DNA of 64,000 bases from Vicugna vicugna (Eukaryota), in assembly GCA_013265495.1 (NCBI GenBank), contig MU057597.1, positions 272,563-336,562 of the forward strand. The letters run 5' to 3'. The position numbers and the translations under genes were made by a program. The notes under the pieces are model-generated. The model ran no database searches. It saw only the letters and a list, made by a program, of their open reading frames with translations, and had not been told where the DNA came from. This document shows positions 1 to 64,000 of this stretch, one piece after another (the stretch's first letter is position 1; every line of letters starts with the position of its first letter).

Positions 1-249
1 TCTTACATCCCGTCCAGCCAGCGAGATGGAGCTGAGACAAGGCTAGGTCTCCATCATCCAGGTTGGTGCCTCCTCAACTAAGAAACATATCTCTGCTCCA
101 AACTCTGAACCTAAGGCTTGTCTGGACTCACTGTGCATCGGGCACAAGAACTCAGGCTCGACATCATGTTTGATGAATGTTCTCTGTTAGGAAAAGGTGT
201 AAGACTCTGTTGAAAACCGTGGTTCAAAGGAGCAGCTCCTCAGAGCTCT

Positions 250-1300
250 CATTACACTCAGTGGTGAAAGAATGAAGGCTTTTCCTGTAAGGTCAGGAAC
301 AAGACAAGGATACCTGCTCTATTTCTAAAAAAACGTATTACTGGAAGTCTGGGTGAGAACACAGAGGCGCAGGGGGCAGGGACAGGGGAAGGGAGGGAAC
401 GATGTATGTAACTCAGTGGTAAAATGCAAGCTTATCATGCATGAGGTCCTGGGTTCAGCAAAATACTGAAACTCCTAGCCACAGCAATTGAAGAAAGAAA
501 TCAAAGTTATCAAAACCTGAAAAAGAAAAATTATCTCATTTCCTAGATAACAAGGTTTTTACATGTACAAACTGTAAATATTCCACAAGAAAACTGCTAC
601 ATCCAAAAAAATTTTAGAAAGTTGCAGGATACAAAATCAACATGCAAAAATCAGTTGCATCTCTATACACAATGAGGAATGTCAAGACAATTGGAAAACA
701 ATCCTATCTACTACAGCATTACAAAAAGAATGAAATACTTAGGAATAAATCAGCAAAGGAGGTGAAAGACTTATATACTGAAAACCATTAAACACTGCTA
801 AAAGAAATCCACAACATACAAATAAACAGAAAGACATCACCTGGAGGGAATGGGTAATAGTTCAGTGGTAGAGTACGTGCTTAGCATGCACGAGGTACTG
901 GGTTCTAGCCCCAGTACCTGCATTTAAAAAAATAAATAAATTGGGGAGGGGGGAAGCATTAAAAAAGAAAGAAAAATATCCTGTCATCCTGTACTCATGG
1001 AAGACTTAAAGCTCTTTAAAGGTCCCAACTACCCAAAGTGTTCTACAGTTTCAATAGAATCCCTATCAAAATTCCAATGGCAATTTTTTCAGAAATAGAA
1101 AATCATGCTAAAAGTCACAGAGAATCAAGTGAACACAAACTGCCAAAAGGCTCTTGAAAAAGAAGAAAGATGAATGCCTCTCCTTTTTAGATTTCAAAAC
1201 ACATTATAAAAGTATTCAAGATGGTGTGGTACTGATATAAACAGACACATAAACCAATGGAACAGAACATAATGCTCAGAAATAACCCTTTGCATATAGG
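250..1300 (+). mobile_element. Old LINE-1 ORF2 fragment interrupted by SINEs
   Basis: L1 ORF2-like text (gcttttcctgtaaggtcaggaacaagacaaggat; atacaaaatcaacatgcaaaaatcagttgcat; ccctatcaaaattccaatggc) with no intact frame; recognised by eye. Confidence 0.8.
842..940 (+). mobile_element. tRNA-derived SINE (vic-1-like), one of about 30 copies in the window
   Basis: A-box-like tagttcagtggtagag, B-box-like ggttctagccc, then cagtacct and an A-rich (aaat)n tail. Confidence 0.85.
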
Positions 1301-1447
1301 CACTGAGACAGGCACTGAGGGGGGGCCCTGGGTGACTGTGGATGTACAGGTGTCAGACAGGACACTGCAGAGTCAGACAAGATTAGTGAGTCCAAAGAAG
1401 GGCATTTCAGGGAGGACAGACTGAGAATCCAGTGAGAATATGACTAC

Positions 1448-1462
1448 CTGAGAAAGAGCCAT
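1448..1462 (-). CDS. Gene C (KRAB-ZNF paralog) start-codon exon, coding part MALSQ; whole exon 1448-1524; rest of the gene lies left of the window
   Basis: Minus strand ATG GCT CTT TCT CAG|GTAG, acceptor ttcag at 1525-1529; homologous to the start exons of gene A (24094-24184) and gene B (40956-41029). Confidence 0.75.
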
Positions 1463-1926
1463 CCCTGACTCCTTTTCTGTCCTCTTCCTCCTCTTCTGGG
1501 CTTTCTCAGGAACATGAGTCTATCCTGAACATTGAGAAGATGCTGCTTAATGTTGAGAATCAACACATCCCTCCCTGTGCCACAACCACACACACACAAG
1601 GGAGACCTCACCACGTGGAACAGGAGGGACTCTGCTGCCCACTGTCACAGGAGGGACTCGCGACAGGAAGCTCCACACACAGAACAAGGGAGTTTCCCCA
1701 CACTGTCCTCAGATCACCCTCCCCTCCTGGTGAGCCCCTCACCCACAACGCAGCAGCGGGCGCCTCAGCTGGACCCGACAGCCCCCTTCAGGTCACAGAC
1801 TAGGCCCTGATCCATCCCCACGCAGAGCAGAGCCCCCACCCCCTCAGCCCGGATCCCAGCCCTCAGGATGGGAGGACTCAGTCAGGATGCTCAGTGAGGG
1901 ACCCAGACTGGAATCACCTGGGGCCC

Positions 1927-2382
1927 CGTACATGGGAGCACAAACTTGGATTAAAAACTTTAAAACTGCCTTGCTAGCAGAATGGGTTAATGAACTTTAA
2001 AGCTGCTTTGCTAGCAAGAAGCTGCTACAATCTGCCTTGCCCTAAGAAGCAAAAAAATGCTTTGTGCCTGCCTGGATACTTACTGTTATCAATTGTATTC
2101 TCTCTAGCTTCTGTACTATTATAACTTTTTCCAATACATAGGTTCAAATTAATGTTTCTGTTTTTCATGAAGCTGTTAATCTGTATCCCTGCACCTGCAC
2201 CGTACCCGTTGCCTATTCCTATGATGTATTTTGCTTTAATCCTGTGTTTAATTATTCTCAATAAATATGAGAGCTTTGGAGGAGCTCCGGGAGTTAGTCT
2301 CTGGCTCCCTCTCACTCTTTTGATTTGATAGTCTTGAGTAATTTTGTCCCACACAAGTGGGACTTCTGCTGGACAAAACCCA
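1927..2382 (+). mobile_element. Solo LTR in intron 1 of gene C
   Basis: About 456 bp absent from the paralogous site in gene A (~24580-24595); ends in CA, contains aataaa, flanked by near-duplicated ggccc/cgccc. Confidence 0.6.
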
Positions 2383-2469
2383 CGCCCTTAAATATCATTG
2401 AATTTGGGCCCCACAGCTCGCCCATGTATTTACAGGGATGACGACAGAATAAGATGTCCTCCTACCAGA

Positions 2470-3265
2470 AGAGACCATTTTCCAGCAGGGTTCAAGTTGG
2501 GACGGAAGAACACTGGATGTCACAGTGTGGCCAAGTCACCCCTCCTCCATGCGGAAGCAGGGGGGAAGGGCTGAATACAAAGGGGAGGCCCGCGGAGCAG
2601 GACAGCCCTGAGGAGGACACGAGGACAGAGGACCTGGGAGGGAGGGGGTCTCAGGAGAGGGCCGGGCTCCCCACAATCCTGGGACGCGGGAGAGGACGCG
2701 GCCTCGCGGGAGAGGGGCGGCCGCCCGCCAGGGGCCGAGAGAGCGAGGCTGGAGGCGCGAGACCACCTCGCGGAAGAGGACGTTAAACGGGCGGGGGCGG
2801 AAGTCAGTGAAGGGTTCCATGAAGGAAAACACCACCAAAGGTGGTGTCTACGCGGACTGAAGGCCGGAAAACCCGAAAAACGGGAACAGCCTCAGAGAAA
2901 TTTGAAAGCCAAAGAGAACCGACCCTCGACCCAGCACAGCGACGTCTGGATTCACCTGGGGTGCAGGAGCGGGTGTGGAGGCTTTAGGTTCGTAATGACT
3001 CTCAAAACCCTGAGGGTATAGAATAACGGGGACGGCGCAGCACAAACTCACATTACAAAAGAGAAACTTACCCTCCACAGCGTGACCTTCACTCTGCCGC
3101 TCTCTGCTTCCGGTTCCGGAAGAAACTGCGCGCGCGGAGTTAGAGGCGGGACTTCCGGGGTGGGGTCCGTACGTACCGATACTAGCGGGGGCGGGGCGAG
3201 GAGGGAGCGCCAGTGGGCGGGACAGGGGCAGCGCCAGTGGGCGGGGCAGGGGGCGGGGAGGGGAT
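2470..3265 (-). promoter_or_regulatory. CpG-island promoter, non-coding exon 1 (donor after 3072) and intron-1 start of gene C
   Basis: CpG-rich; GC boxes, tandem ETS-like cttccggttccgg, NRF1-like tgcgcgcgcg; minus-strand donor GTAAGT at 3071-3066; paralogous to 29105-30060 and 38732-39500. Confidence 0.75.
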
Positions 3266-4542
3266 GGTGCTTCCTTGTACCTTTACCTGCTTATTACTAT
3301 CTGTAACAGTTTTAAGGTAAAAGCTTCCAGTTGTGCAATTCAGTTATGTCGAAAGCTATTTTCTCTTAAGGTGGAAATGGTGTAAATAAAAAGTATTTTT
3401 GTACACAAGTTGCTCTCCTGTCCTACTGGTGAGACTGAAGCAATTCCGGGGTATGGGGATTTGAGTCTCCCAGCGAGGTTGAAATATGGCAGTGGTTGGA
3501 TCCAGGAACACTGCCTGCTCATAAAAAAAAACCTTTACAACAGGCAAACAGAATTTGGATCTAACCATTCTCTTGAGTTCACATTTGAAACCTGGCTTAA
3601 GTTTAAAAGTAAACTATGTTTTCTGCGGGCACCTGTCTGTCTCTATATATGGGTATATATGTCTTGGAGATGTGGGCCATTACTTTCCTTTTCTACTTCT
3701 GTATGGTATAGCTAAAATTAAGTTGTAAAAGAGTTCTATTTCACTGGCTTAAAAAACAAAGAAGCACTTACGAATTAAAGAAATATAACAAAGTTAACTA
3801 AAATGTTTTTCTAGTTCATGTGGTCTAGAATTAAATTTTAGTAAATGAAAGCTAGCGTAAGTTTGTGGTTTAATTTAAAAAGGCATGTTCTTGGAGCGGT
3901 CAGAACTCAAAATAATGCAGGCATATAGTTTTTATTCTTCCTGGGCTTATTGATTAAGTTTATGTTACCTGTGTCACAAAATTGTCAGCAAGAAAAATAA
4001 CTTGGTATGATACATTTTTTTGTGAGTTACCAAAACATCACTTGAAAACAAGTGAGTTGAATGGATATGTATAAGATAAAAGTTTCGAGGTAAACTTTTT
4101 AAATCGCTTTCCCAAATCTGTTTGGCAACATGAAATCTTACACTTTTGCTATGGTAAGTTAAATGATTGGTAGTCAGTAAATATCTAGTTTGTTCCTAAA
4201 TAAGATAAAAATACTGAAAATTTACTAAATCTAGGGTTAATCCATTTTGAGCTTCCTTTACAAATGACGTAGAGATTCAAATTCTATTTACAAACCAAAA
4301 ACAGACTCACGGACATAGAAAACAAGTTATGGTTACCAAAGTGGAAAGGGTGGGGAGGGATAAATTATATGTTGGGGGTTAATAGACACTCATTACTGTA
4401 TATAAAATAGATAAACAACAAGGACCTACTGTGTAGCACAGGGAACTATATTCAATTTCTTGTAGTAACATTTAAAGGAAATGAGTCTGAAAAGGAAATC
4501 TATTATTTGAGATGATAACAAATTCTAAGTGGAGGATGTTGG

Positions 4543-4872
4543 GTGTCGGTTGCCATTGTGAAAGTAGCACAAACCTCACTTTCCCTGCAATTTCCGCCAG
4601 CTCTGAATGTGACTACAGCCCTAGGAAGTAGTAGAGTAGCCTTCAGCCATTTGGCAGTGGAGATTAACTCCTTGTCACAAACTGTAGTTGGAAACTTGGG
4701 GACTTCCCATCTTATTCCTCCTTGTATTTTCTTTTACTTCACTGCATGCCTGTTAACCTCCACCCACTTGATTCTCAAGCACCTGACCACAGCCAACTCC
4801 CACATGAAGAGATTAATTTCACCACCTCGTGTCATTCCAGTTCTTCCACTGAATAGAGACCTAAAGGAATAA
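4543..4872 (+). mobile_element. Possible endogenous retrovirus env (TM) remnant
   Basis: Translation NVTTALGSSRVAFSHLAVEINSLSQTVVGN resembles the retroviral TM heptad that precedes the immunosuppressive motif, followed by a hydrophobic PPCIFFYF segment; no search run. Confidence 0.35.
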
Positions 4873-6406
4873 GTAACAAGGTCCTACTGTATAGCACAGG
4901 GAACTGTATTCAATATCTTGTAGTAACATATAATGAAAAAGAATATGAAAAAGTATATAACTGAATCACTATGCTGTACATCAGAAAATAACACATTGTA
5001 AATCAACTCTGCTTCAATTAGAAAAAAAGACCTACTGGAACTCTCTTTTTCACGTTCATAGTGCACCTGCTTTTTGCCTGTCATTGCCTTATGTGCATTT
5101 CCATGTCTCAGAAGTCTCCAAACAACACACTGATTTATGTATGCCTTGGTGTGAAAGAGAGAAAAAAATATAAATTAATAAATAACCTAGGTCACAATGT
5201 GTGGAAGAAAAAATAACAGTAGGGAAGAATTATATTAAAAAGAAATAAAGAAATTTTGCTATAGTTGAAAAGCAACTGGGTAACATAATACATTATTTGA
5301 AATCAGTATTTTAATAACCTTTGGGAAACTGCACTTATAGTAAAATTAGTAATATTTATTATGCAGTAAACATTTCCAAACATTAATTTTCATTCAACTA
5401 GTGTAAAAATACCTTAGGAATTTATGAAAATAGCATTTATAAGCATTTTTAACAACCAGATCATACAATAAGCCTTATGTGTGCAGCAGGAAAAGGAATG
5501 TAGTAGATTATTAGCATAGATAATGTTGGGATTTTCTCCAATAATTTCCCACATTTTAAGCCTCCTGACAGCATTTGCCTATTCTGCGTATGTGGCCAAG
5601 TTGATTTAAAAAAAAAAAAAAAAACAAAGCTTGAAGCTCCCTCCTTTAGAACCGGCTGAAAGTTCAAGCCATAAGCAGGTAGCCTCCCCAGCCCATCCAG
5701 TACCCACTATAGCACACCAAGCCGCTCACCATCCCTATTCTCTCAAGCCATTTTTGGACGAGTGTGTAAGTCTGCCCTGCTTCCCACAGAAAGCGTTAGT
5801 AGGTAATAAACTCTCTTAACACTTTCGTTAATATCAGTCTCAATATCCAAACCCAGCATTGGGGCAGGTTCCATCTTATTCCAGTGAATTGCAGAAAAGT
5901 GCAAATGAGCAACAAAATGATTGAGGAGTGCCTTTGTAACTTTCCTAGTTATCTATGAAACTAAAAATGGTTGCCATTGTATAGTTTGTTCTTAAATGGA
6001 AACTCGAGAACATTGATCTTTTCAAACTATTTCACTGAGCACTCCAAGCACAAAAGTGATTGTACTATTTTAAAATCCGATTTCTGAAAAGTTCTTTTAT
6101 ATTCTAGTATTTTTGTTATGCTTACTATATTCCTATTTTCACTTCATGTAAATCAAGGTTTTTACCACAGCTTTTATTTGGGCACAAAAAAGAACATGAA
6201 GAAATATATTCATATGGTGCATATTCATGAGTGGGTGGCAGGTTTCAGGGGGTATGAACAAGAAGTAACAAGTCCAAGGCAGAGTCACTTGCCCCCAGTA
6301 CAGCAATCCAAATCATTTCTTTTTTTTAATGGAAGTACTGGGGATTGAACCCAGGACCTCCTGCATGCTAAGCATGCACTCTACCACTGAACTATATCCT
6401 CGCCCC

Positions 6407-6762
6407 AGCAAACCCAGTCTTAACTGAAGTTTCATCCCTCCCAAGAATGAGATCTTTAACCAGTAACCAGTTAACCAGTAATTCTGCAATTTCTGGATTA
6501 AACACTAGTGAGGTAACCTGCAGGAAAAGACCCCTGCCCCACGACTCCCCAAAATAGGAGACCTGGCCTGAAACAACTCTTTGTATCTTTTTTTTTTTTG
6601 CCAATAAGTTTGTCTCACCCACTTTCTCCCTACAAAGCATTCAAAATTACACAGCTCCTTGAGAACCTTTCTATTCATGAGATGACATGATGATCAAGTC
6701 ATGAATCATTGAATAAAGCCAATTAATCTTTAAATTTACTGTTTAATTTTTGTATATTAGTG
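6407..6762 (+). mobile_element. ERV1-class LTR (MER34-like)
   Basis: U3-R-U5-like layout ending gaataaagccaattaatctttaaattt; family assignment from memory. Confidence 0.5.
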
Positions 6763-7789
6763 GAAGTCAGAGTCTGAAAATCACTGCTGTGCTGTTTGTA
6801 TTACAGCCATCAGAATATTCTGGAATAGTGTGGAGGGAATAACTCAGGTACAAACTATAAGCATGTAGTCTCCCCATGGAAAGAAATCATTATAGATGCT
6901 TTCAATGCACAGAGCCTAACAGCACACTGTTTCTGTAATAAAATACTGAGACAGGATAAAACTGTTGGTGGAAGGAACATGATTCATCCAGCATTATGAC
7001 AAGTGATTTATTAAACACAAGATCCATGATACATTTCAAATGAAACAGCAGCAGCAATTAAAGGTGAATCATACAAATACAATTATTGTTTTGATTAAAT
7101 TCCATTCAAGGTTAACTGCTCATTATTCAGTTTCCAAGAATAAGACTCACTTTTCATTAACCATTGATTTATACAACAGCTTTGCCATTCAATGGAGAAT
7201 CTGACCACCAGTTCTCCAACATTATTTCTACCACAAAATTAAGTCCCAAGTAACCTGTCACTCTCCTCCTATTAACAGTCCAGTCCCTTAATGTCCTGCC
7301 TTCTGTGTTCACAGTCAGCAGGTAGAGCTTTCTGTCCTATAATCCAGTGGCCTGTTTACAGAAGGGCACCCTGAACGTGAGTCTGATGAGTTATGTCATA
7401 GTTTTACATTATTCTCTGCCCTTCCCTGATGAAAATTCATACACTATCGAATTTGATTTTTTTTTCCTCCAGGAAAGATGGATATGAATGAACCACACCT
7501 TATCAATCTGGCCCCTTCATCTTGACTCCTTCCCACAGACCATCATGAAGGGCCTGTAAGAAAGGTATAAAATCAACAGATTTCAAGCATTCTCTTAAAA
7601 ATCATGAGTAGCCATGCAGCCTTTTTAAGACTACTCAAAGTATTCTGTATTTTATTAGAAGAGACTGGGCCATTTCCACATATGGCCTTGATCCTGTGAT
7701 ATACGCATGTCCTAAGTTTGAACATGTTATGACTTGCAATTATTCTGTAATAGCTCAGGTTAATGTTGGAGAACTTAAGTTACTCCTAG

Positions 7790-8240
7790 TATGGGTTACT
7801 GGATGTATGCTGTGTTGTCAGATGTGGTCAAAAAACTCATATTCATTGCATTTTTACAGATTCTCCCCAACATGAATTCTTCGGTGAACCCTGAGTACAC
7901 AGTTTCTTAAACGTGTTTTCATGTTTAGTATATCTGTATAGTTTCTTTCCTGCACCTGATGAGAGCAATCATTTAAAACTTTGCCACATTCATTGCATTT
8001 TTAATATGAAGTATTTGGTAAACTCTGAGTTTAGGCAACACCTAAAAGTCTTCAATAAATGTGTAAGGTTTTGCCTAGTACGGAGTACCTGATGATTGGT
8101 GAGATGTGAGCCCTGAGTAAAGGTTTTACACACTCATACCATTTGTAAAGTTTCTCTCCAGAATGGCATCTTTACAGAGTACTCCAGTCAAACTGTTCTC
8201 TAAAAGCCTTCACGCACTGAATACATTTCTGTAGTTTCTA
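7790..8240 (-). other. Decayed C2H2 finger repeats in the 3' UTR of gene A
   Basis: After the stop the minus strand still reads K-L-Q-K-C-I-Q-C-V-K-A-F and H-S-G-E-K-L-Y-K, with stops and frameshifts. Confidence 0.8.
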
Positions 8241-10738
8241 TCAAGTATGAATTTTCTCATGAAGCCTAAGGAGTGAACACCTGCTAAAAGCCTTGCCACA
8301 TTCATTACATTTGTAATGTCTCTCGCCAGTATGGATCACTTGATGGTAAGACAGGCTTGAACGCAAGATAAAGGCCTTACCACACACATCACATTTGTAG
8401 GGTTTCTCTCCAGTGTGAGTTCTCTGATGATATGCAAGGTGAGACCTGTGACTGAAGGATTTTGCACAGACATCACATTTAAATGGTTTGTCTCCTGTAT
8501 GGATGACTTGATGGGAAGTTAAGGTTGATCGCATGCTAAAGGCTTTGCCACACTCATTACATTTATAAGGTTTCTCTCCAGTATGAATTCTCCGGTGATT
8601 TACAAGGTGTGAATTCTGATTGAAGCCCTTGCCGCAGACATCACATTTATGTGGTTTCTCTCCTGTATGGATGACCTGATGGGAAGTTAAGCTTGACTGC
8701 ACAGTAAAGGCTTTGCCACACTCGTTACATTTGTAAGGTTTCTCTCCTGTATGAATTCTCTTATGATTCACTAGTTGGTAATTCTGACTGAAGCCTTTGC
8801 CGCAGACATCACATTTATGTGGTTTCTCTCCCGTATGGATTACCTGGTGGGAATTTAAGGTTGATCGCATACTGAAGGCTTTTCCACATACATTACATTC
8901 GTAAGGTTTCTCTCCAGTATGAATTCTACGATGATTCACAAGGTGTGAATTCTGACTGAAGCCCTTGCCGCAGACATCACATTTATATGGTTTCTCTCCT
9001 GTATGGATGATCTGATGGGAAGTGAGGCTTGAACGCACACGAAAGGCTTTCCCACAGTCGTAACACTTGTATGGTTTCTCCCTGGAATGGATTCTCTGAT
9101 GGATTTTAAAGTGTGACTTTTGACTGAAGACCTTCCCACATACATCACATTTATATGGTTTTTCTTCTTTATGGATTACCTGATGTGTAGCAAGAGTTGA
9201 ACCCTGAGTGAAGGCTTTGCCGCATTCTTTACATTTGAAAGGCTTCTCTCCAACGTGAATTCGTTGGTGGACCCTGATGTCAGACAGTTGCCTAAAGTCC
9301 TTACCACATTCAGTGCATTTGTACGGCTTTTCTCCTGTATGAATTCTCTTATGATTTGTAAGGTGTGAACGGTTTATAAAAAACTTCCCACATTCATTAC
9401 ATTGGTAAGGTTTCTCTCCAGTATGGATGACCTGATGGTAAGTTAGACTTGCATGCATACTGAAGGCTTTGCCACAAACATCACATTTGTACGGTTTCTC
9501 TCCAGCATGAATTCTTTGGTGAATCCTAAGATAATACCATTGCTTAAATGCCTTGCCACATTCAAAACATTTGTATGGCTTTTCTCCAGTATGAATTCTC
9601 TCATGATTTGTAAGGTGCGAACAGTTTATAAAAACTTTCCCACACTTATTACATTGGTAAGGCTTCTCCCCATTATGGATGACCTGATGGTAAGTGAGGC
9701 TTGAACGCACAATAAAGGCTTTACCACACTCATCACATTTGTAGGGTTTCTCTCCAGTATGAATTCTCTGATGAATTCTGAGTTCTGAATTTTGACTGAA
9801 GACTTTGCCACATACACCACATTCATACAGTTTCTCTCCTGTATGGATTATCTGATGTCTAACGAGGGGCATGTCATGATTAAAGGTTTTGCCACACTCA
9901 CTGCGTTCATAAGGCTTCTCTCCAGTGTGAACTCTCTGATGAACAGTAACGTTTGAATTCCAACTAGTAAGTTTGCCACATACATCACGTTTATATAAAT
10001 TTGCTCCTGTATGGATTCTCTGGTGTCTACGGAGGGATGAGCCATGATTAAAGGCCTTGCCACACTCATTACATTTGTACAGTTTCTCTCCAGTATGATT
10101 TCGCTGATGACTTGCAAGATCTGAATTTCGACTAAAGACTTTGCCACATTCATCACAGTTACATGACTGCTCTCCTGTGTGGATGATCTGATGCCCGGTG
10201 AGGGATGAGCCCTGATGAAATGTTTTGCCAAACTCATTACATTTGTAAGGTTTTCCCCCATGTGCTTTCTGGTCCTGTGTCAGTCCTGAAGGATGGATGA
10301 GGGCATTCTCATGTGTATTTGATATGTTAGTTTGGTCACTAGGAGGAATTCTTTCAAGCAGTGACGAGTCAATACTGTTGACAGACTTTGCGACTTGATT
10401 ACATTGAAGAACTTCCCCTTCAGTTTGATGTATCAGAAGTTTATCTCCAAACCTGGATCCAAGCCTGCTTTCAACGGGCTTCTTTCCTATATCCCTTCTC
10501 CCACACTGACTTCTTTTATCAGTGAGATTTTCTATACAGGTTACAGGCATTTGTTTGTCATTTCCTTCACCATCTCTCCACTGACACTCAAATTCCTGTG
10601 TATTTTCCTGGATTTCCTGGAAGTAAAAATCTTTCATTTCATGGCTTTCATGTCTCCCCAACCTCATTGTTTGGAATACTTCTCCGTCACTGTTCATTTT
10701 AGGTTGTAATTTCTTCATCACATGTATATGAAAGATAT
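8241..10738 (-). CDS. Gene A final exon: spacer plus 24 C2H2 finger units (21 canonical; units 1, 4, 5 lack a Cys)
   Basis: 826-aa ORF of CX2CX12HX3H-TGEKPY repeats; acceptor ttctttatatcttgtag before 10738 joins in phase 1 to the KRAB-A exon; spliced CDS 72+127+2498 = 2697 nt (898 aa). Confidence 0.95.
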
Positions 10739-12924
10739 CTACAAGATATAAAGAACCACAGATATTCTATTAATTACAGTTTGTAAATACATAATTTCTT
10801 GTTGAAAACATAATCTTAAACCAAAACTAATAAGTTATGAAACTTCCCAAACACGATGTTCAAAATTTAAGGAACATTAAAGGAATAGGATTCCTTACTA
10901 AAGAAAAAGTGATCACATGTAATTCAAAATAAACTTGTATGGAATATAACCTTTAAAAACTGAATCACAGTGGGGTGGATATAGCTCAGTGGCAGAGTGC
11001 AAGCTTAGCACATGAGTGGTCCTGGGTTCAATCCCCAGTAACTCCATTTAAAAAAAAAATTGTGAACCACTAAGTTGGACACTTGAAAGTTAAATAATAT
11101 TGCAAGTCAACTATATCTTAATTAAAAAATAAAGATATGGAATTGAGAAAAATAAAAACTATTAAAAATTTAAAAAATAACTTTAGGGTAGTCTAGTTTC
11201 AAACACAAACCTCTAATGATGCACAAACTTTATGTTAGTTCTCAAAGAAAGTGCGTTTTTCCACCATTATCCCAAAGCACACACCAACTGGCAGTAAGCA
11301 CACTGCTGTCTCATAACTGACAGAAAAGTATTATATTATGTATGATTTTTTCAGACTTGTACATAAGTAAATGCTGAAGAAGAAACAATATACTATAATG
11401 GTAAATAACCCCAAAAAAGTTTATCTGATGATTAATGTAAACAAATGGCAGTTTAGAATTGAAAGACAAAAGTATCATTGAGTTGTTCCCTATCTAGGCA
11501 GTAAGTTTAAACTACCTAGTTCATTGGCCCCAAAATCTACTTAATACAGTGTGCTTTGAACATTTATGAACTATGATCAGAGACAATGTTGTTAGGATCA
11601 ATTACAAACAAAAACATACAAGTTATAATGTAGACAAAGTGATATTTCACAGTAAACATGAACGTTAATATATTCTTTTAAACAAAAGTAATTTTTGAGT
11701 CTTTACTATGGAACATGAAATACTCTAAGGCATCCAAAAGCACCAATTACCATGATTTTTCAAATAAGGCATTAGACTCACAGGGTTAATGTACATAACC
11801 TCAGTTCACCCAGAAAATAAGTCAAAGAAATAGTATTTGAACCTGGACCTACAGACTCACAGAATGTGTTCTTCAGCATGATTGTCCACCCAAGCGGTGT
11901 AGATCACAGATTTCAAATAATACCAAGGGTTTAGAAAGACAATTTTAAGGGCGATACAACAACTGAGCTGGAGGGTGGAGTGGAGGGTACAGCTCAATGG
12001 TAGAGCACGTGCTTAGTGTGCATGAGGCTATGGGTTCAACCCTCAGTACCTCCATTTAAAAAAAAAAAAGGACAGAGCTGTATAACTAACATTACTCACC
12101 ATCCTTCCTGGAAATGGTTTCTGGGTCACCATTTCTGTGCATATTAATTTAGGTTTCGTCCAGTGAAATTAGTTCATTGTATGAATACATGCCTCCCCCC
12201 CACCCAATATGAGCAGTGTGGGAAGACAGCGGGATGGGTGAGAAAGGGCTCTGGAAATGGGGGGCTCAGGAGAAGAAATTCAATAGGCTAGGAAATAACA
12301 TCCACATCAAGGCACCACATGAGGAAAAGTCAGAACTGGGAAGGCCGAGAAGCGGGGACGGGGAGTAAAGGACCCGTGGGAGCAAAGCTTGTGACTGCAT
12401 GATGGTGGAGGGCAAAGGACATACTCAACTTGGAAGAAAAGAACTGGTTTGGCAGGTAGCACCATATTTTCTCACTGTTAACCACTGAATAATATGGTGG
12501 GCATGCAACAAAAGAGGAAATCTAAAAAAGAGAGAGTGTGATGTCATATGGAGAAAGCAGGTTTTCATCTGTAATAATATTTAATACAAAATGTGCCAGT
12601 TTTAATATCCATCAGTTCCATTTCCAGGAACAGATATTCAAGAGAAAAATACAGACATTCCAGAGACATTTTCAGGAATGGAATAAGCAGGACCTGGAAG
12701 GGAAAAGCAGGAAAGGGCCACCCAGAGAAGACAGATGAGTTTGTTCTGTACAGGCTCTTCCAGACACAATGAGATCTTATCAACAGCCCAGCGAAGTAGG
12801 GAGACACGGTTTCACAACGATGATCTCCTGGCTGGGTGGGCAGCAGGGCTGTTCCAGGAAACAGACAGAACAGGAGGTCTTTTCCAAGGCAGGCGCATTT
12901 TAGGATGTGATCATTTTAGTTAAA

Positions 12925-13400
12925 AAAGAAACCTGCGGCAACATGGATCACAGATGGACTGGGAGATCGTCATTCTAAGGGAAGTGAGCCAGAAAGAGAA
13001 AGAAAAATACCATATGATATCACTCATATGTGGTATCCAAAAAAAAAAAAAAAAAAGAAGAAGACAAATGAACTTATTTACAAAACAGAAACAGACTCAC
13101 ACAGAAAACAAACTTTTGATTATCAGAGGGGGACAGGTTGGGAAGGGATAAACTGGGAGTTGGAGATTTGCAAATACTAATACATAAGAAATAGATAAAC
13201 AACAAGTTTACACTGTGTAGCACAGGGAACTATAGTCAATACCTTGTAGTAACTTACGGTGAAAAAGAATATGAAAACAAATATATGCATGTTCCTATAT
13301 GACTGAAGTATTGTGCTGTACCCCAGAAATGGACACACTGTAAACTCACTATACTTCAATAAAAACATATTTTAAAATAAATTAAGAAAAGAAAAGAAAA
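12925..13400 (+). mobile_element. 5'-truncated LINE-1 3' end
   Basis: gaagtgagccagaaagagaaagaaaaataccatatgatatcactc ... cactatacttcaataaaaa with A-rich tail. Confidence 0.85.
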
Positions 13401-14034
13401 AGAAAGTTGCGGAGGGTATAGCTCAGTGGTAGAGTGCTCGTTTAGCATGCACGAGTTCCTGGGTTCAATCCTCAGCACCTCCATTAAAAAGAACTAAAAA
13501 ACAAACAAACCTAATTCCCCTCACGAAAAAATTAAGTTAAAAATACATTAAAAAAATAAAGAAAAATCTTGCTAACTAAATTATTAAGTATCTAACATTT
13601 AAAAAGAAATTTAACAATTTGATATATCAAGCCTAAGGCTTCTTGTTTGGTATTAAGAATAATAATGTCCCCTTTGCTGGGCTGCTCTAATCCCTGGAAA
13701 TCATATCACGGGATCTCTTAACAAAATCTCTGCCATTAAAAAGAGATGTGTAAAGTTGCTGGCAAGACAGCAGACCAGTAAAGTCCAGGCACTCACTTAT
13801 TAGCTCAAGGAGACACTAAGTTAACAACAATTTACAACAACAACAAAAAAACCCTTTGGACTAACTGAACTTCAGGTAAGAAGCTGGAGCACCCAAACAA
13901 ACGCCTATGCTCAAAACATAAAACGAAAAAGTGTAGGAACAGTCATGACAGTTTGCTGGCTTTGACTCAATCCCTCCCAGGCTCAGTGCAGTGAGATGGA
14001 ACAGGGGATGTCTCCCAGCTCCCAGCTCCCCCCT

Positions 14035-17000
14035 TAGGAGGAAATGCAAATCAAAGCCTCAAGGAGATTGCACCTCACACCTTTAGAATGGCTATTAACA
14101 AAAAGACAAGAGCTAAATTTATCCCTTCCCACCCTTTCTCCTGTAACTATAAGATTGTTAACCATGTCTGCTAAATTTGAGTTTGAGATTTACAAATGTT
14201 AGCCACAATATATAATAGATTTAAAAAGAAGTTTCTTCTGTATAGCAAAGAGAACTATGTTCAATATCTTGTAATAACCTTTAATGAAAAAGAATATGAA
14301 GATGAATATATGTATGTATATGCATGACTGGGACATTGTGCTGTACACCAGAAATGGACACACTGTAACTGACTATACTTCACTTGAAAAAAAAAAAGAC
14401 AAGGGCTAGAAGCATTGGGAAGGCTGTGGAGAAAAGGGAATCCTACTGTACTGCTGGCAGGACTGTAATTAGTTATGGTCACTGGAGAAAACACCATGGA
14501 GGTTCCTTAAAAAAAAGTTGTTTTAAAGTACCACGTAATGTAGCTATTTCACATTTCAGTGTATGTCAAAAAGAAATGAAATTGCTATGACGAAGAGAGA
14601 TCTGCACCCCTATGTTCATTACAGCACTGTAAACAAGAGCCAAGACATGGAAACCACCGAAGTGTCTAACTAACGAATGAATTTTAAAAAGTCTGGTTTC
14701 TTTACATAATGAAATATTATTCAGCCATTAAAACAAAAAGAATCTGGAGGCGCAGCATGTGGAAATAGATCTCTGCTTACTGGAATTAAAATTTAAAAAA
14801 AAAAAAAAGAATGAAATCCTGCTATTTGTACTAACATGGATGGCATTTGAGGAGCTTATGCTAAGTAAAATAAGTCTGAGAGAAAAACAAATACAGTGTG
14901 ATCTCTCTCATACGTGGGGAGGAAAAGGCCAAATACGAACAGAAAGCAAAATAGTGATGACCAGGGGCTGGGGCTTGACAGAAACAGGGAGATGTTAGTC
15001 AGAGAAAATAAACTTCAAATTGTAACATGAATAAATTCTGGGGATCTAATGTGCACCATGGTGATTACCGTTATCAATACCATATTATTTACTTGGAAGT
15101 TAAAAGACAGTAAACCTTAAAAGTTCTCACTACACACAAAATTGTCAATATGTGAGCTGATGGATGTCTTAACAAACATGTGGTAACCTTTTTGAAATAT
15201 AAGTGTGTGTCAAATCATCACATTGTACACTTAAACTTATATCAATGTTATATGTTAATTATATCTCAAAGCTTAAAAAGAGAAAACACAAAGGAATGCA
15301 CACAAAAGATTCTGGTTTATCATGTGAATGAAAAGAATTTAAAAAGGAAAATAAAAAAGATCTCAGGAAACAAAAATGGAGCTGGAAAGGTAGAAAGAAA
15401 AAATTAAGTTAGAGATATACAAAAGAGAACTTTAAAACTACAAAAAAAATCACAAAAATAAAATTTGGTTCTTTGATCAGATGGACACAATTAATGAACC
15501 TTTCAGTAGATTAGACTCAAATCACTAATATAAAAATGAAAGTGGGGACATTACAACTGATTCTGCAGAAATCAAAACAATTAGAAGAGGACAACTCTAT
15601 GCCCAAATATTGGAAAATTTAGAAAAAAGTAATAAATTCCTAGAGACACACCACCTATCCACTGGGTTATGAAGAAATAAAAAACCTGAAGAGACTGACA
15701 CCTTGTAAGGAGATTGAGTCACTAATCAAAAAATCACTAATCAAAATCAAAGGAAACCTAGCATAGCATCACTGCTGAATTCTACTCAACACCTAAAAGA
15801 GTTAAGTTCAGTCTTAACAATCTTCCTCAAACTCCCCCTCAAAATTTTAAGACCAGGGAATACTTCCAAACTCATTCTATGAGGCTAGAATTACTCTAAA
15901 ACCAAAGCCAGATAAAGGCACTACAGGACAACCACAGACCAGTATCTCTGATAAACATCAATGCAAAAATCATCAGTCAAACAAGAGTAAAACAAGTTTA
16001 ACAATACATTAAAAGAATTATGCAATCTAACACAAAAGGATATATTCTTGGAATGCAAGCATGGGTCAACAAATGAAAATCTTTCAGTGTAAAACTGCAC
16101 ATTAAAAAATGAAAGAAAAACATTACACAATCATCTCAATGGATGCAGAAAAGCATGTTAACAGCCTTTCATACTAAAAACACCCAATATAGTAAGAATA
16201 GAAGTAAACTACCATAACACATTAAAAGACATATAAAAAGCCCACAGCTAACATCCTACTCAACAGTAGAAGACTGAAAGCTTTTCCTCTCAGATCAGGA
16301 ACAAAACAAGATATACTTACTTTCAGTATTTCTATTAACATATAGCTGGAGTCCTGGCCAGAAAAAAGGACAAGAAAAAAAAGGCATTCAATTAGAGAAA
16401 GGAGAAGCAAAGTTATGTCTGTTTAGAGATGATATAAACTATAATGTAGAAAACATGCAATTCTGCCCCAGAAAACACGCAGATATAAATGATGAATAAA
16501 TTCAGAGAAGTCAAAAGATATAAAATCAACATGGAAAAATTTTTGTTTCTATACATTAATGATGAACAATCAGAAAGAAAATAAAGAAAACATTTCCATT
16601 TAAAACAGCATCAAAAAGAATAAAATACTTAGGCACAATCTTAGTCACATAAAAGATTTGTACACTGTAACTAAAAACATTGCTGAAAAATATTAGAAAA
16701 GATAACAAGTAAATGCAAATATCCCTAGTTCATGGATCAGAATATAATAATGTCAATATGTGAATACTAATAAAAGTGATGAAGAGGTTCAAACATCTAG
16801 GCATGTATCCAAAGGAAGCACTACTTCAAAAAGACGGAAGTTTCTCAGTGTTCATAGCAGCACTATTGACAGTAGCCAAGACAAGGAAGCAACCTAAATG
16901 TCCGTTGACAGATGACTGGATAAAGAAGTTGTGAGAAATACAATATACAATGGAATACTACTGAGCCATAAAAAGAATAAAATAATGCTATTTGCAGCAA

Positions 17001-18410
17001 CATGGATGGACCAAGAGATTATCATACTAAGTGAAGTAAGCCAGAAAGAGAAAGAAAAATATCATATGATATCATTTATATGTGGAATCTAAAAGAATGA
17101 TAAAAATGAGCTTATTTACAAAACAGAAATAGTCTCATAGACATAAAAAACAACCTTATGGTTACCAAAGGGGAAGGGGGGTATAAATTAGGAGTTTTGA
17201 ATTAATAGATAGACACTACTATATATATACATATATATATATATATAATATATATATATAAAATAAGCAACAAATAGATACTGTTCAGCACAAGGAATCA
17301 TATTCAATACCTTGAATTAATCTATACTGGAAAAGAAACTGAAACAGGAAACACACACACATATATATACAATGAAAAACCACAAATAAACTTATTTAAC
17401 AGAAACAGATTCATAGACATAGAAAACAAACTTATGGTTACCAGAGAGGTAAGGGGTTGAAAGGGATAAATTAGGAGTTTGAGATTTGCAAATACTAACT
17501 ACTATATATAAAATAGATAACAACAGGGTCCTACTGTATAGCACAGGGAACTATATTCAGTATCTTGTAATAGCCTAGAATGAAAAATAGGAAGAGGAAT
17601 TTGTCTATCAATCTATCTGAATCACTATGCTGCATACCAGAAAGTAATACAACATTGTAAATCAACTATACTTCAATTAAAAAAAAGATAAAACTACAGA
17701 ATAATAACTGAAGATCATTTAAAAATGATATTCAAGCAATACCTAGCAAAACCACAATATCATTTTTGGAAAAAAAGTACTTACATCCTAGGACATACAT
17801 TGAATCTCAAGACACCAGGAATATCAAAATCAACCCTGAAAAGAACAAAGTTGAAGGTCTCACACTTCCTTACTTCAAAGCTTCCTAAAAAGCAAAATGA
17901 ATAGAAAGAGTGTGGTACTAGTATAAAGACAGAAAGACCAGTAGAAAAGATGTGAGAAATACATGCTTGCATATGTGGTCAAATGATGTCCCAGAAGGGT
18001 GTCAAGGTTACTCAATGAGGGACAAGCAGCTTATTGAAAAAGAAGGTGTTGCGAAAATTAAGATACCCACTTGTAAAAGGACATAGCTGGACTGTTACAT
18101 GACACCACATTAAAAAAGCAACTAACAATGGAACGAAGTTCTAAACATACAACCTAAAAGCCTAAAACCTCTAGAAGAAAATGTAGAAGAGAAACTTCAT
18201 GACACTGGACGCATCAGTGATTGAGCACACATCATCACAAAAGCACAGGCAACAGAAGTAAACACAAATAAATGGGACTACATCGAAATGGCAAACTTCT
18301 GTGTGTCAAAGCACACTCGGGAGAGTCAAAGGACAATCTGCAGAATGGGAGAAAATATTTGCAAATCAGGTGTGTGAAAACAGGTTAATACTAAAACTTA
18401 TCAAGAACTT
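14035..18410 (+). mobile_element. Mosaic of nested LINE-1 fragments (ORF2 and 3' UTR) in the last intron of gene A
   Basis: Continuous L1 ORF2/3'UTR-like text with younger L1 tails nested (~14120-14385 minus; ~16790-17690 plus); no long ORF. Confidence 0.85.
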
Positions 18411-20257
18411 TAAAAGGGTCTGCTGACCAATTTCACAATGGGTGTTGGGGGGTGGGGGACATTCCAAAATTCAATCCTCCCACACATTGCAAATAAGAAA
18501 ACAACACAAAGAGCATGATCAGACAGGAACCTGATGATTAAATAAACACCAACTTCATTTAAAATGCACAGAAACGTACAAGATGAAAGTAGCAATGGCT
18601 TAATCAAAACAAAACACAGTCCTTCACTGAAGGCACCATTCAACTTCATAAGCTCCCTCATTAGGATGCTTCGAAATAGTATTTGTTGAGGTTGCATAAA
18701 CAATGACACATACAGGGGGTGAAAAATGTGGCATAAGCAATAAATAGTTCAGTCAGCAGCCTCAGAGACATGAGGACGTGAACTTGGACAATGCTGTCCC
18801 AAGGAGAAATTCCTACACCATTTATTGAGGCTCAGAGGGGACGATTATCAGTACATGAGAACATTGTCACAGTTGCTCTTGAGACGTGCTTTTGTAATAC
18901 TCCTCAAAAGTGGGGGGAAAAAATTGGAAACACATCTTGCTCAGTCAAGGTCTTGTGATACTTTCCATCTCAGGGTCCTGGAACACACTGACCAATATGC
19001 TCAGTAGCTTCAAGTGGTACAGAATTATACTGTAACATATTAGTGGAAAAATTTCCATCAAGAATGCTCTGTTACCAAGTAAAACCCTTCCATCAAAGAT
19101 GGCTTATCATAGCAACAACAACAGCAAAAAACAAAAACAAAAACAAACAAAAAACCAAGCAACCAAACAAACAAACAAAACCAACAACCAACAACAACGA
19201 AAATCTCAGGATGAAATTTGGGACTCTAATAATGTGCATTATAAAAGCAATTTGGGGGGTGGGTGGGTGAGAAGGGTATAGCTCAGTGACAGAGCACATG
19301 CTTAGCATGCATGAGGTCCTGGGTTCAGTCCCCAGTACTTCTATTAACATAAATAAATAGATAAATAAATGAAAAGCAATCTCAGAGGCAAAGTCATGCA
19401 AACTAAAGAAAACATGACATCGAGAAGAGTCTACATTCCCAGGCCAGGTAAAGAGGTCAAAGAGTGAGAAAAAGACAAGATATGAGGGCCAGATATTATA
19501 GACCCTTAATGTGGGACCCTGCGCTCTACCCAGATGCCAAGCTCAGAGCCTGGAAGATTCATATATGCTCCCCCGTAGGACTGGGGGTCAAAGAGACTCT
19601 CTCCATCCACTGTCTTTACAGTTTTCCTAAGTAACAAGCACAGAAGATCCCACCCTTTTCCCCTCTGCACACCCCCCTGAAGGAGGAGGCACAAGCAGAA
19701 CAGAAGAGAGGGCTGAGGGACCTGAGCAGGCAGGCAGGGCTTGAGGCAGGTCTGTGCAGGGTCTGGGGCGACAGATGGAAACAAAGGGCAGTCAGTGTTT
19801 CCCATCATTTCATTAGTTCTTCCAAGTACAGCAAATGAGGATGAAACTGAGATCGGGCCAGGGCTCAGGACTATGAGCCTTCAGCTCTTATCTACATAGA
19901 CAAAAAATGGAAAATCCCATGGATCAAGTACAGAAGAAGTGATCAAGGGGGAAAGATATTCCTTTGAAACAGTTCACCACATGCTGCTCAAATAAGGCAA
20001 GGAGCTGACAGGAGCCAGACGGCAAAGAGATCCTGGCAAAGACTCTGCCTCTGTCTCCGGTGGAGCTGCAGCACCAGAGAAGTGAAAGGATGAATTTTAC
20101 ATGTTGAAGGACAGTGTGGTACGTACGGGAGAGGAAAAACATCCTCCACGAGGTCACAAGTAATAAACTTGTCTTCCCAAAGAACTCTCCGACGAACGGA
20201 GAGATTTCTAAACACTGTCAACACTGTGGCCTCCTCTCTGCCCTTCTGAGATCTGAC

Positions 20258-20384
20258 CCAGGTTCGTACTTTTCATACATTCCCACCTGTTCGGCTTTTT
20301 TTATCCTCACGTCACTCTTCACAGTCCAAGGTGCTTGCTCTTGCTCCAAAATGCAAATAATATTCAGGTCAGAAACCAAAATTC
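20258..20384 (-). pseudogene. Gene A KRAB-B exon, frameshifted (127 bp)
   Basis: gcag|GA ATT TTG GTT TCT GAC CTG AAT... = GILVSDLNIICILEQEQAPWTVKSDVRI; frame slips at an A7 run before the expected PNRWECMKS; donor G|GTCAGA; length not a multiple of 3. Confidence 0.8.
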
Positions 20385-20821
20385 CTGCCTCTAAGAAGAA
20401 AAAATGATGTGCTATGGGTTTTTCAGAATCCCAGCTCTCTGATCAGCAGAGGAAAGAGTACATGAAAAACGGATCTGGAAAACATTTCACAAATTCATTC
20501 ATTCACTGCTTGCCTCCTCAGAAGGCATGGGGAATAGTATAATGTGCAGACATCTAGTTCTCTTCCAAATAGGGAATCAAAAGCACAGGGTAGAAAATGG
20601 GGAATTGGATATGTTAAGTTTCCAACTGGGCTTCATCAGTATTTCAGCTGTGGAACAACTCTCGGTGCAACATAAAGTGGGCAGATCAGCCGAAGAAAGA
20701 GCAAGTTAAAACTCCTGGCACGACACCATGAAGCTTTTCATGTCTGAGGCAACAGGGATTTCAGATCAGTCAAGCAAAACACAGGCTCCCAAGAGGCACA
20801 CAGGGAAAATGCAGACACCTA

Positions 20822-20983
<162 letters not shown>

Positions 20984-21719
20984 CTAAAATGAAAAACATT
21001 TCCCCAAGGGGCCATGAGGAGACCTCTTATTTGCACACAAAATGAGAAGAGAGAGGGGTAAGGATCAAGTCAGCTGAAGTGTGTGTTCTGACAGATCCGT
21101 GGAAAGGTATTTGGAGTGAATTATGGGTCTACAATTTTAATTCCTAATGCCTTTTCATAAAGATCATAATATCCTTCATTCAGTGTGGATTACTCATTTT
21201 TGTGGACAATACATGAAAAACATACAAATAAAATTCAACCACAGGTTGTCTACGCAGAAGTGGTAGATACTCTGTTCTACACACTGAGTGATATTCACTA
21301 GATGAGCTGCGGTCTGAGTGCTGCCATCAGAGACGGCGAAGTCCACAGTGGCTTTAGGGAGAGCTGAATACTTAAATTATGACAATGCTAACAACAAGGA
21401 CTAAAGGTGTCTGAATACTTCTTATGTGCTAAGCGTCACTCTAAATGCTTTACATGTATGAATTTGTCATCTACGTAACAGTTCATTAGAGAAAGGCATG
21501 TTCCTATCTTTCAAAGGAGAAAACTGTGTCACACTCTGTCACTTGAACTAAACTGACTAAAAATATTTTAAAAACACTGATTCCCTCCCCCACCCCAAAA
21601 GGGGGTATAGCTCAAGTGGCAGAGCACATGCTTAGCATGCATGAGGTCCTGGGTTTAGTCCCCTGTATCTCCTTCAAATACAAATAAATAAATAAACCTA
21701 ATTACCACCCCCTGCCAAA

Positions 21720-23300
21720 AAAAGATTGACAAATACTTAGCTAGACTGAAAAAAAAGAGAATGTTCAATTGACTAAAATCAGATATGAAAGAGAAATCGT
21801 AACTGAATCACAGAAAATTTTAAAAAGGATTAAAAGAGAGTGCTATGAACAATTTTATGCCAAAAAAATACATAACCTAAAAGATACGGGTAAGTCCCTA
21901 GAAACATATACCCTACAAAGACAAAATCATAAAGAAATAAAAAATATGAGCAATCATAGAGATTGATGCAGTAATCAAAAACCTACAAGGCAAGGATGAT
22001 TCAACATTAAAAAGTCAGTATTGGGTACGGCTCAGTGGTAGAGTGCGTGCTTAGCATGCACAAGGCCCTGGGTTCAATCCCCAGGGCCTCCATAAAACCA
22101 CCACAACAATATAATACACCACAATAGAATGAAGGAAAAAAATAACACATGGTCATCTGAACTGGTGCAAAAACAACCATCTGACAACATTCGACAGCAT
22201 TTAGAGATAAAAATGTAAACTCTCTCAGTTTAATAAAAACCACATACTGAAAGCACACAGCTAACATCAAAATCAGTGGTGAACAATGAAAGCTTTTCCT
22301 CTAGGGTCAGGAAAGGCCAAATATGCACACTCTCTGCACTACTAGTCAACAAAATACTGAAGCACCGAATCAGAGCAATCAGACAAGAAAAAGATAGAAG
22401 CAAAATTATCTTTTTTCTTGCAGATGACAAGATCTGACACGTCCAAAACGATACAGATTCCACGAGAAGAATGTTACAAATAAAAAATGATTTTAGAAAA
22501 GTCCTAAGATACAATATCAACACACAAAATTCACTGCATTTCTATACACTCACAATGAACAATCTGAAAAGGAGACTGAGAAACAATCTTTTTTACCATA
22601 ACATCGGAAAAAAAAAAAAAGAAAAGAGGCATAGGAATAAATTTAGCCAAGGAGGCGAAAGACTTCTACACCCAAACCCACTAAACTTTGCGGAAAGAAA
22701 TAAAAAAATGGTATCTAAGCCGCTCTCCCTTCTGAGATGGGATCACGCATTCTATCCATGAAATGCGTACCTCTCTAAATAAACTTGCTTTCACTTGAAA
22801 AAAAAAGATACTTAATGTTGGGTGTCCACGCCACCCACAGTGTTCTATAGATTCAATGGAATCCCTGTGAAAATCCCAATGGCAATTTTTGTAGAAATAG
22901 AAAAAAAATATTAAGTTCACACGGAATTTCAAGGGACTCCCAAATGGACAAAATACTCTTGCAAAAGAAGAAAGTTGGATGACACACTGTTTTCGATTTC
23001 AAAACACTTTAAAAAAAAAAAGCAAGATGGTATGGTACTGCTATAAACACAGATATATAAACGAATAAAACAGACCAAGATATTGAAACATGAACCCTTG
23101 CATATATGCCAAACAATTTCTGACAAGGGAGCCAAGACTACACAATGGGGAAAGGACACTCTTCAAATGGTGCTGGGAAACTGGACATCTACCAATAAAA
23201 GAATGAAGCTGAAACCTCACCTGCATCAAACTTAAAAAAAAAACAAACCTGTGTGTGTCAAAGGATACAGTCAACAGAGTGACAAGACACCTCCGAGGAA
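21720..23300 (+). mobile_element. Old LINE-1 ORF2 fragment with SINE insertions
   Basis: L1 ORF2-like text (tgctatgaacaattttatgcc; gacaagggagccaagactacacaatgggg). Confidence 0.8.
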
Positions 23301-24093
23301 TGAAGGTGATGAAAACAATTTCAAGAATCTCCAAGTGTCCCGCATTTAAGTGGATTATACAGTTTAAAATCCATGATGGAATAAAACACCCTCTATCACT
23401 GATGTCTCTAAACTTTCTATTTCATTCCCAACCATTAAAATTTTGAAATAGGTACTCACTCATTTAGCTTTAAGTCTACTACAAAACATGAGAACTGATT
23501 TCCCCCCACTGGTCTCTTTTCCAGAATTTACCAGGTACTATGCATATAAATACCTGACTTCCAAGTTCAGCTTCTTCTTCTTTTCCTTTTTTTTTTTTAA
23601 TTTGGCTTTTTGGGAAGTATGTTTTTTGGGGGGTAATTAGGTTTGTTGATTGATTGACTGATGGAGGTACAGGGGATTGAACCTAGGACCTTGTGTATGC
23701 TAGGCAGGCGCTCTATCACTGAGCTATACTCTCCCCACCAAGCACAGCTTCTTTCTCTGGTTTACAGACAGCGGACAGCGCACCCAGATGGGCCCCTAAA
23801 CCCTCCCTGCTGCCCCACAGCACTGACTCTGGGTCTCCAACCCACGGGGGTGAAGCCCGCCCAGGACACCGCCCGGGGAGCCGCTTCACACGTTCCAGGT
23901 CCCAGGGTCCCGGGGGTGGAGTCTGAGTGGGGAGGACAGGCGCTGTCCTGGGAGGGAGGACAGGAGGGAGGGCCCTGGGTGACTGTGAATATACAGGTGT
24001 CAGGCAGGATACTTCGGAGTCAGACAGGATTAGCAAGTCCAAAGGGCATTTCAGGAAGGACAGACTGAGAATCCAGTGAGAGTACGACTTTAC

Positions 24094-24165
24094 CTGAGAA
24101 GGGGCCATTCTCGAGTCCTTTTCTGTCCTCTCCATCCTCTCCTGGGCTTCTTCCTCGGGGAACAT
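24094..24165 (-). CDS. Gene A start-codon exon (MFPEEEAQERMERTEKDSRMAPSQ); whole exon 24094-24184; second ATG at 24108
   Basis: Acceptor cctttcag before 24184, in-frame ATGs at 24165 and 24108, donor CAG|GTAAAG in phase 0 matching the KRAB-A exon. Confidence 0.85.
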
Positions 24166-24739
24166 GAGTCTTCAGAAGCCAATCCTGAAAGGTGGAAGAT
24201 GCTGCTTAATGCTGAGAACCAACACACCGCTTCCTGTGCCACAACCACACACACAGGGGAGACCTCACCACGTGGAACAGACAGTCCTCTGCTGCCCACT
24301 GTCACAGGAGGGACTCGCGACAGGAATCTCCACACACAGACCAACAAGGGAGTTTCCCCACACTGTCCTCACATCACCCTCCCCTCCTGGTGAGCCCCTC
24401 ACCCACAATGCAGCAGCGGGTGCCTCAGGGGGACCCGACAGCCCCCTTCAGGTCACAGACTAGGCCCTGATCCATCCCCACGCAGAGCAGAGCCCCCTCC
24501 CCCTCAGCCCAGATCCCAGCCCTCAGGATGGGAGGACTCAGTCAGGATGCTCAGTGAGGGACCCAGACTGGAATCACCGGGAACTTTAAACATTATTGAG
24601 GCAGGACTCCACACTGACTATGTGAAAGGGAATCTCTAGTCAAGGCACATACATGTGCCAAACACCTCATCAACCAGATGTGAAGCCTGGGTTGAGCACC
24701 TCTGAGAGGAGGCAAGCCCAGCACACATCCCCCTTTGTT

Positions 24740-25545
24740 TTTTCCAGCTTTATTGAGCTATAATTAACGAATGAAAATGATGTGTATATATACATATATA
24801 TCTATCAGCTATACAATGTGATCATTTGACAGATATATGCATTGTGAACTATTTTTCACAATGAAGGAAGTAACACATCTATCAACTCACAATTACCATT
24901 TTTTGGGTCTGTGTGCTCAGAACACTTAAGGCTTACTCTCTACAAAAATTTCACGAATATAGTAACAGAGTATGATTAACCAGTCACCATCCTATATGTT
25001 AGATCCCCAGAACTTACACATTTTACAAGTTAATATTTGTACATTTTCACCAACATCTCCCCATCTTCCTCACCTCCCAACCCCTGGTAACCACCATTCT
25101 CCTGTCTGGTAAGGTGAGTTTGACTTTTTTAGAATTTACACATAAGGGAGATCATACAATAGCTGTCTCTTTCTGCCTGGCTTCATCCACTTAGCCTAAT
25201 GTCCTCTGGGTTCATCCATTTTGTCATAAAAAGCCAAATCTCCTTCATTTTTATGGCTGAACAATATCGCACAATGTTCTCATTATCCATTTGTCCGTCG
25301 GCCAACAATGAGGTTGTTTCTGCATCCTGGCTGTTGTGAAAATACACACACGTGCCGTAATGGTCATGGGGGTGCAGGCGTCTCCTTCAGTATCTTGCTT
25401 TCATTTCCTTGAGATACACAACCAGAAGTGGAACTGTGAGATACCAAGCCTGTCCTGTTTTTAATTTCTGAGGAAACTCCATACTGTTTTCCACAAAGCT
25501 GTAGGTCCACACTGCCGCCAACAGTGCACAAGGGTTCCCCTTCCT
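24740..25545 (-). mobile_element. Old LINE-1 3' end
   Basis: Reverse L1 3' UTR/ORF2 terminus (ttttctgaggaaactccatactgttttccac; cccctggtaaccaccattct). Confidence 0.8.
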
Positions 25546-25753
25546 CGGTATTTTGTGTGCACGTGCCGTCTTGGAGACGCAGGGAGAGGACGTCAGGGTA
25601 ACCACGCTGGGCTGGCAGCAAGGAAGGAGCAGCTGCATCTTCCCCGCTCTGATTCTTGGAACAAACGTTCCCTCTGTCATGGGATTTTGTGGCCCCTCTC
25701 AAGTTGAGCCCATACACCTGTCCCCACCAGGCCTTCTCTAATGAAATCCTTCC

Positions 25754-26371
25754 GCTTTCGGCTTTTGGCTCTGAGGAGGTCAGGGTGCAACTTTCTTTGG
25801 TCGTCCCAAATCTGGGTTCATCCGACACCAGCCACCTCCACCAATGAGACCAGAGATCAAAGTCGTATACCTGAGGTGCACTGGTGGAGAAGTCGGTGCC
25901 ACATCTGCCTTGGCCCCCAAGATTGGTCCCCTGGGTCTGTCTCCAAAAAAGGCTGGTGATGACATTGCCAAGGCGACTGGTGATTGGAAGGGTCTGAGGA
26001 TTACAGTGAAACTGACCATTCAGAACAGACAGGCCCAGACTGAGGTGGTACCTTCTTCCCTCATCATCAAAGCCCTCAAGGAACCACCAAGAGACAGAAA
26101 GAAGCAGAAAAACATCAAGCACAGCGGAAACATCACTTTTGATGAGACTGCCAACATTGGCCGACAGGCGCAGCACTGATCTCTAGCTAGAGAGCTCTCT
26201 GGAACCATTAAGGAGATCCCGGGGACTGCCCGGTCTATGGGCTGCAATGTTGGTGGCCGCCACACTCACGACATCATAAAGGACAGCAACGGTGGTGCGG
26301 TGGGATGCCCAGGGAGTTAAGAACTACAAAGGAAAATGATCTAATAAAGGGTTATTTAACAACCAAAAAAA
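25754..26371 (+). pseudogene. RPL12: Processed pseudogene of 60S ribosomal protein L12, antisense within intron 1 of gene A
   Basis: Translation [33 protein letters not shown]...[23 protein letters not shown]; intronless; premature TGA 26177-26179; small deletions; aataaa 26343-26348, poly(A), target-site duplication aaatccttcc at 25744-25753 and 26372-26381. Confidence 0.95.
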
Positions 26372-29104
26372 AAATCCTTCCATGGAAGCTTAGGACCCAT
26401 CATTTCTCTTCTGGACTCACATTAACTTAGTAAGTCCCCAGACACTCAACAGTGAACCACCTACTCTGCTATGTAATTTTATGAAATATATACCAGGCCC
26501 CAATAATGCATGTATTTATGATGGAATAACACACAGGAGGATACCCAGGGACCCACTAGACCAGAAGACATAGTATGCTCATTCACAGTGACCCCAATCC
26601 AAATACTGTCATCTCCAGAAATTAACATGAGATGTCTCCAGTGATACACATGCCCCAGTGAGACCCCAACATCTTTCAAGGAAACACTCCAAATTCTCTT
26701 TTGTGTCTTTTATAGTGGATCTGAAACTTTCTACACTTGCACAGTGATTCCTGCCCTCCTAAAAGACCCCACAAAAGTCACTGTGTGGAGTGGAGGCTGG
26801 GGGGCATCTGCTAGATCCAGGCCCTCAGGACCAAGGCCCCCATCCTCCTGCACCCACAGCCCCCAGGTTTGCTCAGGCCTTGGATCAAGTTTCTCTCTGT
26901 CTGACTCCACTTCCTTCGCTCCCCTTCAGGTGAGATCATGAGCTACCCAATTAAAGACAGGCATGCAAAGCTCAGGCTCAGCCTCTGTGTCCCAAGAAGC
27001 TGAGGTAAGGCATCACAGCACTGCAAACCCTGCAAGGCAGCTTGAAACTAGCCCAAACCCACTTCCAGGGGCTCCAAGCAGATGTCTCACATCCACATTT
27101 GGAACAGCTGGACACACTATTCATTAGGCTCCTCTAGGCCCACATTGCTTCCACAATCTTCCTGCAGACCTCACAGGCTCCCCTCCATGTTCCCCACTTC
27201 TCTTTCTCTCCTCCATGCATGAGTGACTGAGCAACAGGGCTACAAAGAACAGGGGCCTCCAGGTACAGGCATCCCAACAGGAAGGCACAAGCTGCACCCA
27301 AGGGACCCTGGGCATTCAGTATCAAGGTCAAGAAGCTGGCCCTCCTGGGAAAACGTATCAGTAACTGGGGACATCATGTAGCTGAGTTTTAAAGGCATCT
27401 AAGGATTGCTTGCACTGAGTTTCTGTTCTAGACTCCAATCTCCATGTTACAAGCAGGCTCGCTAAGGTCCAGAGAGAAGGTCTGGACATTTCAGAGAAGG
27501 TCTCAATTGAGCGAAAAGACCAGATATACCTGAATGCTGAGAAAGTAGCCTGAAGGGCCAGTGGGCAGAGTCTGCCTATAACACTCTCAACACTTGAAAC
27601 ACCAGGTCCTTCTCACATGTGCCTGAGCAAAGGGAACATCTCTTCCAAGGTCTCATCACACTGATACCAGGCACGTAGTTCTTCTTTTCCAGAAAAAATC
27701 ACAGTAAAACAATTTAATAAGAATTGCAAAACAACAGCACTTGACCTGGAAAACATTTTAAGGGGTCAGCTTAGAAGAAAGCTCTGAGCAAACTTCAGCA
27801 TGAACAGATGGGCTCTGCTGGAAGAAGGTTCCAAGCCCATCCAGCCCATCCTCCACCATCTGCAGAGACAGTCAAGAGGGACCTGAGGGAACAACTTCAT
27901 GTCACCTTCCAGCTCACTAATTTAACAGATCACCAAAAAGGGAAGAACACGGAATATCAGGCTAACTGGTAAAACTAGGTTTTGACTATTAATGTAAAAG
28001 ATCATTGACATCTTTACCAAGTACTCGTCAAAACAGTCTAAAATCAATAGTTACCAAAGAACTTTTCCAGTATGTAAGAGAAAGAGGAAGAAGCACACAG
28101 CACCGAGTAAACTTCAAAAAAATTTAAAAGGGAAATAATTTGTGGTTTTTAAAAAGTCCAAAAATTCTGGTGTTAAAGATGGAAAAATTGAGAATATATC
28201 GTATTTAGAAAAGAATGACATGAGCTGATTATAGAAGGCCACCAAAGCTTATTTCAGAATTTATTATTTATAGAAAAGTAGAAATTGAATATACTGATTT
28301 ATTACAAGATAATAAATAAATACAAAGAAATCAGGAAGAAAAAAGCAAATCCAACACAACCCCCCCCACTTTTAATGTTCCTCTAAAGAGGCACCGTGTG
28401 GTGACAGAGTCAGTCATTTCTTACCCCACGTGTCCTCTCCCCTGATCTCTACTCTGTATCACGAAATGGGAAGGGGGTGACTCACAACTCAGTAAATCAA
28501 GTTACTGCCCCCGGGCTGAACAGGGGCTGCAAATGTAAGTTATCTTCTGATACAAGTAATTACAAAATAAACAAGCCTTACAGACAGGAGTTTTGCAATT
28601 CTCATCCTCATCTGTAAAATCCAAACAAATTTTAAATGTATTAGATACTAAAGCCACAGATCAATATATCACGACTTAATCACCCGCATCCAAACAACTC
28701 ACCACCATCTGCATCGTGTCCCCCTCTACCCGCACTACTATGTGTTTCCATTTCATTCCTTTTATCTGTCTCCCTATTTCTGTCTCTCTCTTTTTGGTCC
28801 CCTCTACTCTCCTGCTGACTCTCCCCTCCTATTTTTTGGTGACAACTGTCCTGCCCCACTCGGCAACTTGTGCCTCCTCTTGTTGCTCCTTCTGTCCAGC
28901 CTTTCTGATTGCCCTAAATCTTTATGTTATTTCTGCCTCTTTCTTCCTACATCTCTGCTCCCTCTCTGTTCTCCCGGCTAACTCCTTCTATCCTGCTACC
29001 CACCTTTCCTCCTCACTCTCTGGAACCCTAGGTGGCTAGACTTTCTTTCTGCTCTCTCTTCCTCTGCTCTTCTAGTCACTACTTGCCCTTTCTTTCTCTC
29101 CCAT

Positions 29105-30065
29105 CACCATTTTCCAGCAGGGTGGAATTTGGGATGGAAGAACCACGAGTGTCACTTGGTTGGCCCAGGTCACCTCACCCTACACGGGGTAGGGGAAGGG
29201 CTTATTACGAAGGGGAGGCCCGCGGAGCGGAAGGACTGGCCTGAGGAGGACGCGAGGACAGAGGGGCTGGGAGGGAGGGGGGTTTCAGGAGAGGCCGGGC
29301 TCCCCAGAATCCCGGGACCCCCGAGAGGACGCAGCCTCACGGGAGCGGGGCGGCCGGCGCCGCCCTCCAGGGGCCGAGAGGGCGAGGCTGGGGGCGCGAG
29401 TCCACCTCGCGGAAGGGGACGTTACATGGGGGGAGGAAGGGTAAAGGGTTTTATGAGGGAAAATATGACAAAAGGCGGTGTCTCCGTGACCGAAGGCAGA
29501 AAAGCCAAGGGCAGAGACCAGCCTCAGAGCGGTTTCAGACGCGAAAGAAAAGATCCCCGACCTGGAGCGGCGCCGTCTATACTGGAGGAGGGACTTTACA
29601 GGGCGGGCAGAGGTTAGTAAAGGGTTTATGAAGGAAAATATCGCGAAAGGCGGTGTGTCCGTGTCCGAACGAAGAAAAACCAAGGGCAGGGACCAGCCTC
29701 AGAACGGTTTTAAGCCCAAAATGACATGAACCCTTTCGAATTTACTTAGGGTGGAAGAGCAGGTGCGGGGATTTTAAATTTCGCAGTGGCTCCCACACTC
29801 TGAGGACGTATGGGGGGACCCCTGAAGTGCAGATTTACTACCTTAGAAGAAATTCACGCACCTACGTTGGATTTCAGATCCCCGTGGTGACCTCCGCTCC
29901 GCAATCCACTTCCCGGTCTGGGGGAAACTGCGCAAGCGCAAAGCGCGTTGGCCGTGACGCTTGTGGGAGGGGACTGAGCGCGGCGCTAGCGGAGGGGCGG
30001 GGCGAGGAGAGAAGACGGGTGNNNNNNNNNNNNNNNNNNNNNNNGGGCGGGGCTGGGGCGGGGCT
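29105..30065 (-). promoter_or_regulatory. CpG-island promoter, non-coding exon 1 (donor after 29858) and intron-1 start of gene A
   Basis: CpG-rich; NRF1-like tgcgcaagcgca 29929-29940, GC boxes; minus-strand GC|GTGAAT donor aligns with the gene B donor GC|GTAAGT, both followed by aaatctgcacttc. Confidence 0.75.
30022..30044. other. Assembly gap (23 N)
   Basis: Run of n. Confidence 1.
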
Positions 30066-30099
30066 TCTGCTGTCCCTCTGCCTCTCCTGCTAGACGTCC

Positions 30100-30597
30100 C
30101 TTAGGGATTTGGAGCGGTGTCTTTCGATCCTTGAAGAGCAGCTTTGCTTCCTGCTTAAGATCGTTGAAACAAAAAGTAGTCATCAGATCCATTAAACTAT
30201 AACTGGCTTAGTAAATCATAATCTGTAACAGACCTCGCTGATTGAGCTCGCTTTAATTATTTTTACAAAACTTGCACATCCTCAAGTATCATGTAGCTAA
30301 AGAGGTTTGACTAAATTTTGTTGTTCTTAAACTTGCAATCATCTGTGCCCACTTCGAGACCCAGCTGGTTACAACTAGTTAGAACCACAGACCCTCCAAC
30401 TGGGCATCTGTGAGTGTCTACTCTGTGACAATTTGACATCAGAGGGCCAAAAATACCCCTTTCTGAACAAGCAAACAGCCCTTTTCTGAACAGGAGTCCC
30501 ATGATGAAGGCTGTAGCTTAGTTGTGCCAGCGCAGAAGAATTTATACATACATATGTTCTTTTTAATATTCTTTTTTCATTACAGGTTACTACACGC
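30100..30597 (+). repeat. Left arm of a ~500-bp inverted repeat (partner 33378-33950)
   Basis: Reverse complement of 33378-33950 aligns throughout, e.g. ccagctggttacaactag vs ttagttgtaaccagctgg. Confidence 0.9.
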
Positions 30598-31569
30598 CAT
30601 TGAATATATATGTGTAAATTCTTCTCTGTTATGTTTTTTTTTTAATTAAAAAAAATTTTCCCCCTAATGGAGGCACTAGGAATTGAACCAGGGACCTTGT
30701 GCTCGCCAAGCATGAGCTCTACCACAGAGCTATAACCCCCACCCCACTAAGCTATACAACCCCAGCCCCCATCCTATTCAATACATAGTAATTTGTATCT
30801 GCCAATCCCAAACTCCCAACTGTCATATAAGATTGTTGCTGAAAGGTCAGTCCCCATCCTTGACGAGCCAAGTAATTCAGAGACCGGGTCTTGGAGCTTA
30901 GAAGAGGGGACTTGGAGCCAGGCAAAGGGGACTCGCAGCAAGCTAGTTCCTTTAAAACTGTGAACCCACCTTGGGGATGGCGTGGGGTGGGTATATAGCC
31001 ATAGCTCAAACAATAAAGCATCGATAACAATCAACAGAATCATTTTCTCATCAGAAGACTGAATGGCGTCATGATGCCTCCAAAAGACCAATTCTATGGA
31101 GGCCAGCGGTTGTGGCTCTTTCCATCTCTTTATCTTATAAGCACCCAAGGTGTGGTCTTTTTGGTAATTCAGTCTATTTTGTAAGGTTAAAGTCCTGTGA
31201 ACGTCTCCTTGGAGAACAACTCAGAGACCAAGCATGATCATTACTTTCAATTACTGGAATAAAGTAGGAATAGTAAGCTCAATAGCTTTAGTTTTAACAG
31301 TGGGCCTGGAGCTGTGGGGAGCACCTGGTCAGTTAGGTCAGTTGACCGTTTAAACGGTGAGCATAAGAATAAGCAATATGTTTGCCTAAATGTGGCCATT
31401 TTATTAGCCCTCCTTCAATATCACTTATATGTGGAATCTAAAAAAATGACATAAATGAACTTATTTATAAAACAGAGACTCACAAATACAGAAAACAAAC
31501 TTATGGTTACTCATGGAGGGAGGGAAACAGGGGAAGGAGGGGTAAATTGGGAGTTTAGGATTGGCAAAA

Positions 31570-31752
31570 ACCCTGTTTCTTTATCCCTAAATACCCAAGG
31601 CCCTTGCCTTCAGGGAGGAGGATTTGGTATTTTTTCTCCAATCTCCTAGCATGGCTGCCTTATGAATAACCCTTTCCGCTGGGGCAGATCTTCGCATCTT
31701 TGGGTTTGGCTTGATGAGTGTTGGGCAAATGAACCCGGTTTGGTAATTCAAC
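31570..31752 (+). mobile_element. ERV1-class LTR 3' fragment
   Basis: TATA/R/U5-like text ending ttgggcaaatgaacccggtttgg. Confidence 0.45.
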
Positions 31753-31834
31753 CAGTTGTGGGGGGGTCTCTGAAGAAAGAGAACCAGGCATGGCTTTCTT
31801 GACAGAAGAAAAATCATTTTGAGGGGAGTGGGTT

Positions 31835-32360
31835 TGTGAAGGAAAAGCCCAGCTGGGCTAACAAGCTAAGTCACAAATCTAAGTGTAACAAGTGTCAGAT
31901 TACTGATCTGAGTTCTGCTGGACTAACTCATAAATCTGAAGTTTAGTGTCAGTCTATTGGGCTAACGAGCTCAGTCACAAATCTAAGTGTGATAAGTGTC
32001 GGTTTACTGATATAAGTTCTGCCGGGCTAACTTGTAAATCTAAAGTTTAGTGTCAGTTTACTGGGCTAACAAGCTAACTCATAAATCCAAGCTCAACAAG
32101 TGTCAGTAACGTGATCTGTTCCAAATTGATAAGCTCCAGTGTACTGATTCCTTGCTTTTTGTTGTTTGAATCTTATTGGCTAATAGCCCCATACGTGTAA
32201 TTAACCCTATAAAACCTCATGTGCACAAAAACCTCATCGTCTTGGAGGTGCTCAGAGCTTCGGAGCAGAAGCCCCTCTGAGCCCGCCGGCGTAATAAATC
32301 TGAGTACTCCAACCCTCCAAGTGGTGCTTGTTTCTTGGCTGGCCTGTCATTTCCGTAACA
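31835..32360 (+). mobile_element. Young solo LTR (526 bp) with a 104-bp tandem repeat in U3
   Basis: TG...CA termini, 4-bp duplication ggtt at 31831-31834 and 32361-32364, TATA ctataaaa ~32207, aataaa ~32293; repeat units start at 31853, 31957, 32061. Confidence 0.9.
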
Positions 32361-32439
32361 GGTTTAGCTCAATGGTAGGGCACATGCTTAGGTTGCAAGT
32401 GGTCCTGGATTCAATCCCCAATACCTCCATTAAAATTGA

Positions 32440-32830
32440 GAGAGAGAACAAAAGAATGCAGAAGTTGTCAGGCATGCCAAGTAACGATAGCAAAGATACT
32501 ATGTCAGGTGTAAAGAATCCCAGTTCTGTTTCAATGGGAATAGCCTGAAGCACTCATCACCATATCAACGGAACCTAAGGGATGATGATAATGTTGACTT
32601 TTTCTGACCCTCCAGACTTCAATCAACTAAAGCTTGGACTCCGTTGATGGCTCAAGCCCCCTCATGAACATGCACTTATCTTCAGTTTAAAACTTCCCCG
32701 GTTTTGCTGTTGGCAGACACTGCTTTGGGAAAGATACCTAGTGTTCTCTTTACTTGCTGAGAGTAATAATCCTTCTTTCAGGCTTTGGCTTCATTGTCTT
32801 TTGGCTCTAAACCCATTTTCCCATGCACAA
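32440..32830 (+). mobile_element. Older LTR fragment
   Basis: LTR-like text (ttcaatcaactaaagcttggact; tttaaaacttcccc; aataat); may continue the fragment at ~31770-31822. Confidence 0.5.
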
Positions 32831-33377
32831 GATTGTCAATTCAGTTCCCAGTAGCTCCATTAAAATAAATAAACAACTTAATTACCTTCTACAAACAAAA
32901 GAAAAAAGAAAAATCGAAAGAACTTAAAAAAAAAAAGGTGAGTGGCCTGATCATACTCAACACTGTGTTCAAGTTTCAAAGACACAGAAGGACAAGACCT
33001 GGGGTCTGAGGCTTGGAGGACTAAGGCATGTGATAATTTAGATCACTAGCTATTGCAGTAAAAAGAGAAATAATAATAAAAAAAACTTGTTATAATTTGC
33101 ATTGTTTATTTTTTGCTTAAGTTTGTTTTTTTTTTGTTTTTGTTTTTTAGCCATAGCTTGCAATTACCCAAGTTGCAATTTCTCTCGTTATTCCCAGATT
33201 CACTCACTTCTGCTGGTAAAATAACTGGATGTTGACAAACCTGGTGCCAGAAGTCAGATTTTTTAAAAGTGGACTCTGAGAGACAACAAATCTCCCTATT
33301 AGGTACTGTTAACTAAACTTTATGATGACAAACTCCAGGGAGTAGTCTGGAGCCATATGTCTATCACACGTGAAGAC

Positions 33378-33950
33378 ACTTGTAGTAACCTATAATGAAA
33401 AAAGAATATTAAAAAGTATATATATATGTATAAATTCTTCTGCACTGGCACAACTAAGCTATGGCCTTCTTCATGGGACTCCTATTCAGAAAAGGGCTGT
33501 GTTTGCATGTTCAGAAGAGGGAGTTTTCGGCCCTCTGATGTCAAAATGTCACAGAGCACAACATTGTAAAATGATTATAAATCAATAAAAAATGTTAAAA
33601 AAAATGTCATAGAGCAGACACTCACAGATGCCCATGTAGAGGGACTGTGGTTCTAATTAGTTGTAACCAGCTGGGTCTTGAAGTGGGCACAGCTGATTCC
33701 AAGTTAAAAAAAAAGTTTAGTCAAATCTCTTCTTTAGCTACATGATACTTGATGTGCAAGCTTCATAAAAATAATTAAAGCGAGCTGCATCAGCAAAGGC
33801 CTGTTACTGACTATGATTTATTTAGCCAGTTATAGTTTCATGAATCTAACTGATGACTACTTTTGGTTTCAATGATCTTAACTTAAGCAGGAAGCAAAAC
33901 TGCTCTTCAAGGCTCAAAAGACACATCTTTCTAAGTCCCCAAGGGACACT
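33378..33950 (-). repeat. Right arm of the inverted repeat (partner 30100-30597)
   Basis: Aligns to the left arm apart from an insertion at 33559-33600 and its target-site duplication. Confidence 0.9.
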
Positions 33951-34599
33951 TTTCAGGCTAAGCATGCACTCTACCACTGAAGTATGGTCTCCCTCCAGTA
34001 ACTCTAAAAAAACCCATCTAAATGAAAAGGTTTTGTGAGTGGGTGGAAACACGTGTCCTGGGAGTGGGATGCCTACAGCTTAGCAATAGGTTGGGTGCAG
34101 GGAGCGGGGTAGGGGACAGGGCTGGCATCTATGGTGAACTGTCGATGTGGGGTGTTGGCTACACCCAGAACTGTAAGTAGAACCGACTCACTTCTCACCC
34201 ATGCTTTAAATAAAGTTAAATGCATCTACTTTCTCCAGTGCACTGAAACTTTGTGTCCATCCTTGACGCCTGTTCTATGCTTGTATTGTAAGCACAAATA
34301 CAAATAAAACTAAGACTTCATTTCTCTTGTACATGACAGGGATAGACATTAACTGAGTGAGTGAGCTTGCAGGGCCCTTCAATGCCATAAACACTGAGGT
34401 TCCTGGCATGCTTGGTATTATCAGAGAGGAGACAGGACTGGAGATACCTTAAGGACAGAATTAAGTTCACTTTTGGACACTTGCAGAGGAGGTTCCAGTT
34501 AAAAACCCACTATCCGCCTACAGCACACAGCTGAAACATGCGGAGGGGAGAAAAACTAACGCGAAAAAAAAAAACCAAAAACACACACAAAACTCCAGA

Positions 34600-34920
34600 C
34601 AGCCTAAAGGCCAAAACTCCGCGGCCAGGCTTGGTTATTTATCTCCATGGGCGGGAGCTTATTGGTGTGTTCTTATGCAAATAAGGGTGACTGAGAGGTA
34701 AGTTTTGATTGGTGAATATACTGAAAGTGAAAGGGGCGTGTCTGAAAGAGAGGGGCGGGGATGAACAGTCCCGCCCATAGTTCTCACTCAGGTCCGGGGA
34801 GGCGAAAGTTGTTACGCAGTTGAGGAATGCTTGAAGAGTAGATGCTGATTGGTAGGTTTTGCAGAAGGCGGAAGTCGTTACCTGCAGTCAGCTCTGCTTG
34901 TCCTGAAATGGCGGTGAATC
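34600..34920 (+). promoter_or_regulatory. Orphan promoter-like module with a candidate first exon
   Basis: Three ATTGG (34661, 34708, 34848), octamer ATGCAAAT 34675-34682, GC boxes ~34733-34761, ETS ggcggaagt 34867-34875, YY1-like aaatggcg then GTGAAT donor-like site at 34914. Confidence 0.45.
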
Positions 34921-37900
34921 TGCAAAATAGAGTTTGGTCGTGTCTATCAGTTATTAATTTAAATTTTTTAATTTCCATTTTTCAAATGTAACGTAGGTTT
35001 TTTTTTAAATTTTGCTTGATGTCATATAGCGACCATATTAGAATTTACACTAACTCTGTAGCTGGAAAATAGCAAAGGTAAAAGAACTCTTTTTCTTCTT
35101 TGGTGCTGAGGGAAACAGCGTACTTGCTAAGAACTACACTTACTCTTTAATTTCTTTTTTGGCGGGGGAGGTCATTAGGTCTATTTATTAATTTATTATT
35201 AGTTTTTTTTAAATGGAAGTACTGAAGATTGAATCCAGGACCTTGTGCATGTGAAGCATGTGCTCTACCACTTGAGCTATATCCTGCCCCCTTTAATTTC
35301 TAATGTTTATATTGTATTTTTACTTTTTGTAGGGGGAAGACAATTAGGTTTATTTTTATTTACTTATTTGAGGGAGGTACTGGGAGTTAAACCCAGGACC
35401 TTGTGCATGCTAAGCAAGAACTCTAACACTGAGCTCTATCCTCCCCCCTGCCATACCCTCCCCAATACTTCCCTTATAATTTCAATAAGACAATGATAGC
35501 CTCCTTGTTTACTTCGGAAAATTCCAGAAAGGAATCCTCCAAATTCCCATCCATTGCCTTATGAATGATTACTGATTTGTTTGTCCTCAGTGATCAGTGG
35601 GAACTATGCTCGGTTACATGGTTTAATCAAAATTTACTTAATTTTCTCCTCTCCCCAGTGCCCTAAGTTTTGGACCACTTTTGAGGTTTGTAATTCAGAA
35701 AAACCTCACTGTCAGAATATCCACAATCAAGAGTAGGTGACTTCAGCATAAAACATCACCTGAGAAACTGAGGCTCCTGCCATACTCCTCCACTCCTCCA
35801 TATGGGACTTTTCCTGCCTTGTTTACCCCTGGATGTAAAAGAAAAGCTCTTTTTGTTCTGACATTTGAGCCTTTACACATTTTGTGGTTGCAGCATTCTC
35901 TCTACAATAATAATCCTTTGGAATAAAATCTATCCTTATCTCAGCTTCATAGCAGTAAATATTTCAGTCATTCCATCTGGACTCAAAAATCCATATTTTT
36001 AGAGGCAGTGGTAGAATGCAGGCTTAGTCTTTACGAGGTCCTGGGTTCAAGTTCAATCCCTACCTCCATTTAAATCAATCAATCAATCAATCAATTTAAT
36101 CACACACACACACACACACCAAATTAAAAAAAAAAACCCTTTACAACTTCCCACTGTCCCTATAAGTATATTCTTTAAATTTTTAGGGCATGTCAAACTA
36201 TATCCAGTGTTTTTCACCTTTTTGAATCATTAATAATTTGCATCTGTTTCATAAGAATCTCACAGGGAGATCTGTGTCAAAAATCTTCCTGTGATTTAGG
36301 AAATGTCCTTTTTTTTCTTATAGGATATGTTCATTTGATAATTATATAAGCAACAAAACTCTCCATTTAAATAAAGGACTCATTACTTCCCCTTATAATT
36401 GACTTCTCTATTGTTCTGCTTTTAAAGAAAGGTTCCACCATTGACTCATTTCCTTGCTTGGAATCATGGAAGTCCATACTGAAACACCTTTTTTGCCAAC
36501 ATAGCTAGTCTGAAATAATGCATGATACAGAATGATCTATCTAATAAATATCCCAAATTTACCCAGTCACTGTCTGTTTAAAAAATGTGATGATATATCA
36601 CCTTGTTTTCATATGTGTGATACACCAGGACATTCTACTCATTTTATCTGAAAATTATTTAAATATGCTAATATCCCTATTTAAACATAATCATATTTCA
36701 ATTGATCGCCATTTCCCTATGGATGAAATCTTCCACCTGTAGGACTGATAAAAGAAATTTTGCAGCGTAAATAAGGAACAGCTTTGTCTGAGTTACTTGA
36801 GCAAATGGTGGTGGTTCACATTCATATTTTTTAAACTTTCAAAAGTGTTAAGTATTAAAACTGTAGTAAATTCCATTTCATCTTTGGGGGGAAAATTCCA
36901 TGTATACTGTTTGTATTAAAGTCTGACAGTCATACTTATGCTTTTAAGTGAAGTTTAAATTATATACATTGTAAATATTGAATAGTGTTTAAAAAGCATG
37001 CTTCAACATAGAAGTAGCAGCTATGTAATTATTTGAAGTTACACTTAACACACTCCACTGCATTGAATGCAATGGACGAATAAGAAAGTTTAAGAAGGAC
37101 ATTTCCAAGGTTGAGTACTATGTAAAATTAAAATTTTACAAATTACAAAAAAAAATCTTCCACCTGCAGGGATGTGATAAAACCTGCTTTGGAGTAGATG
37201 TTTAATGAGAGATATTGCCACAAAAACATTGAGGGTAGAAATCAAGTGACTGTATCATTGATAATCTGGCTTTACTTCCTTTAGGGTTCATATTAAAGAG
37301 AATATACCCCTCTTACAAAATGCCCTTAGACATATTGCAAAATTAATTATTCTTTAGATGAAAATAAATCCCAGTGTCTTCTGAACACTGTATGTTTACA
37401 GGCTCTGTTATTCAACCTGACAGAACTTTCAGAAATAGACCGCAAAGAGCGAAAATACAATTTTTTTAAAAAGGTAAATTTCTAATTAGTTTCATAATGA
37501 ATGTACACTGAATTTGAAATTCATTGTATTTAGTTGAGATTATTATGATGTAAGCAAGTTTTTCTCAAAGACGTTTTCAGGTAATTCATCACAAGTGTGG
37601 CATAGAATAAGTGTTTTAAAGAATAGGGAGGAGAGTATTACTCAGTGCCAGAGTGCTTCCTTAGCATGCGGGACTTCCTAAATTCAATCCCCAGTACCTT
37701 CTTTAAAAAAAAATAAAAGAAAAAAACCCGTAATTACCTCCCTCTACAACAACAACAAAAAGTTTAAAAAAAGTAAAGAACAAGGCAGTTCTCATCAAAA
37801 GAAAAATATTTTTTGCCCTTACTTTCCTTTGTTGGATGCAAATTAAACATGTTGTGGTAATCCTTTCACAACATGAGGAAGTCAGACAATTTTGGTGTAT

Positions 37901-38111
37901 TCTAAATTTACACAGTGATATATGTCATTGTATAAAGAATTGTTTATAGAACTCTTGCATGTCACTGTGTAAACAGTTGGGGTTTTTTTTTACTTTTTTG
38001 GTTTTTCTGTTGGGGAGGTAATTCGGTTTATTTATTTATTTATTTAAATGGATTGAACCCAGGAATTCATGCATGCCAAACAGTCACTCTACTACAAAGC
38101 TATTCCATTCC

Positions 38112-38731
38112 NNNNNNNNNNNNNNNNNNNNNNNNNNNNNNNNNNNNNNNNNNNNNNNNNNNNNNNNNNNNNNNNNNNNNNNNNNNNNNNNNNNNNNNNN
38201 NNNNNNNNNNNNNNNNNNNNNNNNNNNNNNNNNNNNNNNNNNNNNNNNNNNNNNNNNNNNNNNNNNNNNNNNNNNNNNNNNNNNNNNNNNNNNNNNNNNN
38301 NNNNNNNNNNNNNNNNNNNNNNNNNNNNNNNNNNNNNNNNNNNNNNNNNNNNNNNNNNNNNNNNNNNNNNNNNNNNNNNNNNNNNNNNNNNNNNNNNNNN
38401 NNNNNNNNNNNNNNNNNNNNNNNNNNNNNNNNNNNNNNNNNNNNNNNNNNNNNNNNNNNNNNNNNNNNNNNNNNNNNNNNNNNNNNNNNNNNNNNNNNNN
38501 NNNNNNNNNNNNNNNNNNNNNNNNNNNNNNNNNNNNNNNNNNNNNNNNNNNNNNNNNNNNNNNNNNNNNNNNNNNNNNNNNNNNNNNNNNNNNNNNNNNN
38601 NNNNNNNNNNNNNNNNNNNNNNNNNNNNNNNNNNNNNNNNNNNNNNNNNNNNNNNNNNNNNNNNNNNNNNNNNNNNNNNNNNNNNNNNNNNNNNNNNNNN
38701 NNNNNNNNNNNNNNNNNNNNNNNNNNNNNNN
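38112..38731. other. Assembly gap (620 N) just upstream of the gene B promoter
   Basis: Run of n. Confidence 1.
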
Positions 38732-39500
38732 CCCCGGCGCTCCCGGCTCCGACCTTGGCTCCCTCCTCGCCCCGCCCCCCGCCCCCAGCGCTCCGCCCAG
38801 GCTCCGCCCCCGGCCGTCCCGCCTCCTCACCCCGCGCACGCGCGGTTTCCTAGGAACCCGGAAACGGAAAGCTTGGAACCAGGCTCGTGCTGCAGAGCGT
38901 AAGTTTCTCTTTTCTACCTTAAATCTGCACTTCGCAGACACTTTACTCCATCATCAGAGTCTTGGAGTTACTGCAGACTTTAAATTCCCACTCCCGCCCC
39001 TCCGCCTAAAGTTAATCCAGAAGACACTGTTCAGATCGGGGATCGTTCCTTCTGGAGCATTAAATTTCCCGGACATCGGTCCCGGAGCCCTTGGCTTTTC
39101 TCCCTTTGGTCTGCGAAGACACCGCCTTTCGCAACTTTTTCTTTCTCGAAACCCCTTGCCACCTCCGCCCCGCCATGTAACGTCCCCTTCGGCGAGGTGG
39201 ACTCGCGCCCCCAGCCTCGCCCTCTCGGCCCCTGGAGGGCGGCGCCGGTCGCCCCGCTCCCGTGAGGCCGCGTCCGCTCCCGGGTCCCGGGATTCTGGGG
39301 AGCCCGGCCCTCTCCTGAGACCCCATCCCTCCCAGCCCTTCTGTCCTCGCGTCCTCCTCAGGCCGGTCCTTCTGCTCCGCGGGCCTCCCCTTCGTAGTCA
39401 GCCCTTCCCCCACCCCGCGAAGGGGGAGGTGACCGGGGTCAGCCTCGTGACCCCGCAGTATTGTTATGTTCCAAATTCCATCCCGTTGGAAAACGGCCTA
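38732..39500 (+). promoter_or_regulatory. CpG-island promoter, non-coding exon 1 (donor after 38898) and intron-1 start of gene B
   Basis: GC boxes, NRF1-like cgcgcacgcgcg, tandem ETS ccggaaacggaaa, donor GC|GTAAGT at 38899; inverted paralog of 29105-29950. Confidence 0.8.
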
Positions 39501-40344
39501 TTCCTTTTGGAGGGCACCTTATTTTGTCTCCATCCCTGTAAATACGTGGGCGAGGTGGGTCGGGAGAAGCAGAGACAGAAAGCGACTGAGAGAAAAATAG
39601 AAACACTGAGAAGGAGGAAGGATGAGGGAGAACCAAAGGGAATGTAGAGGATGGCTGAGGATCTTGCAGAGACAGTGAAATGAGAGAGTGTAAGCCTTAA
39701 AGGTAGCAGGTAGGTAAAATAGAGAAGTGAATAAAAAAAAAAAAAAGCCGATCCCCAGGGATTGGAGAGAAACGGGGAACGGGGCCCTGGATCAGCGGTG
39801 GGAGGCGGTGTAAAAGTTGTGAAGTACTTCACACAGAGAGTGGGGGCGAGGAGGATTAAAGAGGTGGAACCGTGGCCTTGAGAGTATCATGGTGCTGGGA
39901 GAGAAGGAGAGGAAAGGAAGCATAGGCACCTGGGGTGCCAGAGGGTGGGGGGGAAGGGAGGGAAAGGGGGAGACAAAGGGTGTAACTCGGAGGGCAGGGG
40001 GCAGCAGTGATGGGGGAAGAAATGCATGGAGATTTAGGACAATCAGAAAAGTTGGGGAGAAAGAGCAACAAGAGGGGCACAGATTGCAGAGTGGGGCAGG
40101 ACAGGAGTGAGGGAAGACATAGAGGGGAGGGCAGATACAGAAGGAGAGTGGAGGGGAACAAAAAGAAAGAGAAGTAGGGAAAGAGATAAACAGAATGAAA
40201 TTGAAACACAACAGTGCAGGTAGAGGGGGAAACTGGATGCAGATGGGTGGTGAATTGTTTGGATGTAGATGATTATGTTGTGGTATATAATTTGTGCCTT
40301 TAGAATTTAATACACTTAAAGTTTATTAGCTTCATTAGGCTTTA

Positions 40345-40787
40345 ATAGGGATGTGTGATCTGAAGAAAGTGTGAGAGGACCTAGAGATTGTCATACTAAG
40401 TGAAGTAAGTTAGACAGAAAAACAAATATATATCACTTATATGTGGAATCTAAAAAAAGACATAAGTGAACTTATTTACAAAACAAACTCACAGATACAG
40501 AAAACAAACTTACGGTTACAGTGGGAAGGGGAAAGGGAGGGATAAATTAAGGAGTTTGGGATTAAGGTAACACACTACTATGTATAAAATAGATAAACAA
40601 CAAGGACCTATTATATAACAGAGGGAATGATATTCAGTGTCTTGTAGTAAGCTATTTAGGAAGATAATCTGAAAAAGAATGTGTATATATATAGTTTTAT
40701 GTACATATATAAAATTGAATCACTTTGTTGTACATCTGAAACTAACAGAACATTGTAAATCAACTATACTTCAATTAAAAAAAAAAC
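40345..40787 (+). mobile_element. 5'-truncated LINE-1 3' end
   Basis: catactaagtgaagtaag ... aacattgtaaatcaactatacttcaattaaaaaaaaaa. Confidence 0.85.
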
Positions 40788-41014
40788 CTACACTCTGATA
40801 CTCAAAGCTCTGTCATGCAATGAAGAAAAGAATAGAGTGTGGGAAAACTTAACTTGTTTGTCTCATTGTAGGGGTTTACTGTCCTGAATCCCTCCTGTGT
40901 ACAGGAAAGGGGAATGTTGATCTAAGCACTAAACAGCATCTCTTCAACTTTCAAGACTGGCTGTTAAAGACTCAGCCTGAGGAAGAAGCCTGGAAGAGGA
41001 GAGAGGAGTGAGGA

Positions 41015-41029
41015 ATGGCTCTGTCTCAG
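41015..41029 (+). CDS. Gene B start-codon exon, coding part MALSQ (exon probably 40956-41029)
   Basis: ATG GCT CTG TCT CAG|GTAAAG, phase 0; homologous to the start exons of genes A and C. Confidence 0.85.
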
Positions 41030-43544
41030 GTAAAGTCATACTCTCAGTTGATTCTCACTGTGTCCTTCCTGACATGTCCTTCTTTGGACTCACTAATCTT
41101 TGCTAACTTTGAAGTATCCTTCCTGACACCTGTACATTCACAGTCACCCAGGACACTCCCTCAGTGCCTGTCCTCCCCACTTAGATTCCATCCCCGGGAC
41201 CCCAGGACTTGGAACTTGTGAAGAGTCTCCCTGGGCATTGTCCTGGGCAGGCTTCACACCCATGGATTGGAGATGCGGAGTCAGTGCTGTTGGACATCAG
41301 GGATTTAGTTTAGGGGCCCATCTGGGTGCGCTGTCTGCTGAAAAGATCCTGCCCTTGGAAGTCAGGTAATAGTATGCTCAAATCCTGGTAAATTTCAGAA
41401 ACAGACCAATAACGGGAAACATATTCTGACTTTTTATCCTGCATTTGAAGTTAAATGTGTCACTGATTTCCAAATCTTAATGATTAGAAATGAAATGGAA
41501 AGTTCAGAAAGAGAAATCACTGATAGAGCGTTTTATTCCATCATTGCTTTCAAACTGTGAAATCAGCCTAAATCTCTGACACATGGAAATTCCTATACCA
41601 TTTTCCTCACCTCCACTGCTTGGAGGTTACTTTTTCACTGTGTTGATTGCTCCCTTTGACACTGACAGTTTCTCAATTTGATGTAGGTAAGATTCCAGCT
41701 TTGTTCTTTTGCTGGTTGATACCCAGTTTCCCAGCACCATTTGTCACTGAGATTCTTTTTTCTATTGTATGATCTCGGCACCATTGTCAATACATTTTAC
41801 ATATATGCAAAATTATTTCCAAGCATTCTAATCTGCTCCATTGCTTTATTTATTATTATTATTTTTTAATGGAGGTACTGGGGATTGAACCCAGGACCTC
41901 ATGCATGCTAAGCATGTGCTCTATGACTGAGCTATACCCACTCTCTAAAACAAGTTGTACACTTTTTTTCTAGGGAGCTATTTCTTTTTTCAGGGTGGGG
42001 GAGGTAGTTAGGCTTATTTATTTATTTATTTATTTCATGGAGATACTGGGGATTGAAACCAGGACCTCATGCATGTTAAGCATGTCCTCTACCACTGAGC
42101 TGTACTCACCCCTCTGAGTGTTTCCTTCTGATCATAATGTTTGGTGAAATATTCTTGCTTAAATAACAATGTATTTTTTTCATATTCTTTTTTATCAGTA
42201 TTTTTAATTTTCCAATAAGTTTTTAACTTTTAATAGTATAGATTTTTTTCTTAATCTGTTAAACTCATGTGTAATATAATAACTTCTAATTTTGAAACCA
42301 TGTTATATGAGTGGAATACACAAATAAACTGTTTTGCATTGTCAATACCTACCTATGTAAATTTTAGTGTTTAAATTGTATTTATATTTTTGAATCTAGG
42401 TATTCTATAGATATAGCAGTTAAAGTATTCTATTTGTCTTTTTATGTTTGTACCATTTTTCTTTTACAAGACTGCTATAGACTAGTGTTGACTAAATTAA
42501 GTGAAGTTAATAACTTTTCATTGTCTGAAAAGGCTGAAATACATGTGGATAAAAATGATAGTGAAAAATGTTATCCAAAAATATGTCCATAGACAACTCC
42601 CATCTTTTAAGTTAGTTGTGTATTGACACGGGTTTGCATGAGGGCATCGAAGTGTAAGCCCTTGGTTTTGTTAAAGACATAATAATTTCAAAACTATCTT
42701 TTTGCAGTTGAAATATATCTTAAATATATTTCCTGACCCTGAATTTTTTCCGCACTATCGTGTGAATGATTTAAATATAATTACTAACATTTAAAAAATT
42801 TTAGAATTTATTTGTATTATTTTTAAAATTAATCTTTTTGTGAAGGGAGCTAATTAGGTTTGTACATCTAATTATTTAATGGAGGTCCCAGGACCTCAGG
42901 CATGGTAGGCATGCACTCTACCATTGAGCTATACCCTTCCCTCTTGTCAGTATACTTTAAATACTCTATTACCAAACTGATTCTTCACTTATGATTCCAG
43001 AGCCCAACCCCGTGAGTTCTGGTGCTTGCTGTGTCTTTTAGTTTCTTGACCTAAGTGTCTCCGAGTGTGTCTGACATGGCTGTCTTCTCTGTAAGATGGG
43101 AATAGATCATTCTCTAATGAGCTATTATGTGGAAAACAAGTTCATACATGTAAAGAATTTATTTAGAATGACATTTAGCACTTGGAAGTGTTCCAACACT
43201 TTTAGTCTTTGCTCTTGTTACCATTAGCATAATTTAAGGTCCTAACCTTTCCGTGAAGCCACTGTAGACTTTGTCATGTCTGAAGACGCCACTCAGCCTA
43301 TAGTCGCTCTGGATATTGCATATTACTCAGTGTGTGGAATGTAGTATCTACCACTTCTGCATAGACAACCCGTGGTTGAATTTTATTTGTATGTTTTTCT
43401 TGTGTTGTCCACAAATATGAGAAGTCCACATTGATTGGAGGGTATTTTAATCTCTATGAAAAGGCATAAAAAGCCAAAATTATAGACACATAATTTGCTC
43501 CAAATACCTTTACATGAATCTGTCTGAACACATACCTCAGTTAA

Positions 43545-43883
<339 letters not shown>

Positions 43884-44224
43884 TGAAAAGCTTCATCCTG
43901 TGGTATCACTAGTTTAAACTTACGTTTTCTTCAAATGTTCTCCCCTTTTCATGACATTCAGGGGTTCCAGAGCTCAAGTATTTGTAAGGCTCAATGGCGT
44001 ACTTTCAAATTACCTAGTTCCCTATTTCCTGCCCCTGTGCTTTTGACTCACTACTTCTTGGAAGAGAGCTAGATGTTCTTCCCTCTGTGTTCAGAAGGAG
44101 GCAGGCAGTGGATGAGTTTGTGAAACATTTTCCAGGCCCACCTGTAATGTCCTCACTCCTCAGATGAACAAAGAGCTGGGATTCTGGAAAAGCCACAGCA
44201 CTTAACATTTCTTCTGATAAGCAG

Positions 44225-44494
44225 GATTTTTTTGTTGTAAAGACAGGGAGGTAATTAGCTTTAATTAATTAATTTTTGTTTTTTCATGGAGGTCCTGTGG
44301 ACTGAAGCCTGGACCTCACTCGTGCTGAGCACGTGCTCTACCACGGAGCTATGCCCTCCATCCTTAGAATTTCTTTTTTTGATCTGAATATTACTTGCAT
44401 TTTGGAGCAAGAGGAAGAGCCCTAGATTGTGAAGAGCGATATGATCATAGTAGGAAACTGGGTGGGTGGGAATGTATGGAAAGTGTGAACACAG
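44225..44494 (+). pseudogene. Gene B KRAB-B pseudo-exon
   Basis: Acceptor aagcag at 44219-44224, antisense SINE ~44230-44365, then ISFFDLNITCILEQEEEP* (TAG 44423-44425 where Trp is expected), a further 1-bp slip, donor ACAG|GTCAGG. Confidence 0.85.
44230..44365 (-). mobile_element. vic-1-like SINE inserted at the start of the KRAB-B exon of gene B
   Basis: Reverse SINE (gtgctctaccacggagctatgccctcc; ggaggtaattag) between the acceptor and the exon body. Confidence 0.85.
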
Positions 44495-44929
44495 GTCAGG
44501 TCTCAGAAGGGCAGAGAGGAAGTGGCAGAGTTAGTAGTCTTTGGGAAAGTCTGCCCAAGTGAGAGGGTTCTTTGAGAAAACAGAAGTTTGTTTAGTGTGA
44601 ACTCTCAGGGGAAATTTTTCTTCTCATTAACTCATCACTCTGTCCTTCATATGTAAAATGTATTCTTTCACCCTCCAGTGGTGCTGCGGCTCCACCAGAG
44701 ACAAATAAACAGTCTTTGTCATGATCTACAACACTCTGCCCTCTGCCTCCTGTGAGCTTGTTGCTCGACTTTGAGGAGCATGATGTGGGCTGTATTATCC
44801 GGGTCTCTTGCCCCCTCCTCTCTCTTTCTGGACTTGACTCCTTTGGGTGCTCAGTTCTCAGTCCCTGTAGATAAAAGTTGATGCCTCCAGACTCCAATCC
44901 CTGAGCCTTTCTTGGTTCTGTCCCCATTG

Positions 44930-47900
44930 ATGTTGTGCATTTAATCTGTTCTTACTTTGTGGTCTGTACTTCTGGTGTTAACGTCTGATAAACCATTGGT
45001 GAATGCAATGTCAGGAAACTTTGCCTGTATGTTTACTTCTAGGAGTTTGATGCTTTTAGGTCTTAGGATTACATCCTTAATCCATTTTGAGTTACTTTCA
45101 TATGTAGTGTAAGATAATGTTCCAGCTAAATTCTTTTGTATGCCGTTATCCAGTTTTCTCAACAACTTCTGCTTAGTAGACTGCCCTTCCCCCACTGAGT
45201 GGTCCTGACAACCTAGTGGAATAGCATTACGCCATGTACACAAGAGTTTGTTTCTGACATCTCTGCTGTATTCCACTGGCCTCTCTGTCTTTATGCCAGT
45301 ACCACACTGCTTTGATTAGTGTAGCTTTAGCATAAGCTTTGAAGTAAAGACATGTCAGACTTCCATCTTTTTTATTTTCTAGCTTGTTTTCTATTCAGGG
45401 TCTCTTGAGATCCCATTACAAATCATAGGATGGATTTTTTTTTGTATATATACATTTATTTATTGAAGCATAGTCAGTTTACAATGTTGTGTCAATTTCT
45501 AGTGTACAGCACAATGCTTCAGTCATACATGAATATTTGTTTTCCTATTCTTTTTGACCAGAAGTTAATACAAGATATTGAATATAGATCCCTGTGCTGT
45601 ACAGTATAAACTTGTTTATTGGATTTTGTGATAATCCTGCTGTATTTTGAATCAAAGACACTCTGCCAGAGTTCAGTAGGTGTTCTATGTGATTCAGTGG
45701 GTTTGTAGATGTAATTCTTGGCATATTTATGGGATAGGGCAAGCTATGAGTCTCTCTACCCCACCAGCTTGGCACCTCCTTTTCTTTTTTTTAGCAGAGG
45801 TACTGGGGATTGAACCTAGGACCTGGTGTATGCCAAGTGTGCACTCTACCACTGAGCTATTCCCATCTCCCCCAAGGATGGATTTATCTGTTTCTTAAAG
45901 ACACACTATTGGAATTTTATTAGGGATTGGATTGAAACTGTTGATCATTCTAGGTAGTATTGACAGCTTGATAGTATTATCTTCCCTTCCAAGAACTTGG
46001 GATATATTTGCATTCATTTGTGTTGTTCGTAATATTTTTCAACAGCTATTTTAGTTTACAGTGTGCATGTATTTTCCTCTGTGTATAAGGCGATGCCTAA
46101 GTATTTCTTTCGTTTTTAATGCTTCTATAAGTGGAATTGTTTTCTCAATTTCTTTTCTAATTGTTCATTGTTGATCTATAGAAATGCAGTGATTTTTGCA
46201 TGCTGATTTTATATCATTTCAAAATTCATTAATTATTTCTAACTGGTTTTATTGTGGAATCTTCAAGGTTTTCTACATATTAAATTATGTAGGTTGTAAA
46301 CAGATAATTTTGATTTGTTTTTCTGTTTGGATACCTTTTATTTCTTTGTTCGTTTTGTTTTTTTTGAAGGGGAGGCTATTAGGGTTATTTATTTATTAAT
46401 TTTTTTTCAGTGGAGGTACTGGGGATTGAAACCAGGCCCTCGTGCATGCTAATAAGCACATGCTCTACCACTGAGCTCTCCACCTCTCAGCCCCCTAAAA
46501 GGTGCTGCCTTGGGAGCCTTTTTTCTTTTTTTTTAAAAAATCTTAATGGAGATAATGGGGATAAAACCCAGGACCTTGTGCATGCTAAGCATGTGCTCTG
46601 CCACTGAGCTATTACTCTTGAATGGTTTTTGATTAGACATTCAATCTCCTTACAGGTTACAGGTTTTTAAAATTGTTTTTAATTAAAAAAAATTTTTTTA
46701 CTGAAGTGTAGTTGATTTACAATGTTATGTTAGTTTCAGGTGTATAGTGAAGTGATTCAATTATGTGTGTATGTGTGTGTATATATATATTTCTTTATCA
46801 GATTCTTTTCCATTATAGGTTAATTCAAGATATTGAATATGGTTCCCTGTGCTATACAGTTGCTTATCTATTTTATATATAGTAGTGTGTGTCTGCTAAT
46901 TCGAAACTCCTAATTTATTACCCACAACTTCCTCTTTGATAACTGTAAGATTGTTTTCTATGTCTGTGAGACTGTTTCTGCTTTGTAAATAAGTTCATTT
47001 TTATCATTCTTTTAGATTCCACATATCAATGATGTTATATATTTTTATTTCTCTGTCTGAATTACTTCACTTAGTATGATAATCTCGAAGTCTGTCCACA
47101 TTGCTGCAAATGGCATTATTTCATTCTCTTGTGGCTGAGTAATAGTCCATTGTATGGATGTATGTGTGTGCACACACACACCACATAGTCTATATCCATT
47201 TGTCTGTGGATGGACATTTGTGCTATTTCCTGGATCATATGGTAACTATACTTTAACTTTTTAGGGAACCTCCATAATGTTTTCCATAGTGGCTACACCA
47301 ATTTACATTCCCACCAGCAGTGTAGGAGGGTTCCCTTTCTTCCACACCCTCTCCAGAATTTATTATTTGTAGACTTTTTGATGATGGCTATTCTGACAGT
47401 TGTGAAGTGATACTTCACTGTAGTTTTGATTTGCATTTCTCTAATAATTAGTAATGTTGAACGTCTTTTCTTGTGCCTCTTGGCCATCTGTATAACTTCT
47501 TTGAAGAAATGTGTCTTTAGGTCTTCTGCCCATTTTTTTGATAGGGTTTGTTTTTTTGATACTGAACTGTATGAACTGTTTGTATATTTTGGAAATTGAG
47601 CCATTGTTAGTTGCATTGTTTGCAACTGGGTTGTCTTTCCATTTTGTTTATGGTTTCATTTGCTGTTCAAAAGTTTTTAAATTTGATTAGGTCTCATTTG
47701 GGTTTTTTTTCTTTTATTTCTTTTGCCTTGGGAGACTGACCTTAGAAAATATTGTTATAATTTATATAAGAGAATTTCTTGTTCTACTCTATGAGTTTTA
47801 TGTTGTCATATCTTATATTTAAGTCTTTAAGCCATGTTGAGTTTATTTTTATGTAAGGTGTGAGGGACTGTTCTAATTTCATTGGTTTACATGCAGCTGT

Positions 47901-48419
47901 CCAGCTTTCCTGCCACCACTTATTGAAGAGACTGTCTTTTCTCTACTGTATATTCTTGCCTCTTTTGTCGAAGAATAATTGACTGTAGCTGTGTGGGTTT
48001 ATTTCTGGGCACTCTGTTCTGTTGATCCATGTATCTGGTTTTGTGCCAATATCATGCTGTTTTGATTACTATAGGTTTGTTGTATTATCTGAAGTCTGGG
48101 AGGAATATGCCCCCAGGTTTGTCCTTTTTCCTCAATATTGCCTTGGTATTTCTGGATCTTTTGAGGTTTTAGATGAATTTTAGGATTATTTGTTCTAGTT
48201 TGTGAAAAATATCATGGGTAATTTAATAGGGATCATTTTAAATTTGTAGCTTGCTTTGGGTAGTATGGCCATTTTAGTCATATTAATTCTTCCAATACAT
48301 GAGCATAGGATAACTTTCCATTTCTTTGAATTATCTTCAATTTTCTTTATCAGTGTTTTATAGTTTTCAGAGTGTAAGTCTTTCACTTCCTTGCTCAGGT
48401 TTCTTCCTAGGTTTTGTGT

Positions 48420-48457
<38 letters not shown>

Positions 48458-50075
48458 CAGAATTTAAATAGAGATTGTTTTTTTAAATTTCCTCTTTCTG
48501 ATATTTTATTGTTAGTGTAAAGAAATGCAACCGATTGCTGTATATTAATCTTATGTCCTGCTATCTTGCTGAATTCATTTATCAGTTCTAAGAGTTTTTT
48601 AATGGAGTTTTTAGGGTTTTCTACGTAGACTGTCTTGCCATCTGCACATAATGACAATTTTACCATTTCCCTTCCAATTTGGATATGCTTTATTTCTTTT
48701 TCTTTGCTTATTGCTGTGGCTAGGATTCCAATACTATTGTGAATTGAAATGCTGAGAGTGGGCTTCTTGTCTTGTTCCAGGTTTCAGCTGGAAGCCTTTC
48801 AGCTTTTCATCGAGTGTTATTTTAGCTGTGGGCTTGCCCTAAATGGCTTTTAATATATTGAGATGTGTTACAGGTTTGCTCAGTTATTTTATTTTTTCAT
48901 GACTCAGTGTTGGTGGGTTGTGTTTCTGTAGGAATGTATCTATTTCTTATAGGTTTTTCTGTATTTAGGCACATAGTTTCTCAGTCTTCTTTTCTAATTT
49001 TTTGAATTTCAGTAGAAGTAGTTGTAATCTGTTGTAATGTCCCCTTTTTCATTCCTGATTCTAGTAATTTTGAGTCTTCTCTCTCTTTTTTGTTTTTGTT
49101 GTTGTTGTTGTTAGTTAATGTAGATAAGAGCTTGTCAAAGAAGTAACTTGGAATCTTGTGACTTTCTGTAGTTTTTATTGTCTATTTCATTTGTTGCTAA
49201 TGTAATTGTTTTTGCTATCTTCTGCTAGCTTAGGTTTATTTTGTTCTAAGATCTGCTTCCTTTTGTTCTTTTCCTTTTTGAAAATTGTTTTATAGACATG
49301 GTAAACCAGGACCTCTTTTTTTGTACTTATTTATATTTGCACTCTCCCTGATTTATTGACATTTAATTAATCTATATCATTGTGTAAGTTTAAAGTGTAC
49401 AAGGTGATGATCTGATATATATTTGTATTGCAAAATGAGTATTTCAGTAGTTTCTTATCAGTTTTATTAATCACATAATTACAGTTCTTGTGTGTATGGT
49501 GAGAACATGTAAGTTTTACTGTCTTAATAACTTTAAAGTATGTGACACAATATGGATAATTGTAATTACCATGCTGTACATTAGATTCCTAGAACTTCTT
49601 CAACTTCCAACTGGAAGTTTATTCCTTCGACTAATATCTCCCCATTCTCCCAACCCCTACGCCCTGGTAATCACTATTCCACTTTCTCTTTCTATTAGTT
49701 TTACTCTTTTTCTGTTCACTTTTGAAGTTATTTTTCGCATGTATATGAGGTCATGTAGTATTAGTATTTTTCTCTGAATTATTTTACTGAGCATGTAACC
49801 TCAGTGTCCATTCATGTTGGTACAAATAGTAAGACTTACTTCTTTTTATGGCTGAATGATATTATATTGTATATATCTTTAAAAGACTTCTTTTGTCCAT
49901 TCACGCCATAGACATTTAGGTTGTTTCCATGCCTTGGCTATTGTGAGTACTGCTGTCATGAACATGGGAGTCCAGGTATCTCTTTAAGACAGTGAATTCA
50001 GTGTTACATATCCGAAAGTGGAATTGCTTCATTGTGTGATAGTTTTTTTTTTTAAATTTTTTGGAAGCTTTATGC
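44930..50075 (-). mobile_element. Mosaic of nested LINE-1 fragments and SINEs in the last intron of gene B
   Basis: Minus-strand ORF pieces translate as L1 ORF2 ([48 protein letters not shown]). Confidence 0.9.
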
Positions 50076-52279
50076 TTTTCTATTTCTTTTTATATGCACG
50101 TGTGTGTACAGACTAAACCCCTCAATCTTTTTTTGATGGTTTCTTACTGATTTTTTTATTCTCGTTTCTGCTAATAACATTCTTACCCAGTCTCCTGGAA
50201 TGTCACGTATGTTCTTTTCAATATATGCATGGAAATGGGATGTATTGAAAATTCAGTTTGATGCCTTAAATAGAAAGTTGTGTAATAGATGCAAACCTGC
50301 TTTATTTCTACACTATCCCATTTTCTCCATTTTAAAATCTCTTCCATTTCCCTGTCATACACATGATGTAATTCCCATAGTTAAAATGGGCCAGTGTCAT
50401 GCTACTTGCTAAACCAGTTCTTTTCTCTCAAGATCAATATCTTAGCTGCGGGCGTGAATGATGCAGTTACAGTCACATAGATGCGCAGTCCCAGGCTGTG
50501 CTCCCACGTGTGCATGTGCCCTGTGCTCCTCTCAGACCCTCTCTCCTTCCTGACCTTTCCTCACATGGTACCTGGATATGGATGGTTATTTGTTAGCACT
50601 TTTAATTTGTTCTCCTGAACTTCCCAGATTCCACAGCCCTCCCTCAGCCATCCCTCCACCTTCCACATGACTCACACTGTAAAATGACCCCTCTTCTTCC
50701 ATTGAACACCTTTCTCAGGATGCTACCAAAATCACTATGTGTGGTTGTGATGACTCAGAGACTATTTCCAGGATGGACAGCTGAATAACATTACTAGTTT
50801 ACAAAGCTCACTTCTTGCTTCTGCCTTGAAGTTTTCTTCCTAAACACCTTGAGTTTGTTGTATTATTTTATAATCTGTCCTGCCTGGGTGGGCAGTTATG
50901 CTTTAGAGTATGTGTCACAGTTTGTAGATTTAAGTTCAAATCCTGGTTCTCTCACTAGTTTCTGTGTCACTTGGAGTCATGGGCATGAACCTGTGAGTCT
51001 ACTGGCCTGATTTGAAAAATCATAGTCATTTACCTCAAACCTTTTAAAACAAATTAGTGCTGTCACATGGGTTAGAATCTTGCCTGTTTTATAGTAAAGA
51101 TTGGAAAGTTACTTTCTATAAGTAGTTGTACTGATATCTGTCATGTTTATTCTGATATCACTTTGCATACATCATATCTTGTATGCTTTTCATTTGCAAT
51201 TTGTTCTAAACAACATTGTGTCTGACCCTAGGTAATCAATTTACACATTCCTCACTCTTTATTACATATATTGTGGAGTCAATGAACTAGAGAGTTTAAG
51301 TGCTCTGTGTAGGAAGGGAATTGCTCTATTTATTGGCTGTTAGATAACTGGAGAGTATTTCATTTATTAATATTTGATTGTGATTTATATATGATGGTTT
51401 TTCAGTGTTTATTATAGAATACAACTGACATGCACCATGTGTTAACACTGTAAAATGCATATTCTTCGTGGGTATGTAGGTTTGTGTTTGTTTTTTTTGC
51501 TTGTTTTTTAATTGAAGTAGTCAGTTTACAATGTTGTGTCAGTTTCTGGTGTAAATAGCAGATATTTAGAATAAACATTTTTTTGACTGCGTTACCAAGT
51601 TCTTCATTTTCTCTGTTCTATTTCTTTTGCAATTCTACATTGCCAGTTATTTAAATTATTCACTAGATAAGCTTCTTTCAGATTATGTTCCATATTAATA
51701 TGTTGTGTGTTTTTAGCATTTATTTATGTGCAGTAGAGTGCAGATGTATGTATAGGGTAATATTTTTAGTCTCCTTAATTATGAGACAACAGTATCTTTA
51801 CTGTTAATCGGTATGTGTTTTGGGGTCATGATGGAAAAATACTCTTTCTCTGAGAGCTTAAAAGCTTGTCTAAGAGGGAAGGGTGTAGCACAAGTGGTAG
51901 AGCACATGCTTAACATACACAAAGTCCTGGGTTCAATCCTCAGTACCCTCTCTAAAAATAAATAAATAAATAAGAAACCTAATTACCTCCCCACTAAGAA
52001 AATGGAAAAAAAAAAGTTTGTCTAATGTGAAAGTTATTGTCGCAGGGTGTTTGAACTAGGCTTCCCTAATGTTAATTTGAATGACACATAATTGCTCTTC
52101 CTTTAGTAAAGAATCCTATTCCTTTAGTGTTCCTAAAAAATTTAAGGTCCTGATTGGGAAATTTCATAACCTTGTTGGGAATAAATATTACTATTGGTTT
52201 AATAACATATATTCAACGTCAAACTTTTATTCATGAATTGTAATGATTAGGACACCTATGGTTTTTTTGTATCTTTTAG

Positions 52280-53709
52280 ATGTCTCTCATATACATGTGA
52301 TCAAGAAATTACAGCCAACGACAAATAGTGATAGCGGAGAAGTATTCCAAGCAGTGATGTTGGAAAGACAAGAAAGCCCTGAAGTGAAACATTTTTACGT
52401 CAGGGAAATCCAGGAAAATACATATGACTTTGGGTGTCAGTGGAGAGATGATGAAAGAAATTATAAAGGAATGCCTGTAACCCAGAAGGAAGATGCCCCT
52501 GACAGAAGTGACCAGCAAGGTAGGTGGAATGCAGGAAACAAGCCTATTGAAAATAGGCTTGCATTCAGCTTTCTGGACGAACTGCATATATTTGAGAAAG
52601 ATATTTACCAATGTAATGAGTGTGGCAAAACCTTTAATCAGGACTTGTCCCTGAGTAGACACCAGATAATCCATACAGGAGAGAAGTTATATAAATATGG
52701 TGTATGTGGAAATGCTTTTAGTCAAAAGTCAAACCTTGCAAGTCACTGGACGGTTCATACTCATGACAATACTTACAAATGTAACGAGTGTGGCAAAACC
52801 TTTCATCATGGCTCATCCCTCAGTAGACATCAGGTCATCCACACAGGAGAGAAATTGTATAAATGTGATGTATGTGGCAAAGTCTGTAGTCAGAATTCCT
52901 CCCTCAAACGTCATCAGAGAATTCATACAGGAGAAAGGCCTTATCAGTGTAATCAGTGTGGCAAAACCTTTAATCGTGGCTCTCACCTCTCTGAACATCG
53001 GATAATCCATACAGGAGTGAAATTATGTAAATGTGATGTATGTGGCAAAGTCTTTAGTCAAAATTCATGTCTTAGAATTCATCAGAGAATTCATAATGGG
53101 GAGAAACCTTACAAATGTAATGAGTGCGGCAAGGTCTTTCGTCAAAATTCACATCTTGCAAGACATCAGAGAACTCATACTGGGGAGAAACCGTACAAGT
53201 GTAATGAGTGTGGCAAGTTCTTTAGTCAGAATTCAAATCTTGTAAGTCATCAGAGAATTCATACTGGAGAGAAACCTTACAAATGTAATGAGTGTGGCAA
53301 GTTCTTCAATCAGAATTCAAATCTTGTAAGTCATCAGAGAATTCATACTGGAGAGAAACCTTATAAATGTAACGAGTGTGGCAAGTTCTTTAATCAGAGG
53401 GCAGATCTTACAAAGCATCAGAGAGTCCATACTGAAGAGAATTCTTTCAAATGTAACGAGTGTGGTAAGATCTTCTGTCGAACTTCAAATCTTGTAAGTC
53501 ATCAGAGAATTCATACTGGAGAGAAACCTTTCAAATGTAATGAGTGTGGCAGATTCTTTAGTCAAAGGGCAAACCTTGGAAGGCATCAGAGAGTTCATAC
53601 TAGAGAGAAACCTTACAAGCATAGTGAGTGTGGCAAGGACTTCAATCAAAATTCACTTTTTCCAGTTTCATCAGAGAGTATATATTGTAGAGAAGCCATT
53701 CAAGCATAA
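52280..53709 (+). CDS. Gene B final exon: spacer plus 11 canonical C2H2 fingers, one degenerate finger and a frameshifted 13th unit
   Basis: Acceptor tgtatcttttag before 52280, phase 1; spliced CDS 15+127+1430 = 1572 nt (523 aa). Confidence 0.93.
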
Positions 53710-54270
<561 letters not shown>

Positions 54271-54459
54271 CTGGTGGGGTGGGTATAGCTTAGTGGTAGA
54301 GTGCATGTTTAGCATGCAGAAGGTCCTGGGTTCAGTCCCCAGTACCTCCATTTAAAAAAATTAGATAAATTAAAAAAAAAATACAGTGTGTCTGGAGAGT
54401 ACCTCACCAATGCCGTAAGTTTGAAACAATAATCTTAATTCTCAGGTAGGACAGTTGTT

Positions 54460-54635
54460 GTTTGTGAGTGACAGGTTGCCTGAAAGAAGTGGTAGGTTTA
54501 TCATCCTCACCCGACAGGAAGTCCAGAGGGTGCGGTGTGGGGTGTGGTGGGTCCTCTGCCCCACTTAGTCCTCACATTCCTTGTAGCAACATGCCTGCTG
54601 TGTGGCCAAGAAAAGTGAAGGTTGAGGGGGCAAAA
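54460..54635. repeat. Diverged ~200-bp direct repeat (partner ~57230-57430), probably an old LTR33/ERVL-like fragment
   Basis: Shared gtgagtgacag...ggtttatca.tc.tcacc.gacaggaagt.cagagggtgc.gtgtgg...aagtgaagg. Confidence 0.6.
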
Positions 54636-55133
54636 CCCTTTACATTTTAAGAATTTTGGAGTGGGGGATATAGCTTAAATGGTAGAGCACATGCTTAGCA
54701 TACATGAGGTCCTGGGTTTAGTCCCCAGTACCTCCTCCAAATGTAAATAAATAAATAAACCTAATTATCCCCCTCATAAAAACAAACAAACAAAGGAATT
54801 TTGTCATGTTTTCATGGAAACAATCATACCAGATATTTTGTCTCTTATGGGTCATGCTCTTCTGACATGTCTAAGAATTCTGCACCAAGTTTTGAATTTT
54901 GATTTTATTCTACAGCAATTTTTAAAAACTGAATCTCATACTTTAAAATTTTATAATGTTTTTAAAAAGCTTTGATTAACTTTGAGCTAATGCTTGTACA
55001 GATGTGATGTTTAGGGGAAGTGGAGATCTTCCCCCCTCCCCACTATGAATATTTCACTGATTAGCACCAGGTTTTGAAAATCTTTCCTTCCTTGAATTAC
55101 CTTGGTACCTTCATCAAAGATCAGTTAGAAGTG

Positions 55134-55310
55134 CAGTTGATCCTTGAATGGTGCAGGGAGTTCAGAGTATCTGCTCCTGAGCAGCTGTAAATCCACATAT
55201 AACTTTAAGTTGGCCCTCCATATGCACAGTTCTGCATTGGTGGTTTCGACCAACCTCAGATCATGCAGTACTGTCGTGGTATTAATCAGAAAAAGTGCAC
55301 ATATAAGTGC
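55134..55310 (+). mobile_element. Tigger2a-like DNA transposon fragment
   Basis: Starts cagttgatccttgaa, contains aaatccacatataacttt and caacctcagatcatgcagtactgt. Confidence 0.65.
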
Positions 55311-55989
55311 ATAGCTCCTGTGTGGGCTATTTCTGGTTTCCTCATTCTGTTCCCTTGGTCTGTGTGTGTCTCACTCGGCAGATCCCACACGGTCTTGGTT
55401 ACTGTTACTGTATTATAGATCTTCAGGTCATGTGGAGTGATTCCAACCACTTGAGTATTTTTCAAATATTTTAGCTCTTCTAGTTCTTTTTTTTTTACAT
55501 TTTGTAAATTGACCTTTTAGTTCTTTTACCTTTCCCTGTTAATTTTAGAATAATCTTGGTTGTGTCTACAAGTCTTCATTGGAGATACATGAAACATCTA
55601 TGCCGATTTGGGGAATTTTAATATAATTTTTATGTTATGTTTTCCAATCAATGACTATGGTATGTTTTTCTAACAGTTCACTAGATGTGGTATGTTCATG
55701 TAAAATGACCTAAATAAAAGGTCATCTTTGATTTCTTTCCTTACCATTCATTGTAGGTTTCAGCATAAAAGTCCTTGTTTTGCTAGATGTACACATTTTT
55801 CTTCTACTTTGATGTTTTTGAGCATTCACACGTAGCATTATCTATTTAATTTCAATTTCCATTTGTAAACTGCATGTGCATAAAATGACAATAGATTTTT
55901 GCACGTTGTATCCTGGCACCTTGCAAATTGTGCTTTTTCCAGAATTCATATAGATTCTTTTGATTTTCTACACACACCCTTTCGTTAAA

Positions 55990-56192
55990 TTTCCTATTAA
56001 TTTCTCTAACAAATTACCACAAACGGAGAGCCTTGAAGCAGCACAAATTTATTCTCTTCTGGTTCTTGAGGCCAGATGTGTAAAATAGCCCAAAGAACTG
56101 TGCTCCATCTGGATGCTCCAGGTCAGAATTCATTTTCTTGCCTTTCCTGGGTTCCAGAGGCCACTTACATCCTTGCCTCATGGTCCCCTGGT
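55990..56192 (-). mobile_element. MaLR LTR (MLT1-like) fragment
   Basis: taacaaattaccacaaa...cacaaatttattctct...ttttcttgcctttcc...cattccttg-like MLT1 text. Confidence 0.7.
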
Positions 56193-59100
56193 GTATTTCC
56201 ATGACACACTCATTCAGTTAATTAATAAAATTCTTCACTGTCTTCTGATCATGTGGACGTTTCCTAAAGACATTGTTTAAATTAGGACACTGTCACTCTG
56301 TCATTGTAGATAGACACCTTCATCATACTTAACACCGTCATATCTTGCTTCGCTATTGCTGATGTTCCCTTATAGAATATAAACCACTTGAAGGCAAGGT
56401 ACTGATTTTGTTTCCTGCCAGATATTCAGTGATTGATTGGAACTATCCCCAACTGACAGATGAGTGAATGCACTTTCTCAGTGTAGGAAGGTTGCTGTTC
56501 TGCATAGGCTCATAGATCAGTAAGTCAAATGGACAAATAAACATGTCATTATATTTGTTCAACCAAATTCCTTACTCTGTTAAATTACAGCCTAATGCTC
56601 TGAACATAAATTCTCACAGTATAATTTTTCACACATTATGAATTTTCTGCAACATGTGCTTAACAGATCTAACTCTTTATTGAAGGCATGTCTTCATGAA
56701 GTTTTTTTAAGCCACACTTAATTCATTTATTATTTGTTTTTTAATTGAAGTATACTTGATTTACAATGTTGTATTAGTTTCAAGTGCACAGCAAAGTGAA
56801 TCAGCGTTATGTATACATGTATGTGTATGCATATATATAGATATATATTCTTTTTCAGATTCTTTTCCATTATATGTTAACTCAAGATGTTGGATATATT
56901 TCCCTATGTTTTACAGTAGGTCCTTGTTGGTTATCTATTTTATATAGAGAAGTAAGCTGTAATATTTTATTTTTTTCTCATTACTTTTTTTTTCTCTTTT
57001 AAAAAAATTTTTTTGGAGGGGGTGGTAATTAGGTTTATTTATTTATTTATTTTTAATGGAGGTACTGGGGCTTGAACCCAGGACCTCATGCATGCTTAGC
57101 ATGCACTATATCATGTGAGCTATACCCTCCTGCCTAAGCCACAATATTTTAAACTCAAGACTCTCCAAAATGCTCCATTCTACACCCATCACAAGAGTAA
57201 TCCTATTTTTCATATAGGATAGTTTTTATTGGTGAGTGACAGACTGCATGGAAAACAGGAACTGCAAGAAATAGGAGGTTTATCAGTCTCACCTGACAGG
57301 AAGTGCAGAGGGTGCCGTGTGGTTTGTGAGGGGTCCGCGGCCCCTTCTACCTCCATCAGCACTTAATCTTCACTTTCCTTATAGCCACATGGCTCCTGTA
57401 GGACTAAGAAGAGTGAAGGGTTGTGGGGAGCGTGGGGGCAAAATGCTTTTCATCATCAGATTTTGTCTTCTTTACCTGGAAACAATAATCCCAGTTATTA
57501 TTTCCAAATACTAGCCATTTGAATTAAATGCCCACCATAATTTTAAGACGTGTGAATTTTTGTATTTCGTATTTACATCATGAACAAAGAAAGGTAAAGG
57601 GGAAAGGTGTTAGGGACAGATTATATCAACAGACTTTGTTCTTTATCCTGAGAATATAGTACTCCATGTATCACATAGCCACTCTGCCCAGTGTTGCAAA
57701 TGTCCAGCAAAAATTATTAGAATCCTTAGTGCTTTCTGTCTTACAGGTTTATTTCCTTTCTACTCTATCTGAATCCAAACACACTAAAATAACTCTCCAG
57801 TGGTAATACAGTTATTCTGATTCCAGAATCAAGGTAAGGAATGAAAGAATTCATTTTGAGATTTTTTTTATGCATGCCACCGTACTTGAAAGTGAGAGAT
57901 ATACAAAAGACCTGTAGTCGGGAAATACTGTAATACCACCTCCAAACGTACTTTAGTGTTAGACACTAACTTAAAGTAATATAACTGTTACATAACTCTG
58001 GGATGTTGAAAACTGGGGAACCTACATTAAATATTTTTCATCAAGTGCTGGAGTCTCAAATAGGATTTCCTTGCTACTCTACCTAAAATAGATAAGCAAT
58101 GGTAACCTACTGTGTATCACAGGGTCCTATATTCAATGTCTTATAATAGCCTACAATGGCAAATAATCTGGAAAAAACTATGTAACTGAAGCACTTTGCA
58201 GTACATCTGAAACTAGCACAATATTGTAAATCAACTATCCTTCAATTAGAAAAAACCCAACATTTCCTTCAAAATACAGAATATATTCAATTGAAGGTAA
58301 ACACTTAAAATGTTATCTGAAAGTTGTTCTGAAAGACATGAAATACTTCTTTATTATATTATTTTCCAATTTCTTTTTCTTTTTTATTCATTGTTCACAG
58401 TGAAATATTGAGTCTTAAAAATCAAATGAACCAGTTCTGCCAAATACAGTGAGAGTGGAAATAATACTTTTCTCATAAGAATGACCAAATCCATATTTCT
58501 TGCAAATCACAATATTACACCAAGCAACTCCTCTTTTACAGTTAGACTCAAATGGTTTGAAAGCACTTATCCACATAAACATCCTGTGGAAGATTGTTGA
58601 AAGAAGCGTTTTTGATAATGGCCATAATATAGAATGAACCCAAAGCTCCATTAAATGATGAATGAACAAACAAACTGAAATGTTACTCAGAAATAAAACG
58701 TTATTAGGCACTGATAAAAGTTCCAACAAGGATGATCCTTGAAATCATGATGCTGAGTGCAAGAAGCTAGAAGGCCACGTGCTTTGTGATTTAATTTATA
58801 TGAAATGCTCAGAGCAGCCATGTCCATAGAAATAGAAAATAGCTTAATGATTGCTTGTGGCTGGGGCTAGAAAGTAGAATAATCACTGGGGACGGTGGAG
58901 CTCAGTGATGGAGCTCAGTGATGGAACACATGCTTAGTATGCACAAGGTCCTGCGTTCAATCCCAAGTACCTCCATTAAAAATAAATAAACCTGATTACC
59001 ACTCCCCCCCCCCAAATAAGTCAAATTTATCCTTAAAAATGTGGAGTAACTGCTAATGAGTACAGGATTTTTTAAGGGTTAATGATGTATGATGAAAATG

Positions 59101-59694
59101 TTGTTGGTAGACAATATTGCAAACATACAAAATCCCACTGTATCCTATACTTGAAAACTGTGTATTTTACTATGTCCGAATTATGCAATAAAAGAAACAT
59201 AAGCTATTATCTCCATGTTGAATTCAGAAAATCGTTCTGATCTGCTAACCACGGCGTACAAAGTGTTGGAGACCTGAGTTCCAGATTCTATTGTATGAAT
59301 GGAAGGAAGACAGGTTAGGGAGGCACTGGAGAGATACATTTTATGGTAAAATTAACATATCATGTTTCCAGAGTCACTGTGATGCACCTGCAGGTTGGCA
59401 ACAAGTCTCTTGCCTTGCCATTATGAGCCTTTAGTTCATTATCTTGTATTATTCCAAGTCTCTCACTGAAGCTGAACTATGAGGAGTTTCTGTCTTCACG
59501 GTGATGGAACTCATACGTTGCATCTATTATTCCTCTGGGTACATTTTCATGTCACACAAATCTGAAAACAACTGCTTGATTTATGCTTCCACAAGTCATT
59601 TCAGTGAAATAAAAAAGGAAGAAATAGCAAATAAACTACATAAATTGGGCAAAACTGTCTCAAAACAATAATAAAATGTATAATTCACAAAATA

Positions 59695-60300
59695 AGTTTT
59701 CTTAGAAAACTAAGAATAAAACTATCATATGATCCAGCAGTTCCACTCCTAGGTTTATATCTGAAAATTATGAAAGGACTAATTTAAAAGGCTACATGTA
59801 TCCCCATGTTCATAACAGCACCAACCTGAGTGCCCATCAACAGACAGATAGATAAAGATGTGATATGCCTATTAACAATGGAATACTACACAGCCATAAA
59901 GAAGAATGCAATTCTGCCGTTTGCAGCACCATGGATGGACCTAGAGCATATTATGCTCACTGAACTATGGCAAAGACAAATACTACATGATCTCACTTAC
60001 ATATGGAGTCTGGAAAATAGGTTAGTGTATTATTGAAACAGAAGCAGACTCACAGAGAAAATAAACTAGGTTACCAATGGGGAGAAGAGGAGAGATAGGA
60101 GTATAGGGTTAAGAGATCCAAACTACTATGTAGAAAATTCATAAGCAGTATCTTAATATATTGTACAACACAGAGAATCATAGCCATTATTTTGTAATCA
60201 CTTTTAATGAAGTATATAATCTATACAAATACTGAATCACTATGTTGTACACGTGACGCTAATGCAATATTGTAAATCAACTATAGTTTAATAAATGAAT
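59695..60300 (+). mobile_element. LINE-1 3' end
   Basis: tatgatccagcagttccactcctagg ... atattgtaaatcaactatag. Confidence 0.85.
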
Positions 60301-61495
60301 GTATATGTTATACCTATATATAATAAAATATAGGGTGCACAAGATAGAATTTTACTGCATTTGAGTAATCTGGATATAATGCTTATTACCATTACTTCAA
60401 AAAGATTTTGTTGTTTTTTTATTTTTATTTTCCAATTCTTATTTTTTATTGAAGTGTAGTCGATTTACAATGTTAGTTTCAGGTGTACAGCAGAGTGATT
60501 TAGTTATACATTGACATACATATATATTTTTTCAGTTTCTTTTTCATTATGGCTCATTACAAGGAATTGAATATAGTTCCTCCAAAATATTTTTTAATAT
60601 TTTATTGTGTTATTTGTTAATTTTTCTATTTTGGGGGGAAGAGGTAATTAGGTTTATTTATTTTTAGAGGAGATACTGGGGATCGAACCCATGACCTTGT
60701 GTGTGCAAAGTATGGGCTCTACCACTTGAGCTATACCCTCCCCCCTCCCAAAAAGATACTTAATAGTCTTTCAGAATGGCTCTTCTGGAAATTTTTGATT
60801 CATGTTTATAATCTGATAAACACCTCCACATATTAATTTTTATGAAACAAGTGGAGAGAATATCTTAGGCAATTCATCTAAAGAATATTTGACAAGTATT
60901 TCCAACAGTCACATCATGCAGTGGGAACTGGGTGCATGAGGAACGGGAATACAATGAGTGTATTATTAGCATGAGGAAAATCGTGGTCTCTCCTAAGCAA
61001 GAGGTCAGGAGTTTCAAGAGTAAACATTCAGTTTTATATGGAAGAGTCTGACTGCATTCATGAGGTCTGATCACAGACACTTTTAAGACTCACTACGAAC
61101 TTCCTCCTCTGCCCATGTGCACAGGGCAAGCTGATAAGAAAGCGTGAGCACTCCTTCCCTTGGCTCCTTCCTTTAGTTGTGGGTTTGCACCACAAGCATG
61201 TGCCACCACCATTCTCCGCTCTGTCCAGCCATTTTTGGACCAACTTGGGAAGTCTACCCTGCTCGCCCCAGGAAGCCTCATAATGTTACATTCTCCTAAC
61301 ATGTCAGTATGTGCAGTCATTAGACCTGACATCCAAACTAAACTTTGAGTGGGTTCCGTCCTTTTCTAACGGAAAAAGCAAACGGGCAAACTAATGAAAA
61401 ATGTCTTGGAGAGTGAATAGGTGAAATTTCTAGTTCCTCTATCAAACAATCCCACTGTGTTTGTTCATTCCTAGAGGAAATACATGAACATTGAT

Positions 61496-61651
61496 TTTTT
61501 TTAATGTTTCCCCTCCTTAAACATTTTTTATTTATTTGAAAGAGGAGGTAATTAGGCATTTATTTATTTCTAGAGGAGATACTGGGGATTGAACCCAGGA
61601 CCTTGTGCATGCTAGGCGTGCACTCTACCAGTTGAGCTATACCCTCCCTTC
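61496..61651 (-). mobile_element. vic-1-like SINE with target-site duplication
   Basis: Flanked by tgaacattgat at 61485-61495 and 61652-61662. Confidence 0.9.
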
Positions 61652-63299
61652 TGAACATTGATCTTTTCTAATTATTTCTCTGAGCACTGCAAGCAAAAAG
61701 GTAAGTTTGTGTCATATTAATTCTTATTTCTGAAATTTTATTTCCTCATATTTTTCAGATATTACTATATTCCTGTACCAGTAATTTACACTGTATTTCA
61801 TGTAAATATGCAAACCATGTGTCTAATATCAGCCCTAAAAAGGCACATAGAAATATAATAGTGTGGTGTATACTCAGGCGTGGAGAGGCAGGTGTTTGGG
61901 AGCTTGAGTCTGAAGTTTTGCTGCCAAGGTATTTTTGTTACAGCCACAGAAATAATGAGGGATACACTGTGGAGTTCACAGCTCAAATGCAAATTATGAA
62001 TATAGATTCCAGGATAGTAAGTTGTTTTAAATCTAACGTGGAAAGAAACTGTTATAGATGCCAGTCAACCTGGAGAGCCTAACCATGTGTAATTAGTGAT
62101 CATTATCAAGCGCAGAGTAAGGTGGAATATGCTTGGGTCAATAGAAAGCTAGTGACTCCTTCAGGATTTTACAGAAAAGACTACCTTTCATTAACTTACA
62201 GATGAGAAGTGTGGTACATTCTAAATAAAATGCTATCAAAATGCAGCTTCAGTGGCCACGTTTGAATTCTTCCCAAGCACCCTGCTTTTCTCTGCATTAG
62301 ACTGTCCTCTATAACACTAGGTCTTGAGTGTCCAAAAATAAGACAAATTTTCATGAATCACTGATATGCAACAGCTGTTCCCTTTTAAAAGGGAGGGAAA
62401 CCATCTTTCCCCTCCAGTTTTTCTACCACACAGCTAACCCTTCGTGTACTCATACGAAAACCTCCTTCTCTCAGTGTCGGTTCTGCTCTGTTTCATGATC
62501 ATCTGATAGAGAAATTTTTTTCCTATAAGCATCAGGAATGGTCCTCAGATTGTTAAGACTGAGGAAAGAGGGTGGGAAGGGATACATTTGGGAGTTTGAG
62601 ATTTGCAAATATTAACCACTATACATAAAAATAAGTTTCTTCTGCATAGCACAGGAAGCTATATTAAATATCTTATAATAACCTTTAAATGGAAAAGTAT
62701 ATGAAAATGAATATATATATGCATATGTCTGACTGGGACATTGTGCTGTACACCAGAAATTGACATATTGTAACCTACTGTACTTCAGACAAACAAACAA
62801 AAAAAATCAGTGGCCTTCAGTCATAACAAATCTAGAGGAGGTGCCTTGACCACAGAAAGCAGGATATTTTGGATAATAGTTTTATGTCTGTACTGTTACT
62901 CCTCATGCTCTCGAATTTAGACCATATTGCATCTTAAAACGGGTGTCCTGGTTTTTCCCAGTCACATGGATCTGAATAAACCCCACCTCATGAAGTAGGT
63001 CCTTTCCTCTTACCCACCCCTTCCCTGGGAGCGTCAAGGCGATAAATGAAAAGCAGGTAATGCAAGAATAACATCAACAAATTTCAGCATTCAGGTTGGA
63101 GGTCACTAATAAGAATGTGTCCGTTTCAAGAAACCTCAACTAATTCAATAAAAACATTGTACAATCTGCAGATAATGAGATCTTTCCACAGATGTCCTTG
63201 CTCATTGACAGGTATCGATCTCATGAGTTTTAAAGAATTTCAACACTTAATTCTGTTTGGAATTTAACATCAGAGTTTGGTTAATCTTCAAAAGTATGA

Positions 63300-63705
63300 G
63301 TTTCTTAGTGTAAGTCCACTGAGAGCATTGCTTGAACATTTGTCACCTTCATTACATTTGTCATGTTTCTGTCTAGCGTGAGTTGGTTGTGGTGTATCCT
63401 GAGGTTAATGCTTAAAGTCCTTGACACATTTGTACATTTCCATCTTATGTGAATTCTTTCATGACCACAAAGGTGCAGATTTTTGATACAGTTGATCATA
63501 CTCATTAAATTTGTTAAGTTTCTCTCTATAAAGAATTCTGTTGTTCCACAAGGCTTCAGACTTCGATATGCTTTGCCATATACTTTTTGTGGTTTCTCTC
63601 AAAAATATATATATTCTGATATCAAGTGAGGTGTGAGTTCTAGTTACAGGCTTTGCCACATAGATTAGTTTTATACGGTATCTCTCCACAATGGAATCGC
63701 TTGTT
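63300..63705 (-). other. Decayed C2H2 finger repeats, probably the 3' UTR of a fourth paralog (gene D) lying right of the window
   Basis: Minus strand reads HERIHIR, aaatgtacaaatgtgtcaaggacttt, gtggcaaagcct, gagaaacca; 61480-63300 is paralogous to the gene A 3' flank 5997-7800. Confidence 0.7.
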
Positions 63706-64000
63706 ATTTTTAATTGAAATGTAAGTGATACATAATATTACGTTTCCAGTGTAGCATTGCTGGTGTAATATTTACATACATTATGAAATGATCGGCACAA
63801 TAAGTCTAGTAGCCATCTGTCCCCAAACAAAATTTTTTATGCTGCATGTTACATGCCATGACCTATTTATTGTCCAACTGGACATGTGACCCTCTTGTTC
63901 CTCTACACCTATCTCACCCCACTACCCCTTTCTGAAAATCACAAGTTTTACTGTGAGTCTGTTTTCACCATATTTTTCATTTTTTAAAAAGATTCTGTAT
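63706..64000 (-). mobile_element. LINE-1 3' end
   Basis: tttttaattgaaat ... cacaataagtctagtagccatctgtcccc reverse L1 3' UTR text. Confidence 0.7.

Follow-up and report, generated by a model that had tools for sequence, protein, structure and literature searches.

The locus raises the question of whether a single frameshifted exon can switch a zinc-finger gene between two proteins. In the window, the whole 64,000-nucleotide stretch of Vicugna vicugna DNA analyzed here, a gene on the minus strand (gene A) carries a KRAB-A exon, a B-type exon, and a last exon encoding 21 fingers, in that order. According to the original prediction, skipping the B-type exon yields a DNA-binding repressor and including it yields a KRAB-only protein that may act as an adaptor or decoy.

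Gene A and the frame of its B-type exon

Gene A is a camelid member of the ZNF160/665/766-like cluster of KRAB zinc-finger genes, with its A box on an exon of its own and a tandem finger array in a single last exon. The first coding exon (24094..24165, minus strand) contains in-frame ATGs at 24165, 24135, and 24108, the third of which is the counterpart of the start of the whale proteins described below. The 127-nt KRAB-A exon (20857..20983, minus) matched Pfam PF01352 with an E value of 7.8e-26 and a score of 89.9 bits against a cutoff of 20.4. The last exon (8241..10738, minus) encodes a spacer and 21 C2H2 fingers in its main frame. When the B-type exon is skipped, the finger array is in frame with KRAB-A, and the open reading frame of 898 amino acids is whole, as had been claimed.

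Several other features lie around gene A. A processed pseudogene of the ribosomal protein L11 family (PF03946; approximately 25775-26250, plus strand), which we take to be RPL12, is antisense in the upstream part of the gene and contains stops. CpG-rich islands at 29001-30000 and 38001-40000 are probably the promoters of gene A and its divergent paralogue, gene B. The assembly has gaps at 30022-30044 and 38112-38731, and a 104-base unit is present in 2.4 copies between the two genes (31853-32106).

The KRAB-B-type exon occupies 20258..20384 on the minus strand. Its length of 127 nt, the preceding AG, and the following GT all agreed with the original prediction, and the frame entering from KRAB-A was free of stops throughout. 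A tblastn comparison with relatives revealed that the exon is a true KRAB-B homologue, although a Pfam profile search produced no match on it. The B-box part is in frame and the tail is shifted; the exon carries LE..PW, the B-box motif as described in the available part of PMC8835667. The whole in-frame B exon comprised 43 codons (129 nt) in three relatives, a frame-keeping length that the gene A exon, at 127 nt, misses.

The frame slips at the A7 run (20296..20302, minus strand), which is present as the T7 run on the plus strand that had been reported. The location of the slip was thus upheld, but its size was revised: the exon is best read as two bases short of 129 nt rather than as one base longer than 126 nt. 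Six codons separate the Ile/Val and Trp positions in all eight intact B segments recovered by pattern matching, whereas the gene A exon has 16 nt in this interval; past the A run, the sequence returns to the old frame. In intact relatives, the slip position is occupied by Ala or another non-Lys residue. The simplest reading would be that two bases were lost next to six consecutive A residues, a change unlike the usual one-base homopolymer slip.

A neutral simulation was used to judge the open frame and splice sites. Both the open frame and the AG/GT ends survived in 0.29-0.37 of copies at 10-12.5% divergence and in 0.60 at 5%. Because simulated neutral copies often keep both, the retained frame and AG/GT ends are alone no proof of selection, and, for the same reason, persistence of the exon in two lineages needs no selection.

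Splice sites and the product of inclusion

The donor of the B exon (TGG/GTCAGA) departs from the consensus at -3, -2, +3, and +6. It was the weakest of the six donors scored by U1 pairing, a rough measure rather than a trained model, with a dG of -5.1 compared with -8.0 to -10.3 for the others. The best of the six scores belonged to a rival donor inside the exon (20279..20289, minus), which ends the exon at 20287 and gives a 98-nt exon and, counted from the conserved ATG, a product of 86 aa. The acceptor site combines a good pyrimidine tract (14-15 of 20 positions) with three tandem AGs, the additional two lying 4 and 6 nt upstream of the acceptor itself. None of the six acceptor and donor pairs restored the finger frame, so any inclusion would give a fingerless product. 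Four pairs led to proteins of 86-104 aa ending in the last exon, and the other two stopped within the B exon. The tail named in the original prediction is just one of several possible tails. Read-through past the B donor (20218..20257, minus) reaches a stop at 20220-20218, and this end point matches that of the whale isoform P0183.

The predicted inclusion product keeps the KRAB domain and is without fingers. With the donor and acceptor at the ends of the 127-nt exon, the frame enters the last exon in a shifted register (10699..10738, minus), which supplies a 12-residue tail and a stop. The 121-aa protein with its claimed 17-residue ending was recovered, with the stop at 10701-10699. The shorter form of 102 aa had been assigned to the second ATG; it starts at the third (24108), and the second (24135) gives 111 aa. 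The stop begins 37 nt past the last junction, with approximately 3 kb of 3' untranslated region behind it. Junction-dependent decay follows a stop more than approximately 50 nt upstream of the last junction. The inclusion transcript should escape this decay, and the arrangement of a poison exon, with its stop upstream of the last junction, arises only through the minor acceptor at 20388.

The tail is a shifted reading of the conserved main frame. The same shadow peptide occurs in gene B and in three bovid isoforms, which reach it by routes other than that of gene A. The tail carries no sign of design and is a shadow of the main frame.

Protein searches, with the B-exon frame and among the KRAB-A relatives, did not reveal a camelid gene A protein containing the B exon. 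The B-exon-frame search, which returned one candidate, yielded nothing; its blank is uninformative because it missed P0183, a relative found later with a stretch of nine residues in common with the query. The 120 nearest KRAB-A rows listed contained no exact match to a gene A protein, whatever its form. In metagenome contigs, an exact search with 22 bases found one locus, a chance match with no similarity past the pattern.

We then considered the KRAB-A residues. In an alignment to 7z36_D, gene A kept 13 of the 15 positions checked against ZNF93, the exceptions being Asn36 to Thr and Tyr37 to Cys. Asn36 is essential for silencing in ZNF10, the contacts in the ZNF93-KAP1 structure come from the A box only, with none from the B box, and some KRAB proteins are without a B box (PMC9753469). 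Certain A boxes reach full activity only together with B, according to the available part of PMC8835667. The 120 nearest KRAB-A rows listed, a set biased by the query, included 113 with Thr36. Because Thr36 is common in the group, TRIM28 binding by the gene A KRAB domain appears probable.

Counterparts in toothed whales and neighboring genes

Short isoforms of toothed whales resemble the predicted product. XP_060145098.1 of the pilot whale Globicephala melas (isoform X3; P0268) and XP_032468548.1 of the vaquita Phocoena sinus (X2; P0269) are each 102 aa long and have the same shifted frame and the same stop as the gene A product; the A box is followed by the shifted B and then by the last exon, read in that frame. 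The same shifted exon is present in XP_066874894.1 (Kogia breviceps X5) and XP_060145097.1, which end differently. The pygmy sperm whale model, which was among the 120 nearest KRAB-A relatives listed and whose cluster has four members from three toothed whales, carries the B exon with the same frame shift and continues past the donor to a stop position that gene A would also reach. The short isoforms are predicted RefSeq models annotated as 'zinc finger protein 766-like', and alternative RefSeq isoforms are usually backed by aligned transcripts. Judged by length, frame, and stop in sequence comparison, the whale models are the annotated counterpart of the predicted fingerless product. Four whale RefSeq models and P0172, a model matching a third gene described below, include a frameshifted B exon, which makes inclusion plausible; we infer that it occurs in the camelid. 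An assembly error is unlikely because the gene A exon is 2 nt short, unlike a one-base slip, and the pilot whale and vaquita models contain the same product. Most likely, the B exon is real and old.

The whale gene is likely orthologous to gene A, as sequence comparison suggests. The whale tail is identical to that of gene A at 10 of 12 positions, compared with 7 of 15 for gene B. The main frame implied by the whale tail starts like that of gene A, and the sole stored protein with such a start is a fin whale model that shares 65% identity with the spacer of gene A across 144 residues. The whale KRAB-A, however, is nearer to that of gene B (37-39 of 42) than to that of gene A (34-35 of 42), so orthology is likely rather than proven. 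The B peptides of gene A and the whales agree at 26-27 of 41 positions, comparable to the fast spacer (65%). Back-translation gave 109 of 123 matches for two separate 2-nt losses approximately 8 nt apart and 105 for one shared loss; this order flips at a gap cost of -6, and the comparison does not decide between the two. Two separate losses would amount to convergence.

The fin whale protein KAB0389437.1 (P0004), a close relative of the gene A spacer, exits the main frame past the spacer into finger-like sequence in another frame. The whale finger array may be broken, or this model may be wrong.

Gene B (41015-53709, plus) has its ATG at 41015, KRAB-A at approximately 43635-43761, and its last exon from 52280; it encodes 11 complete fingers, after which a non-finger tail ends the frame and degenerate fingers follow. 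Its spacer matched an alpaca model residue for residue, and a dromedary model differed at three places, so a South American camelid is the most likely source of the window. A dead B-exon remnant of 128 nt lies at 44367..44494 (plus), with a TAG at 44423 and an insertion of approximately 135 nt (44232-44366) directly behind its acceptor, and the alpaca and dromedary models of gene B skip it. Between genes A and B, identity was 76% in the B exon, 71-76% in introns, 85% in KRAB-A, and 77% in the coding spacer. The comparison of the B exon with introns has low power because the coding spacer is equally divergent.

Gene B also has an internal donor in its last exon at 52519 (plus), where alpaca XP_031537450.1 and dromedary XP_064345855.1 end. 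Both are 128-aa fingerless KRAB proteins, and this donor would constitute a second route to a KRAB-only form, common to both camelid genera. Gene A is without a GT at the matching position.

A third KRAB zinc-finger gene (1317-1921, minus; first coding exon approximately 1510-1448) runs off the left end of the window and is an 88% copy of the first-exon region of gene A. P0172 is identical to its first coding exon over 21 of 21 residues and contains a B exon that is shifted to the other frame; the upstream ATG of this gene in the window is one base out of frame with P0172. Among the sequences compared, slippage of the B exon at an A-rich spot most likely took place in gene A, gene B, P0172, and the whales, at least four genes or lineages in all.

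The spacer was used to place these genes among their relatives. An earlier spacer search had given two matches among 126 candidates; the gene A spacer search gave 119 relatives, 33 of which had a recognizable KRAB-A end (35 motif rows). The spacer tree of 33 rows dropped P0038, P0055, P0065, P0077, and P0102 (intron read-through or other joins) and one P0027 motif, and two P0001 rows were added; P0241 and the whale short forms were absent from it. Genes A and B share their side of the tree with 17 database rows, all of which join the A box straight to the spacer and are thus A-only. The six rows with an in-frame B sit across a branch with 93/88 support, below the starred level. P0241 has a spacer of the gene A clade type and an in-frame B exon of 42 codons, so B has not been lost in every member of the clade. 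No complete finger was present in 98 of the 120 nearest KRAB-A relatives listed, a count that includes many fragments or ab initio models from a search favoring short proteins.

Weighing the readings and known KRAB-only proteins

We consider it somewhat more probable than the opposite that the B exon is an old relic with a shifted frame, skipped for the most part and leakily included, and that it constitutes no regulated switch. The working mRNA of gene A would skip B and encode an A-box-only repressor with 21 fingers. The exon would have lost 2 nt long ago at an A-rich, slip-prone spot while its splice sites stayed usable, and a fraction of transcripts probably includes it, yielding a fingerless KRAB-A+B protein of 102-121 aa with its stop in the last exon. 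Freed of constraint, B may have slipped in several genes, with inclusion persisting where splice sites survive. Such leaky splicing of a dispensable exon would change the dose of the full-length protein little, if at all. The whole skip frame, the A-only side of the spacer tree, the dead exon of gene B, and the weakest donor are consistent with this reading, as are the intron-like identity of the exon between genes A and B, below that of KRAB-A, the spacer-level identity of the whale B peptide, the shadow origin of the tail, and the absence of B-box contacts with KAP1 in the ZNF93 structure (PMC9753469). Against it, the identical frame, length, and stop in the camelid and whales would be expected under selection too, P0241 keeps an in-frame B, the identity test is low in power, and the inclusion level in the camelid could be zero or high.

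The shared frame, 102-aa length, and stop of the pilot whale and vaquita models, together with the pygmy sperm whale model that includes the same exon, also agree with a selected switch, in which the frameshifted exon was kept or arose twice; inclusion would give a fingerless KRAB-A+B protein able to titrate TRIM28 or to link it with a second factor, and skipping would give the DNA-binding repressor. Back-translation slightly favors two separate losses, functional precedents exist in KRAB-O and VHLaK (PMC3143589, in the part available), and the need of some A boxes for B (PMC8835667, likewise in part) points in the same direction. We nevertheless regard a selected switch as unlikely: the weak donor is outscored by one inside the exon, B and the tail show no sign of sequence constraint, it would not be rare for both lineages to keep the frame and splice sites neutrally, whale orthology is likely rather than proven, with a whale KRAB-A nearer to gene B, and the Asn36 essential in ZNF10 is Thr in gene A (PMC9753469). 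The four off-consensus donor positions, the dead paralogous exon, and the protein searches that gave no camelid gene A protein with B would instead suit an exon that is never included in camelids and is spliced only in the whale counterpart. This reading is slightly less probable again, as those searches were insensitive, the acceptor has a good pyrimidine tract, and an internal donor is on hand. The whale models weaken the idea of a fully dead relic.

A bolder proposal joins these observations. Camelids and whales have the same B exon in the same shifted frame, possibly acquired twice, and have kept it; the B box then appears only on the fingerless product, so that a weaker A-only DNA-binding form (Thr36, Cys37) would be set against a B-boosted fingerless form. 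With one exon, DNA binding would be exchanged for affinity to TRIM28 as a built-in decoy, a pattern recurring in neighboring genes of the cluster; the shifted exon would have been retained for some 60 million years. We find this improbable. The lesion lies within a homopolymer and P0241 has an in-frame B exon, as might be expected if the A run contained an assembly or consensus error and gene A were an ordinary KRAB-A+B finger protein; however, the deficit is 2 nt at a non-Lys position of intact relatives, unlike a one-base slip, the whales share the frame, and two neighboring paralogues are also shifted at the same spot, which makes such an error very improbable.

KRAB-only isoforms have often been proposed as decoys, although few have been tested and most are indistinguishable from splicing noise. 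The occurrence of the same frameshifted exon and 102-aa product in camelids and whales provides a comparative test across artiodactyls; this match distinguishes the gene A exon from an ordinary decayed one and opens it to testing. If the exon is neutral, it is a clear example of a dispensable KRAB-B exon decaying while still spliced and a warning against taking annotated short isoforms as functional.

Similar to poison exons, the gene A B exon would divert transcripts from the full-length protein if included. However, in contrast to poison exons, which carry a decay-triggering stop, its stop follows the last junction, and it is not a classical poison exon.

The idea of a KRAB-only isoform belongs to a known class that includes KRAB-O, VHLaK, ZNF268, and many human fingerless isoforms. 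In the SRY adaptor KRAB-O and in VHLaK, an isoform of ZNF197, KRAB is kept and fingers are absent, as in the predicted gene A product, according to the available part of PMC3143589; both have shown partners and function, whereas the gene A product is predicted. The available part of bioRxiv 10.1101/2024.11.28.625692 describes 310 expressed fingerless human C2H2 isoforms with 76 tissue switches, and fingerless isoforms of human ZNF470, ZNF530, ZNF571, ZNF208, and ZNF302 are presented as predicted corepressor decoys; the available part of 10.64898/2026.08.06.743218 describes the fingerless isoform ZNF268-209. The human isoforms rest on RNA-seq, whereas the gene A product is predicted from sequence. 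The route through an out-of-frame B exon was absent from the available parts of these two preprints, whose supplements may list cases, and the literature searched, which covered few subscription papers, contained no paper that deals with this camelid gene or treats a KRAB-B exon with a frameshift as a switch.

The toothed-whale 766-like short isoforms resemble the gene A product most directly, with KRAB-A, then a B exon shifted as in gene A, and, in the first two, a shared stop; unlike the studied proteins, they are database models. Human ZNF468 reportedly co-expresses two variants, ZNF468.1 and ZNF468.2, one a short KRAB-A+B form without fingers and the other A-only with fingers. ZNF468 presumably belongs to the cluster type of gene A and would thus be a precedent for the same A+B short form.
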